DNA of 57,026 nucleotides from Nitrospinota bacterium (GTDB lineage Bacteria > UBA8248): NCBI GenBank assembly GCA_046581755.1, contig JAYGFR010000364.1:1-57026 (forward strand), read 5' to 3'. This document shows, piece by piece, positions 1 through 57,026 of the stretch. Every line of letters starts with the position of its first letter. Position 1 is the first letter of the stretch. The translations under genes were made by a program, and so were the position numbers. The notes below the pieces were generated by a model. It did no database searches, had not been told where the DNA came from, and saw only the letters and a list, made by a program, of their open reading frames with translations.

Positions 1-57
1 GACGTTGATCGGCTCGTAGGTCTGGTTGAGCACAAGCACGCGCACGGATTGGATCAT
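1..57 (-). CDS. HNH endonuclease family protein, 5' end only (runs off the window)
   Basis: Manual translation MIQSVRVLVLNQTYEPINV matches the VLVLN-x-x-YEP-x-x-V N-terminus of McrA-like HNH proteins. RBS GAGGGAGGT sits just upstream of ATG 57. Too short for the ORF track. Confidence 0.75.
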   Translation of the reverse strand, partial: MIQSVRVLVLNQTYEPINV

Positions 58-269
58 GCCACCTCCCTCGGCCGGACGGAATCTCGGGCAAAACACGGAT
101 ATTCGGTTGCTGACTGGGAACCCTTTATCGTATTTCAGGGCTTCATTTGTCAACGCAGGCACCGCCCCCCCGCTTCGGAACCTCTGGCGCGCTTGCGGCG
201 CCCCCCGGGCGGCGGTTATTCTTTGGAATTAATGGTGCCTCCGGCCCATGCCGCTGAGAGGGTGCTCTC

Positions 270-2486
270 TTGATATCGCGCAAACCCAAAAGAGGGAGGC
301 TCTTTTTCGCCCTGGCCTTCGCCGCGGCCGCCCTGGGCGGCGGAGCGGGCGCGGGCTTTTCGGTCCTCTACGATTTTCCCGAGCTCGAATACCTGCACAA
401 CTACCGGCCCAGCACCATCACCCGCATCTACGCCCGCGACGGCCGGCTCATCGCCGAACTCTACCAGGAGCGCCGCACCCCCATCCCCCTGAGCCGCATT
501 CCGGCCCGGGTGCGCCAGGCCTTCCTAGCCATCGAGGATGCCCGCTTCTACAAACATCCCGGCGTCAGCACGCGCGACATCGTCCGCGCCTTCGTGCGCA
601 ACCTGCGCGCCCGCCGCCTCGTCCAGGGCGGATCGACCATCACCCAGCAACTCGCCAAGGTCCTCTTCCTCACCTCCGAGCGCACCCTCAAGCGCAAGAT
701 TCGCGAGGCCCTCCTCGCCCTCGAAATCGAGCGCCGCTTCACCAAGGATGAAATCCTCGAGTTCTACCTCAACCAAATCTATCTCGGCTCGGGCGCTTAC
801 GGAGTCGAGGCCGCCGCCCGCGGCTATTTCGGGAAAACCACCGGCCAGCTCACCCTCGTCGAGGCCGCCACGATCGCCGGGCTGCCCAAGGCCCCCTCGC
901 GTTTCAACCCGCGCACCCATCCCCAGCGCGCCCGGACGCGCCTCCTCCTCGTCCTTCGCCGGATGCGCGAGGTCGGCTTCATCACCCCCGGCCAGGAGGC
1001 CGCCGCCGCCGAGGAGCCCCTGCGCCTCGTCCCGCGCGCCGTCAACGTCCCGCCCGAGCTGGGCTATTTCGTCGAGCGCATCCGCCGCCGCCTGGGCCGC
1101 CGCTACGGGGCCGCCCTCTACCGCAGCGGCCTTTCGATCCACACCACCCTGGACATCGACCTCCAGAAGAGCGTCCACAACGCCCTCCTCAAGGGGATCG
1201 AGGAGATCAACCGCCGGCGCGGCTTCCTTCCTCTCGGGCGCAAGCGCCGCCGCCGACCGCGCCTGGGCGACCGCTACCAACTCCGCATTGCCGACCTCAA
1301 ACCCGGAACCGTCCACGGCGCCGTCGGCGGCTACGAGATATCCCTCGACCTGCCGGGGCGCATCGACCAGAGGCTTCTCCGCGAGGGCGACCTCATCCTC
1401 GGCCGGGTCATCCAAATCGACCACGCCGGCAAGACCATGCGCCTCGACTGGCAGGACACCGTCCAGGGCGCCGCCGTCGCCTTCAACCCGCGGACCGGGG
1501 CCCTCCTCGCCCTCACCGGAGGCACCAACTACCGCCGTTTCCAGTACAACCGCGCCACCCAGGCTAAGCGCTCGCCCGGCTCCGCCTTCAAGCCCGTCAT
1601 CATGGCCACCGCACTGTCGATGGGCTACACCCCAGCCCTGATCCTCATGGACTCCCCCTTCGTCCGCCGCATGCCCGGCACCCCCAAGGACTGGAAACCG
1701 CGAAACTACACCAACAAATTCTATGGGCCCGTCACCATGCGCCGCGCCCTCGTCAAATCCCTCAATCTGGCCACCATCAAGCTCCTCGACCAGATCAAGC
1801 CCGCCTCCGTCGTCGTCTTCGCCCGCCGCCTCGGCATCCGCTCCCCGCTCCAGCCCTACCTCTCCCTGGCCCTGGGCGCGTTCGAAATCTCCCCCTTCGA
1901 CTTCACCGCCGCCTACATCCCCTTCGCCGCCGACGGCATCCAGGCCCGGCCCTACGCCACCGTCAAGGTCACCGACCGGGCCCAGCGCGTCCTCGAGATA
2001 AACGTCACCCAGAACCACCGCGCCGTCTCGGCCGAGGTCGCCTTTCAGGTGCGCTCCCTCCTGCGCGGCGTCGTCACCTCCGGCACCGCCCGGCGCGCCC
2101 TCAAACTCCCCGGCTTCGCCGCCGGAAAGACCGGCACCACCAACGAATACCGCGACGCCTGGTTCATCGGCTTCACCGACGACCTCATCCTCGGCGTCTG
2201 GGTCGGCCGCGACGACAACAAACAGATGGGCTACCGCGCCGCCGGGGGCACCGCCGCCCTCCCCATCTGGGTCAACATCATGAAAACCTGGATGGCCCGC
2301 CGCTCCGCGCCCCTGCCCTCCGCCAAACCCTCCGGCGTCGCCCTCGTCCGCATCGACGAGCGCACCGGCCTCCTCCCTTCGCCCGAATGCCCCGGCAAAA
2401 CCCTCACCGAAGCCTTCGCCCGGGGAACCGAGCCCACCGAAAGGTGCCGGAAACGACGGGCCGGAGAAGAGGTGTTCGGGGGCTGA
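270..2486 (+). CDS. mrcA: Penicillin-binding protein 1A (transglycosylase/transpeptidase)
   Basis: N-terminal TM helix; EDARFYKHPG, GGSTITQQL and RKIRE transglycosylase motifs; GSAFKP (SxxK), SLN and KTGT transpeptidase motifs. TTG start. Confidence 0.95.
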   Translation: MISRKPKRGRLFFALAFAAAALGGGAGAGFSVLYDFPELEYLHNYRPSTITRIYARDGRLIAELYQERRTPIPLSRIPARVRQAFLAIEDARFYKHPGVSTRDIVRAFVRNLRARRLVQGGSTITQQLAKVLFLTSERTLKRKIREALLALEIERRFTKDEILEFYLNQIYLGSGAYGVEAAARGYFGKTTGQLTLVEAATIAGLPKAPSRFNPRTHPQRARTRLLLVLRRMREVGFITPGQEAAAAEEPLRLVPRAVNVPPELGYFVERIRRRLGRRYGAALYRSGLSIHTTLDIDLQKSVHNALLKGIEEINRRRGFLPLGRKRRRRPRLGDRYQLRIADLKPGTVHGAVGGYEISLDLPGRIDQRLLREGDLILGRVIQIDHAGKTMRLDWQDTVQGAAVAFNPRTGALLALTGGTNYRRFQYNRATQAKRSPGSAFKPVIMATALSMGYTPALILMDSPFVRRMPGTPKDWKPRNYTNKFYGPVTMRRALVKSLNLATIKLLDQIKPASVVVFARRLGIRSPLQPYLSLALGAFEISPFDFTAAYIPFAADGIQARPYATVKVTDRAQRVLEINVTQNHRAVSAEVAFQVRSLLRGVVTSGTARRALKLPGFAAGKTGTTNEYRDAWFIGFTDDLILGVWVGRDDNKQMGYRAAGGTAALPIWVNIMKTWMARRSAPLPSAKPSGVALVRIDERTGLLPSPECPGKTLTEAFARGTEPTERCRKRRAGEEVFGG

Positions 2487-2664
2487 TCTTCCGATGTCAT
2501 CCAGGACCGTGCGGCGGAACGGAACAAAGATAGGCGTGGGTCTTCGTAGTCACATTGGGTCTTCGCAGCCACAATGATATGAATGGCAAAAATCGCCCCT
2601 GCCAGGGGACCGCGGATGCCCGGAGATGGCGGCGGCCAAAAAGATACCCCGCGCCCCGGACGTT

Positions 2665-2907
2665 CTAGTCCTGCCCCGCCGAGGTATTTTTTTTGCCGCC
2701 GGAGCGGAATTTTTTATTGAGTTCGAGGTATTGTTGGTAATCGATGAGCACCGCCACCGGATGGCCGTTGCGTTCCACGAGAACAGGGACCCGATCGTAT
2801 GCCACCCGATGGAGAAGCTCCCCGAATTGCTTTTTTGTGTCCGTCGCGGAGATAATATCCAAATCTCCGAATTTGGCCCGGGATTTTTTGACCTTCCGTC
2901 TGGCCAT
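2665..2907 (-). CDS. Phd/YefM family antitoxin (type II TA), no adjacent toxin
   Basis: ISATDTKKQFGELLHRV...PVLVERNGHPVAVLIDYQQY is a typical Phd fold signature. ATG 2907 with RBS AAGGAG. 80 aa. Confidence 0.85.
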   Translation of the reverse strand: MARRKVKKSRAKFGDLDIISATDTKKQFGELLHRVAYDRVPVLVERNGHPVAVLIDYQQYLELNKKFRSGGKKNTSAGQD

Positions 2908-3025
2908 CCCGCACTCCTTCCCAACAGGGCGAATCCGGTTAGCTGTATCCTCCCAAACCCTCGCCCACGAGCCCCTTCCGGCGCCTGTGGGTAATCTACC
3001 ATAGCGCATGAAGCAGCGGCCCCTA

Positions 3026-3076
3026 AACCCTCCCTTTCCGCTCATCCCGCTCAAACGGTGATGATCCCCCGCCCTC
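3026..3076 (+). repeat. 51-bp direct repeat, copy 1 (copy 2 at 5228-5278)
   Basis: AACCCTCCCTTTCCGCTCATCCCGCTCAAACGGTGATGATCCCCCGCCCTC; 48/51 identical to copy 2. Overlaps the inverted repeat CCCGCTCAA (3046-3054)/TTGAGCGGG (3086-3094). Confidence 0.95.
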
Positions 3077-3437
3077 ACCCCGAACTTGAGCGGGTGGCTC
3101 GGCCGGCCACAGCCCCACCGGGAATTCCCGGCCGGGAGCGCGAGAATCATCTCCACCGTCCCGGGCGGCTACAGCAGGGAACATCCTTTTGGGCGGCGGG
3201 AGCGGGATAGCCGTGGATGCTATGACGGGGTCGAACTATCATTACCCGGATGCATTGAAATTTCCGATGGAACCGATAGATTCAGCGCCTGAATAGGAAA
3301 AAAAGCGTTAAGAGACGTCGAGATTTGGAAAAAACAAAAAGAGGAAAAACTGCAAAGAGAAATTGAAGCCATTGGGCAATAGGATAAACTGGCCACAGGC
3401 TTGAATTGAAAAAATCCTCCAAGAGGGGGGGGGGATT

Positions 3438-4169
3438 ATGGCAAAGCGGTTTCTGTTAATCCTTCTGCTCGTGCTCGCCGGGTGCGGCGGCGGGAGCGGC
3501 GTCCCGGGGTATACGTCTCAAGAGGTCGCGCAGCTTCCTTCATGGCGGAAACTCATCACCCGGATCGGCGAGTACCGGCCCCATGTGTGCCCGGACTGCG
3601 GGGCGAACGACTGGAAGCTCGGCATATTCAAGACCGAAAAGGTGAACGCCTATAACGCGGGGGACGGGGTGTTCTACGTTACCGAGGGCCTGACCCGGCT
3701 CCGCTTCGGACTCCAGGACGCGGCCCTGGCGCATGAGGTGGCCCACGAGGTGGCGGGGCACGTCAAGGCGCGCCAGGCGGCTTCGCTGGCGACGACGGCG
3801 GCATTCGTGGTGCTGGGGGCGATCATTCCCGGCGCCGGGCTCCTAAACCATGCCGTGAACCCGGTAATCACGAGGGCCTTCAGCCGGGAACAGGAGCTCG
3901 AGGCGGACTCGATTGCGATCACGCTGATGCGGCGGGTGCGCGGTAACGATTCGGGAGCGGAGGATCTGGCGGCGCTGATCCGGCTATTCGAGGCGTCGGG
4001 ATCGAAGGGCGGGGAACTGCTCGACACCCACCCGCACCCCCAGGAGCGGCTGAAAATGATCGCCACGATCCTCTCCGGCGCGGCCCAGCCGCTTCCGATT
4101 CCGGCGGACTATACTTCTCCGGCACTGGACGCCGAGCCGGAGAAGGAGGGAGAGACGGTGGCTCAGTGA
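3438..4169 (+). CDS. M48 family zinc metallopeptidase lipoprotein (LoiP/BepA-like)
   Basis: Lipobox LAGC after a hydrophobic signal; VNAY, AHEVAH (HExxH), FSREQELEAD and THP motifs. Confidence 0.9.
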   Translation: MAKRFLLILLLVLAGCGGGSGVPGYTSQEVAQLPSWRKLITRIGEYRPHVCPDCGANDWKLGIFKTEKVNAYNAGDGVFYVTEGLTRLRFGLQDAALAHEVAHEVAGHVKARQAASLATTAAFVVLGAIIPGAGLLNHAVNPVITRAFSREQELEADSIAITLMRRVRGNDSGAEDLAALIRLFEASGSKGGELLDTHPHPQERLKMIATILSGAAQPLPIPADYTSPALDAEPEKEGETVAQ

Positions 4170-4589
4170 AAACGACCCGTATGATGCAGGCGGAGGCCCG
4201 GGCCCTGGAGACAGCGGGTTATCATGGGATGGCCGGGGGGGGCTATCCCCATATGTACCAGCCTTTTAGTAATCGTGAAGCTCCCCCAGCTTCTTTTCAG
4301 ATCGCGTTTGTTCCAGAAAAGAGTTTGATCACCAAGGCGGAGCCGAAGCAGGGAAAGTAGATAATTCTCACCCTCACCTCACACCCGCACCGACCAATAC
4401 CGCCCCCCCTCGAGCGCGTTTCCAGACCCTCTCGGCGGTGAATTAGTAATTCGCCATGCACAAGTGGATGTATTGAGGGGGAGGTCCCTTGCGCCATCTC
4501 AGGAATCTGACCGTGGCGGAGTGCACATCAAAGGAGCCGCCTCCTCCATTTTCCATTCGTTTTTACCGATTCCCCGGCAGTGAAGCGAA

Positions 4590-5033
4590 TTATTTTTTCT
4601 GCCGCCAGGTGTCCGCGCATTCTGCCGAGAGGACACCCGTAACGAGTTCGACCGATTTTCCGGTCAATTTCATGAGCGTTTCCACGGAATACTCGCCGTA
4701 ATATCTCTGAAGGTCCGCCAGCCGCGCGCCCAGGACTAGCGTTTCGATCCCCGAGATCAAAATTGCCCAACAACACATCGGGCACGGTTCCACGGTGGTG
4801 TAGAGGACACCTCCCGAAAGCTCTGATTTTTTTAACTCTGCGCAGGCCTCCCGGATGGCGACGACTTCGGCATGGGCGGTGACATCATGCTGGGAGGTAA
4901 CCAAATTCCTCCCGCGTCCAACGATCTCACCGTCCAGAATGACGATTGATCCGACCGGAATATTTCCCTCCTTGAGGCCAATTCGTGCCTCCTCCAGCGC
5001 AGCCTCCATGTAACCGATATGGCCAGTCGTCAT
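4590..5033 (-). CDS. Zinc-dependent nucleoside/nucleobase deaminase (TadA/guanine-deaminase-like)
   Basis: PVGS, HAE and EPCPMC motifs. ATG 5033 with RBS GGAGGT. 147 aa. Confidence 0.9.
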   Translation of the reverse strand: MTTGHIGYMEAALEEARIGLKEGNIPVGSIVILDGEIVGRGRNLVTSQHDVTAHAEVVAIREACAELKKSELSGGVLYTTVEPCPMCCWAILISGIETLVLGARLADLQRYYGEYSVETLMKLTGKSVELVTGVLSAECADTWRQKK

Positions 5034-5115
5034 GAATTCACCTCCCCGCTCAAAAAGACATCGGAAGCACTTTCCCTTTCCACGGATTTCCGTCTTGAGT
5101 GGAATGAACTCATGG

Positions 5116-5144
5116 ACTACACCCCGAACAAATTGCCATGTCAA
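5116..5144 (-). promoter_or_regulatory. Putative sigma70 promoter of the deaminase gene
   Basis: TTGACA-N17-TGTAGT on the minus strand, ~80 nt upstream of the start. Confidence 0.5.
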
Positions 5145-5227
5145 GACTTCCGGATCCTTTTCCACAGCCGTAACTGACCGGGGCGGGGGCGGCTCGGCCG
5201 GTGGAGCGGTGCGCCTTAACTCCCTAC

Positions 5228-5278
5228 AACCCTCCCTTTCCGTTCATCCCGCTCAAACGATGATGATGCCCCGCCCTC
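5228..5278 (+). repeat. 51-bp direct repeat, copy 2
   Basis: AACCCTCCCTTTCCGTTCATCCCGCTCAAACGATGATGATGCCCCGCCCTC; 3 mismatches to 3026-3076. Confidence 0.95.
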
Positions 5279-5306
5279 TCCCTGGCACCCATCCGGGGGG
5301 AGAGGG
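5274..5306. repeat. REP-like hairpin CCCTCTCCC...GGGAGAGGG containing copy 1 of a 19-bp direct repeat (5288-5306)
   Basis: Perfect 9-bp inverted repeat 5274-5282/5298-5306. CCCATCCGGGGGGAGAGGG recurs exactly at 8052-8070. Confidence 0.85.
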
Positions 5307-5640
5307 GGGGCGAAGGCCCGGACCCGGGAAGAGAAGGGATCGTTGCGCCCCGACGGAGAAACAGACTATGCCCCGTGAATGAATCGAAGGGTCGTTCCGA
5401 GAGGAACGAAGGCCTTTGCTGGTTATGGGCCTCGCACCCGAAACACTCCCCGGGAAGGAAAATGAGACTGGATTTTCCTGGATTAAGAGTGTCGCCGCAT
5501 AATTCTGAATTTTTATCGTTAATTTTTATTGCGATAGATCTTTTGGCAATATACTTAATAAATATTACTCTTCAATTTATTCCATTCAAAAGTTACCCGG
5601 AGAGGCCCGCTTAGATTACCAACTGGCGGGGATGAATCGC

Positions 5641-6470
5641 ATGTCTGTCACCCTAGAGATTCGAGATGGTGATCCTCCCTATTGCTGGAACAGCCCGGAT
5701 ATCTGGGTCGTCCCAGGCAATGATCCGAATGGACCTCAGGGCCAGCCCATCGCGGGTGAGCCGGCCTTTCTTTGGGGGAGAGTCCATAACACGGGAGACC
5801 ATTCCGCCTCGGGCGCACGTGTAGACTTTTACTGGTCCAACCCGGCAACCGGGGTGTTGCGCAGCAACTCGACCCGAATCGGGTCGGCGTTTGTGGATCT
5901 CAATCCGGGAGAGACCAAGGAAGTCCTCTGCATCATTCCCTGGATTCCGGAAATCGTTAACGACGGGCATGAATGCGTGATCGCGGAAGTCATTCATCCA
6001 GGAGACCCCCTCCCTTCTCCTTGGCCGGACGAGTTTGACCCGCCCACCTACCACCAGATCGTGCAGAAAAACCTGACCGTACTTGTGATGAAAAAAATGA
6101 GAATGATGCCCCTTCAGGTAGCCGCCCCCATCAGAGTGGAACGGGTACTGCATGTCGCGACAGAGTTCGGTGGCACCCTGGATAAGCAGACACTGAAGCA
6201 GGTGGGGCTTGAGAACTACAGACCGGCCAAGTGCGATTCCCTGAAGGTCGGGCTTACGCTCGAACCCGGATGTGAAGAGCCGGGCAAGGAGGCCTTGGAC
6301 GAGGAGGTGAAACTATCGCTCAAACCCGGAACTGCGAGAGCCGTGTATCTGAACGTCTGGCCACCGGAACTGAAGCCCAGGACCTATGTTTTGCTTCACG
6401 TCATCTCCCGCGATAAGAAAAAGTCGTGGGCGGCGTCACCTACATTCTGATCAGTGCGGTGGAGGATTAG
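5641..6470 (+). CDS. Uncharacterised protein with CARDB/Ig-like 'SPDIWV' domain; probable 1-nt frameshift near 6420
   Basis: WNSPDIWV...RVHNTG...VDFYWS...L-x-PGE...W-x-P...H-x-C...QKN pattern. As sequenced it stops at 6450. Adding one A to the A5 run 6418-6422 gives ...KKKVVGGVTYILISAVED* (TAG 6468-6470), abutting the next RBS/ATG. Start at 5632 or 5641. Confidence 0.75.
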
Positions 6471-6474
6471 GACG

Positions 6475-7982
6475 ATGGCTGTTACACCGATGGATATTCG
6501 AAGACGCCCGTTTTCGGTAGAACCTTTTACCAACGTCATGTTGCCCGATGGTATTTTCGACACGGCGCTCAAAAAGCAGCAGATTACATGTTTTTACACG
6601 AACACCTCGGGCGCGATCCTTCATAGAGTGACGATCTATCTTGAAGGAGTTGGAGACCCGGGTATTTTGCCCGAAGCGCACAGTTATTTCTTCCAGGAAA
6701 TCAAATCGGGCGCGTCCATCCGAGTGTCGTGGCTTGCCGATTTCGAGAATGGAACGCCGGGGAAAAAGCTCGTGAGCTTTATCGCCCTGGCACAGGGAAT
6801 GTCCCTCGTCAGAACGCCTAAGCATATCTTCGTATCGAAGACCACACGCGATGAGGCGACCGGTGAATATAGCTGCACCGTCGAGGAGGGCCCCCTAAAG
6901 ATCTCTACTATGGAAGTCATAGGGCCCAGAGACCAATGGTTGCCTTGCAGTGAACGATACAAGGATTGCCGGCCAACAAAAGGTCCGTGGGTACCGGTCA
7001 AGATGTCGATGGTTTTCTATCCCAATCCGGCCTACGCCAGCGTTCACGGCGATCTGCTGTTCAGCGATCCCTGGTGGAAGATTCTCGCATGGATTGTAGC
7101 GGCCATCGCTGCCATTGTGGCCATCGTTGCGGCGGCCCTTGGCGAAGGGAGGGCAGGCACCGCCGTGAGCGGGACGTTCGACGAGACGACCGGCGATATA
7201 AATTGCTGTACGCCGGACCCAGGCAGCATACCGGGCGATAACGGATTGACGGTTGCGGGAGTCGCATCCGCGATTGCAACCGGGACCGTGGCTGTCGGCC
7301 TTTCCGACGATTCCGATCCCTGGTGGCGCGGTCAGGAGGCAACCCGCCCGCCACCGGCGAATTGACAGTCGCCGAAGCGCTCAATGTTACGTTTGACTAT
7401 CCCGGCGGCGCTCCCAATGCCAACGAGCCTTACCCGGTTTCCGTCAAGTTGGACTATCAGCGCATTACGACCGGGAACGCGTACCCACATTCCGTTGAAG
7501 AAACGCAAAACAACATCCATGTGAACGGCGGTGTGGAGGTTGAGGTACCCTCGTTGCATCATGCCTTCGTGGAACCCTTGGTGATCAAGTCCCGGTTCAA
7601 GCGTAACAACGGCAAGCTCTTTGTCGGTGAGGACCTATACGCATTTTCACTGCTGCGATCGCCGGACGACATGTATTTCTTGGTTGATCTTGCTGATGAC
7701 GGCATTGAGCACGACGAGAAGCCCAACGACGGGACCTACACAGGCTTCATTCACCTAAAGGAGGTTTACCGTATCCTTTTAAAGCACCAATTGAAGCCCG
7801 AGGGACTTTGGCGTGTGTACGTCTTCGCACAGGACGTGAATGACGCGACACCGGATATGTCCCCGCAAATTGCCGCCAAGCAGATAGGCGGTTTTATGGT
7901 CGCAAGTGGTCTAAAGATCACCTTTGACTCGACTCTGCCTTGCCCACTGCAGGCTCAAGCGGTGGTCACGGTGGTTGTGTAG
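6475..7982 (+). CDS. Uncharacterised ~500-aa protein with central hydrophobic segments and a C-terminal choice-of-anchor-X-like motif; split by a probable frameshift near 7344
   Basis: ATG 6475 with RBS GGAGG. ORFs 6454-7365 and 7323-7982 overlap, and the second has no credible start. Adding one C at 7343-7345 joins them (EATPPATGELTV). LADDGIEHDEKPNDGTYTG motif. Confidence 0.7.
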
Positions 7983-8051
7983 CGCCCGTACACTCACCCC
8001 ATCCCTTGCCCCGCTCGAACCCTATTCGGCGGGTGGATATGAACCCCACCT

Positions 8052-8070
8052 CCCATCCGGGGGGAGAGGG
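8052..8070 (+). repeat. 19-bp direct repeat, copy 2
   Basis: CCCATCCGGGGGGAGAGGG, identical to 5288-5306. Confidence 0.9.
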
Positions 8071-8270
8071 TTCCGTGAAGCTGCCTGAATGTCCGGGATT
8101 TTGCGCGGGTTTTCGGGGGGTTCGGGCGTGTCTTGTGGGGCTGTGACCCACACCGAATTTCTGGGGATTTGCACGCATCTTGGGGGATTTCCGTGAAATT
8201 GCCCGCAAATCCGGGGGATTGGGCGGGTATTCGGGGGTTTTGGGGAAATGGCCCGCAAGTCCGGCGGGGG
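8071..8270. repeat. Degenerate G/T-rich repeat region
   Basis: TTCCGTGAAGCTGCCTGAATGTCCGGGA... (8071) resembles TTCCGTGAAATTGCCCGCAAATCCGGGG... (8189) and GAAATGGCCCGCAAGTCCGG (8245). GGGATT recurs. Confidence 0.65.
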
Positions 8271-8328
8271 CGTTTCGAAATATTCGCTCTAGGAGGTGCC
8301 CGGACGGCGGTCCCAGGCCGGGCTTGGG

Positions 8329-9315
8329 TCAGGAGGCTGATTCTCCGAAGAGGGCGGCGGTAAAGGCGTTGGCGTCGAAGGGGAGGAGGTCGGCGATGCC
8401 TTCTCCGACGCCGATCCAGCGGACGGGGATGCCGCTCTGGTGGACGGCGCCGATGAGGACGCCACCCTTGGCGCTGCCGTCGAGCTTGGTGATGACGAGA
8501 CCGGTGACGCCGAGGGCGGGGCCGAAGCGGGCGACCTGGGCGAGGGCGTTCTGGCCGGAGGTGGCGTCGAGGACGAGGAGGACTTCGTGGGGCGCGCCGG
8601 GGATTTGGCCGGCGGCGACACGGCGGATCTTGACGAGTTCGTCCATGAGGTTTTGCTGGGTGTGGAGGCGGCCGGCGGTGTCGACAAGGAGAACACCGGC
8701 GCCGCGGGCGCGGGCGGCGGCGATGGCGTCGAAGACGACGGCTCCCGGGTCGGCGCCCTCTTTGTGGCGAACGATCTGACAACCAGCGCGCTCAGCCCAG
8801 ACTTCGGCCTGCTCGCCGGCGGCGGCGCGGAAGGTATCGGCGGCGGCGAAAACGACGATCTGGCCTTCGGCTGCGAGGCGGGCGGCGATTTTTCCGGCGG
8901 TGGTGGTTTTTCCGGCGCCGTTGACTCCGGCGAGAAGTATGACACGGGGCTCTCCGGGCGGAGGGTCGGCGGGTGCGGCCGGAGGGTCGGCGGCAGGACG
9001 CTCGATGAGGTCCAGGAGAATCGACTGGATGCGCTCGGCCGGGGTCTCTCTTTTTCCCTCGCCCCGGCGGAGGCGATCGAGAACGGTTTCGACGGCCCCA
9101 GGCCCGATGTCGGCCATGTAGAGAACTTCTTCGATCTCGTCGATGGTTTCCAGATCGAAGCGGGTTCGCCCGACAAGAGCGGATTCGATACGGGCAACGA
9201 AGGATTCGCGCGTTTTGGCGAGGCCCCTTCGCAGACGCCCGAAAAAGCCTTTTTCCTTCTCGCCGATCAATTCGGAGGGTTTGTCATTTTCGTTTTTTCC
9301 GAATCCAAAACCCAA
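8329..9315 (-). CDS. ftsY: Signal recognition particle receptor FtsY
   Basis: GVNGAGKTTT, DTFRAAA, DTAGR, TKLDGSAKGG and GVGE motifs. Confidence 0.97.
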   Translation of the reverse strand: MGFGFGKNENDKPSELIGEKEKGFFGRLRRGLAKTRESFVARIESALVGRTRFDLETIDEIEEVLYMADIGPGAVETVLDRLRRGEGKRETPAERIQSILLDLIERPAADPPAAPADPPPGEPRVILLAGVNGAGKTTTAGKIAARLAAEGQIVVFAAADTFRAAAGEQAEVWAERAGCQIVRHKEGADPGAVVFDAIAAARARGAGVLLVDTAGRLHTQQNLMDELVKIRRVAAGQIPGAPHEVLLVLDATSGQNALAQVARFGPALGVTGLVITKLDGSAKGGVLIGAVHQSGIPVRWIGVGEGIADLLPFDANAFTAALFGESAS

Positions 9316-9452
9316 TTTGGATCGCCTCCTGGTGGATTCGCCCGATTTTCCGTTTTAATAAAGAACCCCCGCTCCAAGCCGTATGGACCGAGATACGGGG
9401 GTTCGTTCAACCGATTCAGGCCAGGCATATTCACCCGGCGCACCAATGCGGT

Positions 9453-12400
9453 TTATGCCTCCATTTCGGTGGCGACTTCATTCTCCTTGGCGCCATTATC
9501 CTCCGCGTCCGGGCGATTCATCTTCACGGAGACGATGATGGAAACGCCCTTTTCGCGCTGGGTGACGCCGTAAAGCCGAGATGCGTAGGACATGGTCCGT
9601 TTGTTGTGGGTGATGAGGATGAACTGGCTCCGGGACTCCATCTCTCCAATCACATCCCGGAACCTCCCCACATTCGCATCATCGAGGGTGGCGTCCACCT
9701 CATCCAGAAGGCAGAACGGGCTTGGACGGACAGAAAAAACGGAAAAGAGAAGCGCAAGGGCAGTCAGCGCCTTCTCCCCAGACGAAAGGAGCATGATATT
9801 TCCAGGGCGCTTGCCCGGGGGGCGAACCTCAATGTCCACCCCCGTCTCTAACGGGTCATTTGGATCCAGAAGATACATGCGTGCTTCACCGCCCTGGAAT
9901 AAGCGTCCAAATATTTCGGAAAATTTTTGACTCACCTGCTCGAATGCCTCGGTGAAACGTTTTCGCGTCGTTTTGTTTAATTTATCAATGGTCGTATGCA
10001 GGTCCTGAATGGAATTTTCGAGGTCTTCCTGCTGCTCGCTCAAGAAAGAATATTCCTGATTGATTTCATCATATTCATGAGCCGCCAGAGGATTGACTTC
10101 ACCCATTCGGGCCAAGCGTTGTCGGAGCATATCGAGACGATTAACATGCTCCTGATATTCTGGGAGGAATTCCATGTAATCTTGTGCAACCGGAATCAAA
10201 TCGATACCAAACTCATTGCGTGCGGATTCTATTAGAGCCTCCCGCTGCACACGAATGGTGGTCCGCCGCTCTGCCAAATCGGTGAGGAGTGCCTGAATTT
10301 GAGCAGCTTCATCGCGCATATTCGGCAACAACTCGCCTAACTCCTCATCCCGGGCCCGAATCTCCTCCAGGATTCGAGATCGTTCGCCCTGCTCGGTTTC
10401 TATTAACAACTTATCTTTTTTGAGGCGTTCAATTTCTTCGCGGCTCTGGGCAATATTCAGGTGCAAGCTTTCGCGTTTATTGACGGAATCTTCTTCTTCC
10501 TCACGCCTTCGGGCCACACGGGCTTTATTCTGGTGAATTCCATCGATTACCCGCTGAATCTCGGCACTAACTCCGGTGGCTTTTCCTTGGACCACAGTCA
10601 AGAGGACCCGGCGATCAGATGCCTGTTCTTCCATCTGGGCCAGTTTTTCTCCGAAATGTTTTAAATTCTTTTGGGCATCGACGATCCGGGCATCAACCTC
10701 CTGAAGCATACCGGAGGTTCTAGCCCCTTCTTTTTCCGCTTCTTGGTGCTCAAGATCGATGCGGTTAACCTCGATTTTCAATTGGGAATGCTGGTGGGAA
10801 AGTGCTCGAAATCGATTATCAGAAACTGCCAATTTTTCCTGTGAAGCGCGGAGCTTTCCCTCTATCTCGACACGAGTCAACTCCGTTTGGCGAACAGTTT
10901 GTGTCGCCTGGTCCAACGCATCCTGAATGCATTCGAGACTTTCCCGGTAAAACGATTCTCTCTCGCCTAAGTCATCTAGCCGGGTTTCCAATGCCGCTGC
11001 CTCAATCCGCATTTCTTCACAGCGGCGCTTTCTTTCCAATAGCCCCGCACGGGGGTCAGCAGCGGAACCGCCCTCGACACAGCCAGATGGGTAGACAACT
11101 TCACCTGTCAGAGTCACCCACGTAATCCCTTCGGACCCTTTCTGCCATGCCTCAAATGCAACTCCCAAATCGCGGACAATCCCGATATTGGAAAGAAGTG
11201 CTTCCATCAGGGGGCGGTACTCATTCGGGAACTCGACAAGGTCGATCGCCCTTCCTTCAATTCCTCCGGCTGACGGAATGTAATGCGACGAAACTCCTCT
11301 TGAATTCACCGGATGAATGATTCCACGGCCTGCCATCCCAGAAGACACCAGTTTTTTGATCGCAACTGCAGCCGATTCGGGATCGGATACAATTACTCCA
11401 TCGATATTCATGCCAAGCGCCGCTTCGATTGCAATTTCATGGCGCGACTTAACCTTAATTAAATCGGCTAATGCTCCACGAACCTCAACTCCCAGACCTC
11501 GGATTTTTTCGACTCCAATTTTATCCTGCGATGAATCTCCCTCGATATTTTCCAACGCCTGAACCGAAGAACGAATTCCAACGAGAGTTTCCTTCGAATC
11601 CGTGATCAATTCTTCATATTCCTTCAACGACGACTCTATCTTGTCTTTTTCCGCGATAATCTTTTCGGCCTCTTTTCTCGATGAGGCAACCTTGGCGGAC
11701 AAATCAGTGAGATTAGCAGTAAACCATTCTACTTCATTTTGAAGTTCGCCACGGGTGGTCTCTAGTTCAGATAACTCCTGGGCCAATTTGTCGATCGATT
11801 CTCGAATTACATCCCGCCTTGAGATAGCAGAAGCAACTCGCTGATGGGTGTTATTGAGTCTTTCGGCCTCACGAGAACTCAACTCCCGTCTTTCATTTTC
11901 CCTTTTTTCCCATTCAGCCATTTCTGATCGAAGGCCAATTAATTCGTCCGAGATCAACTCGTATTGACCTTTTGCGACCTCCACCTCTTCCGAAAGAGAA
12001 ACTTCAAGGGCCGTTAACTCGCCCCGTTCCTCCTCAAGATCATGCGCTTCTTTTTGCAACGACTGCATCTCTTCCCGTCGGCGCTCATCTTCACCATCGA
12101 GTTCAACGAGACGGCCCGAGAGCATCTCCAAACGATTTTCTAGGCGCTGAAGATACCCCTCCACCTCCACTGCCCTGCGACGGACATCGGCAAGTGCCTC
12201 AGACCGCTCTGCCAAATCGACCCGGCATTTTTCGCGATCAGCTTCCCTGGCCGAAAACGCCCCGGCATGAACCTCTTTTCTTTCATTTACGGCGGAATAT
12301 TCCCGCTCAATTGGTTTCAATTCCCCGTCAAGGCGAAGAAGATCCATTCCCGACATTCGCAATTCGAGCTCTTTAATTTCTTTTTGGTATTCTTTATGGA

Positions 12401-13052
12401 ATGTAGCTTTCCGAGCCTGGCGCCGAAGCAATCTGAGCCGAGACTCCTTTTCACGTATCACGTCGCCCACTCTCAGGAGATTGGCCTGGGCAAGTTCAAG
12501 TTTTCTCAACGCCTCATTTCGCCGGTTTTTATATTTCATAATACCGGCGGCTTCTTCTATGAGTATTCGCCGGTCAATCGGCTTGGCGTTGACAAGCCCC
12601 TCAATTCGGCCTTGCTCAACTATCGAAAATGTATCCAGCGATACTCCAGTATCCAAAAATAAATCAACGACATCTTTCAGGCGACAAGGATTGCGGTTAA
12701 TTAGGTACTCACTCTCGCCGGATCTGTACAAACGCCGGGTAACGACAATTTCGCCATAATCCGAAAATTGAGGAGACGAAACGACACCCTTCAAATCGGA
12801 AATAGTGAGTGAAACCTCCGCCATCCCCAAAGGTTTTCTATCAGCACTTCCGTTAAAAATGACGTCTTCCATCTTTTTGGCCCGAAGGTTTTTCGGACCT
12901 TGCTCACCCAATACCCAGCGGATAGCATCACTAACGTTACTTTTTCCGCATCCATTCGGACCCACGATCGCAGTCAAATCGCCACTAAATTCAATGACAG
13001 TTTTATCCACGAAGGACTTAAATCCCAACATTTCCAGACGCTTAAATTTCAA
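9453..13052 (-). CDS. smc: Chromosome segregation protein SMC
   Basis: GFKSF, GPNGCGKSN Walker A, long coiled coils with hinge, LSSGEK signature, LDEVD Walker B. 1199 aa. Confidence 0.97.
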   Translation of the reverse strand: MKFKRLEMLGFKSFVDKTVIEFSGDLTAIVGPNGCGKSNVSDAIRWVLGEQGPKNLRAKKMEDVIFNGSADRKPLGMAEVSLTISDLKGVVSSPQFSDYGEIVVTRRLYRSGESEYLINRNPCRLKDVVDLFLDTGVSLDTFSIVEQGRIEGLVNAKPIDRRILIEEAAGIMKYKNRRNEALRKLELAQANLLRVGDVIREKESRLRLLRRQARKATFHKEYQKEIKELELRMSGMDLLRLDGELKPIEREYSAVNERKEVHAGAFSAREADREKCRVDLAERSEALADVRRRAVEVEGYLQRLENRLEMLSGRLVELDGEDERRREEMQSLQKEAHDLEEERGELTALEVSLSEEVEVAKGQYELISDELIGLRSEMAEWEKRENERRELSSREAERLNNTHQRVASAISRRDVIRESIDKLAQELSELETTRGELQNEVEWFTANLTDLSAKVASSRKEAEKIIAEKDKIESSLKEYEELITDSKETLVGIRSSVQALENIEGDSSQDKIGVEKIRGLGVEVRGALADLIKVKSRHEIAIEAALGMNIDGVIVSDPESAAVAIKKLVSSGMAGRGIIHPVNSRGVSSHYIPSAGGIEGRAIDLVEFPNEYRPLMEALLSNIGIVRDLGVAFEAWQKGSEGITWVTLTGEVVYPSGCVEGGSAADPRAGLLERKRRCEEMRIEAAALETRLDDLGERESFYRESLECIQDALDQATQTVRQTELTRVEIEGKLRASQEKLAVSDNRFRALSHQHSQLKIEVNRIDLEHQEAEKEGARTSGMLQEVDARIVDAQKNLKHFGEKLAQMEEQASDRRVLLTVVQGKATGVSAEIQRVIDGIHQNKARVARRREEEEDSVNKRESLHLNIAQSREEIERLKKDKLLIETEQGERSRILEEIRARDEELGELLPNMRDEAAQIQALLTDLAERRTTIRVQREALIESARNEFGIDLIPVAQDYMEFLPEYQEHVNRLDMLRQRLARMGEVNPLAAHEYDEINQEYSFLSEQQEDLENSIQDLHTTIDKLNKTTRKRFTEAFEQVSQKFSEIFGRLFQGGEARMYLLDPNDPLETGVDIEVRPPGKRPGNIMLLSSGEKALTALALLFSVFSVRPSPFCLLDEVDATLDDANVGRFRDVIGEMESRSQFILITHNKRTMSYASRLYGVTQREKGVSIIVSVKMNRPDAEDNGAKENEVATEMEA

Positions 13053-13165
13053 AACGGATTCCTCGGCAGGCGACTAGTTATCTTTGAAATAAAAGGGCGG
13101 GGAAGTAATTCAAACTAACAGAATCTCTAATTGAACGCAAAGGATATCTGCCGGTTTCATATCGA

Positions 13166-14002
13166 TTAACCCTTCATTCTCTCTCCCGATTCCCCGACAA
13201 GCATTTCAATGGACTCTCGAGCAGCTATCTGTTCCGCCTCTTTTTTACTCCGCCCCTCACCCTTTCCAAGCACCTTCCCTGAGTGGTAAACTTCAACATT
13301 GAATATTTTATCATGTTCTGGACCAGATTCATGAGTAACATGGTAGACAGGCAGGTGGCTGTCTGTCCGCTGGAGTTCTTGCTGAAGTTTACTCTTATAG
13401 TCATCCGCTAAAATATCACCCTCTTCAACATCCGAATCTCTCCAGAACCAATATTCCACAACTTCAGCACATTTTTTATATCCCGCATCCAGGTAAATCG
13501 CACCGACAAGTGCCTCAAGTACATCAGCCAAAATAGATGATTTCTGTCGGCCACCGGTCTTCAATTCCCCTTTTCCCAAACGGATATACTTGGACAAATC
13601 CATCTCGCGGGCAACATTGGCCAAAGCCCGGCCGCTAACTTTTTCCGATCGGCGGCGGGTCAAAACACCTTCATCTTCCCATTCCAACTCGGCCCATAAC
13701 CGTTTGGTCACTATCATTTGAAGGACAGAGTCGCCTAAAAATTCAAGCCTTTCGTTATCCGCCTCCGGTGGAATTACCTCCTGGGAATATGAACGATGCG
13801 TGAGAGCCTGGATGATTAGCTTTTTATCGAAAAATTTATGGCCGATATATTGTTCCAACTCACTCAAGGGGGATGAAATTTTCTCGGCAGCCAGATTAAA
13901 GGCATTTTTATTCAATGCCTTGCGTTGAGAATGGTCGGAAGATTCGATTAGAGGAATTTTATGCAGCGTCGGGTTCGGTTTTTTGGAATAGGAGTGTGGC
14001 AT
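13166..14002 (-). CDS. rnc: Ribonuclease III
   Basis: ALTHRS, NERLEFLGDSVL, dsRBD (DYKSKLQ, GPEH, SKKEAEQ). Start uncertain: ATG 14002 has a GGAGG RBS but overlaps fabF, and a later TTG near 13867 is possible. Confidence 0.93.
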   Translation of the reverse strand: MPHSYSKKPNPTLHKIPLIESSDHSQRKALNKNAFNLAAEKISSPLSELEQYIGHKFFDKKLIIQALTHRSYSQEVIPPEADNERLEFLGDSVLQMIVTKRLWAELEWEDEGVLTRRRSEKVSGRALANVAREMDLSKYIRLGKGELKTGGRQKSSILADVLEALVGAIYLDAGYKKCAEVVEYWFWRDSDVEEGDILADDYKSKLQQELQRTDSHLPVYHVTHESGPEHDKIFNVEVYHSGKVLGKGEGRSKKEAEQIAARESIEMLVGESGERMKG

Positions 14003-15218
14003 TCGTCCCTCCAAATCCGAATGAGTTCGCGAGTGCGTAGCGGATATCCACCTGGCGAGACTGATTGGGTACATAATCAAGATCGCAATCAGGATCGTGG
14101 TTTTCGTAATTGATCGTTGGCGGCACAACTCCATTTCTGATGGAAAGCACCGTGAAAATCGATTCGATTCCACCAGAAGCGCCTAGGAGATGGCCCGTCA
14201 TTGACTTCGTTGAACTGATAGGAATTTTGTGGGCTTGTTCTCCAAAAGTTCGTTTAATGGCGATCGTTTCCAGCTTATCGTTGAGGGGAGTGGATGTACC
14301 GTGGGCGTTGATATAATCAATATCCTCAACTGTGACACCAGCATCCTGAATCGCCATATTCATAGACATGGCCGCACCCTCCCCATCCGGATCCGGAGAA
14401 GTAATATGATACGCATCGGCGCTAAGTCCGTAGCCCGAAATTTCCGCGTAGATTTTTGCCCCTCTTTCAATGGCATGTTCATGTCGTTCGAGAATTAAAA
14501 CACCTGACCCTTCACCCATTACAAATCCGTTTCGCTCGGCGTCGAATGGCCTACTTGCGCGTTTGGGGTCATCGTTGCGAGTGCTTAATGCTCGCATCGC
14601 ACAAAATCCGCCCATCGCCAATTCCGTAATGCACGATTCGCTTCCGCCTGTTATCATGACGTCAGCGATACCTCGCTGGATAAATTTCATTGCATCGCCA
14701 ATGGCGTGGTTGCCCGATGCACAAGCCGTCACGGTGCAAACGTTCGGGCCTTTTAAACCCCAGCGAACGGATATCTGACCCGCGGCGAGATTGGCAAGCA
14801 ACATGGGAATAAAAAATGGACTCAACCGTTTCGGTCCCTTTTCCTCCAAAATGCCTTTATAGTTCTCGATAGCCGGCAAACCACCCAAACCAACACCAAT
14901 CACTGCACCGTACCGGTGAGCGATCTCCTTATCGGGCCTTTTCAAGTCAGCATCATCAAAGGCCATCTGCGTAGCGCCCAAGACATACTGAATAAAAGTG
15001 TCCATCTTCTTAATTTCTTTTCGCTCGATATAGTCTTCTGGGTTATAGTTCTTCACTTCCCCGCAAATCTGGGAGGGCAACCGCTCCGGATCAAACCGTG
15101 TCACCTTATCGATTCCAGATCTACCTGCCACCAATGAGTCCCAATTTTCCTGCAGGCCAATCCCCAGAGGAGTAACCAAACCCATTCCCGTGACGACTAC
15201 ACGAACATCACTAGACAC
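13959..15218 (-). CDS. fabF: 3-oxoacyl-ACP synthase II
   Basis: RVVVTGMG, TACAS catalytic Cys, HGTST, GHLLG, NSFGFGGTN. GTG start inferred at 15218. Confidence 0.97.
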   Translation of the reverse strand: MSSDVRVVVTGMGLVTPLGIGLQENWDSLVAGRSGIDKVTRFDPERLPSQICGEVKNYNPEDYIERKEIKKMDTFIQYVLGATQMAFDDADLKRPDKEIAHRYGAVIGVGLGGLPAIENYKGILEEKGPKRLSPFFIPMLLANLAAGQISVRWGLKGPNVCTVTACASGNHAIGDAMKFIQRGIADVMITGGSESCITELAMGGFCAMRALSTRNDDPKRASRPFDAERNGFVMGEGSGVLILERHEHAIERGAKIYAEISGYGLSADAYHITSPDPDGEGAAMSMNMAIQDAGVTVEDIDYINAHGTSTPLNDKLETIAIKRTFGEQAHKIPISSTKSMTGHLLGASGGIESIFTVLSIRNGVVPPTINYENHDPDCDLDYVPNQSRQVDIRYALANSFGFGGTNATLLFQKTEPDAA

Positions 15219-15288
15219 CTTAAATATTCTCCCACGAATTTCGAAACCAAAAACCAAGCGGCTTCACTTTTGTTATCCGCGACGCAAC

Positions 15289-15525
15289 CTAACCATTGGC
15301 CTGAATGTAGGTGACCGCATCTTGGACCGTGGTAATATTTTCGGCATCCTCATCTGGAATATCAATGCTGAATTTTTCCTCAAACGCCATTACCAACTCT
15401 ACGGTGTCAAGTGAATCCGCCCCGAGATCTTCAATGAAGGATGCTTCCGGAACCACCTTTTCAGCTTCAACGCTTAACTGGTCTACTATAATTTCCTTTA
15501 CTCTTTTTTCAACATTTTCCGCCAC
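15289..15525 (-). CDS. acpP: Acyl carrier protein
   Basis: [12 protein letters not shown] phosphopantetheine site. GTG start at 15525 gives 78 aa. Confidence 0.97.
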
Positions 15526-15663
15526 AGATTTTCCCCCCTGTCGCGATTTAAGCACATCCCGAAGGACCTTCCCAGCCAGATGACTTCGCGCCATGGCCAA
15601 AGGCTTTCGAGACGGCGAATCCCAACGAAGTTCGCCAATAGGTCCCAAATTCCCACCACTTAC

Positions 15664-16632
15664 CTACTGACTAGTCAAATTCGGCAATTTAGATATGGTT
15701 TTCTCCAAGGTCTCCTCATTTTCCACATTGAATACCGGGATATCCCTGGCAATTCTCTTATTCAAACCCGATAAAACCCTTCCGGGGCCTACCTCGATAA
15801 AGGCGTCGATATTCTCTTTTGCAGCAGATCGAACTGAATCTTCCCATCGAACCGGAGCGCGAACCTGTTTTTTCAATAGTTCACGGGCCTCCATTCTGTC
15901 TATAACAGGCCGGCTAGTTACGTTAGAGTAAACTGGAACTGTAAGTTCGCAAAAATTTGCCGAGTCCAGAATCGTGCTCATTCGCTCGCCCGCCTCCGTA
16001 AGGAGGGAACTATGAAAGGGTGCCCCTACCGGCAACATCACCACTTTTCGGACGCCATGAACTTCAGCCAGCAATACGGCAGATTCCACCGCCTTTCGCT
16101 CCCCAGAAATTACAAAATGGCCGGGAGCATTGTAATTTGCAACCTCAACAATTCCATCTGCCTCCGAGCAAACCCTTTCAGCAACTTCTTGCTCCAGCCC
16201 GAGCAATGCTGCCATCACTCCCCCATTTTTCGGTACGGCACTTTGCATGAACCTTCCTCGCTCTTTAACCAAACCAAGAGCGGTCGGGAAATCTAAAGCA
16301 CCTACCGAAAGCAACGCGGAATATTCGCCCAAACTATGGCCCATCGCCAACACCGGGTAAATCCCTCTTTCGCGAAGTAAAAATTGGGCAATATAGCTGT
16401 GTACCATAATCGCCGGCTGGGTGTTAGAAGTTTGCGTTAGCTCCTCTTTTGGCCCATTAAAGCTGAGGTCGGCAATATCCCATCCTAGAATCTCATTGGC
16501 CTGTCCATATACCTTGCGGGCAAAAGAAAAACGATCATAAAATCCTTTTCCCATCCCCACATATTGAGACCCTTGTCCCGGAAAAAGAAAAGCCACTCGG
16601 CACGAATGCAAGACAATCTCCAAGCTAGACAA
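15664..16632 (-). CDS. fabD: Malonyl-CoA:ACP transacylase
   Basis: FPGQGSQ, TQPA, GHSLGEY and FHS motifs. Start approximate. Confidence 0.96.
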   Translation of the reverse strand: MSSLEIVLHSCRVAFLFPGQGSQYVGMGKGFYDRFSFARKVYGQANEILGWDIADLSFNGPKEELTQTSNTQPAIMVHSYIAQFLLRERGIYPVLAMGHSLGEYSALLSVGALDFPTALGLVKERGRFMQSAVPKNGGVMAALLGLEQEVAERVCSEADGIVEVANYNAPGHFVISGERKAVESAVLLAEVHGVRKVVMLPVGAPFHSSLLTEAGERMSTILDSANFCELTVPVYSNVTSRPVIDRMEARELLKKQVRAPVRWEDSVRSAAKENIDAFIEVGPGRVLSGLNKRIARDIPVFNVENEETLEKTISKLPNLTSQ

Positions 16633-16726
16633 TGGCCCTTCATCGTGTGAATTGGGCCCAATGTAATCTTCACTTATAGAACGGTTATCGGGGCAGACAT
16701 CAGACCAGAATGAAACTAAATATTAA

Positions 16727-17719
16727 TTACCATTCGACCAACGCAGCGCCCCACGTAAGGCCGCCTCCAAAAGCAGCCATCAGAACGTTGTCGCCCCGCC
16801 GAATTTTTCCTTCCCTAACCTGCTCATCCAAAGCAACCGGAATCGTTGCAGAGGACATATTACCATATTTTTCTATCGTTACGATGACTTTATCCATTGA
16901 CAATTCCAAGCGCTTGGCCACTGCCTCGATTATCCTGATATTTGCCTGGTGAGGAATGAACAAATCAATATCATCCACAGTCATTTGATTCCTCTCTAAC
17001 GTCTCAGCGCAAACATCGCTGAAATGGCGGACAGCCGTCTTGAACGTTTTGTGGCCTTTCATCTTTAGGGTGTGGGCATTTGATTTTGCATCATCTGGGG
17101 AAATTGGGGAAAGTCGAGAACCGCCGCTGATAATTACAATATTTTCCGCATCTTTCCCATCGCTGTAAAGCCGGGAATCTATTAATCCCTTTTGTCCGTT
17201 TTCCGCAGGTGCCATGACCACCGCACCGGCTCCGTCTCCCCAAAGGATACAACTCCTTCGATCGGTCCAATCTACCACTCGAGTCATAATATCCACGGAC
17301 ACGACCAAAACATTTTTCGCTATCCCCGAACGGATATAAGCATCAGCTACCTGAAGGCCGTACACGAATCCCGAACAAGCCGCATTTAAGTCAAAAGCCA
17401 CTGCCCGAGTTGCTCCAATTTGCGCCTGAAGCCAACACGCCGCTGAAGGACACATCGAATCTGGAGTTAGAGTGGTCAGGATGATTAAATCAACATCCGT
17501 CGGATTCATTCCGGCTGCTTCCAAAGCATTTCGAGACGCCGGGATGGATAAGTCCGATGCCGCCATATCCTGAGAAGCCACCCTTCGTTCGCGTATTCCG
17601 GTGCGATTGAATATCCACTCGTCTGTGGTATCAACCATTTTTTCGATGTCTTTGTTGGAAAGAATTTTTTCGGGAACGTATGAACCTGTTCCCAAAATTA
17701 CAGAATGGGTCATTTTCAC
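16727..17719 (-). CDS. fabH: 3-oxoacyl-ACP synthase III
   Basis: AACSGF, PHQAN, YGNMSSA and FGGGLTW motifs. Start at 17719 (GTG) or 17713 (ATG). Confidence 0.96.
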   Translation of the reverse strand: MKMTHSVILGTGSYVPEKILSNKDIEKMVDTTDEWIFNRTGIRERRVASQDMAASDLSIPASRNALEAAGMNPTDVDLIILTTLTPDSMCPSAACWLQAQIGATRAVAFDLNAACSGFVYGLQVADAYIRSGIAKNVLVVSVDIMTRVVDWTDRRSCILWGDGAGAVVMAPAENGQKGLIDSRLYSDGKDAENIVIISGGSRLSPISPDDAKSNAHTLKMKGHKTFKTAVRHFSDVCAETLERNQMTVDDIDLFIPHQANIRIIEAVAKRLELSMDKVIVTIEKYGNMSSATIPVALDEQVREGKIRRGDNVLMAAFGGGLTWGAALVEW

Positions 17720-17742
17720 ACCAGAAGGGGGCGAGGTTATGA

Positions 17743-18873
17743 TTAATTTTTAGTCAAATTCGAGTCATTTTCGCCAGAGGATCCTCCGCTCTCGCTGGAT
17801 TCATCTGCTGAGCCTCCGTGAAAAATACCTTCTCGAATCTGACCCCAAAGACGCCATCCTGGCTCAGATCTTCGCTGGATGGAGATTTGTTTGTCAACCT
17901 CGTCCTGAATCTTGCTGTTTAGCCCCTTATCCATCAAGCGGCCGGTGGCCCGAAGAGCATTCTTCACCGTTTTGGACTCGCTCCGTCCGTGACCAATCAT
18001 TGTTAGGCCATTGAGGCCGAGCAGTGGTGCAGCCCCATATTCGGAATAGTCCGTCCTCTGCCGCATAGATTTCAGGCCGTTTTGAAGAAACATATACCCA
18101 ATCTTGCTTCGAACCGAATGAGTCACCTCTTCACGAAGAAGCGTCGTGAGCATTTCGCTCAAACTTTCACTCACCTTTATTGCAACGTTTCCTGAAAATC
18201 CGTCGCAAACAATAACATCCACACTTCCTTGAAAAATGGTGTTTCCTTCTACATTTCCCATAAAATTCAGGTCACTTTTCGAAAAAAGCTGATAAGCCGA
18301 TTTCAGGGAATCCGTTCCCTTCGACTCCTCGCCTCCAACATTTAGCAATCCCACCGTAGGATTTGGAATTCCCAAAGCAATCTCGGAATAAATCTTGCCC
18401 ATGACGCCGAACTGGAAAAGATTTTGCGGCTTGGGAACCAAATTTGCCCCCACATCGAGCATGATGCTGAAACCCTTCAGCGTTGGAATAAGTGCCGCAA
18501 TCGCAGGCCTCAAAACCCCCTTCATTCGTTGAAGCACATGCAAAGAGACCGCGAATGCTCCTCCAGTATCTCCAGCGCTAAAAACCGCCTCTGCATCACC
18601 GCTTTTGACCAACTCAGCAGCGACGCGCATCGAGGAGTCTGTTTTAGATCTAAGGGATCGCGAAGGAGACTCTCCCATTTCGATAACCTGCGTCGCTTCG
18701 CGAATTTCAATCGGCAGGCCACGTGCTCCCAAACGCACGAACTCGGCATCGATCTTCTCGGGATTTCCGATCAGAATAGATTCGATACCCAATTCTCGAT
18801 AGGCAAGTATCGCACCTTCCACTAAAGCAGATGGCGCGTTGTCTCCCCCCATTGCATCAACAGCAATTTTCAT
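17743..18873 (-). CDS. plsX: Phosphate acyltransferase PlsX
   Basis: IAVDAMGGD, RPA, LDVGAN, CDGFSGN, HGRS. Has a short acidic/Ser-rich C-terminal tail. Confidence 0.96.
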   Translation of the reverse strand: MKIAVDAMGGDNAPSALVEGAILAYRELGIESILIGNPEKIDAEFVRLGARGLPIEIREATQVIEMGESPSRSLRSKTDSSMRVAAELVKSGDAEAVFSAGDTGGAFAVSLHVLQRMKGVLRPAIAALIPTLKGFSIMLDVGANLVPKPQNLFQFGVMGKIYSEIALGIPNPTVGLLNVGGEESKGTDSLKSAYQLFSKSDLNFMGNVEGNTIFQGSVDVIVCDGFSGNVAIKVSESLSEMLTTLLREEVTHSVRSKIGYMFLQNGLKSMRQRTDYSEYGAAPLLGLNGLTMIGHGRSESKTVKNALRATGRLMDKGLNSKIQDEVDKQISIQRRSEPGWRLWGQIREGIFHGGSADESSESGGSSGENDSNLTKN

Positions 18874-18896
18874 TTAATCACCCCTGAACAGGGCTT

Positions 18897-19079
18897 TTAG
18901 CCTTCTTGGACGGCAATGACCTTTTGTCCTTTGTAGAATCCACAAGTCGTGCAAACGCGGTGCGGTAAAACAGGGGCCGCACAATTTGCGCATATGGCTA
19001 CAGCGGGCATGCCCACTTTCCAGTGAGTCCTCCGCTTACGCCCTCTGCTTTGCGAATGACGGCGCTTGGGAAGTGCCAT
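18897..19079 (-). CDS. rpmF: 50S ribosomal protein L32 (zinc-ribbon type)
   Basis: MALPKRRHS, CANC...HRVCTTCGFYKG. Confidence 0.97.
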   Translation of the reverse strand: MALPKRRHSQSRGRKRRTHWKVGMPAVAICANCAAPVLPHRVCTTCGFYKGQKVIAVQEG

Positions 19080-19145
19080 ACAAAATACCTCCTAAGAAAA
19101 AATTCAAAAAACGGCAACCCCCTTCGTGCAGGGTGCCTAGCCAAT

Positions 19146-19685
19146 TCAGTCTTTTCCCCAATCTTCCAATGCTGCCAACCGCGAGTCGGTGTTCGACTCC
19201 ATACCAACCCCCATCCCCTGCTTAAGGCGATAACATAAATCAGGTTCATCCCCCAAGCACTTTTCTGGACATTTGGGCTGGATCGGAATTCCTAGGCCAA
19301 GCTGGTCCCGGACCGGATTCGAAAGGTCAACTTGGTCGTTCTCAATTTTGTAAACCTCTATATCGCGTTCTCTCAGTTGAACTTCCTCTACAGATTCGGT
19401 CTGTCTCGCAAGAGGTAGTTGGAAGTAAGCTGTAATTTCTTCCTCGACGGCAAGATCGATTTTAGCAGAACCGAGGGAACACTCCACCAAAAATGAACCA
19501 AGGACCCTTCCCTGGAATAACGCCTCATGTTCCCCTGTACGGTCAAGAGTTCCTTTTAAACACACCCCTGACAGAGGAGGCCAATTATGGGCATCCAGCC
19601 CCAGCAATCCCGTATTCACCTCTTCGTCAATTATCAAGCCTCTCTGGGGGATACTCTCAAGGGAAAAAGACAACCTATTTTTCAA
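19146..19685 (-). CDS. yceD: DUF177/YceD family protein
   Basis: Conserved position before rpmF; C-terminal DSRLAALED motif. TTG 19685 follows GGAGG. Confidence 0.85.
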   Translation of the reverse strand: MKNRLSFSLESIPQRGLIIDEEVNTGLLGLDAHNWPPLSGVCLKGTLDRTGEHEALFQGRVLGSFLVECSLGSAKIDLAVEEEITAYFQLPLARQTESVEEVQLRERDIEVYKIENDQVDLSNPVRDQLGLGIPIQPKCPEKCLGDEPDLCYRLKQGMGVGMESNTDSRLAALEDWGKD

Positions 19686-19755
19686 ATTGTCGCCTCCCGA
19701 AATCCAACCGGGAGTCAATCCCAATGGAAGCCTCCAAAGGACTGCAAGTTAGCTG

Positions 19756-19785
19756 ACTATAGGGATCAACATGGGAATGTGTCAA
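19756..19785 (-). promoter_or_regulatory. Putative sigma70 promoter of the yceD-rpmF-plsX-fab operon
   Basis: TTGACA-N18-TATAGT on the minus strand. Confidence 0.65.
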
Positions 19786-19849
19786 TCTGATATCCATGAA
19801 AAACAAGGACGTGAAATGCGTCTACATTATTGATATTAAATGAGTTATA

Positions 19850-20797
19850 TTACAGAATTTGGAGCAACTCAGATAAGCGCCCCTCCCGGACTCCTCCGGT
19901 GGATACTCGAAAGGAGGATTTTTCTGTCCACTTGAATATCTCCTCAACAAAAATGAGACCCGCCAGAGCCACATCCTCCCGGCCTACTTCAAAACCCGGC
20001 AAAGAGCCCCTCTTTTCAACATTTAAAGCCGAGAATTTTCTGACCCAGGCCCCTATTTCCTTGAATGTCATCAGTTCCCCGTTAATTCCTAAATTTCCCA
20101 CAATCCCCTCACGCACGAACCATGCAAGTGCAACAGCCCCCCCACAGCCAATCAAGGACGAAATTTCTGTTTTCAACTGGTCTTTTTTTATATTATCCAA
20201 CATCTGGCGAATTTGACCTGCACATACGGAAACCTGTTCAGGGGGAGTGGGAATATCCCTTAAATACCTTTCGGTGAGATACACCACCCCCGCCGGAATG
20301 CTCACCACTGCACCAACTCGCCCTTGTTGGGAACGAATCAATTCAATGCTTCCTCCACCGATATCAAATACGAGAGCTTCCTCGGGAAAATCTTCAATAC
20401 TACCGACAACCCCGGCGAGCGCCAACCGCGCTTCCTCATCAGCGGATATGATTCGAAGCGGAATGCCCAATTTCTTAGCCTCGGCGATGAATTCGCCTCC
20501 GTTTGAGGCCTCTCGGAGGGCGCTTGTTGCTAGAACGTCCAGCCGATCAATTGAATGCTCCTCGATAATTTTCCAAAATTTTTTCAACGCTTCGAGGCCA
20601 CGCTCCATCGCAGGCCGGGATAATTCACCGGTAGCCGCCAGTCCTTCTCCCAAGCGAACCAACTCTCGCCATCTTCCACGGGACACCAGATTTCCCGACT
20701 CATCCAGGGACGCCATCGCCAGACGGGCCGCATTGGTTCCCAGATCGATGACCGCCGCGAGCAGACGCAATGGCACGCTACTTTCCCTAGATTTCAT
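19850..20797 (-). CDS. ppx: Ppx/GppA family exopolyphosphatase (short form)
   Basis: IDLGTN, ATSALREA, EEARL, DIGGGSIE, GRED and GVREG motifs. Confidence 0.9.
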   Translation of the reverse strand: MKSRESSVPLRLLAAVIDLGTNAARLAMASLDESGNLVSRGRWRELVRLGEGLAATGELSRPAMERGLEALKKFWKIIEEHSIDRLDVLATSALREASNGGEFIAEAKKLGIPLRIISADEEARLALAGVVGSIEDFPEEALVFDIGGGSIELIRSQQGRVGAVVSIPAGVVYLTERYLRDIPTPPEQVSVCAGQIRQMLDNIKKDQLKTEISSLIGCGGAVALAWFVREGIVGNLGINGELMTFKEIGAWVRKFSALNVEKRGSLPGFEVGREDVALAGLIFVEEIFKWTEKSSFRVSTGGVREGRLSELLQIL

Positions 20798-20826
20798 CTC
20801 ATGCCGAAAATTTAGGGTGGAAAATA

Positions 20827-21336
20827 TTATCCGTTTCGATAACGTTCCTTAAGGTGGGAATATACCTGCGGTGTTCGCTGAAATCGAATTCTTTCATCTT
20901 CGCGGAGTTCCCGCACAAATTTCGCCGGCGTCCCCATCCACAGGGTTCGGGGCGGTATCTCTTTTCCCTCGGGAACCAAAGCCCCGGCACCGACGACGGC
21001 ACCTTCCCCCACGATCACATCGTTCAAAATAATGGCCCCCATAGCGACGAGCCCGCCATCCCGAATTTCACATCCATGCACTATGGCTCCATGTCCAATC
21101 GAGACATCATCCCCCAATATACATGGGCATTTCCCTCCCTCGATATGGAGAATAGACCCATCCTGAACATTGGTCCGCTTTCCAATCCGAATTTCCATCT
21201 CGTCACCACGTAAAATACACCCGTACCAAATACTGCTGTCCTCATCGATCTCCACATCCCCGATTAGAACAGCCGTTTCGGCAATCCATGCTTTCTCGTG
21301 AACTTTGGGGAGCTTGCCTTCATACGGTATAATCAT
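20827..21336 (-). CDS. Gamma carbonic anhydrase family (YrdA-like) hexapeptide-repeat protein
   Basis: IGDV-x-I...LRGD...NVQDG...H...IGH-x-A-x-VHGC. Start at MIIPYEGK. Confidence 0.92.
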   Translation of the reverse strand: MIIPYEGKLPKVHEKAWIAETAVLIGDVEIDEDSSIWYGCILRGDEMEIRIGKRTNVQDGSILHIEGGKCPCILGDDVSIGHGAIVHGCEIRDGGLVAMGAIILNDVIVGEGAVVGAGALVPEGKEIPPRTLWMGTPAKFVRELREDERIRFQRTPQVYSHLKERYRNG

Positions 21337-21352
21337 TAATGAAAATCCCCGC

Positions 21353-22786
21353 CTAAAAGATCGGACGTGCGATGCGAGCCGATGCCAAATTCGAAGACCT
21401 TCGCAATAAAGGCGCTCTCTCAAATTGAGAATTTCGAACTTTCACCATTTCCCTAAACTCGAAGAGTCTTTTCCGAGATACTGGATTTCCAGCGGGCACG
21501 CGGGCCGATAACGGATTCATCGGCACTCCAAATCGTTTTAGCCGAAAATCCAGATGAGGCCCCGTGGACAAACCCGTAGATCCGACGAAGCCAATTACCC
21601 TCCCTTGCCGAACCTTGACTCCAAGTCGAATCCTATTCCCGATTCGGGACAGGTGAAAATAAGATGTCTCGTAGCCTCGACTATGACGAATCTTGACCGT
21701 TTTCCCGGCTGCGCCCTTCCATGCAGCCCAAATTATTTTTCCATCCGCTACTGATCGCACCGGAGTCCCCTGCGGGGCAGCGTAATCCACGCCATGGTGA
21801 GCCCGGAACCGCTTCAGGATTGGATGAAAACGCCGGTTGGAAAACCGAGAACTGATCCTTGTGTATTTTAAAGGGGACCTGAGAAAAGACCGCCGCAAGG
21901 TTTGTCCCTCTGGGGTGTAATAAAGATCTCTACCCCCCTCGAACAATACCCCCGAAAATTCCTTCCCTCTTGTTTTGATTCTTGCCGCCAAAATTTTACC
22001 AAACCCTCGAAAACTGCCATCAAGATAACGACGCTCCAAAAGGAGTTCCACATTATCTCCGTTTTTTAAGTCCTTATAAAAATCAATCACCCACTCAAAA
22101 ATTTCACCCAGTTTCATCGCAGTCGAAATGGGAACACCAGCACGGCCTAACGTTCCATAAAGAGTTCCATGAATATTCACGCTGATGCGGACAATCTTGA
22201 TGTCATAAGGAATCCGCTCCAGCCGTGCTCGAAACGAACCCTTCCGGGTCCGGTAAACCCTGATTTGCCGGTCATCGCCAATCTGAATCAAAAACCAGTG
22301 TACTCCATCGTCTGCTACTGCCACTTCATAACCGTTTCCAGGTTTAATTCTGGATAACGAACCATATGGCCGGCTCGCCAAGAGGATTTCCAGTATCTCT
22401 CTGTGCAAGATCCCATTCGCCGCCAAAACGTCATACACCGTGTCTTGGCGCTCAAATCTGGCATTGTGGACGGATAACGAGGACCCACCCCGGATGGTGT
22501 CATCAGGGAAAGGTGAATCGAAAGGCAGTTGCGAAAGCGGTTTTAATTTATTCCCAATCCCTTGTCCCGAATTGCCTTTATCTCCTTTGGCCAAACGCTT
22601 AAAGGGAAAACCTTTGATGGCATTCCAACTCGCCACAATATATTGGCCACCTACCAAGGAAATCGGGAGCCCCGCCAGCACAATGGCCACCAAAAACCGA
22701 GAGAGAAACCGCCCCCAGCTATTACTCGATTTGGCCTGGTCCATCCGCCCATGAAGGAGATTACTCCCCCTCAATTCATATTTCAT
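21353..22786 (-). CDS. M23 family peptidoglycan DD-endopeptidase (MepM/Csd-like)
   Basis: N-terminal TM; RISSRF...HPI...HHGVDYAAP, YFHLS, STGPHLDF. Start uncertain (22744-22804). Confidence 0.92.
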   Translation of the reverse strand: MKYELRGSNLLHGRMDQAKSSNSWGRFLSRFLVAIVLAGLPISLVGGQYIVASWNAIKGFPFKRLAKGDKGNSGQGIGNKLKPLSQLPFDSPFPDDTIRGGSSLSVHNARFERQDTVYDVLAANGILHREILEILLASRPYGSLSRIKPGNGYEVAVADDGVHWFLIQIGDDRQIRVYRTRKGSFRARLERIPYDIKIVRISVNIHGTLYGTLGRAGVPISTAMKLGEIFEWVIDFYKDLKNGDNVELLLERRYLDGSFRGFGKILAARIKTRGKEFSGVLFEGGRDLYYTPEGQTLRRSFLRSPLKYTRISSRFSNRRFHPILKRFRAHHGVDYAAPQGTPVRSVADGKIIWAAWKGAAGKTVKIRHSRGYETSYFHLSRIGNRIRLGVKVRQGRVIGFVGSTGLSTGPHLDFRLKRFGVPMNPLSARVPAGNPVSRKRLFEFREMVKVRNSQFERAPLLRRSSNLASARIARPIF

Positions 22787-22871
22787 CGGGTTCCCATGCA
22801 ACACGCTGGCGGAGCGTAAATAAACTATACATAATCAAGAAACTACATAAATTAGAACCAATTAAGTATCT

Positions 22872-22900
22872 ATTCTAACAGCAGTTATGTCCTTTGACAA
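22872..22900 (-). promoter_or_regulatory. Putative sigma70 promoter of the M23 operon
   Basis: TTGTCA-N17-TAGAAT with extended -10 TG, in an AT-rich intergenic region. Confidence 0.6.
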
Positions 22901-23113
22901 TAAAAAATTATACGTGGTATTCGGGGATGTTACGAAACTGGGAGTGTGCGGATACAATAGAGATGGATAGCACCCATTTATGAATATCCACCAATTTAAA
23001 AATTTGCTTATCATTCAAATAAATCTTTTATATTCAATTAATTATAAGAATTTCCTTCCATTCTAAAGCCTGTCCACCAGGGAGGATAAATTCGGCTGGA
23101 TTTCGACATTCCC

Positions 23114-24367
23114 CTAAGAATTCAATGCCTTACGTATCAAATCAATCGCGAACATTGGCACCCGGGACTGGATGAACTGCTCGTTTCCACCGAAACTGCC
23201 CTCATGACTTAACATTCGGTCGGCTATGGAAAGTTTAAAATAAGTGGGTCCCATCGCTGGGGCCGATCGGCTTTTTTCGGGCTCAATATTCGGTGGCGGA
23301 TTAGGACCAATAACGACCAACGCAATATCAACGCCCATCTCCTCGCGAACCCGGATGGCCAAATCCTCGGCAAAACTCTCACTTCCAGGTTCCTTGTCAG
23401 GGGGAAGATCGAAAATCCGGACCAGTTCGGAGGGATCCACCGCCACGATTCCGCGCCGAAGAAAGTTTACCCGCTCCGGCCTTGAAGAGAGCCGTTGGAC
23501 AATGGCGCCTCCTGTGTTTGTCTCCACAACCACCAGAGAATTTTTCTTTTTGTCCAGTAGCTGAGCCACCTCCTCCTCCAAGGTCACCTCCCCAACGGCA
23601 TACACGGCGAATCCCAGTAGATCACGAACCTTCCCGTCCAGCACATCGATCATTTCCTCGGCTTTTTCGACACTCTCCGCCCTCGCCGTGATTCGGACAT
23701 CCACTTGGCCCGGATGCGCGAGGACGCCGATGCTCGGGTTTACGGATTCGCGGAACAGATCGCCGATTATCTGATCGACGCGGCTCTCGCCCAATCCGCA
23801 GGTCTTTAAAACGCGGGTCCGGATCACCTCGCCCAAATCGAATTTTTCCTGGATGATCGGGATCGCCCGCTCCCCGATGATGTAGCGCATCTCGTGCGGC
23901 ACACCCGGCGCGACGATGATCAGCCCCTTCTCATCCTCGCAATAAAAACAGGGCGCCGTCCCTCTGGGATTTTCGATGACAGTGGCGCCCGCCGGGACAA
24001 ACGCCTGCTGGCGGTTATTTTCGGTCATCTTAAACCCGCGCCGATTGAAATAAGCGTCGATGTAATCATAAAGATCTTGACGAAATTCCAGATCCACCCC
24101 CATCACCCGCGCCACACCCTGGCGCGTCATATCGTCAACCGTCGGACCAAGTCCCCCGGAGGTAATCACTACATGGCTCCGGTCGTGGGATTGGCCGATA
24201 GCGAATACAATCCGGTCCAAGTTATCGCCCACAATTGTCTTGAAATACATATTTACGCCGATGGCCTTGAGTTGATTGGCGATGAACGCACTGTTCGTAT
24301 CGATGAGATCTCCCAGAAGCATCTCGGTACCGATGGCCACGATTTCCGCACGAATCGGTTCAGACAT
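23114..24367 (-). CDS. cinA: CinA family protein (MocF-like ADP-ribose pyrophosphatase domain plus degenerate PncC domain)
   Basis: GTEMLLG...DTN, VGDN, GGLGPTVDDMT, NPRGTAP, PGVPHEM, GLGES. Confidence 0.9.
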   Translation of the reverse strand: MSEPIRAEIVAIGTEMLLGDLIDTNSAFIANQLKAIGVNMYFKTIVGDNLDRIVFAIGQSHDRSHVVITSGGLGPTVDDMTRQGVARVMGVDLEFRQDLYDYIDAYFNRRGFKMTENNRQQAFVPAGATVIENPRGTAPCFYCEDEKGLIIVAPGVPHEMRYIIGERAIPIIQEKFDLGEVIRTRVLKTCGLGESRVDQIIGDLFRESVNPSIGVLAHPGQVDVRITARAESVEKAEEMIDVLDGKVRDLLGFAVYAVGEVTLEEEVAQLLDKKKNSLVVVETNTGGAIVQRLSSRPERVNFLRRGIVAVDPSELVRIFDLPPDKEPGSESFAEDLAIRVREEMGVDIALVVIGPNPPPNIEPEKSRSAPAMGPTYFKLSIADRMLSHEGSFGGNEQFIQSRVPMFAIDLIRKALNS

Positions 24368-24411
24368 TTCCTCTTCCTTTTTGGGTAGAGTGAAAAACGA
24401 AAAGAGCGCGC

Positions 24412-24440
24412 ATCATAGAAAAGTGTCAAAATTTGGACAA
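24412..24440 (-). promoter_or_regulatory. Putative sigma70 promoter of cinA
   Basis: TTGTCC-N17-TATGAT on the minus strand, 45 nt upstream of the start. Confidence 0.55.
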
Positions 24441-24469
24441 TAACCGGAGATTATCGGTCCGAAATCGCC

Positions 24470-25246
24470 CTATGCCGCCTCCAGGCCCAGAATCCCCAAA
24501 ACCTCTTCCACCAGGCCAATCTCGTAATCCGGTGAGACAGCATCCTCAGGCGGCTGCGCCCCCTTTGGATTCAACCAGGCACAGGACATACCCACGCTAT
24601 GAGGACCCTCAACATCGGCCTCGAAATTATCCCCAACAAACAGAACATTCGCCGGTTTCGAATCGAGCATTTCCGCAATTCGCCTGTACAGAACCGGCGC
24701 GGGCTTTCGGTAGCCCGCCTCGCCGGAAATTAGCGTAGCGTCCAAATAATGCGTAATCCCCGTACGCCCTAATAGCCGGTGTGCCGCATCGGCATTATCG
24801 AAATTGCTCACCAGTCCAATCCGTAGCCCCCCATCCCGGAGCCGACCGAGCATTTCGAGGCGTTTGGGGCTGAATTCGGTCGAAGCGATAAGGCGTTCCA
24901 TATGTGTTTCCATCGCGATCACGGCCGCCTCATCTCGGTACCCTGGCGGAATATCCTTCAGGCACATAACGAATTTCCCGAATCGTTCGCGCGAAGTTAC
25001 CTCTCGATATTCGGGGTCTTTGTCCCGCTTCCCCCAGACTTCCTTCGAAGTCTCAACCCATAGCCGGTGGAATTCTTCATATGCGGGAAGCGAAAAATCC
25101 TTTCTCTTTAAAGCCTCGTAGGCAAAAATCGACGTTGTTCGCTCGGGCTTTCCGTTAATTTCGACAACCGGAAACAAATCGGCCCGAAAATCCACCAGGG
25201 TGTCGAACAAATCGAAAACGACCGCCCGAAAACGTGGCTCAGTCAC
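24470..25246 (-). CDS. HAD-superfamily hydrolase (subfamily IA)
   Basis: FDLFDTL, VSN, RKP, FVGDNFEADV motifs. Confidence 0.92.
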   Translation of the reverse strand: MTEPRFRAVVFDLFDTLVDFRADLFPVVEINGKPERTTSIFAYEALKRKDFSLPAYEEFHRLWVETSKEVWGKRDKDPEYREVTSRERFGKFVMCLKDIPPGYRDEAAVIAMETHMERLIASTEFSPKRLEMLGRLRDGGLRIGLVSNFDNADAAHRLLGRTGITHYLDATLISGEAGYRKPAPVLYRRIAEMLDSKPANVLFVGDNFEADVEGPHSVGMSCAWLNPKGAQPPEDAVSPDYEIGLVEEVLGILGLEAA

Positions 25247-25365
25247 TTTTCATCTCCTGCACCTGGCCCGGAATAACTTGCCTGGCATGGATGGGGTGAC
25301 TCTGCCTGTCATATTACCATTCAAACAGATTTTCCCTCGGAGGGATACGGCAAAGGCATTCTCAA

Positions 25366-25872
25366 TTAACCTTCGTATTGAGCGCCCATGTCCATCTTGC
25401 GGTAAGCGCCCCCGTAAAACAGGAGCGGTGGTCGACCGTCTTCTTCTAGAATGATCCTTGTCACCCGCCCTACGACGATCAAGTGATCCCCGCCAGGGAG
25501 TTCTTGGTGCGTCTCGCACTCCAGATTGGCCAGGCTTCCCGTCAAAATAGGTGCGCCATTTTCGCCCGGCTCAAAAGGAATATCGACAAACTGATTTTCG
25601 GCGTCCCTTCCCTTTCCGGAAAACCAATCCGACGTGCTCTTTTGGTCCTCGGCGAGAAAATTGACGATAAATTTTTTCGCTCCCTGAATCACGTTCAAGA
25701 AACTGGCTTTGTAGTCCACGCATACAATGACAAGCGGCGGATCGAGAGAAAGCGAGGAAAAAGCATTGGCGGTCATCCCCCTTCGAACGCCGGAGTTATC
25801 CGCGGTCACAACCGTCACCCCGGTCGCGAATCTACCTAATGTCGTCCGAAATTCTTTAGGGTCCATATTCAT
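25366..25872 (-). CDS. Flavin reductase family protein (HpaC/RutF-like)
   Basis: FATGVTVVT, GMTANAFSSLSLDPP, GGDH and PLLFY motifs. Confidence 0.93.
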   Translation of the reverse strand: MNMDPKEFRTTLGRFATGVTVVTADNSGVRRGMTANAFSSLSLDPPLVIVCVDYKASFLNVIQGAKKFIVNFLAEDQKSTSDWFSGKGRDAENQFVDIPFEPGENGAPILTGSLANLECETHQELPGGDHLIVVGRVTRIILEEDGRPPLLFYGGAYRKMDMGAQYEG

Positions 25873-25942
25873 CGATTAATCCCTTGCCTGGAAAATAATT
25901 CGTGAAATATTCTATTTTTCCTTGAATCTTTCTGATGCATTT

Positions 25943-26668
25943 CTAGGAATTCAGAACCGCGACGACGCGGCAAGGAGAACCCGAACCGCCCCGAATCAAA
26001 AGCGGCATTCCAATATACAAAAACTCCTTGCCGACCACCTCTTCGATGTTCCGGAGATTTTCGGTGTTCGTCCGGCCAAGTTCCCTGCAAACGAGATGGC
26101 AAGGGTAATCCGGGCTGTGGGCCATATCCATGCTGGGGGCATCTGTCGCTACATTGAGTGCCCCACATTCGCCATACACATATTCCGCCGCTTCCCGCGT
26201 CCAGCCTGCGTAGTGGGTGGTGTAGGCAGCATTGGGAAAGTGGCGCTTGTAATGTCCGTAGGTGTAGCAAACCGTATCGCCCGGCTTGATCTCCAGCTTG
26301 TAGTGGTCAAGCCGCCTTTTGACGTCATCGACATCGATGTAGCTGTTGTCCTCGACATTTTCGAAATCTATAGCGATGCCGCGCGTATAGAAAAACTCGA
26401 ACCCCATCTTGTCAATGTTCGGGGCATCCGGAGCAGGGTCCAGATGGCTGATGGAATCGACGTGCGTCGGGCCGTGTTCGCACACCTGGAGAACTCCGCA
26501 ATAATAGCTCATCTCGCTTTTGAATCGACCGCTCGCGGCGCTCTCCTCGTGCGTCATGTTCGTCCACCGCCAGGTGTCCGGATGGCCGATAAAAACGGGC
26601 TGTCCCTGGTAAATCTCCTGCGAGAGATCCACCACTTCGTGATTCTTATAATTGGTCTTTTGCGCCAT
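25943..26668 (-). CDS. Cyclase family metal-dependent hydrolase (kynurenine formamidase-like)
   Basis: DLS, EHGPTHVDSISH, ENL and GSGSPCR motifs. Confidence 0.9.
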   Translation of the reverse strand: MAQKTNYKNHEVVDLSQEIYQGQPVFIGHPDTWRWTNMTHEESAASGRFKSEMSYYCGVLQVCEHGPTHVDSISHLDPAPDAPNIDKMGFEFFYTRGIAIDFENVEDNSYIDVDDVKRRLDHYKLEIKPGDTVCYTYGHYKRHFPNAAYTTHYAGWTREAAEYVYGECGALNVATDAPSMDMAHSPDYPCHLVCRELGRTNTENLRNIEEVVGKEFLYIGMPLLIRGGSGSPCRVVAVLNS

Positions 26669-26715
26669 GCCCCTCTCCTTCGTTCAAACCTCATATATCA
26701 AAAAAAAGCTTCTTA

Positions 26716-27465
26716 TTAATCCATCCACTTCCCGCCATTGACATTCAGGACTGCGCCATTTATATACGCTGCTCTGTCGCTCGCCAAAAAACAAACCGCA
26801 TCCGCCACGTTTTCCGGGGTGCCAAACCGCGCGAGGGGAATTTGACGTTTCCACTCCTCTCCCCGAACCGCGAGCATGTCCCCAATCATTCTGGACTCGA
26901 TGATTCCCGGCGCCACAGCGTTCACCCTCACTTTGGGGGCAAGCTCCAGCGCCAGCGTTCTGCCGAATCCGATAATCCCCGCCTTCGAAGCACAATAATG
27001 GGCATGAAGCGGACTCCCGCGCTGTGCGGCAATCGAGGCGAGATTCACGATGGCGCCGCCGGATTCCTGGTTGGCCATTGACGGTCCAACCGCCTTACAC
27101 GTAACGAACACTCCCTTTAAGTTGACATTCAGGGTTTGGTCCCATTCTTCGAGGGACATCTCCTGGATATTTTTGTGCCGGTAAATGCCCGCGCAATTGA
27201 CCAAAACGTCGATACCGCCCAGGCTCGTTTGAATTTCCCCAACAGCGCTCATCACCGCCTCAAGGTCGATGACGTCAACGCACCTGGAGACCACCTCGGT
27301 GCCGCCGGAACCGAATTCCCGGCAGACCGCTTCCAGGGCCTCGGCATCGGAGTCGATCAACGCCAGCCTTGCGCCGCCGCCAGCAAATCGAGAGGCCGCC
27401 GCACGGCCGATATCTCCCGCGCCTCCCGTGATGAGAACCGCCTTGTTCTCAAATTCTCGCGCCAT
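26716..27465 (-). CDS. SDR family oxidoreductase (FabG-like)
   Basis: TGGAGDIG, NCAG, YCASK, VNAVAPG and NVNGG. Start at MAREF. Confidence 0.93.
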   Translation of the reverse strand: MAREFENKAVLITGGAGDIGRAAASRFAGGGARLALIDSDAEALEAVCREFGSGGTEVVSRCVDVIDLEAVMSAVGEIQTSLGGIDVLVNCAGIYRHKNIQEMSLEEWDQTLNVNLKGVFVTCKAVGPSMANQESGGAIVNLASIAAQRGSPLHAHYCASKAGIIGFGRTLALELAPKVRVNAVAPGIIESRMIGDMLAVRGEEWKRQIPLARFGTPENVADAVCFLASDRAAYINGAVLNVNGGKWMD

Positions 27466-27527
27466 CCGCACCCTGCCGCCTGAGCCATCTTGAAGGGAAA
27501 TGAAATCGGGAATCACTCCGGTAATTC

Positions 27528-27556
27528 ATGCTAGAGGCGGCCCCTGGCCTTGTCAA
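27528..27556 (-). promoter_or_regulatory. Putative sigma70 promoter of the SDR-cyclase operon
   Basis: TTGACA-N17-TAGCAT on the minus strand. Confidence 0.6.
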
Positions 27557-27608
27557 TGAACCGCCTACTGGCAATGTTTCCGCCTCTGGTCGAGGCCAAG
27601 TGGGCAAA

Positions 27609-27638
27609 TTGACACCTGCTCGCTTCCTTCCATACGAT
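27609..27638 (+). promoter_or_regulatory. Putative divergent sigma70 promoter of the mocA-like operon
   Basis: TTGACA-N18-TACGAT on the plus strand. Confidence 0.55.
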
Positions 27639-27717
27639 GGCTTCAACCCTATTTACTAAACGGAGATAGCCGATCCGATGATTCACCCAAATTTCCACCC
27701 AGGCACCCGGTAGATTC

Positions 27718-28347
27718 ATGCCCGGCGCCCCAAAAATTTCCGCCATTCTGCTGGTCGCGGGAAGGTCAACGCGTTTCGGCTCCAATAAACTACTCATGCC
27801 CCTGGGAGGGATGCCGGTGGTGCGCCGAGCCGCCCTTTCGCTGGTAGAATCCAAGGCCGCCGAGGTGATCGCCGTGACTGGGCATCAGGCCGCCGAGGTC
27901 GAGCGGGCCATGGAAAACTTGAACCTCCGGCTGACCCACAACCCCGCCTTCGAATCGGGCCAGGCCACCAGCCTAATCGCGGGCTTGAATGAAGCCGCTG
28001 GCGACGCTGAAGGATATTTGTTCGCGCTCGGGGACCAGCCCCTGATCGGCCAATCGGTGATCGACCGTTTGATCGATGCCTTCGCCGCCTCCGGGGGGAA
28101 GGCGCTCGCCGCGGCCCCCTATTTCGAGGGTCGGCGGGGAAATCCGGTCCTCCTCTCCTCGGCGCTTCGGGAAGAGCTCGCCTCGCTGAAGGGAGACGAA
28201 GGAGCCCGGGGAATTTTGCGAACCCTCCAGGCCGAGTCCCCAGACCGCCTCGCTCCCGTGGAGGTGGATGGCGAGGAGATTTTCTGGGACCTCGATACGG
28301 CAGAGGATTTCGAAAAACTACAGTCCAAATTTAATGGCGCCGAATAA
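27718..28347 (+). CDS. Molybdenum cofactor cytidylyltransferase-like nucleotidyltransferase (MocA family)
   Basis: AGRSTRFGSNKLL, GDQP, GNPV, GDEGAR and DLDT motifs. Confidence 0.88.
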   Translation: MPGAPKISAILLVAGRSTRFGSNKLLMPLGGMPVVRRAALSLVESKAAEVIAVTGHQAAEVERAMENLNLRLTHNPAFESGQATSLIAGLNEAAGDAEGYLFALGDQPLIGQSVIDRLIDAFAASGGKALAAAPYFEGRRGNPVLLSSALREELASLKGDEGARGILRTLQAESPDRLAPVEVDGEEIFWDLDTAEDFEKLQSKFNGAE

Positions 28348-28377
28348 TTCGATCTCAACCATGTGAGGAGAAACCCC

Positions 28378-29553
28378 ATGATCGCTCCGTTCCAAATGGC
28401 CGCCGGCCCCCGCGTCCGCTTCGGCCGGGGGGAAGCAACCTTTACGGGCGAGGAAGCGAAGGCTCTGGGGATAAAGCGCCCTATGGTTCTGACCGATCCC
28501 GGGGTGGCTGCATCCGGCTCCCTCGATCCCATCATCTCCGGGCTCCAAAATTCCGGCCTGGAATATTTCCTCTACAACGAGGTCGAGGCCGATCCCTCGG
28601 ATGAGAGCATGACCCGGGCGAAGGAGGCCTACGAGGCGAACGGCTGTGACGGACTCATCGCGGCCGGAGGAGGCAGCTCCATCGACACCGCCAAATCCGC
28701 CGGCGTGCTCATCGGAAACGGCGGAATAATTCACGACTATTTCGGCTTCGGGAATGTTCCCAAGCCGCCGCCGCCCATCATCACCGTGCCCACAACAGCA
28801 GGAACGGGGAGCGAGGTCACCTGCAGCGCCATCGTCACCGACACCGCCCGCCGGGTGAAAGCCGTCATGGCCAGCCCGATCATGTTCGCGCGGGTGGCAA
28901 TCGTGGATCCCGGCCTGCTCGCCGGGCTTCCTGGCCCCATCGCGGCCGGAACGCTCATGGACACGCTGACCCACGCCATCGAATCGATGGGCTCCCCCAA
29001 AGCCAACCCCTGGTCTCGCACCCTTTGCCTTCAGGCCATCGCCCACATCGGAAAATATGCTCGGCGGTTCGCCGCTGCCCCCTCCGATCCCGAGTCGGCG
29101 GACCCGATTTCCATTTCATCCACATGGGCCGGGCACTGCTTCACCAATACGGGCCTGGGTATCGTTCACTCCCTGTCCCACCCCGTCGGCTCCTACCATC
29201 ATGTCCATCACGGCACATCGAACGCCATCTTCTTGCCGCCGGTGATGCTCTTCAACCTCCAGGCTGCCCGGGAGGATTACGCACGGATCGCCCCCCTCCT
29301 TCAGCCCCCGGACGAGACCTCCCAAATCGACCCGGCCGACGAGGCAGCCCCCCAGGCGGCCATCCACAGTGTCCGGGCGCTGGTGAAAGACCTCGGTATC
29401 CCCGCCAACCTCCGGGAGGCGGGGGTCCCCGGCGATGCACACTTCGAAATCATGGCCAAGGACGCCGCCGAGAGCCCGCAGGTTGCGACCAATCCCGTCC
29501 ATGCCACCGAAGAGGACATGCGCGCCCTGTTGCACGCGGCGATGGACGGATAA
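28378..29553 (+). CDS. Iron-containing alcohol dehydrogenase
   Basis: GGGSSIDTAK, PTTAGTGSEVT, D-x-LTHAIE, HSLSH and HG metal ligands. RBS GAGGAG. Confidence 0.93.
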   Translation: MIAPFQMAAGPRVRFGRGEATFTGEEAKALGIKRPMVLTDPGVAASGSLDPIISGLQNSGLEYFLYNEVEADPSDESMTRAKEAYEANGCDGLIAAGGGSSIDTAKSAGVLIGNGGIIHDYFGFGNVPKPPPPIITVPTTAGTGSEVTCSAIVTDTARRVKAVMASPIMFARVAIVDPGLLAGLPGPIAAGTLMDTLTHAIESMGSPKANPWSRTLCLQAIAHIGKYARRFAAAPSDPESADPISISSTWAGHCFTNTGLGIVHSLSHPVGSYHHVHHGTSNAIFLPPVMLFNLQAAREDYARIAPLLQPPDETSQIDPADEAAPQAAIHSVRALVKDLGIPANLREAGVPGDAHFEIMAKDAAESPQVATNPVHATEEDMRALLHAAMDG

Positions 29554-29646
29554 GAATAGCGATGCTCGCTCCTCCAGCCGGACTCCGGGGCCGATTCCCA
29601 TGACCGGACCCATTTCTCCCGCCCTTTTCGCAGGAGCCTCGTCAGG

Positions 29647-30165
29647 ATGCCGCTAGGAAACGTCGTAATCTCCCAAGAGGAAATTCGCCGGAGGACGGCG
29701 GCCCTCGCACGCGAGATCGAGACCGCTATCCCCGATGGGGACCTGCACGTCATCATCACCCTCAAGGGCGGCCTGTTTTTCGGCGCCGATCTGATTCGCG
29801 CCCTCCGCCGAGAGGTCCCCCTCGGCTTCATCACCGCCTCGAGCTACGGCGGCGGGACCGAAAGCACCGGAAAAGTTCTCCTCAAAGCCAGCGACGTCGG
29901 AAAAATCACCGGGCGGCACGTCCTGATTGTCGAAGACATCATCGACACCGGAAGGACGCTCGAGGCGGTCGTCGGCGCCATCCGAGAACAGGCCCCCGCC
30001 TCGGTCCGCACAGCCGCTCTCATCGACAAACCCTCGCGCCACAAGGCGCCCATCGATGCCGATTTCATCGGCTTTCCGGTGGAGGATGTCTTCCTGGTCG
30101 GATACGGTCTCGACTACGCCGAAAAGTTTCGGGACCTTCCCGACATCCGCGCCTTCGAACTCTGA
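29647..30165 (+). CDS. hpt: Hypoxanthine phosphoribosyltransferase
   Basis: LKGG, SSYG, VLIVEDIIDTG, FLVGYGLDY and RDLP. Confidence 0.93.
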   Translation: MPLGNVVISQEEIRRRTAALAREIETAIPDGDLHVIITLKGGLFFGADLIRALRREVPLGFITASSYGGGTESTGKVLLKASDVGKITGRHVLIVEDIIDTGRTLEAVVGAIREQAPASVRTAALIDKPSRHKAPIDADFIGFPVEDVFLVGYGLDYAEKFRDLPDIRAFEL

Positions 30166-30418
30166 CTCCGAAGCCCCAGGCGGCCCTCGAAAAAGTCCCG
30201 GGAAACTCCCTCAATTTCCCAAAACCGGGCGGGCGGATTCCAGCCGGGGCAACCTGCGCCCGGCGCGGGAGGAGGTGTTCCGCGAAAAGAACCCTACACG
30301 ATTCGGGACGGAAGAAACCTACAGAATATTCGTGGAAATGCGGGGTGATTCGAGCGAGAAAGAAAAAATCAAAGCGGGAAAAGCACGCCGGCGGCCGGCC
30401 CGGGAGACGGGCCCACCC

Positions 30419-30760
30419 TCATTCCTTCATTCCTTCGCGAATGTTATGGATGGCCGTTTCGAATTCATCCTGCTTGTCTTCGGGCATTTTGAACCATAAG
30501 TCGGCGTTCCATGTAGCCGGGTCGTGTGAGAGATCCTCCTTCACCCAAACCACCGATACGTCGCAAGCAAATACCTTTTCCTCAATCCGGATGGCGCATT
30601 CGCATACGGTGCCCACCGTCGGTTCATCCGGAACGTTGACCATGAACCCGCCCATGCTCCCATCGTTCGGCCGCAGCCAATCATTCGCGAGCTCGGGGGC
30701 CTCGATCAAAACAGGCAGTTCGTGACGGGGAAAACTGCGCTGCTCTGGTCCAGAAGCCAT
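30419..30760 (-). CDS. Stand-alone PilZ domain protein
   Basis: RSFPR (RxxxR) and DGSMGG (DxSxxG) c-di-GMP-binding motifs. 113 aa. Confidence 0.75.
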   Translation of the reverse strand: MASGPEQRSFPRHELPVLIEAPELANDWLRPNDGSMGGFMVNVPDEPTVGTVCECAIRIEEKVFACDVSVVWVKEDLSHDPATWNADLWFKMPEDKQDEFETAIHNIREGMKE

Positions 30761-31035
30761 CCGGCAACTCCCATATACATCGTTTTTGAAATCGGGGAAA
30801 TTCGCGCAATCGATGCTTAGAGCATATACAAATGCCCCTCACTAAATCAACGGAGGTAATCCCCGGCGAGCGGAATCGGGGCAATCGCCGCCAAAACGCG
30901 CTAGCGGCTTGAAACGCCTTGTCTCTACGCTGTCCATTCCAGTGGAACCGGCCTGCATCCCCCTCCCCTGGCACGCCGGGCGGGTTGTCCGTATGATTCG
31001 AAAAAAGCTCCATTCTCCCCTTTCTGAGGAATCCC

Positions 31036-31953
31036 ATGTCCAGCCCCTCCCAAGCCCATATCATCGAAGTCGGAACGCGCGACGGAATCCAGGCGGAAAA
31101 GCAGTTTGTCGAAACGGATCAGAAACTGCGGATGCTCGAACTTATCCTTGCGGCCGGAGTCCGGCGGGTCGAGGTGACCAGTTTCGTGAGGACAAGGCAC
31201 GTTCCTCAGATGGCGGACGCCGAGGCGGTTCTGACGGGCATGGATCGCCCGCCGGGGGTGGAGGTGGAGGCGCTGGTGCCGAACATGCGGGGGATGGAGC
31301 GCGCGCTTGAATGCCGGCTCGACCGCGCTGTTTTATTCGTCGCGGCGAGCGAAGGATTCAACCTCAAAAACCTTCGCGCCGGCTGCGAGAAGATGATCGC
31401 CGCGGCGCGCGAGGCGGCCAAAGAAGCCCTCGGGGCGGGCCTGAAAATTCGCGGGGGAATCGTGACAGCGTTCGGCTGCCCCTACGAGGGCCGCGTCCCC
31501 ATCGAGGCGGTGGAAAGGCTGGCGGGCGAATATGCCGACATGGGCTGCGACGAGGTGGGCCTCGCCGACACGGTGGGCATGACGAATCCTGTAGCGGTCC
31601 GGCAGATGGTGAAGCACATGGGTGCGAAATTCCCCGGCATCCGGTTCACCTTGCACTTTCACAACACGCGCGGCGCCGGGCTGGCCAATGTCTTGGCCGG
31701 ATTCGAGGCGGGGGTGGACACCTTTGACGCCTCGTTCGGCGGAATGGGCGGATGTCCTTTCGCCCCCCGCGCAACGGGTAATATCGCGACCGAGGATACG
31801 GTGAACATGTTTCACGAGATGGGGATCGGGACAGGGATCGATCTTCTCAGGCTTCTCGAAGCGGTCGCCTACGCCGAATCGGTTTTCGACCGCCAGCTTC
31901 CGGGACAACTCCTTCACGCGGGCCTTCCCGACTGGGACATCTCAGCGGCCTGA
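31036..31953 (+). CDS. Hydroxymethylglutaryl-CoA lyase family protein
   Basis: EVGTRDGIQ, FGCPYEG, LADTVG, HFHNTRG and GGCPFAPRATGN motifs. Confidence 0.93.
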   Translation: MSSPSQAHIIEVGTRDGIQAEKQFVETDQKLRMLELILAAGVRRVEVTSFVRTRHVPQMADAEAVLTGMDRPPGVEVEALVPNMRGMERALECRLDRAVLFVAASEGFNLKNLRAGCEKMIAAAREAAKEALGAGLKIRGGIVTAFGCPYEGRVPIEAVERLAGEYADMGCDEVGLADTVGMTNPVAVRQMVKHMGAKFPGIRFTLHFHNTRGAGLANVLAGFEAGVDTFDASFGGMGGCPFAPRATGNIATEDTVNMFHEMGIGTGIDLLRLLEAVAYAESVFDRQLPGQLLHAGLPDWDISAA

Positions 31954-32038
31954 CGGGCCACCATTCAAGAAAATGACTTCGCGATCGGAAATCCGCACTT
32001 CGTGCGAAGGCCGGTGGGGTGCTAGTTTTTTTCGCGAA

Positions 32039-32170
32039 TTACTGAAAGAGAGGCACGATATAGGTCTTGAAAATATAAACCGCTTTTCCAAATGACAATG
32101 CGAGCCAGACCAAAAACAACCCGCCGAAACTGATGAAAATATTTCGGGCCAGCCCCGACCCTTCATTCAT
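32039..32170 (-). CDS. Possible small single-pass membrane protein
   Basis: 43-aa ORF MNEGSGLARNIFISFGGLFLVWLALSFGKAVYIFKTYIVPLFQ in an intergenic gap. No clear RBS. Confidence 0.3.
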   Translation of the reverse strand: MNEGSGLARNIFISFGGLFLVWLALSFGKAVYIFKTYIVPLFQ

Positions 32171-32505
32171 ATGTTTACTAATCGCGGAATCGAGAATGTT
32201 CCAATGGTAATGGGGAACATTGCTCATGAATCGGTCCGAGGACGAGAACAAGCGAAAACGGAACATCGTTAACCACTCCAAGGATATCGATTCCACATTA
32301 TACCATTCCTAGCACAATTTGTCATGCGGATCGCGGCCCAAAACGATTTTTCCCAAATGCGTCCTTTCGATAATAGCTAGGGGTTTTCATTATTGTATTT
32401 TTCCCGCCTCCCGTTTCAGCCTTGACTTTAGGATTCTATTGGCTCAGTGTCGAAAGTGTCTCAAGTATACAAAATTCATCATTCATATATATGGCAGGAA
32501 AACCG

Positions 32506-34050
32506 ATGCCGGGTCCGATCGATGAACTGCGCAAACGCATAGAGGCGGCACAGGCCCATGGCGGCGAAGCCGCTAAAGAAAGGCAGCGTAAACAAGGGAA
32601 GCTGACGGCCCGCGAACGGCTGGATCTTCTTTTGGACCCGGGCTCATTCTCCGAAATCGGAATTTTCGTCGAGACCCGTTCCTCGGATTTCGGCATGAAC
32701 GAAAAACGAATTTCGGGCGACGGCGTCGTCACCGGGAGCGGGACCGTCGGGGGCCAGCTCGTTTTCGTCGTATCACAGGACTTTGGAACGCTGGGCGGCT
32801 CCCTCGGTGAGATGCACGCATCGAAAATCGTCAAGGTGCAAGATCTCGCCCTCAAGGCGGGCTGCCCGATCATCCAGATTCTCGATTCGGGCGGCGCCCG
32901 AATCCAGGAGGGCGTTCTTTCCCTTCATGGCTATGCCCAGATATTCCAACGCAACACCGTTGCCTCGGGCGCCATCCCCCAGATATCGATCATCGCTGGA
33001 CCCTGCGCCGGCGGGGCGGTCTATTCCCCGGCCATTACGGATTTCGTCTTCATGGTCGATGGGCTGAGCAAGATGTTCATCACCGGCCCGGACGTCATTA
33101 AGGCGGTCACGGGAGAAGAGGTCACCTTCGAGGAACTCGGCGGCGCGGCGGTGCACGGCGCCACAAGCGGGAACGCGCATTTTGTCGCCGCCGATGAGCG
33201 CGAATGCTTCGCGAGCGTTCGTAGGCTGCTCTCGTTCCTTCCCGGAAACAATCTGGACGATCCTCCGATGGCCGATTCAAGCGAGTGGCCACCGGAGGAA
33301 AACCCCGCGCTGAACGAAATTGTGCCCGTCGAAGCGACGCGGGGCTACGATGTGCGCGACGTGATCGGGAACGTCTTCGACCACGGGGATTTCATGGAGG
33401 TGCAGGCCGATTACGCGCTCAACATCGTGGTGGGCTTCGCCCGGCTGGGCGGGCGTCCGGTGGGCGTGACGGGCAACCAGCCGGCCCATCTGGCCGGCGT
33501 GCTCGACATCAACAGCTCCGACAAACTGGCGCGGTTCGTCCGATTTTGCGACGCCTACAACTTTCCCATATTCAATTTTGTCGATGTGCCGGGCTACCTT
33601 CCCGGCACCCAGCAGGAATACGGCGGCGTCATTCGCCACGGGGCCAAGGTCCTTTTTGCCTACAGCGAGGCCACCGTGCCCAAAATTGCGCTCATCCTCC
33701 GAAAAAGCTACGGGGGCGCCTATATCGCGATGAGCGGCTTCGGCCTGGGGTATGACCGTGTGCTGGCCTATCCCATGGCCGAGATTGCCGTGATGGGTCC
33801 GGACGGCGCGGCGAACATCATCTTCCGCCGCGAAATCGAGGCGGCCGCCGACCCCGAGGCGCTCAGGGAGGAGAGAATCGCGGAGTTCCGCGAAAAGTTT
33901 GCGACCCCCTACACCGCAGCCGTTCAAGGCCTCGTGGACGCCGTAATCGAACCCGCCCACACCCGGCGGGAGCTCATCCGGGCGCTGGAGATGACAGCCA
34001 ACAAGCGCGAGGCGCGGCCCGAAAAAAAACACGGAAACATTCCACTCTAA
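32506..34050 (+). CDS. mmdA: Acyl-CoA carboxyltransferase; alpha subunit of a methylmalonyl-CoA-decarboxylase-like Na+ pump
   Basis: GKLTARER, DSGGARIQEG, GGAVYSPA, DVPGYLPG and C-terminal KKHGNIPL. Followed by delta, gamma and beta subunit genes. Start at 32491 or 32506. Confidence 0.88.
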   Translation: MPGPIDELRKRIEAAQAHGGEAAKERQRKQGKLTARERLDLLLDPGSFSEIGIFVETRSSDFGMNEKRISGDGVVTGSGTVGGQLVFVVSQDFGTLGGSLGEMHASKIVKVQDLALKAGCPIIQILDSGGARIQEGVLSLHGYAQIFQRNTVASGAIPQISIIAGPCAGGAVYSPAITDFVFMVDGLSKMFITGPDVIKAVTGEEVTFEELGGAAVHGATSGNAHFVAADERECFASVRRLLSFLPGNNLDDPPMADSSEWPPEENPALNEIVPVEATRGYDVRDVIGNVFDHGDFMEVQADYALNIVVGFARLGGRPVGVTGNQPAHLAGVLDINSSDKLARFVRFCDAYNFPIFNFVDVPGYLPGTQQEYGGVIRHGAKVLFAYSEATVPKIALILRKSYGGAYIAMSGFGLGYDRVLAYPMAEIAVMGPDGAANIIFRREIEAAADPEALREERIAEFREKFATPYTAAVQGLVDAVIEPAHTRRELIRALEMTANKREARPEKKHGNIPL

Positions 34051-34083
34051 CGATCCGCCCCCGGCGGGAATGAGGATACCGGC

Positions 34084-34401
34084 TTGGCTCTGCTCGGCAG
34101 CGCAATTGAATTGACGGTCATCGGGATGGTGGTGGTTTTTCTCTCCCTGATTGGACTGATGTACATTATCAAAATTTTAAACCGCCTCTTTTCGGATAAA
34201 CCCGTCCAGGAGGATGCTTCGGCAGCCTCCGGCCCGGCATCGGATATGGACGAGCTTCCCCTCGTCCTGGCCGCGGTGGCGGGATACTTCCTCGAAACGG
34301 AGCGGGCCGAGGTGTTCATCCCCGAAGTGCGGAGGAGCGGCGAATCGGGTTGGGCCCTCCGTGCGCGCGCCGGCAGTGCGTCTCCAAGGAGGCCGCGTTG
34401 A
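34084..34401 (+). CDS. mmdD: OadG/MmdD family membrane anchor subunit
   Basis: Single TM GMVVVFLSLIGL, 'LVLAAVA' helix, C-terminal W-x-x-x-AR motif. Confidence 0.82.
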   Translation: MALLGSAIELTVIGMVVVFLSLIGLMYIIKILNRLFSDKPVQEDASAASGPASDMDELPLVLAAVAGYFLETERAEVFIPEVRRSGESGWALRARAGSASPRRPR

Positions 34402-34808
34402 AGAAATTCAAGATCACGGTTGAAGATAAAACCTACGAAATCGCCGCGGAACGGGATGCGGCGGACCCCTCCCTGATGCGCATTTCCGTTGACGGGAAGG
34501 CCCACACCGTTCGGATCGAGGAGGAAGAGGCGCCGCAGCGGAGTTCCGGGCCGAGGCCCGCCGCCACGCCGCCCCCGCGATCCGGCGGAGGCGGAGGCGG
34601 GAAAATCATCGCCCAGCTCCCGGGAACGGTGCTCTCGGTCGATGTATCCGAGGGAGACTCGGTAAGCGCCGGGGACAAGGTGCTGGTTATCGAGGCGATG
34701 AAGATGGAGAACATCATCACCACCGAGGTGGGGGGGGCTGTGCTGGCCGTCCACGTCAAAGAAGGCGACAAGGTGGAAGCGGGCCAGGAATTGGTGGAGA
34801 TCGCCTGA
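34398..34808 (+). CDS. mmdC: Biotin carboxyl carrier subunit
   Basis: EAMKMEN biotinylation motif with a Pro/Gly linker. TTG 34398 after GGAGG overlaps the upstream TGA. Confidence 0.9.
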
Positions 34809-35929
34809 TGGATTTGGTGGACGCCTCCCATGTGTTCGTCCGGGCCACCGGGTTCGCCCAACTCGCGCCGGGCGATGTGCTGATGTTCCTGATCTCATGC
34901 ATTCTCTTGTATCTGGCCATCGGAAAGGGCTTCGAGCCTCTCCTGCTCCTTCCCATCGGGTTCGGCCTCCTTCTCTCCAACCTCCCGGGAACGGGAATCT
35001 TTGGCGAAGGGGGCCTGATTTACTACTTCCACTTCGGCATCAAAAAGGGAATTTTTCCCTCGCTCATTTTCATGGGCGTGGGCGCGCTGACCGATTTTGG
35101 CCCCCTGCTCGCCAACCCGAAGACGATTCTCCTGGGTGCGGCCGCCCAGTTCGGAATCTTCGCCACCCTTCTCGGGAGCATCTTCCTGGGCTTCACCCTT
35201 CCCCAGGCCGGAGCGATCGGGATCATCGGCGGGGCGGACGGTCCCACGGCCATTTATACGGCCGCGAAACTCGCCCCTGAACTGCTCGGGCCCATCGCCG
35301 TCGCGGCCTACAGCTACATGGCGCTCGTGCCCATCATCCAGCCGCCCATCATGCGCGCCCTCACGACCCAAGAAGAGCGCATGCGCGTTATGACCCAGCT
35401 CAAGGAAATCAAAAAACCCGTCCGGATCATGTTTCCGATTATCACGACCCTGGTGTCGGGCCTGCTGCTCCCATCGGCGGTCCCCCTCATCGGGATGCTG
35501 ATGCTGGGCAACCTCTTCCGCGAAAGCGGGGTGGTGGCCCGGTTGCAGGACACATCCGAAAACGCGTTGCTCAACATGGTGACCATCTTTCTCGGCGTCG
35601 CGGTGGGCGCATCGATGACGGCGGAGAATTTCTTGAGGTGGGACACCATCGGAATCCTCGTTCTCGGCTTCATCGCCTTCAGCATCGGAACGGCGACGGG
35701 CGTTCTTTTCGGTAAGCTGATGGCGGCCTTCAGCCGGGACCCGATCAACCCGCTCATCGGCGCGGCCGGGGTGAGCGCGCTGCCGATGGCGGCGCGCGTG
35801 GTCCAGCGGGTGGGGGCCGAAGAGAATCCGCAGAATTTTCTTCTCATGCACGCGATGGGGCCGAACGTGGCCGGGGTCATCGGCTCCGCGATCGCCGCGG
35901 GCGTTCTGCTCTCGCTGATCAAACCATAG
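34808..35929 (+). CDS. mmdB: Na+-translocating decarboxylase beta subunit (OadB/MmdB/GcdB)
   Basis: [32 protein letters not shown] and [13 protein letters not shown]. Confidence 0.95.
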
Positions 35930-35942
35930 GGAGACAGAGGGG

Positions 35943-37133
35943 ATGGCTGGAGCGCTCCAGGGCATCCGGGTGCTCGATCTGACGCGGATCCTTTCCGGGC
36001 CCTACTGCACCATGATGCTTGGGGACATGGGGGCCGACGTCATCAAGGTCGAAAATCCCGAGGGCGGGGACGACACCCGCGGCTGGGGCCCCCCCTTCCT
36101 GAACGGCGTCAGCACCTACTACATCTCCATCAACCGTAACAAGAAAAGTCTCACGCTCAACCTCAAGCACGAAAAGGGAAAGGAAATCCTCGCCGATCTC
36201 ATCCGCCGAAGCGACGTGGTGGCCGAGAATTTTCGGCCGGGAACCCTCGATAAGCTCGGGTTCGCGTGGGAGGAGATCCAGCGCCTCAATCCCCGGGCCA
36301 TCCTCACCTCGGTCTCGGGCTTCGGACACACCGGCCCGCGCGCCAGCGAGCCGGGCTTCGATATCGTCATCCAGGGCGAAGGCGGGCTGATGAGCATCAC
36401 CGGGGAGCCGGACGGCCCGCCCACCAAGGTGGGCGCCTCGGTCGCCGATATCGTGGCGGGGATGCTGGCCGCGCAGGGCACCATCCTGGCCCTCTATCAC
36501 CGGGAAAAGACCGGCAGGGGCCAAAAGGTGGACATCAGCATGCTGGACGGCCAAGTGGCCCTGCTTACCTACCATGCCAACTCCTATTTCGCCACCGGAA
36601 ATATCCCCCCCCGCCGGGGCAACAAACATCCCTCGATCACCCCGTATGAGACCTATACCTGCGCGGACGGCTACCTGAACCTGGGGGTGGGCAACGACAG
36701 CCTGTGGCAGCGCTTCTGCGATTCCATGGAGTTGTCCGAAATCAGGGACGACCCACGCTTCGCCGTCAACACCGACCGGGTGAAAAACCGAGAGGCCCTC
36801 GCCGGTTTGCTGGTTCCATTATTTGCGGACCTGAAGGTCGCCCCCACACTCGCTGCCCTGAAGGAGGCCGGAATCCCCTGCGGGCCGATCAACGACCTCT
36901 CCCAAGTATTTTCGGAACCCCAGGTCATCGCACGGGATATGGTATTGGACATGGATGTCCCCGAAGCCGGTCCCACGAAACTGACCGGCGTGCCCATCAA
37001 ACTCTCCGAAACGCCCGGGGCGGTCGAGATCCCGCCACCCTCGCTTGGCCAGCATACCGAAGAAATACTGGACTCCCTTCTCGGAATCGGCGCATCGGCG
37101 CGCCGCGCCCTCAGGGACGGCGGGGTAATCTGA
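35943..37133 (+). CDS. Family III CoA-transferase (CaiB/BaiF)
   Basis: VLDLTRILSGP, GADVIKVE, GDDTR, NRNKKS, ENFRPG, catalytic Asp in VADIVAG, LGQHT. Confidence 0.95.
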   Translation: MAGALQGIRVLDLTRILSGPYCTMMLGDMGADVIKVENPEGGDDTRGWGPPFLNGVSTYYISINRNKKSLTLNLKHEKGKEILADLIRRSDVVAENFRPGTLDKLGFAWEEIQRLNPRAILTSVSGFGHTGPRASEPGFDIVIQGEGGLMSITGEPDGPPTKVGASVADIVAGMLAAQGTILALYHREKTGRGQKVDISMLDGQVALLTYHANSYFATGNIPPRRGNKHPSITPYETYTCADGYLNLGVGNDSLWQRFCDSMELSEIRDDPRFAVNTDRVKNREALAGLLVPLFADLKVAPTLAALKEAGIPCGPINDLSQVFSEPQVIARDMVLDMDVPEAGPTKLTGVPIKLSETPGAVEIPPPSLGQHTEEILDSLLGIGASARRALRDGGVI

Positions 37134-37141
37134 GGCACATC

Positions 37142-37837
37142 ATGGAAATCCGGAAACTGCACATTGACAGGCCCAAGTCGCTCAGCCGGATGGTCGCCGA
37201 GGAGATCAAGGACGCCATTCTCAAGGGCGTTCTCCGGCCGGGGAACAAACTGGTGGAAACCGAACTCACGCGGTCGCTCGGCGTAAGCCGCACTCCGCTC
37301 AGGGAGGCGTTCCGAGAGTTGGCCGCCGAGGGCTATATCACCGTCATTCCCCACAAGGGCTCCTACGTCAGCACCATCAGCGAGGAAGAGGTTCTCGACC
37401 TGTATTCCATCACGAGCGTCCTCGAGGGACTGGCCACCCGACTGGCCACCCCCACCTTCCAAAAAGGCCCCGAGCGGGAAAATCTCCTCGCCCTCCACGA
37501 AGATCTCAAGGCCAAATGCCGGATAGGGGATGTGGATTCCTACTGGGCCTCGAACCGGAATTTTCATCAATTCATCGCAGAAAATTCCGGGAACGGGCGC
37601 CTCACTTCAATGATCGAAAACCTCCGCCGCCAGATTCTCAAGACGCGCGTGATCACCCTTCGCTATCCGGGGCGGCTGGAAGGATCGATGACCGAACACG
37701 AAGAAATCCTCGAAGCCATTCTCTCGGGCCAGGAGGAAAAGGCCGAAATCCTGATTATCGAGCATATGAAAAAGCAGAGGCAGTTCGTCCTCGGACTCCT
37801 CCGCAACACGGCGGAAAACCCGCAAGAATCCCCGTGA
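37142..37837 (+). CDS. GntR family regulator (FadR/FCD)
   Basis: wHTH with LGVSRTPLREA; FCD domain N-x-x-FH...EH-x-x-I. ATG 37142. Confidence 0.93.
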   Translation: MEIRKLHIDRPKSLSRMVAEEIKDAILKGVLRPGNKLVETELTRSLGVSRTPLREAFRELAAEGYITVIPHKGSYVSTISEEEVLDLYSITSVLEGLATRLATPTFQKGPERENLLALHEDLKAKCRIGDVDSYWASNRNFHQFIAENSGNGRLTSMIENLRRQILKTRVITLRYPGRLEGSMTEHEEILEAILSGQEEKAEILIIEHMKKQRQFVLGLLRNTAENPQESP

Positions 37838-38619
37838 GCCCCGGCGGCAAGGAGACTGCCCGCCGCAACCTGGACGATTTCACCCGCCGGGCGAGTCAGT
37901 TCGACAAGGAAGTTCGGGCCGAAGAGGCCGCGCTGCTCGCCGAGGCCATCAGCGGTTCCGGCTTCGGTCCCGGATGTGTCGCCGTCGATATGGGGGCCGG
38001 CGCAGGCGCCTCGGCGCGGCCCTTTCTGCAGGCGGGCGGACGCGTCGTCGGCGTCGATCTCACCCCAGCCATGGCTCAAAAAGCGGTAAAACGGCTGGCC
38101 GAAGAGGGATTCGGAGGCCGCGCCCTGTTCACCGTTGCTCCGGCCGAGCGGCCGCCCATCCGCGAGGGCGCGGCGGACGCAACCCTTTGCCGGAATGTGT
38201 TTCATCATTTCGAGAATCCACGCGCCGTTCTCGGCGAAATGGCCCGCGCCGTCCGGCCGGGCGGCCATGTTTTCGTCATCGATTATTACGATCCTGAAGA
38301 TGCGGCCCAGCGGAAAATCCTCAACCGGATTGAGTATCTCCGCGTGTCCTCCCATGTGCGCACCCTTTCGCTCGGCGAATTTCGGCAAATTTACGAGGCG
38401 GCCGAGCTCCACCTCTTGGATCCCGTGACGTTGGCCGCTCCGGGCCAATTCGCCGACTGGATGAAGGGCGGGGACGCATCGCCCGAAAACCACGCGGCCA
38501 CCCTCGATGAGATGGAAAACCTGTGTGCCGCGGGCGGCGGCTGGTGGGAGGTCGAAGGCGAGGGCGGCGCCATGATGTTTACGAGAAAGCGGGTGATTTT
38601 GGTGGGGCGGAAGGAGTAA
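37834..38619 (+). CDS. Class I SAM-dependent methyltransferase
   Basis: DMGAGAG motif I, GVDLT-x-x-M, FHHF, RAVRPGG. GTGA overlap with the gntR stop. Confidence 0.88.
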   Translation: MSPGGKETARRNLDDFTRRASQFDKEVRAEEAALLAEAISGSGFGPGCVAVDMGAGAGASARPFLQAGGRVVGVDLTPAMAQKAVKRLAEEGFGGRALFTVAPAERPPIREGAADATLCRNVFHHFENPRAVLGEMARAVRPGGHVFVIDYYDPEDAAQRKILNRIEYLRVSSHVRTLSLGEFRQIYEAAELHLLDPVTLAAPGQFADWMKGGDASPENHAATLDEMENLCAAGGGWWEVEGEGGAMMFTRKRVILVGRKE

Positions 38620-38709
38620 AAGACTTTCCGGCTTATCCTGCGAATTTTCCAGTTATTATTAACGACCCATTTTCCAATCTCTAAATCGCCGGTTTGATTT
38701 CCACGAAAA

Positions 38710-39835
38710 TCAAGAATTCTCCTGCATCACCTCATCGAGCGGTGCGCATTCCACGCCGAGGGCTTCGGCGACAGCGGGGTGGGTGATGCGCCCACCGGCG
38801 GCATTAACGCCCTTGGCGAGTTCGAGATTGGCCCGGACGGCCCCGGCGAGGCCCGCCGTTCGCCAACTCGATGACGTAGGGCAGGATCGCGCTCGACAGG
38901 GCGAACGTGCTTGTACGAGGAACGCCGCCCGGCATGTTCGCTACGCCGTAGTGGATGACACGGTCCACGAGGTAGGTCGGCCTGGAGTGGTAGGTCGGCT
39001 TGATTGTCTCGACGCAGCCGCCCTGGTCCACGGCGACGTCCACGATCACCGAGCCTGGAAGCATCTCCTTGACGAGGCCGCGGGGAACGAGGATCGGGGC
39101 CCGCGCCCCCGGCACGAGCACGGCCCCGACGAGGAGATCGGCCTCCCGGACGGCCTCGCGGATCGTGAACCGGGTCGAGGCGATGGTCTTCACCCGGCCG
39201 CCGAAGATGTCGTCGAGATACTGGAGCCTGTTGTGGTCGATATCGAGAACGGTGACCCCTGCCCCGAGGCCGACGGCGATCTTGGCCGCGTTTTTGCCGA
39301 CCATCCCCGCCCCAAGTATCACCACGTTTCCCCGGGGAACGCCGGGTGCCCCGGCCAGAAGAACGCCCCGGCCGCCCATCGTCTTTTCGAGAAAGCGGGC
39401 CCCTTCCTGCACGGCCATGCGCCCGGCAATTTCGCTCATCGGCTGGAGCAGGGGCAGGGCGCCGTCCTCCGTCCGGATGGTCTCAAAGGCGACGGCCTGA
39501 ACGCGCTTTTGCAACAGGGCCCGAGCCAGTGGCTTCGAGGCGGCAAGATGAAGAAAGGCAAAAAGGATTTGCCCCTCGCGCATTCGGGAAAACTCGGGGC
39601 GAAGCGGCTCTTTCACCTTGACGATCATCCCGCTCCGCCGCCATACGGCATCCGCTCGCGCCACGATATTTTCGCCCACTGCGATATAGGCCCGATCCTC
39701 GATGCCGGCTTCGAACCCCGCCCCTTTTTGAATCAGGACGGTATGGCCCGCGGCTGAAATCGCCTCCACCGCCGCCGGAGCCAGGGCGATGCGGTGCTCG
39801 TCTTTTTTGATCTCCTTGGGAACCCCGACGATCAT
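38710..39835 (-). CDS. ald: Alanine dehydrogenase, with a 1-nt frameshift near 38852
   Basis: GVPKEIK...E-x-[30 protein letters not shown]. The natural C-terminus (ELAKGVN...[11 protein letters not shown]) continues in another frame to TGA at 38710-38712. Confidence 0.93.
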
Positions 39836-40269
39836 GGCGGACTCCCGGTCCCACCCTCCCCATCTCTTACGAGGAGAAATGTGCTCTTGGCCTCAGCCAC
39901 GACGGCGTCGTCTTCGGCACGCAAGATTATTCCCTCGAGTATTGCGAAATTTCCTTTTTTCCTCACCTGGCGGCCCTCCATCCGCAGGGGCGTCCCTACG
40001 GACACCGGGTCGCGGTAGCGGATCTCGCATTTGGCCGTATAAGCCCGTATTCCATTGAGGAACAAACAGTTCGCCATGACGTCATCGAGCAGGCTGTAGA
40101 GGATTCCGCCATGTATGACACCGTCGTAGCCCTGGTGATCATGGGCGGGTGTGAACTCGGCGCGGCAGATATCGCCATCGAGGCGGAAGGAGATGTTCAG
40201 GCCAATTGGGTTATCCGGGCCGCAGACGAACCACCCGTTCGCATCGGGCCGCCCTTTTTCGGCTGACAT
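39832..40269 (-). CDS. PaaI family hotdog-fold thioesterase
   Basis: FVCGPDNPIGL, HQGY-x-G-x-x-HGG-x-x-x-x-x-LDD. ATG 40269 with RBS GGAGGT. Stop overlaps the ald start (ATGA). Confidence 0.9.
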   Translation of the reverse strand: MSAEKGRPDANGWFVCGPDNPIGLNISFRLDGDICRAEFTPAHDHQGYDGVIHGGILYSLLDDVMANCLFLNGIRAYTAKCEIRYRDPVSVGTPLRMEGRQVRKKGNFAILEGIILRAEDDAVVAEAKSTFLLVRDGEGGTGSPP

Positions 40270-40328
40270 GAGAATTCGACCTCCGGCGGAAATTCTTGAA
40301 ATATGGGACGGCACCTTTTTCCCGCTGC

Positions 40329-40366
40329 AAAAAAAACGGGAGGGCCACCTCTGGCGGCCCTCCCGT
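40329..40366 (-). terminator. Rho-independent terminator of the alpha operon
   Basis: ACGGGAGGGCCGCC-AGA-GGTGGCCCTCCCGT stem followed by a T-run, just after rplQ. Confidence 0.9.
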
Positions 40367-40393
40367 ATTTGTATCCCTTCGTCCGCGGCGCGT

Positions 40394-40819
40394 CTAGGTC
40401 GATTCTCCCCGGGCCGCGCGCTTCTGGCGGCGTATTTCATCGCGCGCCTCTTCGCGGCTCGTGTCCCGGTCCACCAGTTCGAGAATGGCCATCGGCGCGG
40501 CATCGCCGGGGCGCGGGGGCATTTGGATGATGCGTGTATAACCGCCGGGCCGTTCGGCGTAGCGGGGCCCAATGGTGTCCATGAGTTTTTGAACGGATGC
40601 GGGCGTCCGGAGGACCGCCGCCGCCTGGCGCCGCGCATGAAGGGTCCCGCGCTTGCCCAGGGTGATGATGCGCTCGACGTGACGGCGCACTTCCTTGGCC
40701 TTGGCCAGCGTGGTCCTCACCCGTTCCTCGTCAATCACCGAGGTGATGAGATTCCGGGTCATGGCCCTGCGGTGCTTGGAGCGGCGCCCCAGTTTTCTAC
40801 CGGTCCAGCGATGCCTCAT
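40394..40819 (-). CDS. rplQ: 50S ribosomal protein L17
   Basis: MRHR...RKLGR, TT-x-x-[12 protein letters not shown]. Confidence 0.98.
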
Positions 40820-40831
40820 TCGACCTTCTCC

Positions 40832-41845
40832 CTATTCCTCTTCTCCGGTCAGGCCAAGCTCTTCGGGTGTCACCTTGAGCTGGGAAAAATCCATCCCGAA
40901 AAACAAACCCATGGTGTCCAGAATGTCCCGAATCTCGTTTAGGCTTTTCCGGCCGAAATTACGCGTCTTGAGCATTTCGGTTTCGGAGCGCTGAACCAAA
41001 TCGGCCAGCGACCGGATGCGTGCGTTCTTCAGGCAATTGTAGCTCCGAACCGAGAGCTCGAGCTCATCCACGCTGCGGCGCAGATTCTCGATAAGCTTCT
41101 GGCGGCGCTCATCGACTTCGGGTACGGGCGGAGGCTCTTCCTCTTCGAAATTAATGAATACCCGAAGATTGTCGTTCAGAATTTTCGCCGCATGCGCGAC
41201 GGTGTCCACCGGCGCGATCGTCCCATTGGTTTCCACTTCCAAAATCAGTTTATCGTAATCGGTCGCATCCCCCACGCGGGTCTTCTCCACCCGGAACGTG
41301 CACCGCCGGACGGGGGAGAAAACCGAATCCATGGGAATGAACTGGGGGCCAAAAGACATTTCCTCGGCGTTCCGCTCGGCCGGGACATAGCCCCTCCCCA
41401 CTCGGGCGATGAGCTCCATGTCGAGGTCGGCCTCATCGTTCAACGTGGCGATGAGAACGTTCCGACTGAGGATCTTTACGCCCGAGGGCACTTCCAGATC
41501 CCCCGCCCTGAATTCGGTGGCAGAGCCGCTGTGGCGGTAGGTGACGCGCACGGGTTCGGTGGATTCCATCTGGATGACGACTTCCTTCAGATTCAAAATG
41601 ATATCCGTCACGTCCTCCAGGACTCCGGGAATCGTGGAGAATTCGTGATAGACGCCCTCGATCCGCACCCCCGAAAACGCGGCACCGTTAAGGGAGGAAA
41701 GGACCACCCGTCGGAGCGCGTTGCCCAAAGTCATCCCATATCCGCGCTCAAGCGGCTCTGCGATAAAAATTCCAAAATTATCGCTCTGATTCTCTGTTTC
41801 TGATTCCAAGCTGACTGGCTTGACCAAATCCGCGTACAAAGTCAT
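40832..41845 (-). CDS. rpoA: RNA polymerase alpha subunit
   Basis: EPLERGYG-x-TLGNALRR, HEFST, ELSVRSYNCL, NFGRKSL. ATG 41845 after GGAGG. Confidence 0.98.
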   Translation of the reverse strand: MTLYADLVKPVSLESETENQSDNFGIFIAEPLERGYGMTLGNALRRVVLSSLNGAAFSGVRIEGVYHEFSTIPGVLEDVTDIILNLKEVVIQMESTEPVRVTYRHSGSATEFRAGDLEVPSGVKILSRNVLIATLNDEADLDMELIARVGRGYVPAERNAEEMSFGPQFIPMDSVFSPVRRCTFRVEKTRVGDATDYDKLILEVETNGTIAPVDTVAHAAKILNDNLRVFINFEEEEPPPVPEVDERRQKLIENLRRSVDELELSVRSYNCLKNARIRSLADLVQRSETEMLKTRNFGRKSLNEIRDILDTMGLFFGMDFSQLKVTPEELGLTGEEE

Positions 41846-41926
41846 GTAAACTGCCCCTCCATTGGGCGACTTCGCCACCCGAACCTTCAAAGGCTGACGC
41901 ACGGCCTCCGCAAGGTTCCGCGCGAG

Positions 41927-42559
41927 TTATTTGGAGTAAAGCTCGACAATCTGTTGAGCATCAATGTTGATTTTAATATCCGCCTGCGTGGGTATTTCGG
42001 CCACCCGCGCTTGCAGGTCCGTCAGATCAACATCGAGCCACTCGGGGATGCCCCGGGCTTTTCCCTTTTCGGCGCACTGAAGAATAATCTCCACCTTCCT
42101 GCTCTTCTCCTTAATCTGGACCACATCTCCTTTGCGGACCGAGAAGGACGGGCGATTAACTTTGCGGCCGTTCACCGTCACATGGTTATGAACGACCAAT
42201 TGGCGCGCCTGTGCCCGCGAGTCGGCGAAACTGGACCGGTAAACGACGTTGTCCAGGCGAAGTTCCAGTAGGCGGAACAAGTTCTCGCCCTTGACGCCCT
42301 TCTTCCGGGCCGCTTCTCGGTAATAAATCCGGAACTGTTTTTCCAGAACGCCGTACACCCAGCGCGCTTTTTGCTTTTCGCGCAACTGCAGGCCGTACTC
42401 ACTGACCTTGCCGCGCATCCTGGTGGCTCCGTGCTGGCCCGGCGGAAAACTGCGCTTATCGAACGAGCATTTATCGCCCAGGCAACGGTCGCCCTTGAGA
42501 AACAGCTTCATCCCTGCCCGGCGGCAGAGGCGGCATACAGAATCCTTGTATCGTGCCAA
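41927..42559 (-). CDS. rpsD: 30S ribosomal protein S4
   Basis: MARY...CRLCRR, PPGQHG, QLREKQK, RLDNVVYR, VELYSK. Confidence 0.98.
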   Translation of the reverse strand: MARYKDSVCRLCRRAGMKLFLKGDRCLGDKCSFDKRSFPPGQHGATRMRGKVSEYGLQLREKQKARWVYGVLEKQFRIYYREAARKKGVKGENLFRLLELRLDNVVYRSSFADSRAQARQLVVHNHVTVNGRKVNRPSFSVRKGDVVQIKEKSRKVEIILQCAEKGKARGIPEWLDVDLTDLQARVAEIPTQADIKINIDAQQIVELYSK

Positions 42560-42589
42560 TTCCTGCTTACCCCCTTATCTAGTTACGGC

Positions 42590-42991
42590 CTATACCCGGC
42601 GCCGTTTTCTGGGACGGCACCCGTTGTGCGGTATCGGCGTTACGTCGCGAATCAGAGAAATTTCCAAACCCGCCGCAGCCAGCGCCCGGATGGCGGCTTC
42701 GCGCCCCCCGCCGGGTCCACTAACGAAAATATCGACCGACGTTACGCCCATATCCAACGCTTTTTTCGCCACAGCGGCGCCCGCCATTTGCGCTGCAAAG
42801 GGTGTTCCCTTACGCGATCCCTTAAATCCCTCCGCCCCCGAGGAAGACCAGCAAACGATGTTCCCCGAGGCATCGGAGATGGAAATCATGGTGTTGTTGA
42901 AACTGGCCTTGACGTGCACCTGGCCCTTTCCGATAGCCCGGCGTTCGCGCCGTCGCTTCCCGCCGCTCCGCCGTCTGCCTCCTTGCGCCAA
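42590..42991 (-). CDS. rpsK: 30S ribosomal protein S11
   Basis: [30 protein letters not shown]. Confidence 0.98.
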
Positions 42992-43021
42992 TTTCTTTCC
43001 TCCTATTCCACTCTCGGAATA

Positions 43022-43393
43022 CTATTTGCCCTTCCGCGAACCCACCGTGCGCTTGGGTCCTTTTCGCGTCCGTGCGTTGGTTCGCGTGCGCTGGCCCCGG
43101 ACAGGAAGCCCTCTGCGATGGCGCAAGCCCCGGTAGGAACCCATGTCCATCAGGCGCTTGATGTTCATCGTGACCCGGCTCCGAAGATCGCCCTCGACGT
43201 CGTAGGAGCGGTCGATGATTTCGCGGAGGGATTGGACCTCCTGTTCGGTCAGATTCTTGACCTTGACGATTCCATCGATTTTCGCTTCCTCGACAATCTT
43301 CTTCGCGCTCGGGCGGCCAATCCCGAAGATATAGGTCAGCGATATTTCCACATTCTTTTCATTGGGGATATCTACCCCCGCGATTCGTGCCAT
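43022..43393 (-). CDS. rpsM: 30S ribosomal protein S13
   Basis: [32 protein letters not shown]. Confidence 0.98.
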
Positions 43394-43423
43394 CTGATCT
43401 CTCCTCCAAGCAAACCGCCCGGG

Positions 43424-43537
43424 CTATCCCTGACGCTGCTTATGCTTGGGATTGGTACATATGACCCGCACAACACCCTTGCGCCGAATCACCTTGCATT
43501 TATCGCACATCGGCTTGACCGAACTCCTGACTTTCAT
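43424..43537 (-). CDS. rpmJ: 50S ribosomal protein L36
   Basis: Manual translation [37 protein letters not shown] (37 aa, below the ORF-track cutoff). Confidence 0.98.
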
Positions 43538-43555
43538 GGAGAGGGCCCACCTTTC

Positions 43556-43843
43556 TTATTTATAACGGCTCGTGATTCGCCCACGAGTCAAATCGTACGG
43601 CGACAACTCCACCTTCACGCTGTCGCCCGGGAGGATCCGGATGAAGTGCATCCGCATCCTGCCCGAGATATGTGCCAAAACGTTATGCCCGCCTTCGATT
43701 TCCACGCGAAACATCGCGTTGGGAAGAGTTTCGCCGATAATACCGTCAACTTCAATCGTATCCTCTTTTGGCGGCCGCTCTTCCCTCTCTCCTCGGTTCC
43801 CCTTCCTCTTCTTCCTCCTCCTTGGCCTGGGGGGTCTCCTCAT
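43556..43843 (-). CDS. infA: Translation initiation factor IF-1 (apparent basic N-terminal extension)
   Basis: [35 protein letters not shown]. Confidence 0.96.
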
Positions 43844-44589
43844 GCCGCGACGCTCAAAATATCGGGACCGATTTCGGAAACGGCCAAAGAGTGCTCAAAG
43901 TGAGCAGAGAGCTCCCCATCAGCCGTTACGACCGTCCAGGCATCATTGAGCACCTTCACATCGGCATTTCCAATATTCAGCATGGGCTCTATGGCCATGA
44001 CCATCCCGGGCTTGAGCTCGGGACCCGTGCCCGGTTCGCCAAAATTCGGCACTTGGGGCTCTTCATGTAAATTGGTTCCGATCCCATGGCCCACATACAC
44101 CCGGACGACAGAAAATCCCGCCGATTCGGCGTGCACCTGGATGGCATTGGAAACGTCGAAAAGGCGGTTTCCGGCATGGGCCTTTTCGATTCCCTTCCAT
44201 AGCGCCTCCTCGCAAAATTTCAAGAGCCGCTTCGCATCATCGCTCACCCTTCCCACGGGAACCGTTACCGCGTGATCTCCATAGTACCCATCCAACTTCA
44301 CTCCGATATCGATGCTGAGAATATCGCCATCCCGCAACTTTCCTTTGTTGGGAATCCCGTGGACCACCTGCTCATTCACCGATGTGCACAGGGTATGCTT
44401 GTAGCCCTTGTATCCTTTGAAGGCAGGAACCCCACCCATATCGAGGACAAGCTTTTCCGCCATCTCATCGAGTTCCAGCGTTGTGGCGCCGGGTTGTATG
44501 ACTTTCTTCAACTGGTCCATCACAACGGCGACGATTCGGTTGCTCGCCCGTAATTTCTCAATTTCCTTGAGCGACCTTAAAACGATCAT
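43840..44589 (-). CDS. map: Methionine aminopeptidase type I
   Basis: [31 protein letters not shown]. Confidence 0.98.
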
Positions 44590-45218
44590 TATTCCACCAC
44601 CTGGGAAATTTCACTCTCGACCCGCTCGAATACATCATCCAGCTCACCGGTGCCGTCGATATTGGCGAGTTTATTCCGGCACCTGTAAAAATCGACCAGC
44701 GGAGCCGTATGCTCCATGTACACCCTGATTCGGTGCTCGACCGTGCTCTTTTGATCGTCCTCCCGCTGGTATAGCGGCCCGTTGCATACCGGGCACAGCG
44801 CAATATCTTCCTTGGCGAAAACCGCGCCGCAACTCTTGCATGTGAGCCGGCCCGAAAGGCGTTTAATCACCACCTCATCCGGCACGTTCAAATACACCGT
44901 CACATCCACGCTGCCCGGCAAGACCCGCTCCAGCTCAACTGCCTGGTCAACCGTCCTTGGAAAACCATCCAGGATAAAGCCTCTCTGGCAATCTTCCTTG
45001 GCAATTCGCTCCTCGATAATCGAAACGATCAAGGCATCGGGAACGAGCTGACCCTTACCGATAATTTCGCCGACCTGCTTTCCCAGCACGGTCCGTTCCT
45101 CGACCGTCTTCCGGAGAATTTCGCCCGTCGAAATTTGCGGGATCCCGTATATTTCGCTCAACCGGGCTCCTTGGGTTCCCTTACCCGCACCCGGCGGGCC
45201 CAGCAATACGATTTTCAA
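44589..45218 (-). CDS. adk: Adenylate kinase (4-Cys zinc LID)
   Basis: GPPGAGKGTQ, LDGFPRT, CKSC...CPVC, QREDD. Confidence 0.98.
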   Translation of the reverse strand: MKIVLLGPPGAGKGTQGARLSEIYGIPQISTGEILRKTVEERTVLGKQVGEIIGKGQLVPDALIVSIIEERIAKEDCQRGFILDGFPRTVDQAVELERVLPGSVDVTVYLNVPDEVVIKRLSGRLTCKSCGAVFAKEDIALCPVCNGPLYQREDDQKSTVEHRIRVYMEHTAPLVDFYRCRNKLANIDGTGELDDVFERVESEISQVVE

Positions 45219-45219
45219 C

Positions 45220-46542
45220 CTACAGCGTCCTCCGGCTGACCCTGCTCTTTCGAAGGAATCCCTCGTAATTGCGCATCACCAGATGGCTTTCGATTTGGCG
45301 CTGTGTGTCCACCGCCACACCGACGACGATCAAAAGCGCCGTTCCACCGAAAAAGAAGGGAACATTGAACCACTGAATCAAATACGTCGGAAGAATAACG
45401 ATTACGCTCAAATAAATTGCCCCGATAAAAGTCAGGCGGGTCAAGGTCCGGTCGATGAAATCGGCCGTCGGGCGGCCCGGTCGCCTTCCTGGGATGAAGC
45501 CCCCATACTTGCGGAGATTGTCCGCCACATCCGTTGGATTAAAAGTAATCGATGTATAAAAATACGCAAAGAAAAAGATGAAGCTGACCGTCAGCACGAT
45601 GTAGAGCCAGTTCCCGGGTGCGAGCATTCCGCTGACTGTGGTCAACCAAGGGATGTTGGAAAACTGGGCGATGGTCGCCGGAAACAGAATCAACGAGCTT
45701 GCGAAAATCGGCGGAATAACGCCCGAGGTGTTCACCTTCAGGGGCAAATGGGTCTCCTGGCCTCCCGCCATTTTCCGGCCCACCATCCGCTTGGCGTATT
45801 GAACCCGCAACCTTCGCTGAGCCGTTTCGAACCAGACCACCAAACCGACCACCCCGATCATTCCGATAACGAGCAAAATCATGACGAAGGGAAGAATTTC
45901 GCCGCTGCCCATTAAACGCAAGGAGTTGATAATGGCGCCCGGAAGGCCGGCCACGATTCCGGCGAATATGATCAGGGATATCCCGTTTCCGATCCCGCGC
46001 TCGGTGATTTGCTCGCCGAGCCACATGATGAACGAGGTTCCCGCCACGAGCGTGAGCACCGTCATCAGTATGAAGGAGGTGCCGCCCTCGAGCACCACCA
46101 TCGCTCCCGTCGGAGCCTGCATCTGCTGGATGCCCATGGCGATGCCGAACCCTTGAACCGTGGAGAGAAAGACCGTTCCATAGCGGGTGTACTGATTGAT
46201 TTTCTTCCGGCCGGCTTCGCCCTCTTTCTTGAGACGCTCCAGGTGCGGAATCACCACCGTCAAAAGTTCTAGTATGATGGACGAACTGATGTAGGGCATG
46301 ATCCCCAGGGCGAAGATCGTCATCTGGCTAAGCGCCCCGCCCGTGAACAGGTCGAAGAACTGCATGATCGTGCCGCCCTGGCCCCTCAATTCGTTAAAAA
46401 AGGCTCTGAGCGCGACGGAGTCGATTCCCGGAATGGGGACGTGAACGCCGATTCGGTAGACGGCCAGGAGCGCCAGAGTGAAGAGAATCCGTTTCTTCAG
46501 CTCCGGGACCTGAAAAATATTTCCGACGCCGCCTTCCCTCAC
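45220..46542 (-). CDS. secY: Preprotein translocase subunit SecY
   Basis: ALGIMPYI, GIGNGISL, GVIPPIFA, FIPG, FGGT-x-LLI. GTG start overlapping the rplO stop is inferred. Confidence 0.98.
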   Translation of the reverse strand: MREGGVGNIFQVPELKKRILFTLALLAVYRIGVHVPIPGIDSVALRAFFNELRGQGGTIMQFFDLFTGGALSQMTIFALGIMPYISSSIILELLTVVIPHLERLKKEGEAGRKKINQYTRYGTVFLSTVQGFGIAMGIQQMQAPTGAMVVLEGGTSFILMTVLTLVAGTSFIMWLGEQITERGIGNGISLIIFAGIVAGLPGAIINSLRLMGSGEILPFVMILLVIGMIGVVGLVVWFETAQRRLRVQYAKRMVGRKMAGGQETHLPLKVNTSGVIPPIFASSLILFPATIAQFSNIPWLTTVSGMLAPGNWLYIVLTVSFIFFFAYFYTSITFNPTDVADNLRKYGGFIPGRRPGRPTADFIDRTLTRLTFIGAIYLSVIVILPTYLIQWFNVPFFFGGTALLIVVGVAVDTQRQIESHLVMRNYEGFLRKSRVSRRTL

Positions 46543-47036
46543 GCGCTGGGCTCCTTCTTCTGTGCCTTCAAGGAGACGATTTCCACACTTCCGCCGGCCG
46601 CCTCGATTTTCCTTCGCGCCGACTCGCTGCATCCTTGAACTTTCAGGGTCAACGGCCGATCGATTGAACCCGAACCGAGCAGCTTTACGCCGTTGGCGCC
46701 CAACTTGCGGACCACGCCCGAGGCGCGGAGTGCCGCGCTATCCACCTCCGTACCCGCGCCGAACCGATCAAGCCTGCCGACGTTCACCTCGGAAAAGTCC
46801 TTTTTGAAGATATTTCTAAATCCGCGTTTGGGGAGCCTCCGCTGGAGGGGCATCTGCCCGCCTTCGAAGCCTGGCCTACGCGAATAGCCCGAGCGGGACT
46901 TTTGACCCTTATGCCCCCTGCCGGAGGTTTTTCCCCGGCCCGAACCGGTTCCCCGGCCAATGCGCGTTTTCGGCCGCACCGAACCGGGAGTGGCCCGCAG
47001 ATCGCCCAACCCGGTAAAATCCTTATCAGAAGCCAA
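46539..47036 (-). CDS. rplO: 50S ribosomal protein L15
   Basis: GRGTGSGRGKTSGRGHKGQ, FEGGQMPL-x-RRLPKRGF. Confidence 0.98.
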   Translation of the reverse strand: MASDKDFTGLGDLRATPGSVRPKTRIGRGTGSGRGKTSGRGHKGQKSRSGYSRRPGFEGGQMPLQRRLPKRGFRNIFKKDFSEVNVGRLDRFGAGTEVDSAALRASGVVRKLGANGVKLLGSGSIDRPLTLKVQGCSESARRKIEAAGGSVEIVSLKAQKKEPSA

Positions 47037-47075
47037 TTTCCTCTATCCTCCGGCAGCGCCCAAACCCGCTTCGGG

Positions 47076-47258
47076 CTAGGCCTCTTCGACCTCGACGAGG
47101 TGTTTTACCTTAAAAATCATCCCGCGAATCGGCGCGCAATCCTTGCGAATGGTGCTTTGATTCAACTTTCTCAGGCCGAGGCCTTTCAAAATCTCGCGTA
47201 CTTTCTTGTTGTACCCAATCGGGCTCTTTCGCAGAGTGACTTTGACCTTATCCGCCAC
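47076..47258 (-). CDS. rpmD: 50S ribosomal protein L30
   Basis: KSPIG, LGLRK, GMI-x-KV-x-HL; operon position. Confidence 0.96.
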   Translation of the reverse strand: MADKVKVTLRKSPIGYNKKVREILKGLGLRKLNQSTIRKDCAPIRGMIFKVKHLVEVEEA

Positions 47259-47279
47259 GATTTTGTCTCTCCCAATCCG

Positions 47280-47879
47280 CTAGGCTTCGGCCTGCGCCGT
47301 CTCTTGAGCCTCTTCGGGTGAAGACTCCGGCGCCTCTTCCCGAGAGGGCATGGGGCGGCCACGGGCCTTCATGACTTGCTCCATGGTCCTGAGAGATCGC
47401 AGCCCCTGGAGCGTGGCCTTGGCGGCGTTGTGCGGATTCCTCGTTCCGATGCATTTGGTCAAAATGTCGCGGACACCCGCCACATCCAGAACCGCTCTGA
47501 CCGGACCGCCCGCAATGACTCCGGTTCCGCGGGATGCCGGTTTGAGAAACACCCGTCCCGCGCCGTAGTGGCCAAGCACCTGGTGGGGGATCGTCCCACC
47601 GTCTAGCGACACATGGACCATTGCCTTGCGCGCTTTTTCGACGCCCTTCCGAATGGCCTCGGGCACTTCGTTCGCCTTGCCCAATCCGATGCCGACGTTC
47701 CCCTTGCGGTCTCCAACGGCCAACAGGGCGCTGAAGCTGAACCGCCTTCCACCCTTGACCACCTTCGCAACCCGGTTGATGTAAATCACCCGGTCCACAA
47801 AATCAAAATCGTCTCCGTTGTCACCTTTATCCCGGCTGTTTCTGCCCCGGTTTCGTTTTCCAGGTCCCTGATCCGCCAT
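47280..47879 (-). CDS. rpsE: 30S ribosomal protein S5
   Basis: [32 protein letters not shown]. Confidence 0.98.
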
Positions 47880-48259
47880 TAGAACTTCACTCCCATTTCC
47901 CGGACCGCCTCCGCAAGCGCTTTCACGCGGCCATGGTAGAGAAAACCGTTCCGGTCAAATACAACCCGCTCGACGCCTTTTTCCTTGGCCCGGTCACCGA
48001 GAAGTTTCCCCACGATGACCGCACCCTCCTTGTTGCTGCCCTTCGCATTTTCGGTGGAGGCGGACTGGAATCCCTGGCCCCTAGAAGAGGCCGCCACAAG
48101 CGTCACCCCTCGGGTGTCGTCTACAATCTGGGCATAGATGTGATTTCCGCTCCGGTAAACGGTCAAGCGGGGCTTATCCGGGCTGCCCTTCATCTTTTTT
48201 CGGACCCGGAATTTCCTGCCGATCCAGGCCTCGCGTTTACTTTTTTTAGACACGCTCAA
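47879..48259 (-). CDS. rplR: 50S ribosomal protein L18
   Basis: [20 protein letters not shown]. Confidence 0.98.
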
Positions 48260-48270
48260 TGCCCTCAGGG

Positions 48271-48816
48271 CTATACGCCCGATTTGCCCACCTTGCGCCG
48301 CACATATTCGCCCACATACCGAATCCCCTTGCCCTTGTATGGCTCAGGCGGCTTCACCCGGCGAATTTCCGCGGCCACCAACCCGACCACTTCCTTGTTG
48401 ATTCCCTTGACCTTGATGGCATTTCGCTGCCGATCGCTTTGAATCTCGAATTCGATTCCATCGACCGGATTGATCCGCACCGGGTGGGAGTAGCCGACGT
48501 TCAGGACAATACCCCCTCCGGCCGCCTCGACGCGGTACCCCAGCCCGATGATTTCGAGTTCTTTCTCGTACCCCTTCGTCACACCTTCCACCATATTGGC
48601 GATGAGCGTGCGCGTCAGGCCGTGAAGAGACTTGTCCTGCCTCGAATCGGTGAGCCGTGTGACGAGAATCTGGCCATCGGCAATCTTCACAACCGGCCGG
48701 TCGTGAAGGTCGCGGCTGAGGGTCCCCTTGGGGCCTTTCACCGTGATCGTAACGCCGTCGATTTTGACGTCCACACCTTTCGGGATGGGTATGGGCGTCT
48801 TTCCTATACGCGACAT
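48271..48816 (-). CDS. rplF: 50S ribosomal protein L6
   Basis: MSRIGK, VKGPKG, PEPYKGKGI. Confidence 0.98.
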   Translation of the reverse strand: MSRIGKTPIPIPKGVDVKIDGVTITVKGPKGTLSRDLHDRPVVKIADGQILVTRLTDSRQDKSLHGLTRTLIANMVEGVTKGYEKELEIIGLGYRVEAAGGGIVLNVGYSHPVRINPVDGIEFEIQSDRQRNAIKVKGINKEVVGLVAAEIRRVKPPEPYKGKGIRYVGEYVRRKVGKSGV

Positions 48817-48826
48817 CGAGTCATCC

Positions 48827-49222
48827 TTACCATATCTCGCAAACGTACTCGCCGCCCACTCCCGCCTTGCGCGCCTCTTCGTCCGTCATCAGGCCCCTGG
48901 AAGTGGAAATGATCGCGATGCCCATGCCGTTCATGACCTTGGGCATATCTTCTTTATTCACATACACGCGGCGGCCCGGCTTGCTGATGCGCTTGAGCCC
49001 GATCATTATTTCACGGACGTTTTCGTGGAATTCAACAACGATATTGTCGCGCCCCATTTTTCCGGGCCGCATTTCGTAGCTCCTGATGTACCCCTGTGAG
49101 TGGAGAACGCCAGCGATCTGTTTCTTCATCCCGCTTCCGGGGATTTCCACCGAGCTGCGTCCTGCCTGGATTCCGTTGCGGATCCGGGTGAGCATATCGG
49201 CGATGGGGTCGGTCATACTCAT
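48827..49222 (-). CDS. rpsH: 30S ribosomal protein S8
   Basis: DPIADMLTRIRN, SKPGRRVY, STSRG, GGE. Confidence 0.98.
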   Translation of the reverse strand: MSMTDPIADMLTRIRNGIQAGRSSVEIPGSGMKKQIAGVLHSQGYIRSYEMRPGKMGRDNIVVEFHENVREIMIGLKRISKPGRRVYVNKEDMPKVMNGMGIAIISTSRGLMTDEEARKAGVGGEYVCEIW

Positions 49223-49238
49223 TCTATCGCTTCTCCAT

Positions 49239-49424
49239 CTACCAACTGGACTTCGTCACTCCGGGAAGTTCGCCCCGCAAGGCCAATTCACGGAAACAAA
49301 TCCGGCAGAGCCGGAAGCGGCGCAAGAAACCTCTGGGGCGCCCGCAGCGTTGGCACCTGTTGTATCCCCGGACCGCGAATTTCGGGGTCTTTTTCTGTTT
49401 GGCGATCAAGCACTTCTTGGCCAC
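49239..49424 (-). CDS. rpsN: 30S ribosomal protein S14 type Z
   Basis: 61 aa; RCQRCGR...[15 protein letters not shown]. Confidence 0.98.
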
Positions 49425-49435
49425 GTTCTCTCCTG

Positions 49436-49987
49436 CTAGGATTCTCTGAAAGGAACGCCCAAAAGGCGGAGCAACGACCTTCCTTCCTCGTCGCTTGAGG
49501 CCGTCGTGTTGACGACGACGCCAAGCCCCCGCGAGTGGTCGATGGTATCGACATCGATTTCGGGAAAGATCACGTGATCCCGAATTCCGATGCTGTAATT
49601 TCCCCTGCCGTCAAACGCCTTGGAGCTTAGACCCCGGAAATCCCGAACGCGGGGCAGGGCCACGTTCACCAATCGGCTGAAAAAATCCCACATCGCTGTA
49701 TGCCGAAGGGTGACCATCGCCCCGATAGACATGCCCTCGCGAAGCTTGAAATTGGCAATCGACTTCTTGGCTTTCGTGACGACGGGCTTTTGCCCCGCAA
49801 TCACGGTCAACTGCGCGACGCCCTGCTCCAACGCCGATGCGCTCGCCACGGCCTCGCCCAAACCCATGTTCAGGGTAACCTTCCGGAGGCGGGGGACCTG
49901 CATCAGGTTCTTGTAGCCGAATTCCTTTTGCAAATCGGGAATCACCTGTTCGCGGTATTTCTTAAGCATCTCGGGTACATACGCCAT
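49436..49987 (-). CDS. rplE: 50S ribosomal protein L5
   Basis: [29 protein letters not shown]. Confidence 0.98.
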
Positions 49988-49999
49988 CTTTTTCCGTCC

Positions 50000-50335
50000 C
50001 TAAACCGAATCGAGCAGTTCGCCGCTGCGCTGAATCACCCGGACCCGGGTGCCGTCCTCGAGGAGCTTACGGCTCACCCGGGAAGGTTTTCCGGAAATCG
50101 GATCCACCGGCATGACGTTGCTGATATGAATCTTTCCCTCGCGCTCTATGATGCCGCCCTGCTGGTTATTCTGTGACGCCTTCGTGTGGCGCTTCATCAT
50201 GTTGATCTTCTCGACGATAACGCGGTTCTCGCCTTTTAAAACGTGAAGAATCTTTCCGCGCTTTCCCTTCTCGCGGCCGGCGATCACCTCAACGGTGTCC
50301 CCTTTTTTCACGTGGGTCTTACTTCTCTTCGCCAT
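50000..50335 (-). CDS. rplX: 50S ribosomal protein L24
   Basis: [27 protein letters not shown] 50335. Confidence 0.97.
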
Positions 50336-50345
50336 TCGAGCAGCC

Positions 50346-50714
50346 TCAAAGAACTTCCGCAGCCAGGGAGACGATGCGCATGAAGCGCTTCCTTCGCAAT
50401 TCCCGGGCAACGGGACCGAAAATGCGCGTTCCCACAGGCTCACGGGCATCGTTGATAATCACGATTGCATTGTCATCGAAACGGATATAGGTACCGTCCT
50501 CGCGGCCCGTTTCCTTTGCCGTCCGGACCACCACCGCGCGGCGAACCTCGCCCTTTTTCACCTGGCTGTTGGGCACCGCCTCCTTCACCGCAACGACGAT
50601 AATATCACCGACGCGGGCGTAGCGCTTTCGCGAGCCACCGAGCACCTTGATGCACTGGGCGCGCTTGGCTCCCGAATTGTCGGCCACGATGCAATTCGTC
50701 TGCATTTGAATCAC
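50346..50714 (-). CDS. rplN: 50S ribosomal protein L14
   Basis: [24 protein letters not shown]. Confidence 0.98.
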
Positions 50715-50738
50715 GGTACAGCCTCTCTTCCCCGCGCC

Positions 50739-51002
50739 CTATTGCGCGCGCTGGATCACGTCCAGCAGCCGCCAGCGTTTCTTCCGGCTGAGCGGGCGCG
50801 TTTCGATGATTCGCACCCGGTCTCCGGCCTTGAGGGTGTTCTCCGCATCGTGGACCAGGTATTTCTTCCGCCTGCGGACGACCCTCTTAAATCTCAGATG
50901 CTGGAATGTCCGGACAACCTCGACCGTAGCAGTCTTGTCCATCTTGTCGCTTACCACAATCCCGCTCCGCACCTTGCGGCGGCCGCGTTCCTCGTCGGCC
51001 AT
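50739..51002 (-). CDS. rpsQ: 30S ribosomal protein S17
   Basis: VVSDKMDKT, HD, ETRPLSRKKRW. Confidence 0.98.
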   Translation of the reverse strand: MADEERGRRKVRSGIVVSDKMDKTATVEVVRTFQHLRFKRVVRRRKKYLVHDAENTLKAGDRVRIIETRPLSRKKRWRLLDVIQRAQ

Positions 51003-51005
51003 GGC

Positions 51006-51224
51006 CTAGTTTCCCTCCGCGGAGGCGACCGTTTCCTGCGCCAGCCTCTCGTTTTTCGAATGATTGATTCTCGCCAGATCCCGGCGGACCGTGCGAATTC
51101 GCGCCGTATTGTCCAACTGGCCCGTCGCCTTGCGGAACTTGAGATTGAAAATCTCGGTTCGGAGCTCTTGCCCCTTCTCGTCCAACTCGACAGCGCTCAT
51201 TTCTCTGACTTCAATCATTTTCAT
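51006..51224 (-). CDS. rpmC: 50S ribosomal protein L29
   Basis: FNLKF...GQL...RRDLAR; operon position. Confidence 0.96.
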
Positions 51225-51643
51225 GACGAAATCCTTTGCGATACCGAGACAAACCGGGTCTTACAGGGAAGCTTACGGCCTGCCAGCCGGAGGGCCTCCT
51301 TGGCCACATCCGCCGGAACGCCGTCGAGTTCGTACAAAATCCGCCCGGCCCTGCAAGGCGCCACCCAAAACTCGGGCGCTCCCTTTCCTTTTCCCATTCT
51401 GACCTCGGCCGGCTTTTTACAAACCGGTTTATCCGGGAAAATGCGAATCCAGATGCGCCCGGATCTTTTCACATAACGCGTCATGGCAATCCGCGCCGCC
51501 TCGATCTGGCGGGCGGTGAGGCGCACCGTTTCGAGCGTCTGGAGGCCATAGCTGCCGAAAGCCAGCGTATCTCCGCCGCGCGCCTTGCCGCGCGTGCGGC
51601 CCTTTTGTTGTTTCCGGTACTTCGTGCGCTTGGGCTGCAACAT
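51221..51643 (-). CDS. rplP: 50S ribosomal protein L16
   Basis: [24 protein letters not shown]. Confidence 0.98.
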
Positions 51644-51658
51644 CGCTCTGGCTGCTCC

Positions 51659-52330
51659 CTATCCCCTGGACGGCGGCACATCCGAGACCGGTCGCCGGCG
51701 CGTGGAGCGAATCATCTCTCCACGGAAAATCCACACCTTCACACCAACCACGCCGTAATTCGTCATCGACTCAGCAACGCCATAATCAATGTCGGCCCGT
51801 AGGGTTCCCAGCGGAACGCGCCCCTCCCGGTACCACTCCCTGCGCGCGATCTCAGCCCCGCTGAGCCTGCCGGCGCATTGAATTTTCACGCCCTTGGCCC
51901 CGAAGCGCATGGCCGATGTCACGGATTTTTTCATCGCACGACGGAAGGCGATGCGGCGCTCAAGCTGCATGGCGATGTTTTCGGCCACAAGCTGGGCGTC
52001 CACCTCGGCTCTGCGGATTTCCTTGATGTTGACGTACACCGGATTGCCCGTCAGCTCCTGAAGCTCGGCCTTGAGCTTGTCCACTTCCGCACCGCGCTTG
52101 CCGATGATGATCCCGGGCCGGGCGGTCCAGATGTTGATCCGTGCGCGGTTGCTTGCCCGCTCGATTTCAATGTGGCTCACGCCCGCGTGCGTCAGGCGTT
52201 TTTTGACAAATTCGCGGATTTTCAAATCAGCGTGCAGCAAATCCGCATAGTCGTGGTTGGCGAACCAAGTGGACTGCCACCCTCTGGTGATTCCAACCCG
52301 AAATCCGATCGGATGAACTTTCTGGCCCAT
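51659..52330 (-). CDS. rpsC: 30S ribosomal protein S3
   Basis: [21 protein letters not shown]-x-[14 protein letters not shown]. Confidence 0.98.
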
Positions 52331-52340
52331 GTACGCTCCT

Positions 52341-52676
52341 TTACTTCGGTTCGTCGAGAATCACTTGAACGTGGCAAGTTCGCTTTAAAATTCTTCCTGT
52401 CCTTCCCCGCGCCCGGGGCCGGAACCGCTTGACCGTGGGTCCCTGATCCACGGTGATGCGGTGGACGATCAAGGCATCGGGGTCGTCGTTTTCACCCTTT
52501 TCGCTTGCATTCGCGAGCGCGGAGCGGATGAGCTTTTCAATGTCCCGCGAGGCAAAACGCGCCGATAGATGGAGAAGCGTCAACGCCTCCGAGACGCGTT
52601 TTCCGCGGACCATATCTGCCAGCTGGCGCGTCTTTCTCGGCTTCGCTTTGTAATGCTTGAGCACCGCTTTGGACAT
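52341..52676 (-). CDS. rplV: 50S ribosomal protein L22
   Basis: PRK-x-R, SA-x-ANA, GP[12 protein letters not shown]. Confidence 0.97.
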
Positions 52677-52698
52677 TCTTCGCCTCGATAAATCCGGA

Positions 52699-52983
52699 TT
52701 ACTTGAGCGAGATCTGACGCTTGGTAATTCCGGAATGCCCCCGGTAGGTCCGGGTCGGGGAAAAATCCCCCAACTTGAAACCCACCATGTTCTCGGAAAC
52801 GTAAACGGGGATGAACTTCTTCCCGTTGTGCACCGCGAACGTGAACCCGATAAACTCAGGAATAATCGTTGAGCGCCGGGACCAAGTCCGAATCATCCGC
52901 TTGTCGCCGCTACCCGATTGGGCCTCGACCTTCTTTCGAAGGTGATCGTCAACAAATGGGCCTTTATGCAAAGAGCGGGGCAT
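52699..52983 (-). CDS. rpsS: 30S ribosomal protein S19
   Basis: [28 protein letters not shown]. Confidence 0.98.
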
Positions 52984-53010
52984 CTTTTTCCTCCAGTTCT
53001 CTCAAACCGG

Positions 53011-53841
53011 TTACTTTTTCTTTTTCCGGCGCACGATAAATTTCGACGATGGCTTGTTCTTTTTACGCGTCTTATAGCCCTTGGTCGGCTTTCCCCACGG
53101 GGTGGCGGGGTGGCGGCCGCCCGAGCTTTTTCCCTCACCGCCGCCCAGCGGGTGGTCCACCGGGTTCATGGCGACGCCCCGGACATGGGGCCTGCGGCCG
53201 AGCCAACGGCTGCGCCCCGCCTTCCCAAAACTGACGTTCGAATGATCGGTATTTCCCACCTCACCGATGGTGGCATAGCACATCAAGAGAATCATCCGCA
53301 TCTCGCCCGAGGAGAGGCGGAATGTCGCGTAATTGCCCTCCTTGGCCATGAGCTGGGCGCTGGTCCCCGCGCTGCGGGCAATCTGCGCCCCTTTCCCCGG
53401 CTTCATCTCGATGTTGTGACAAATCGTTCCGTCGGGAATGTTCGAAATCGGGAGCGCGTTCCCCGGCTTAATGTCGGCTTCGGGCCCCGATACGAGCTCC
53501 TCACCCACCTGCAATCCGTTGGGTGCGATGATGTAGCGCTTTTCTCCGTCGCGGTAGACGATAAGGGCTACGCGGGCCGAGCGGTTCGGGTCGTACTCGA
53601 TCGAGCGGACCACGCCTGGCACCCCTGTCTTATCGCGCTTAAAATCGATCGTGCGGTAGCGCCGCTTGTGGCCCCCGCCGCGCCAGAACGATGTCGTCCG
53701 TCCGTGGTTGTTGCGCCCCCCCGATTTACTCAGGCCCCGGGTGAGGGATTTCTCGGGCTTCTCGCGTGTGATCTCTTCACGCGATACGATTGACATGAAA
53801 CGCCGGCCTGGCGATGTCGGCTTAAATTTCTTGAGTGGCAT
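53011..53841 (-). CDS. rplB: 50S ribosomal protein L2
   Basis: [34 protein letters not shown] 53841. Confidence 0.98.
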
Positions 53842-53858
53842 CTGTTTCTCCGGATTCC

Positions 53859-54146
53859 TTACGCCGACTCGAAGAACTCGATTTGATCGCCCTCTTTGAG
53901 GGTGACCACGGCTTTTTTCCATGGCGGCCGCACGCCCATGTGCCGCCCCATCCGGACCCGCTTACCCGGCATCCGCATGGTGTTGACCTTGATGACGGTC
54001 ACGCCGAAGAGTTCCTGGACCGCTTCCTTGATTTGCGCCTTGTTCGCGTTGTTATTCACATCGAAAACGACCTTGTTGGCCTCTTCGCTGCTCATGACGC
54101 TTTTTTCCGTCACGCAGGGCCTTCGAATGACAGATGTCGGATCCAT
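53859..54146 (-). CDS. rplW: 50S ribosomal protein L23
   Basis: P-x-VTEKS, ANK-x-QIK-x-AV, KKAVVTL. ATG 54146. Confidence 0.97.
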
Positions 54147-54148
54147 CT

Positions 54149-54775
54149 TTAACCCGCCAATCTTTGGACAATGGCCTCGAGGGCGCCCTTGGTGCACAAA
54201 AGGTGCTCGTGCGCCATGATGTCGTACACGTTGATCCCTTCGGCCCGAAGAGGCTTCGCCTTCGGAACGTTTTTCACCGCCATGAGGAAATGGGGGTGGT
54301 CGGCATCGCTGACCAAGAGCGTTTTCCCGGTGACTTCGAGGTTGCCGAGAACCCCGATCATGGCTCTCGTCTTGGCCACGGCGATTTCGAGGTTCGCGAC
54401 CACCTTCAACTTCCCCTCTTTCCACTTCAGGTTGAGCGCGCTCTTGAGTGCGCTGCGGCGCATTTTCTTGGGCATCTTTTGCGCATAACTGCGGGGCTTG
54501 GGACCAAAAACCGTTCCGCCGTGGCGCCAGATGGGGGATTTGACGTCTCCCGACCGCGCCCGGCCCGTGCCCTTCTGGCGCCAGGGTTTGGCCCCCGTCC
54601 CGGTGACCTCTTTCCGGGTCAGCGTCGAGTGCGTACCCGACCGGCGCTTGGCCAGTTGGTACTTCACCATCTGGAGAATCAGATGAAGCTTGACCTCGCC
54701 GTCAAACACCCCGGCGTGGAGCTCCATCTGCTCGATCACTTTTCCTTCTAAATCCAGAACGTCGATTTCCGGCAT
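54149..54775 (-). CDS. rplD: 50S ribosomal protein L4
   Basis: [14 protein letters not shown]-x-x-FGPKPR. Confidence 0.98.
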
Positions 54776-54785
54776 GGTCTCTCTA

Positions 54786-55499
54786 TCAGCCTCCGCGCGC
54801 CGCGCGCTTGGAGGCCTTCAGCGGATTCAGGCTGCGGACCTGTTCTTTGGGCTTATCCCGCCCCCCACGCTGGCCCTTGACGCTCTTGCGCAGGAGGATA
54901 AAACCGCCGTTGGCGCCGGGAACCGAACCCCGAACAAAAATCAGATTATCTTCGGGGATCAGGTCAACGAGTAAAACGCTCTGGGTGGTGACCTGCTCGT
55001 TTCCCATATGCCCGGCCATCTTTTTTCCTTTGATGATCCGGCCGGGATATGCCGCGTTGCCCAGCGAACCGAGCCCGCGGTCGAACATCCCGCCGTGGGA
55101 CTTGGGGCCGCCGGAGAAACCGTGGCGCTTCATGCCACCGGCAAAGCCACGTCCCTTGCTCACGCCGGTGATGTCCAAGCGATCGCCGCGATCGAACACG
55201 GTGGCATCGATCACCGAACCGACCTCAAGCTCTTCGTCGTCCTCGCCGAGCGGCACTTCCTTGAGAACGCGGAAGGGCTGGACACCCGCCTTTTTGAAGT
55301 GCCCCATCATCGGCTTCGAAACGCCTTTTTCTTTTTTCGCCGCGAATCCCAGTTGCAGGGCCTCGTAGCCATCGGTCTTCAGCGTCTTTTTCTGAACGAC
55401 GGTGCATGGGCCGGCCTCCAGCACAGTTACCGGAATCGTCCCGCCGTCGGGGGAAAATACGCTGGTCATGCCCAATTTTCGGCCAAGCAAAAAATCCAT
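54786..55499 (-). CDS. rplC: 50S ribosomal protein L3
   Basis: [37 protein letters not shown]. Confidence 0.98.
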
Positions 55500-55515
55500 C
55501 TGTCCGGTTCCTTAG

Positions 55516-55821
55516 TTACAGTTTAATTTCAACGTCAACGCCCGCCGCCAGCTCGAGCTTCATCAGGGCATCGACCGTCTGCTGGGTCGGGTCCATGATA
55601 TCGACTAGGCGTTTGTGCGTGCGAATTTCGAATTGCTCGCGGGATTTTTTATCGATATGCGGCCCGCGAAGCACCGTGTACTTGTTGATGGTCGTAGGCA
55701 GCGGAATGGGGCCGACCAGGACCGCTCCCGTGCGGCGCACGGTCTCGACTATCTCGCCCACCGATTGATCGAGCAAGCGATGATCGTATGCTTTCAGTCG
55801 TATCCGAATTTTCTGACTCAT
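55516..55821 (-). CDS. rpsJ: 30S ribosomal protein S10
   Basis: [23 protein letters not shown]. Confidence 0.98.
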
Positions 55822-55845
55822 ATCGCTCCCGGTTCCCTCGGGGAC

Positions 55846-57024
<1,179 letters not shown>

Positions 57025-57026
57025 GG

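Follow-up and report, generated by a model that had tools for sequence, protein, structure and literature searches.

Do the repeats and hairpins that delimit the genes between mrcA and ftsY in this Nitrospinota genome mark the joints of a cassette array, or are they the remains of mobile elements in an insertion hotspot? The sequence-only reading of the locus had proposed a non-integron cassette array or a REP/MITE-driven insertion hotspot, with modules added one after another by recombination at a single structured repeat. We analyzed the interval within its window (the whole 57-kb stretch of DNA, contig C179 of the genome under study, which is a 4.22-Mb assembly of 400 contigs and 96.5% complete) and compared it with the same interval in related genomes.

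The mrcA-ftsY gap in related genomes

The left core anchor of the interval is an mrcA-type gene for a class A penicillin-binding protein (270..2486, + strand; Pfam Transgly 3.3e-67, Transpeptidase 5.2e-27), and the right core anchor is ftsY, which encodes the signal-recognition-particle receptor (8329..9315, - strand; Pfam SRP54 2.6e-67). As had been described, the two genes converge and genes of mixed orientation lie between them. The names of the FtsY relatives mark the lineage as Nitrospinota-like. The neighbourhood of mrcA and ftsY is kept in relatives, but the distance between them differs: it is below 100 bp in G008, G005, G011, and G015, 0.4-0.7 kb in G021, G012, and G016, 3.3 and 4.1 kb in G022 and G024, and 2.3, 4.3, and 7.0 kb in the same-genus genomes G002, G003, and G001, respectively. 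In the genome under study, the gap is 5.8 kb, all its spacers contain dispersed repeats, and GC content is 49-60% across most of it versus 66-73% in the flanking genes. The cargo is unrelated between relatives and comprises an OLD-like nuclease; YbaK, NucS-like, and HEPN/MNT genes; a response regulator with a cyclase-STAND protein; SDR, luciferase-like, and isochorismatase genes; and pyruvate carboxylase. No recombinase domain was found in the 82 ORFs of this cargo. At least 4 genomes have the two core genes side by side, five have unrelated cargo of 2.3-7 kb between them, and this comparison substantiates the earlier proposal of a real insertion hotspot whose content differs among relatives.

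This arrangement resembles the hotspots of Oliveira, Touchon, Cury, and Rocha (2017, PMC5635113), in which one core-gene pair likewise surrounds different accessory genes in related genomes. In that study, half of the HGT hotspots are reported to be without MGEs, and the core genes flanking hotspots to recombine more often. The mrcA-ftsY gap, having no integrase or self-mobile element, is like this MGE-free half, and its cargo includes defence and toxin-antitoxin-type genes, as does theirs. The two cases differ in scale, those hotspots being set within species pangenomes whereas ours is seen between species and genera, with one MAG per species.

IS1380-family ends around the left 3 kb

The main new result, from profile matches, is that the interval contains both ends of an IS1380-family IS, the left one at 2509-2658 and the right one at 5321-5507. 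The decayed left end (2509..2658, + strand; left-end profile E 4e-26) consists of inverted repeat, leader, and approximately 14 transposase codons, carries a 19-nt tandem duplication at 2537-2574, and is 75% identical to the full copy on contig C75. The decayed right end (5321..5507, + strand; right-end profile E 2.5e-23) includes the terminal inverted repeat (approximately 5495-5512). Both match a resident IS, share a strand in the correct relative orientation, and span 2998 bp with the antitoxin, M48, and deaminase genes in between; the left 3 kb of the interval lies between the ends of an IS1380-family element minus its transposase. No transposase lies inside, and intact IS copies with the cognate enzyme are found at other places in the genome; the C75 copy is a full 1621-bp IS with a 437-aa transposase (NCBIfam IS1380, 371 bits against a cut-off of 180; Pfam DDE_Tnp_1_4, 9.8e-124). 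Genome-wide, there are 16 left and 49 right ends (14-16 copies for the left-end family), as well as two non-autonomous derivatives, one MITE-like, of 377 bp, and with nearly the same breakpoints as the window pair (C145), and one of 153 bp (C247). Identity of the window ends to active copies is 73-80%, and the left inverted repeat has lost most of its outer 9 nt. The suggestion that transposon-derived repeats are present with their enzyme encoded elsewhere is therefore borne out by these ends and the intact C75 copy. The accompanying statement that no integrase is in view stands for tyrosine recombinases, with 12 matches to PF00589 in the whole assembly and none on C179, so that no IntI accompanies the array, but it overlooked the two IS ends.

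Next to the left end lies the gene for an 80-aa Phd/YefM-like antitoxin (2665..2907, - strand; Pfam PF02604, 44.5 bits), which belongs to a unit (2656-3029) that recurs with approximately 77-82% identity on 4 other contigs (C89, C98, C134, and C88). A Phd/YefM type II toxin-antitoxin pair was not found at this place: there is no toxin ORF, and the antitoxin is followed downstream by the IS left-end remnant, beyond which lies mrcA. The M48-family metallopeptidase gene (3438..4169, + strand; Pfam Peptidase_M48 5e-15) has a G10 tract in its ribosome-binding region, and the N-terminal stretch of its product looks like a putative lipoprotein signal. No ortholog was found in the 4 same-genus genomes, and matches of 45-52% identity exist in 4 other relatives at different loci. 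The third gene (4590..5036, - strand; Pfam dCMP_cyt_deam_1 8.6e-24) encodes an accessory cytidine/deoxycytidylate-type deaminase, with 44% identity to its best same-genus match; housekeeping TadA was rejected as its identity because it reaches 87.8 bits with the TadA model (cut-off 150), compared with 184 bits for a paralog on C274. The M48/deaminase boundary is occupied by other repeats. One is a fragment of an IS481/IS3-type (rve) transposase gene (4261..4330, - strand), dispersed with 11 matches in the genome and copies in other genera; a full IS481-like ORF is found on C274 (Pfam rve_3 5.2e-12; 77 bits with the NCBIfam IS481 model, below its cut-off). Another (4350..4463, + strand) belongs to a 114-nt dispersed family with 82 nhmmer matches on 40 contigs, and the look-alike at 4426-4440 that had been read as kin of the boundary repeat lies within this unrelated family.

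Repeats at the module boundaries and the two-gene module

Within the IS1380-bounded segment, the M48 and deaminase genes are flanked by a direct repeat pair. The 51-bp repeat of the sequence-only reading proved to be 55 nt long with 93% identity (3026-3080 versus 5228-5282) and, allowing one gap, reaches 3021-3081 versus 5222-5283. By sequence comparison, element L (3021..3106, + strand) combines the left copy with a 9-bp hairpin (3046-3054 with 3086-3094) and then a GGCTCGGCCGG box (3096-3106). Element M and its upstream flank (5164..5306, + strand) contain a stretch like the right flank of L (5164-5201) that shares with it an 11-mer found just 13 times in the genome, the right repeat copy (5222-5283), and a CCCTCTCCC/GGGAGAGGG hairpin (5267-5306). 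This hairpin includes an exact 19-mer (5288-5306) that recurs at 8052-8070 and has no further copies in the 4.22-Mb assembly. Other observations of that reading were equally accurate: GGCTCGGCCGG occurs at both 3096 and 5191 (6+7 occurrences genome-wide), and both outer hairpins, in L and at 8010-8036, are present. DNA-fold z-scores of the three elements were modest (-1.96, -2.70, and -2.02, + strand). The L/M-type repeat has only 2 copies in the genome, appears in JGI contigs in the same arrangement only, and is absent from 50 other genomes of the phylum. Being locus-specific and direct around the M48-deaminase pair, it is not predicted by random colonization by a dispersed repeat, and the permuted layout of its flanks would fit circle integration.

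The right-hand hairpin belongs to a different element. Element A (7997..8069, + strand; nhmmer E 1.2e-16) is a copy of a 74-nt palindromic dispersed element that begins 15 nt past a stop codon and whose second hairpin is degraded. The family has 17 matches on 14 contigs, its consensus folds as an outer stem enclosing two hairpins, and from one subfamily to another its 5' box varies together with its 3' box. Of the 41 genomes searched, the one under study had 13 matches to the core pattern, G006 had 5, G016 had 1, and the 4 same-genus genomes had none; short CCCTCTCCC-N(3-20)-GGGAGAGGG hairpins number 13 genome-wide. Element A is followed by degenerate 50-68-nt units and a conserved box at 8271-8287, extending to approximately 8297 (8071..8297, + strand; 83% identity to C53:7791-8004). 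Together, element A, the 57-nt units (47 matches genome-wide), and the 17-nt box (33 copies at 2 or fewer mismatches versus 0 for a reversed control) form a composite repeat abutting the ftsY stop codon, and the same order of parts is repeated on C61, C158, C45, and C118. Other dispersed families have 11, 82, 24, and 14 matches. One repeat family at all boundaries, as had been claimed, was not what we found: the 74-nt family profile misses the copies at 3026 and 5228, and at least 7 families are present. Element A also occupies a spacer in which all 4 same-genus genomes are fully syntenic and no gene has been gained. Of 6 other loci of the element, 5 adjoin lineage-specific DNA or synteny breaks, an uncontrolled count made against relatives that are fragmented MAGs, and on C303 it marks one edge only of a 1.5-kb insertion.

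A two-gene module that occurs in many phyla makes up the right 2.4 kb of the interval. Gene 1 (5632..6450, + strand), which adjoins gene 2 in all 17 homologous loci, has no Pfam or NCBIfam match. By protein language-model similarity, its product looks CARDB-like, the top atlas cluster being 'putative CARDB domain-containing protein' (0.98), which may be its own cluster. Gene 2 (6454..7982, + strand) has a 1-nt frame change near 7340-7350, a site covered gap-free by X5, X12, and X2 contigs, and is thereby broken into two ORFs (6454-7365 and 7323-7982); relatives encode a protein of approximately 502 aa (homologs 497-515 aa, up to 84% identity), and locus L030 has it in a single frame where the window has two. 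The module is widely transferred, and it is spread across these phyla without the window repeats: all 17 homologous loci are repeat-free, with homology ending at the coding ends. The window repeats were likewise not found in the cargo of relatives (0 matches for 6 profiles in 10 loci).

In a loose sense, these palindromes are REP/BIME-like, being dispersed, hairpin-forming, species-restricted, and grouped in mosaic clusters. With the REP elements and BIMEs that accompany RAYT transposases in Proteobacteria, as described by Nunvar et al. (2010, PMC2817692) and Di Nocera et al. (2013, PMC3733652), element A shares short, G+C-rich, dispersed extragenic palindromes, restriction to a species, and mosaic clusters with other motifs. 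It differs in copy number (17 versus more than 100, although a 400-contig MAG may under-assemble repeats) and in size (74 nt with nested hairpins versus 20-40 nt). Also unlike REP in those accounts, it shows no GTAG or CGTC tag, and the assembly has no Y1/RAYT gene: PF01797 (Y1/RAYT/IS200-like transposases) gave 0 matches, and the control search was positive in 6 of 14 reference genomes. The layout of the composite at 7997-8297, with head element, variable middle units, and conserved tail box, recalls another kind of repeat. Pneumococcal BOX elements are modular boxA-boxB(n)-boxC repeats, and the likeness is one of layout only, with no sequence relation claimed; C208 has its head element in the opposite orientation. 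Integron arrays share with this locus promoter-poor modules side by side and structured repeats at some junctions, but here the contig has no integron integrase and genes face both ways. Nor do the repeats behave as attC sites would, since none follows each module (the M48/deaminase boundary has unrelated repeats) and none travels with the module (17 of 17 loci).

Origin of the cargo and its boundaries

We consider it probable that the mrcA-ftsY gap is a chromosomal gene-gain hotspot in a Nitrospinota-like family and that, in this species, it has taken up foreign genes along with debris of the resident mobile and repeated DNA. The cargo would have arrived by several independent events, which may have included IS or MITE insertion, gene capture or nesting between IS ends, and recombination by way of the core genes on either side. 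The CCCTCTCCC/GGGAGAGGG palindromes would be REP- or MITE-like, settling in dispensable spacers rather than serving as module joining sites. Against this explanation count the L/M pair, restricted to the locus and with permuted flanks, the 5 of 6 other element A loci that adjoin lineage-specific DNA or synteny breaks, and the lack of a definable target-site duplication for the IS-bounded segment. An alternative for the left part, a mobile insertion cassette (MIC) covering 2.5-5.5 kb that transposed whole with antitoxin, M48, and deaminase as passengers and transposase supplied in trans from intact copies, is unlikely. It accounts for the correct orientation of both ends, for the reduction of the transposase gene to about 14 codons, for the intact gene on C75 and the many partial copies elsewhere, and for the derivatives on C145 and C247. 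A cognate transposase can activate MITEs and MICs, as noted in the ISsaga paper (PMC3129680), and the segment shares with the elements outlined there the ends of a resident IS, without transposase, around genes not concerned with transposition. Unlike them, it is single-copy: it is the sole cargo-bearing pair in the assembly, and no second copy was found in JGI contigs. In addition, its ends are decayed, and no consistent target-site duplication was found at C75, C145, C150, or the window segment; its mobility as a unit is putative. A MITE interrupted by later insertions would give the same picture, and an IS481-like fragment and another repeat do lie inside.

The sequence-only reading took L, M, and 7997-8069 for crossover sites of successive circle capture, with M as a hybrid junction and the recombinase elsewhere, which we regard as improbable. 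The direct L and M copies around a two-gene unit, the makeup of M, an L-type left part continued by the 3' box of element A, and the permuted flanks (O-Y ... Y'-O') speak for it, as do element A at the edge of the C303 insertion and, in the same hotspot of G022, an 86-nt direct repeat (93%) that brackets 2.9 kb of cargo. The last, however, is a duplicated ftsY 3' end, that is, gene sequence different from the L/M/A elements, and the C303 insertion carries its element at one edge only. There is no recombinase in the neighbourhood, with no Y1/RAYT found in the genome and no tyrosine recombinase on the contig; the M48/deaminase boundary is without the element, and so are the relatives' cargo and the widespread two-gene module. 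Contigs from 4 metagenome studies bridge all three repeat junctions in the same arrangement (2709-4612, 2585-3429, 4842-6888, 5123-5437, 6976-8134, and 7431-8166), and they showed no excision products, empty sites, or module-skipping joints; Logan contigs cannot show rare variants, so this absence is weak evidence. A chimeric MAG contig joined at repeats might be suspected from the 400 contigs and the many repeat copies at contig ends, but these independent contigs span the junctions and a pair of JGI contigs, 99% identical, covers 2557-4260 and 4393-5752, leaving an assembly artefact next to no probability. The most far-reaching version, in which CCCTCTCCC/GGGAGAGGG elements are crossover points for circle capture in Nitrospinota hotspots and L-[M48-deaminase]-M is a preserved Campbell-type example with two hybrid sites, is highly improbable; if true, it would amount to an integrase-independent or so far unrecognized cassette-capture system.

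Altogether, the repeats, the hotspot, and the transposon-derived sequences of the sequence-only reading are real, and its single repeat family and cassette array are not supported, given the at least 7 families at the boundaries, the repeat-free cargo and modules elsewhere, element A in a syntenic spacer without gene gain, and the lack of empty sites in the contigs of 4 studies. That reading had named ordinary intergenic repeats as the outcome that would speak against it, and this largely applies, with the locus-specific 55-nt pair as the exception. The boundary repeats are worn IS ends and small palindromic repeats found genome-wide, no new cassette system, and the locus is an ordinary hotspot with IS, MITE, and REP-like debris. 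Short dispersed repeat families are unusually abundant in this genome, which explains its fragmented assembly. Shared boundary repeats, the case cautions, need not signal a cassette system. Current views of gene transfer are unchanged; if anything here could alter them, it is the 55-nt pair alone. For this poorly studied marine lineage, the analysis provides a concrete, checkable map of gene gain: a conserved mrcA-ftsY landing site, whose cargo in sister species includes defence and toxin-antitoxin-type genes, and an IS1380-family element that leaves transposase-less ends around passenger genes.

Genes between mrcA and ftsY

In the G000 assembly (4.22 Mb in 400 contigs, 60% G+C), of which the window is contig C179, the convergent genes mrcA (270-2486, + strand) and ftsY (8329-9315, - strand) are the left and right anchors of a 5.8-kb interval with a G+C content of mostly 49-60%, against 66-73% in both anchor genes. 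The interval contains an antitoxin gene (2665-2907, - strand) that encodes an 80-aa protein with a Phd/YefM domain (44.5 bits) and has no toxin partner. Together with its upstream region, this gene forms a unit (2656-3029) present in 5 copies in G000, the 4 paralogs being located at C89:5260-5628, C98:994-1369, C134:3184-3346, and C88:35412-35523; in 3 of them the unit is followed by a 58-codon ORF that by eye resembles the C-terminal part of a trypsin-like serine protease (GNSGGP motif). An M48 peptidase gene (3438-4169) and a deaminase gene (4590-5036, - strand) follow. The deaminase scores 87.8 bits on the TadA model (cut-off 150) and a paralog on C274, which is likely the housekeeping enzyme, reaches 184 bits, ruling out that the essential TadA was relocated to this site. 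The 4 same-genus genomes contain no orthologs of either gene (closest deaminase match, 44% identity; no M48 match at E ≤ 1e-15), and homologs are found at other loci in other genera (45-52% identity for M48, 48-64% for the deaminase). An ancestral divergent pair was also rejected because the homologs are on separate contigs in the relatives G005 and G009, and the remaining relatives with a match carry just one of the two. Homologs of the accessory deaminase reach 6-11 copies per genome in 4 members of the same class (G030 to G033), partly in tandem arrays.

At position 4583, loose contig ends were observed in metagenome runs X2 and X5 and a divergent contig in X13. Contigs matching the deaminase from this position on (at approximately 93% identity in X13) run into unrelated sequence on the other side and, judging from these sequences, a close relative may carry the deaminase in another context. 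Homopolymer lengths differ among metagenome contigs at 3424-3433 (+GGGG), 4226-4234 (+G/+GG), and approximately 4402 (+CCC). Among the variable tracts are a G10 within the ribosome-binding region of the M48 gene and a G9 tract, and either phase variation or homopolymer assembly error could account for the differences.

The two-gene module consists of ORF 5632-6450 and a second gene (6454-7982) that is split, with ORFs 6454-7365 and 7323-7982 being 2 frames of one gene whose protein in relatives has approximately 502 aa (identity up to 84%). The frame changes near 7340-7350, where no slippery heptamer was seen. Contigs of X5, X12, and X2 span this site gap-free and match the window sequence; the split is therefore real in the population, a true 1-nt change, and the gene is probably a pseudogene. 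All 17 module loci retrieved, which come from named MAGs and isolates belonging to several phyla, pair this second gene with the 5632-6450 gene, and mrcA, ftsY, the M48 gene, the deaminase gene, and the repeats are absent from every one. In the closest of them (L030), nucleotide homology is limited to window 5654-7960. An Rfam scan of 2300-8500 returned just a sub-threshold chance match (Antizyme_FSE, 21 bits; gathering score 40), and no tRNA or tmRNA was found in 1-12000.

Variability of the interval among relatives

To compare the gap, both anchor genes were located in relatives. The mrcA-ftsY interval is variable among them: it is shorter than 100 bp in 4 genomes (G005, G008, G011, and G015), approximately 0.4-0.7 kb in G012, G016, and G021, approximately 2.3, 4.3, and 7.0 kb in the same-genus genomes G002, G003, and G001, respectively, and approximately 3.3 and 4.1 kb in G022 and G024. 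A Pfam scan of 8 intervals (82 ORFs with a minimum length of 70 aa) revealed unrelated cargo and no integrase or transposase domains. G001 carries a response regulator, a 1152-aa cyclase/AAA/TPR protein, and a YbaK-type gene; G003 carries YbaK, a NucS-C-like nuclease, and a HEPN and nucleotidyltransferase pair; G022 carries an SDR dehydrogenase, a luciferase-like oxygenase, and an isochorismatase; and G024 carries a pyruvate carboxylase. The G002 cargo is an OLD-like ATPase-TOPRIM nuclease (AAA/TOPRIM; locus L012, G002:C307, 1871-3549), apparently split over 2 ORFs, which is a candidate anti-phage defence gene.

In G022 (locus L014, G022:C249), the final 86 nt of ftsY are present twice, as a direct repeat with 93% identity (1178-1263 and 4044-4129) that brackets the 2.9-kb three-gene cargo, so repeat-bracketed insertion occurs at the mrcA-ftsY hotspot with an element other than the repeats of the window (the 74-nt element and L/M, see below). 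From its sequence, this duplication looks like the footprint of an integration into the ftsY 3' end; no integrase is present at this insert. The variable gap, the unrelated cargo, and the absence of integrase and transposase domains from it match the hotspots described by Oliveira et al. 2017 (PMC5635113), half of which are without MGEs and whose flanking core genes undergo more recombination. Profiles of 6 G000 repeat families gave no matches in the intervals of 10 relatives. In G001, hairpin-rich repeats adjoin ftsY (locus L011, 7794-8235), and because they have no match elsewhere in G001, G002, or G003 they are local, which rules out that the ftsY side is colonised by each species' own dispersed repeats.

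Repeats at the seams

The sequence-only reading had proposed a cassette array bounded by one family of repeats and hairpins. The repeat around the M48 and deaminase genes was confirmed (3026-3080 and 5228-5282, 55 nt, 93% identity), as were the exact 19-mer at 5288-5306 and 8052-8070, which has only these 2 copies in the whole assembly, and a 15-nt match (14/15) shared by the left (L, 3021-3106) and right (M, 5164-5306) regions at 3092-3106 and 5187-5201. The 11-mer GGCTCGGCCGG occurs in the assembly 6 times in forward and 7 times in reverse orientation. The hairpins are present, but as single-strand DNA they fold just modestly better than shuffles (z -1.5 to -2.7), and a look-alike at 4426-4440 is there but within a dispersed family (4350-4463) with 82 matches on 40 contigs. 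The idea of one repeat family failed because the 74-nt family search, which covers the right element, misses the 3026 and 5228 copies. The direct repeat formed by L and M, which flanks the M48 and deaminase genes, is specific to this locus: in 51 genomes of the phylum their pattern occurs twice, both times at the window locus, apart from one 3-mismatch match in G021, and in JGI the core pattern was found on 2 contigs only, both from the window's locus (99% identity). The right flank of L (3076-3106) is similar to the left flank of M (5164-5201), and the 3' end of M is a short CCCTCTCCC/GGGAGAGGG hairpin, with the 19-mer common to this hairpin and the right element.

For the 74-nt family (7997-8069 in the window), iterated nhmmer converged on 17 matches on 14 contigs, several at contig ends. 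Six copies fold into an outer stem enclosing 2 hairpins. The 5' box CCCTCTCCC and the 3' box GGGAGAGGG co-vary among 13 near-full copies, a second subfamily has corresponding changes in both boxes, and pairing is kept better on the + strand of the element (29 G-U, 22 non-pairs) than on its complement (9 G-U, 42 non-pairs). Allowing up to 3 mismatches, the core pattern occurs 13 times in G000, 5 times in G006 (4 with a different loop), and once in G016, with no matches in the 4 same-genus genomes or the other 34 of 41 family genomes, and none with the reversed pattern as control. The element is often followed by 1-5 units of approximately 57 nt (47 matches on 16 contigs) and then by a box with the 17-mer of window 8271-8287. 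This order is kept on C61, C158, C45, C118, and the window (the head is inverted on C208), so 7997-8297 is one composite repeat copy, and 31 nt separate its end from the ftsY stop codon. The 17-mer box was counted 33 times when up to 2 mismatches were allowed (24 exact; none for the reversed control); in G000 it lies at window 8271-8297 and 32 other places, usually trailed by CCCTAGGGGGG, at the gene-proximal end of the 57-nt unit arrays and mostly no more than 160 nt away from the start or end of an ORF. A promoter element was rejected because the copies follow no orientation rule: judged on raw ORFs of at least 150 aa, 14 of the 33 precede a same-strand ORF start and 16 point towards the 3' end of an ORF on the other strand. 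G000 gave no match to RAYT/IS200 genes, and our literature search found no work linking Nitrospina with 'repetitive extragenic palindromic'.

We also compared 6 other element loci of G000 with the 4 same-genus genomes. At C208, both flanks are syntenic in 4 out of 4, with spacers of 163-202 nt compared with approximately 790-835 nt in G000, and no gene was gained. At C303, 48-273 nt separate the flanking blocks in 4 out of 4, versus 1.5-1.7 kb in G000, with the element at one edge of an insertion that has an A+T-rich stretch. The flanks at C118, C256, and C151 are on different contigs of relatives or beside unmatched DNA, and just 3 short stretches of the 10.9 kb of C302 match relatives. Hence the element adjoins lineage-specific DNA at 5 of the 6 loci, a count without a matched control and against relatives that are MAGs of 130-540 contigs.

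The stretch was detected in 20 runs from 12 studies, whose labels are marine, seawater, or hydrothermal vent. Logan contigs of 4 runs from 4 studies bridge L (2709-4612; 2585-3429), M (4842-6888; 5123-5437), and the right element (6976-8134; 7431-8166; 7178-8134), and they contain no module-skipping joint; in X2, 5415-7101 is without contig cover and thus gives no evidence of absence. A 2904->3043 joint in X13 was set aside because its side of 22 nt is too weak to trust.

IS1380 ends and the origin of the seams

Further dispersed families were found at 2560-2653 (14 matches), 4261-4330 (11 matches), and 5326-5380 (24 matches). The flanks of the 2560-2653 family continue into an ORF, and C75 bears a full IS copy (1621 bp, inverted termini) with a 437-aa product that matches NCBIfam IS1380 (371 bits, cut-off 180) and Pfam DDE_Tnp_1_4 (9.8e-124). 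Profiles made from the two ends of this copy detect a left end in the window at 2509-2658 (+ strand, E 4e-26) and a right end at 5321-5507 (+ strand, E 2.5e-23). Therefore, the antitoxin gene, L, the M48 gene, 2 inner repeats, the deaminase gene, and M are inside one transposase-less IS1380 derivative. The assembly contains 16 left and 49 right ends, and same-strand pairs span 1621 bp on C75 (intact), 1406 bp on C150, 377 bp on C145 (MITE-like), 153 bp on C247, and 2998 bp in the window, the breakpoints of the window ends being within approximately 10-17 nt of those of the C145 derivative. Three of 19 elements, M among them, are 15-131 nt upstream of a same-strand IS right-end piece. The repeat at 4261-4330 is a piece of an rve-type transposase (- strand; rve_3 5.2e-12) whose best NCBIfam model, IS481, scores 77 bits, below cut-off.

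The left half of the interval is a possible transposon-derived cassette, MITEs and mobile insertion cassettes being described in PMC3129680 as movable by a cognate transposase. Its ends are decayed (73-80% identity) and no consistent target-site duplications were found; a MITE interrupted by later insertions would explain this half equally well. Integration of a circle at the repeat would produce permuted flanks like those of L and M, and capture at the palindromic repeat is a minority reading. A mosaic of degenerate element pieces, such as those found in tandem on C302, is also consistent with the layout of L and M.

The cassette array is not supported, as the cargo of the relatives and all 17 module loci are without the window's repeats. 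More short repeat families with dozens of copies, often at contig ends, are common to G000 and the same-genus genomes (for example, at loci L027, 7252-7482; L026, 4567-4673 and 7792-8009; and L028, 1875-1943). The mrcA-ftsY interval is an ordinary hotspot of gene gain, with IS ends, transposase fragments, and REP/MITE-like palindromes making up its seams, and the genus as a whole seems unusually rich in IS- and MITE-like repeats.
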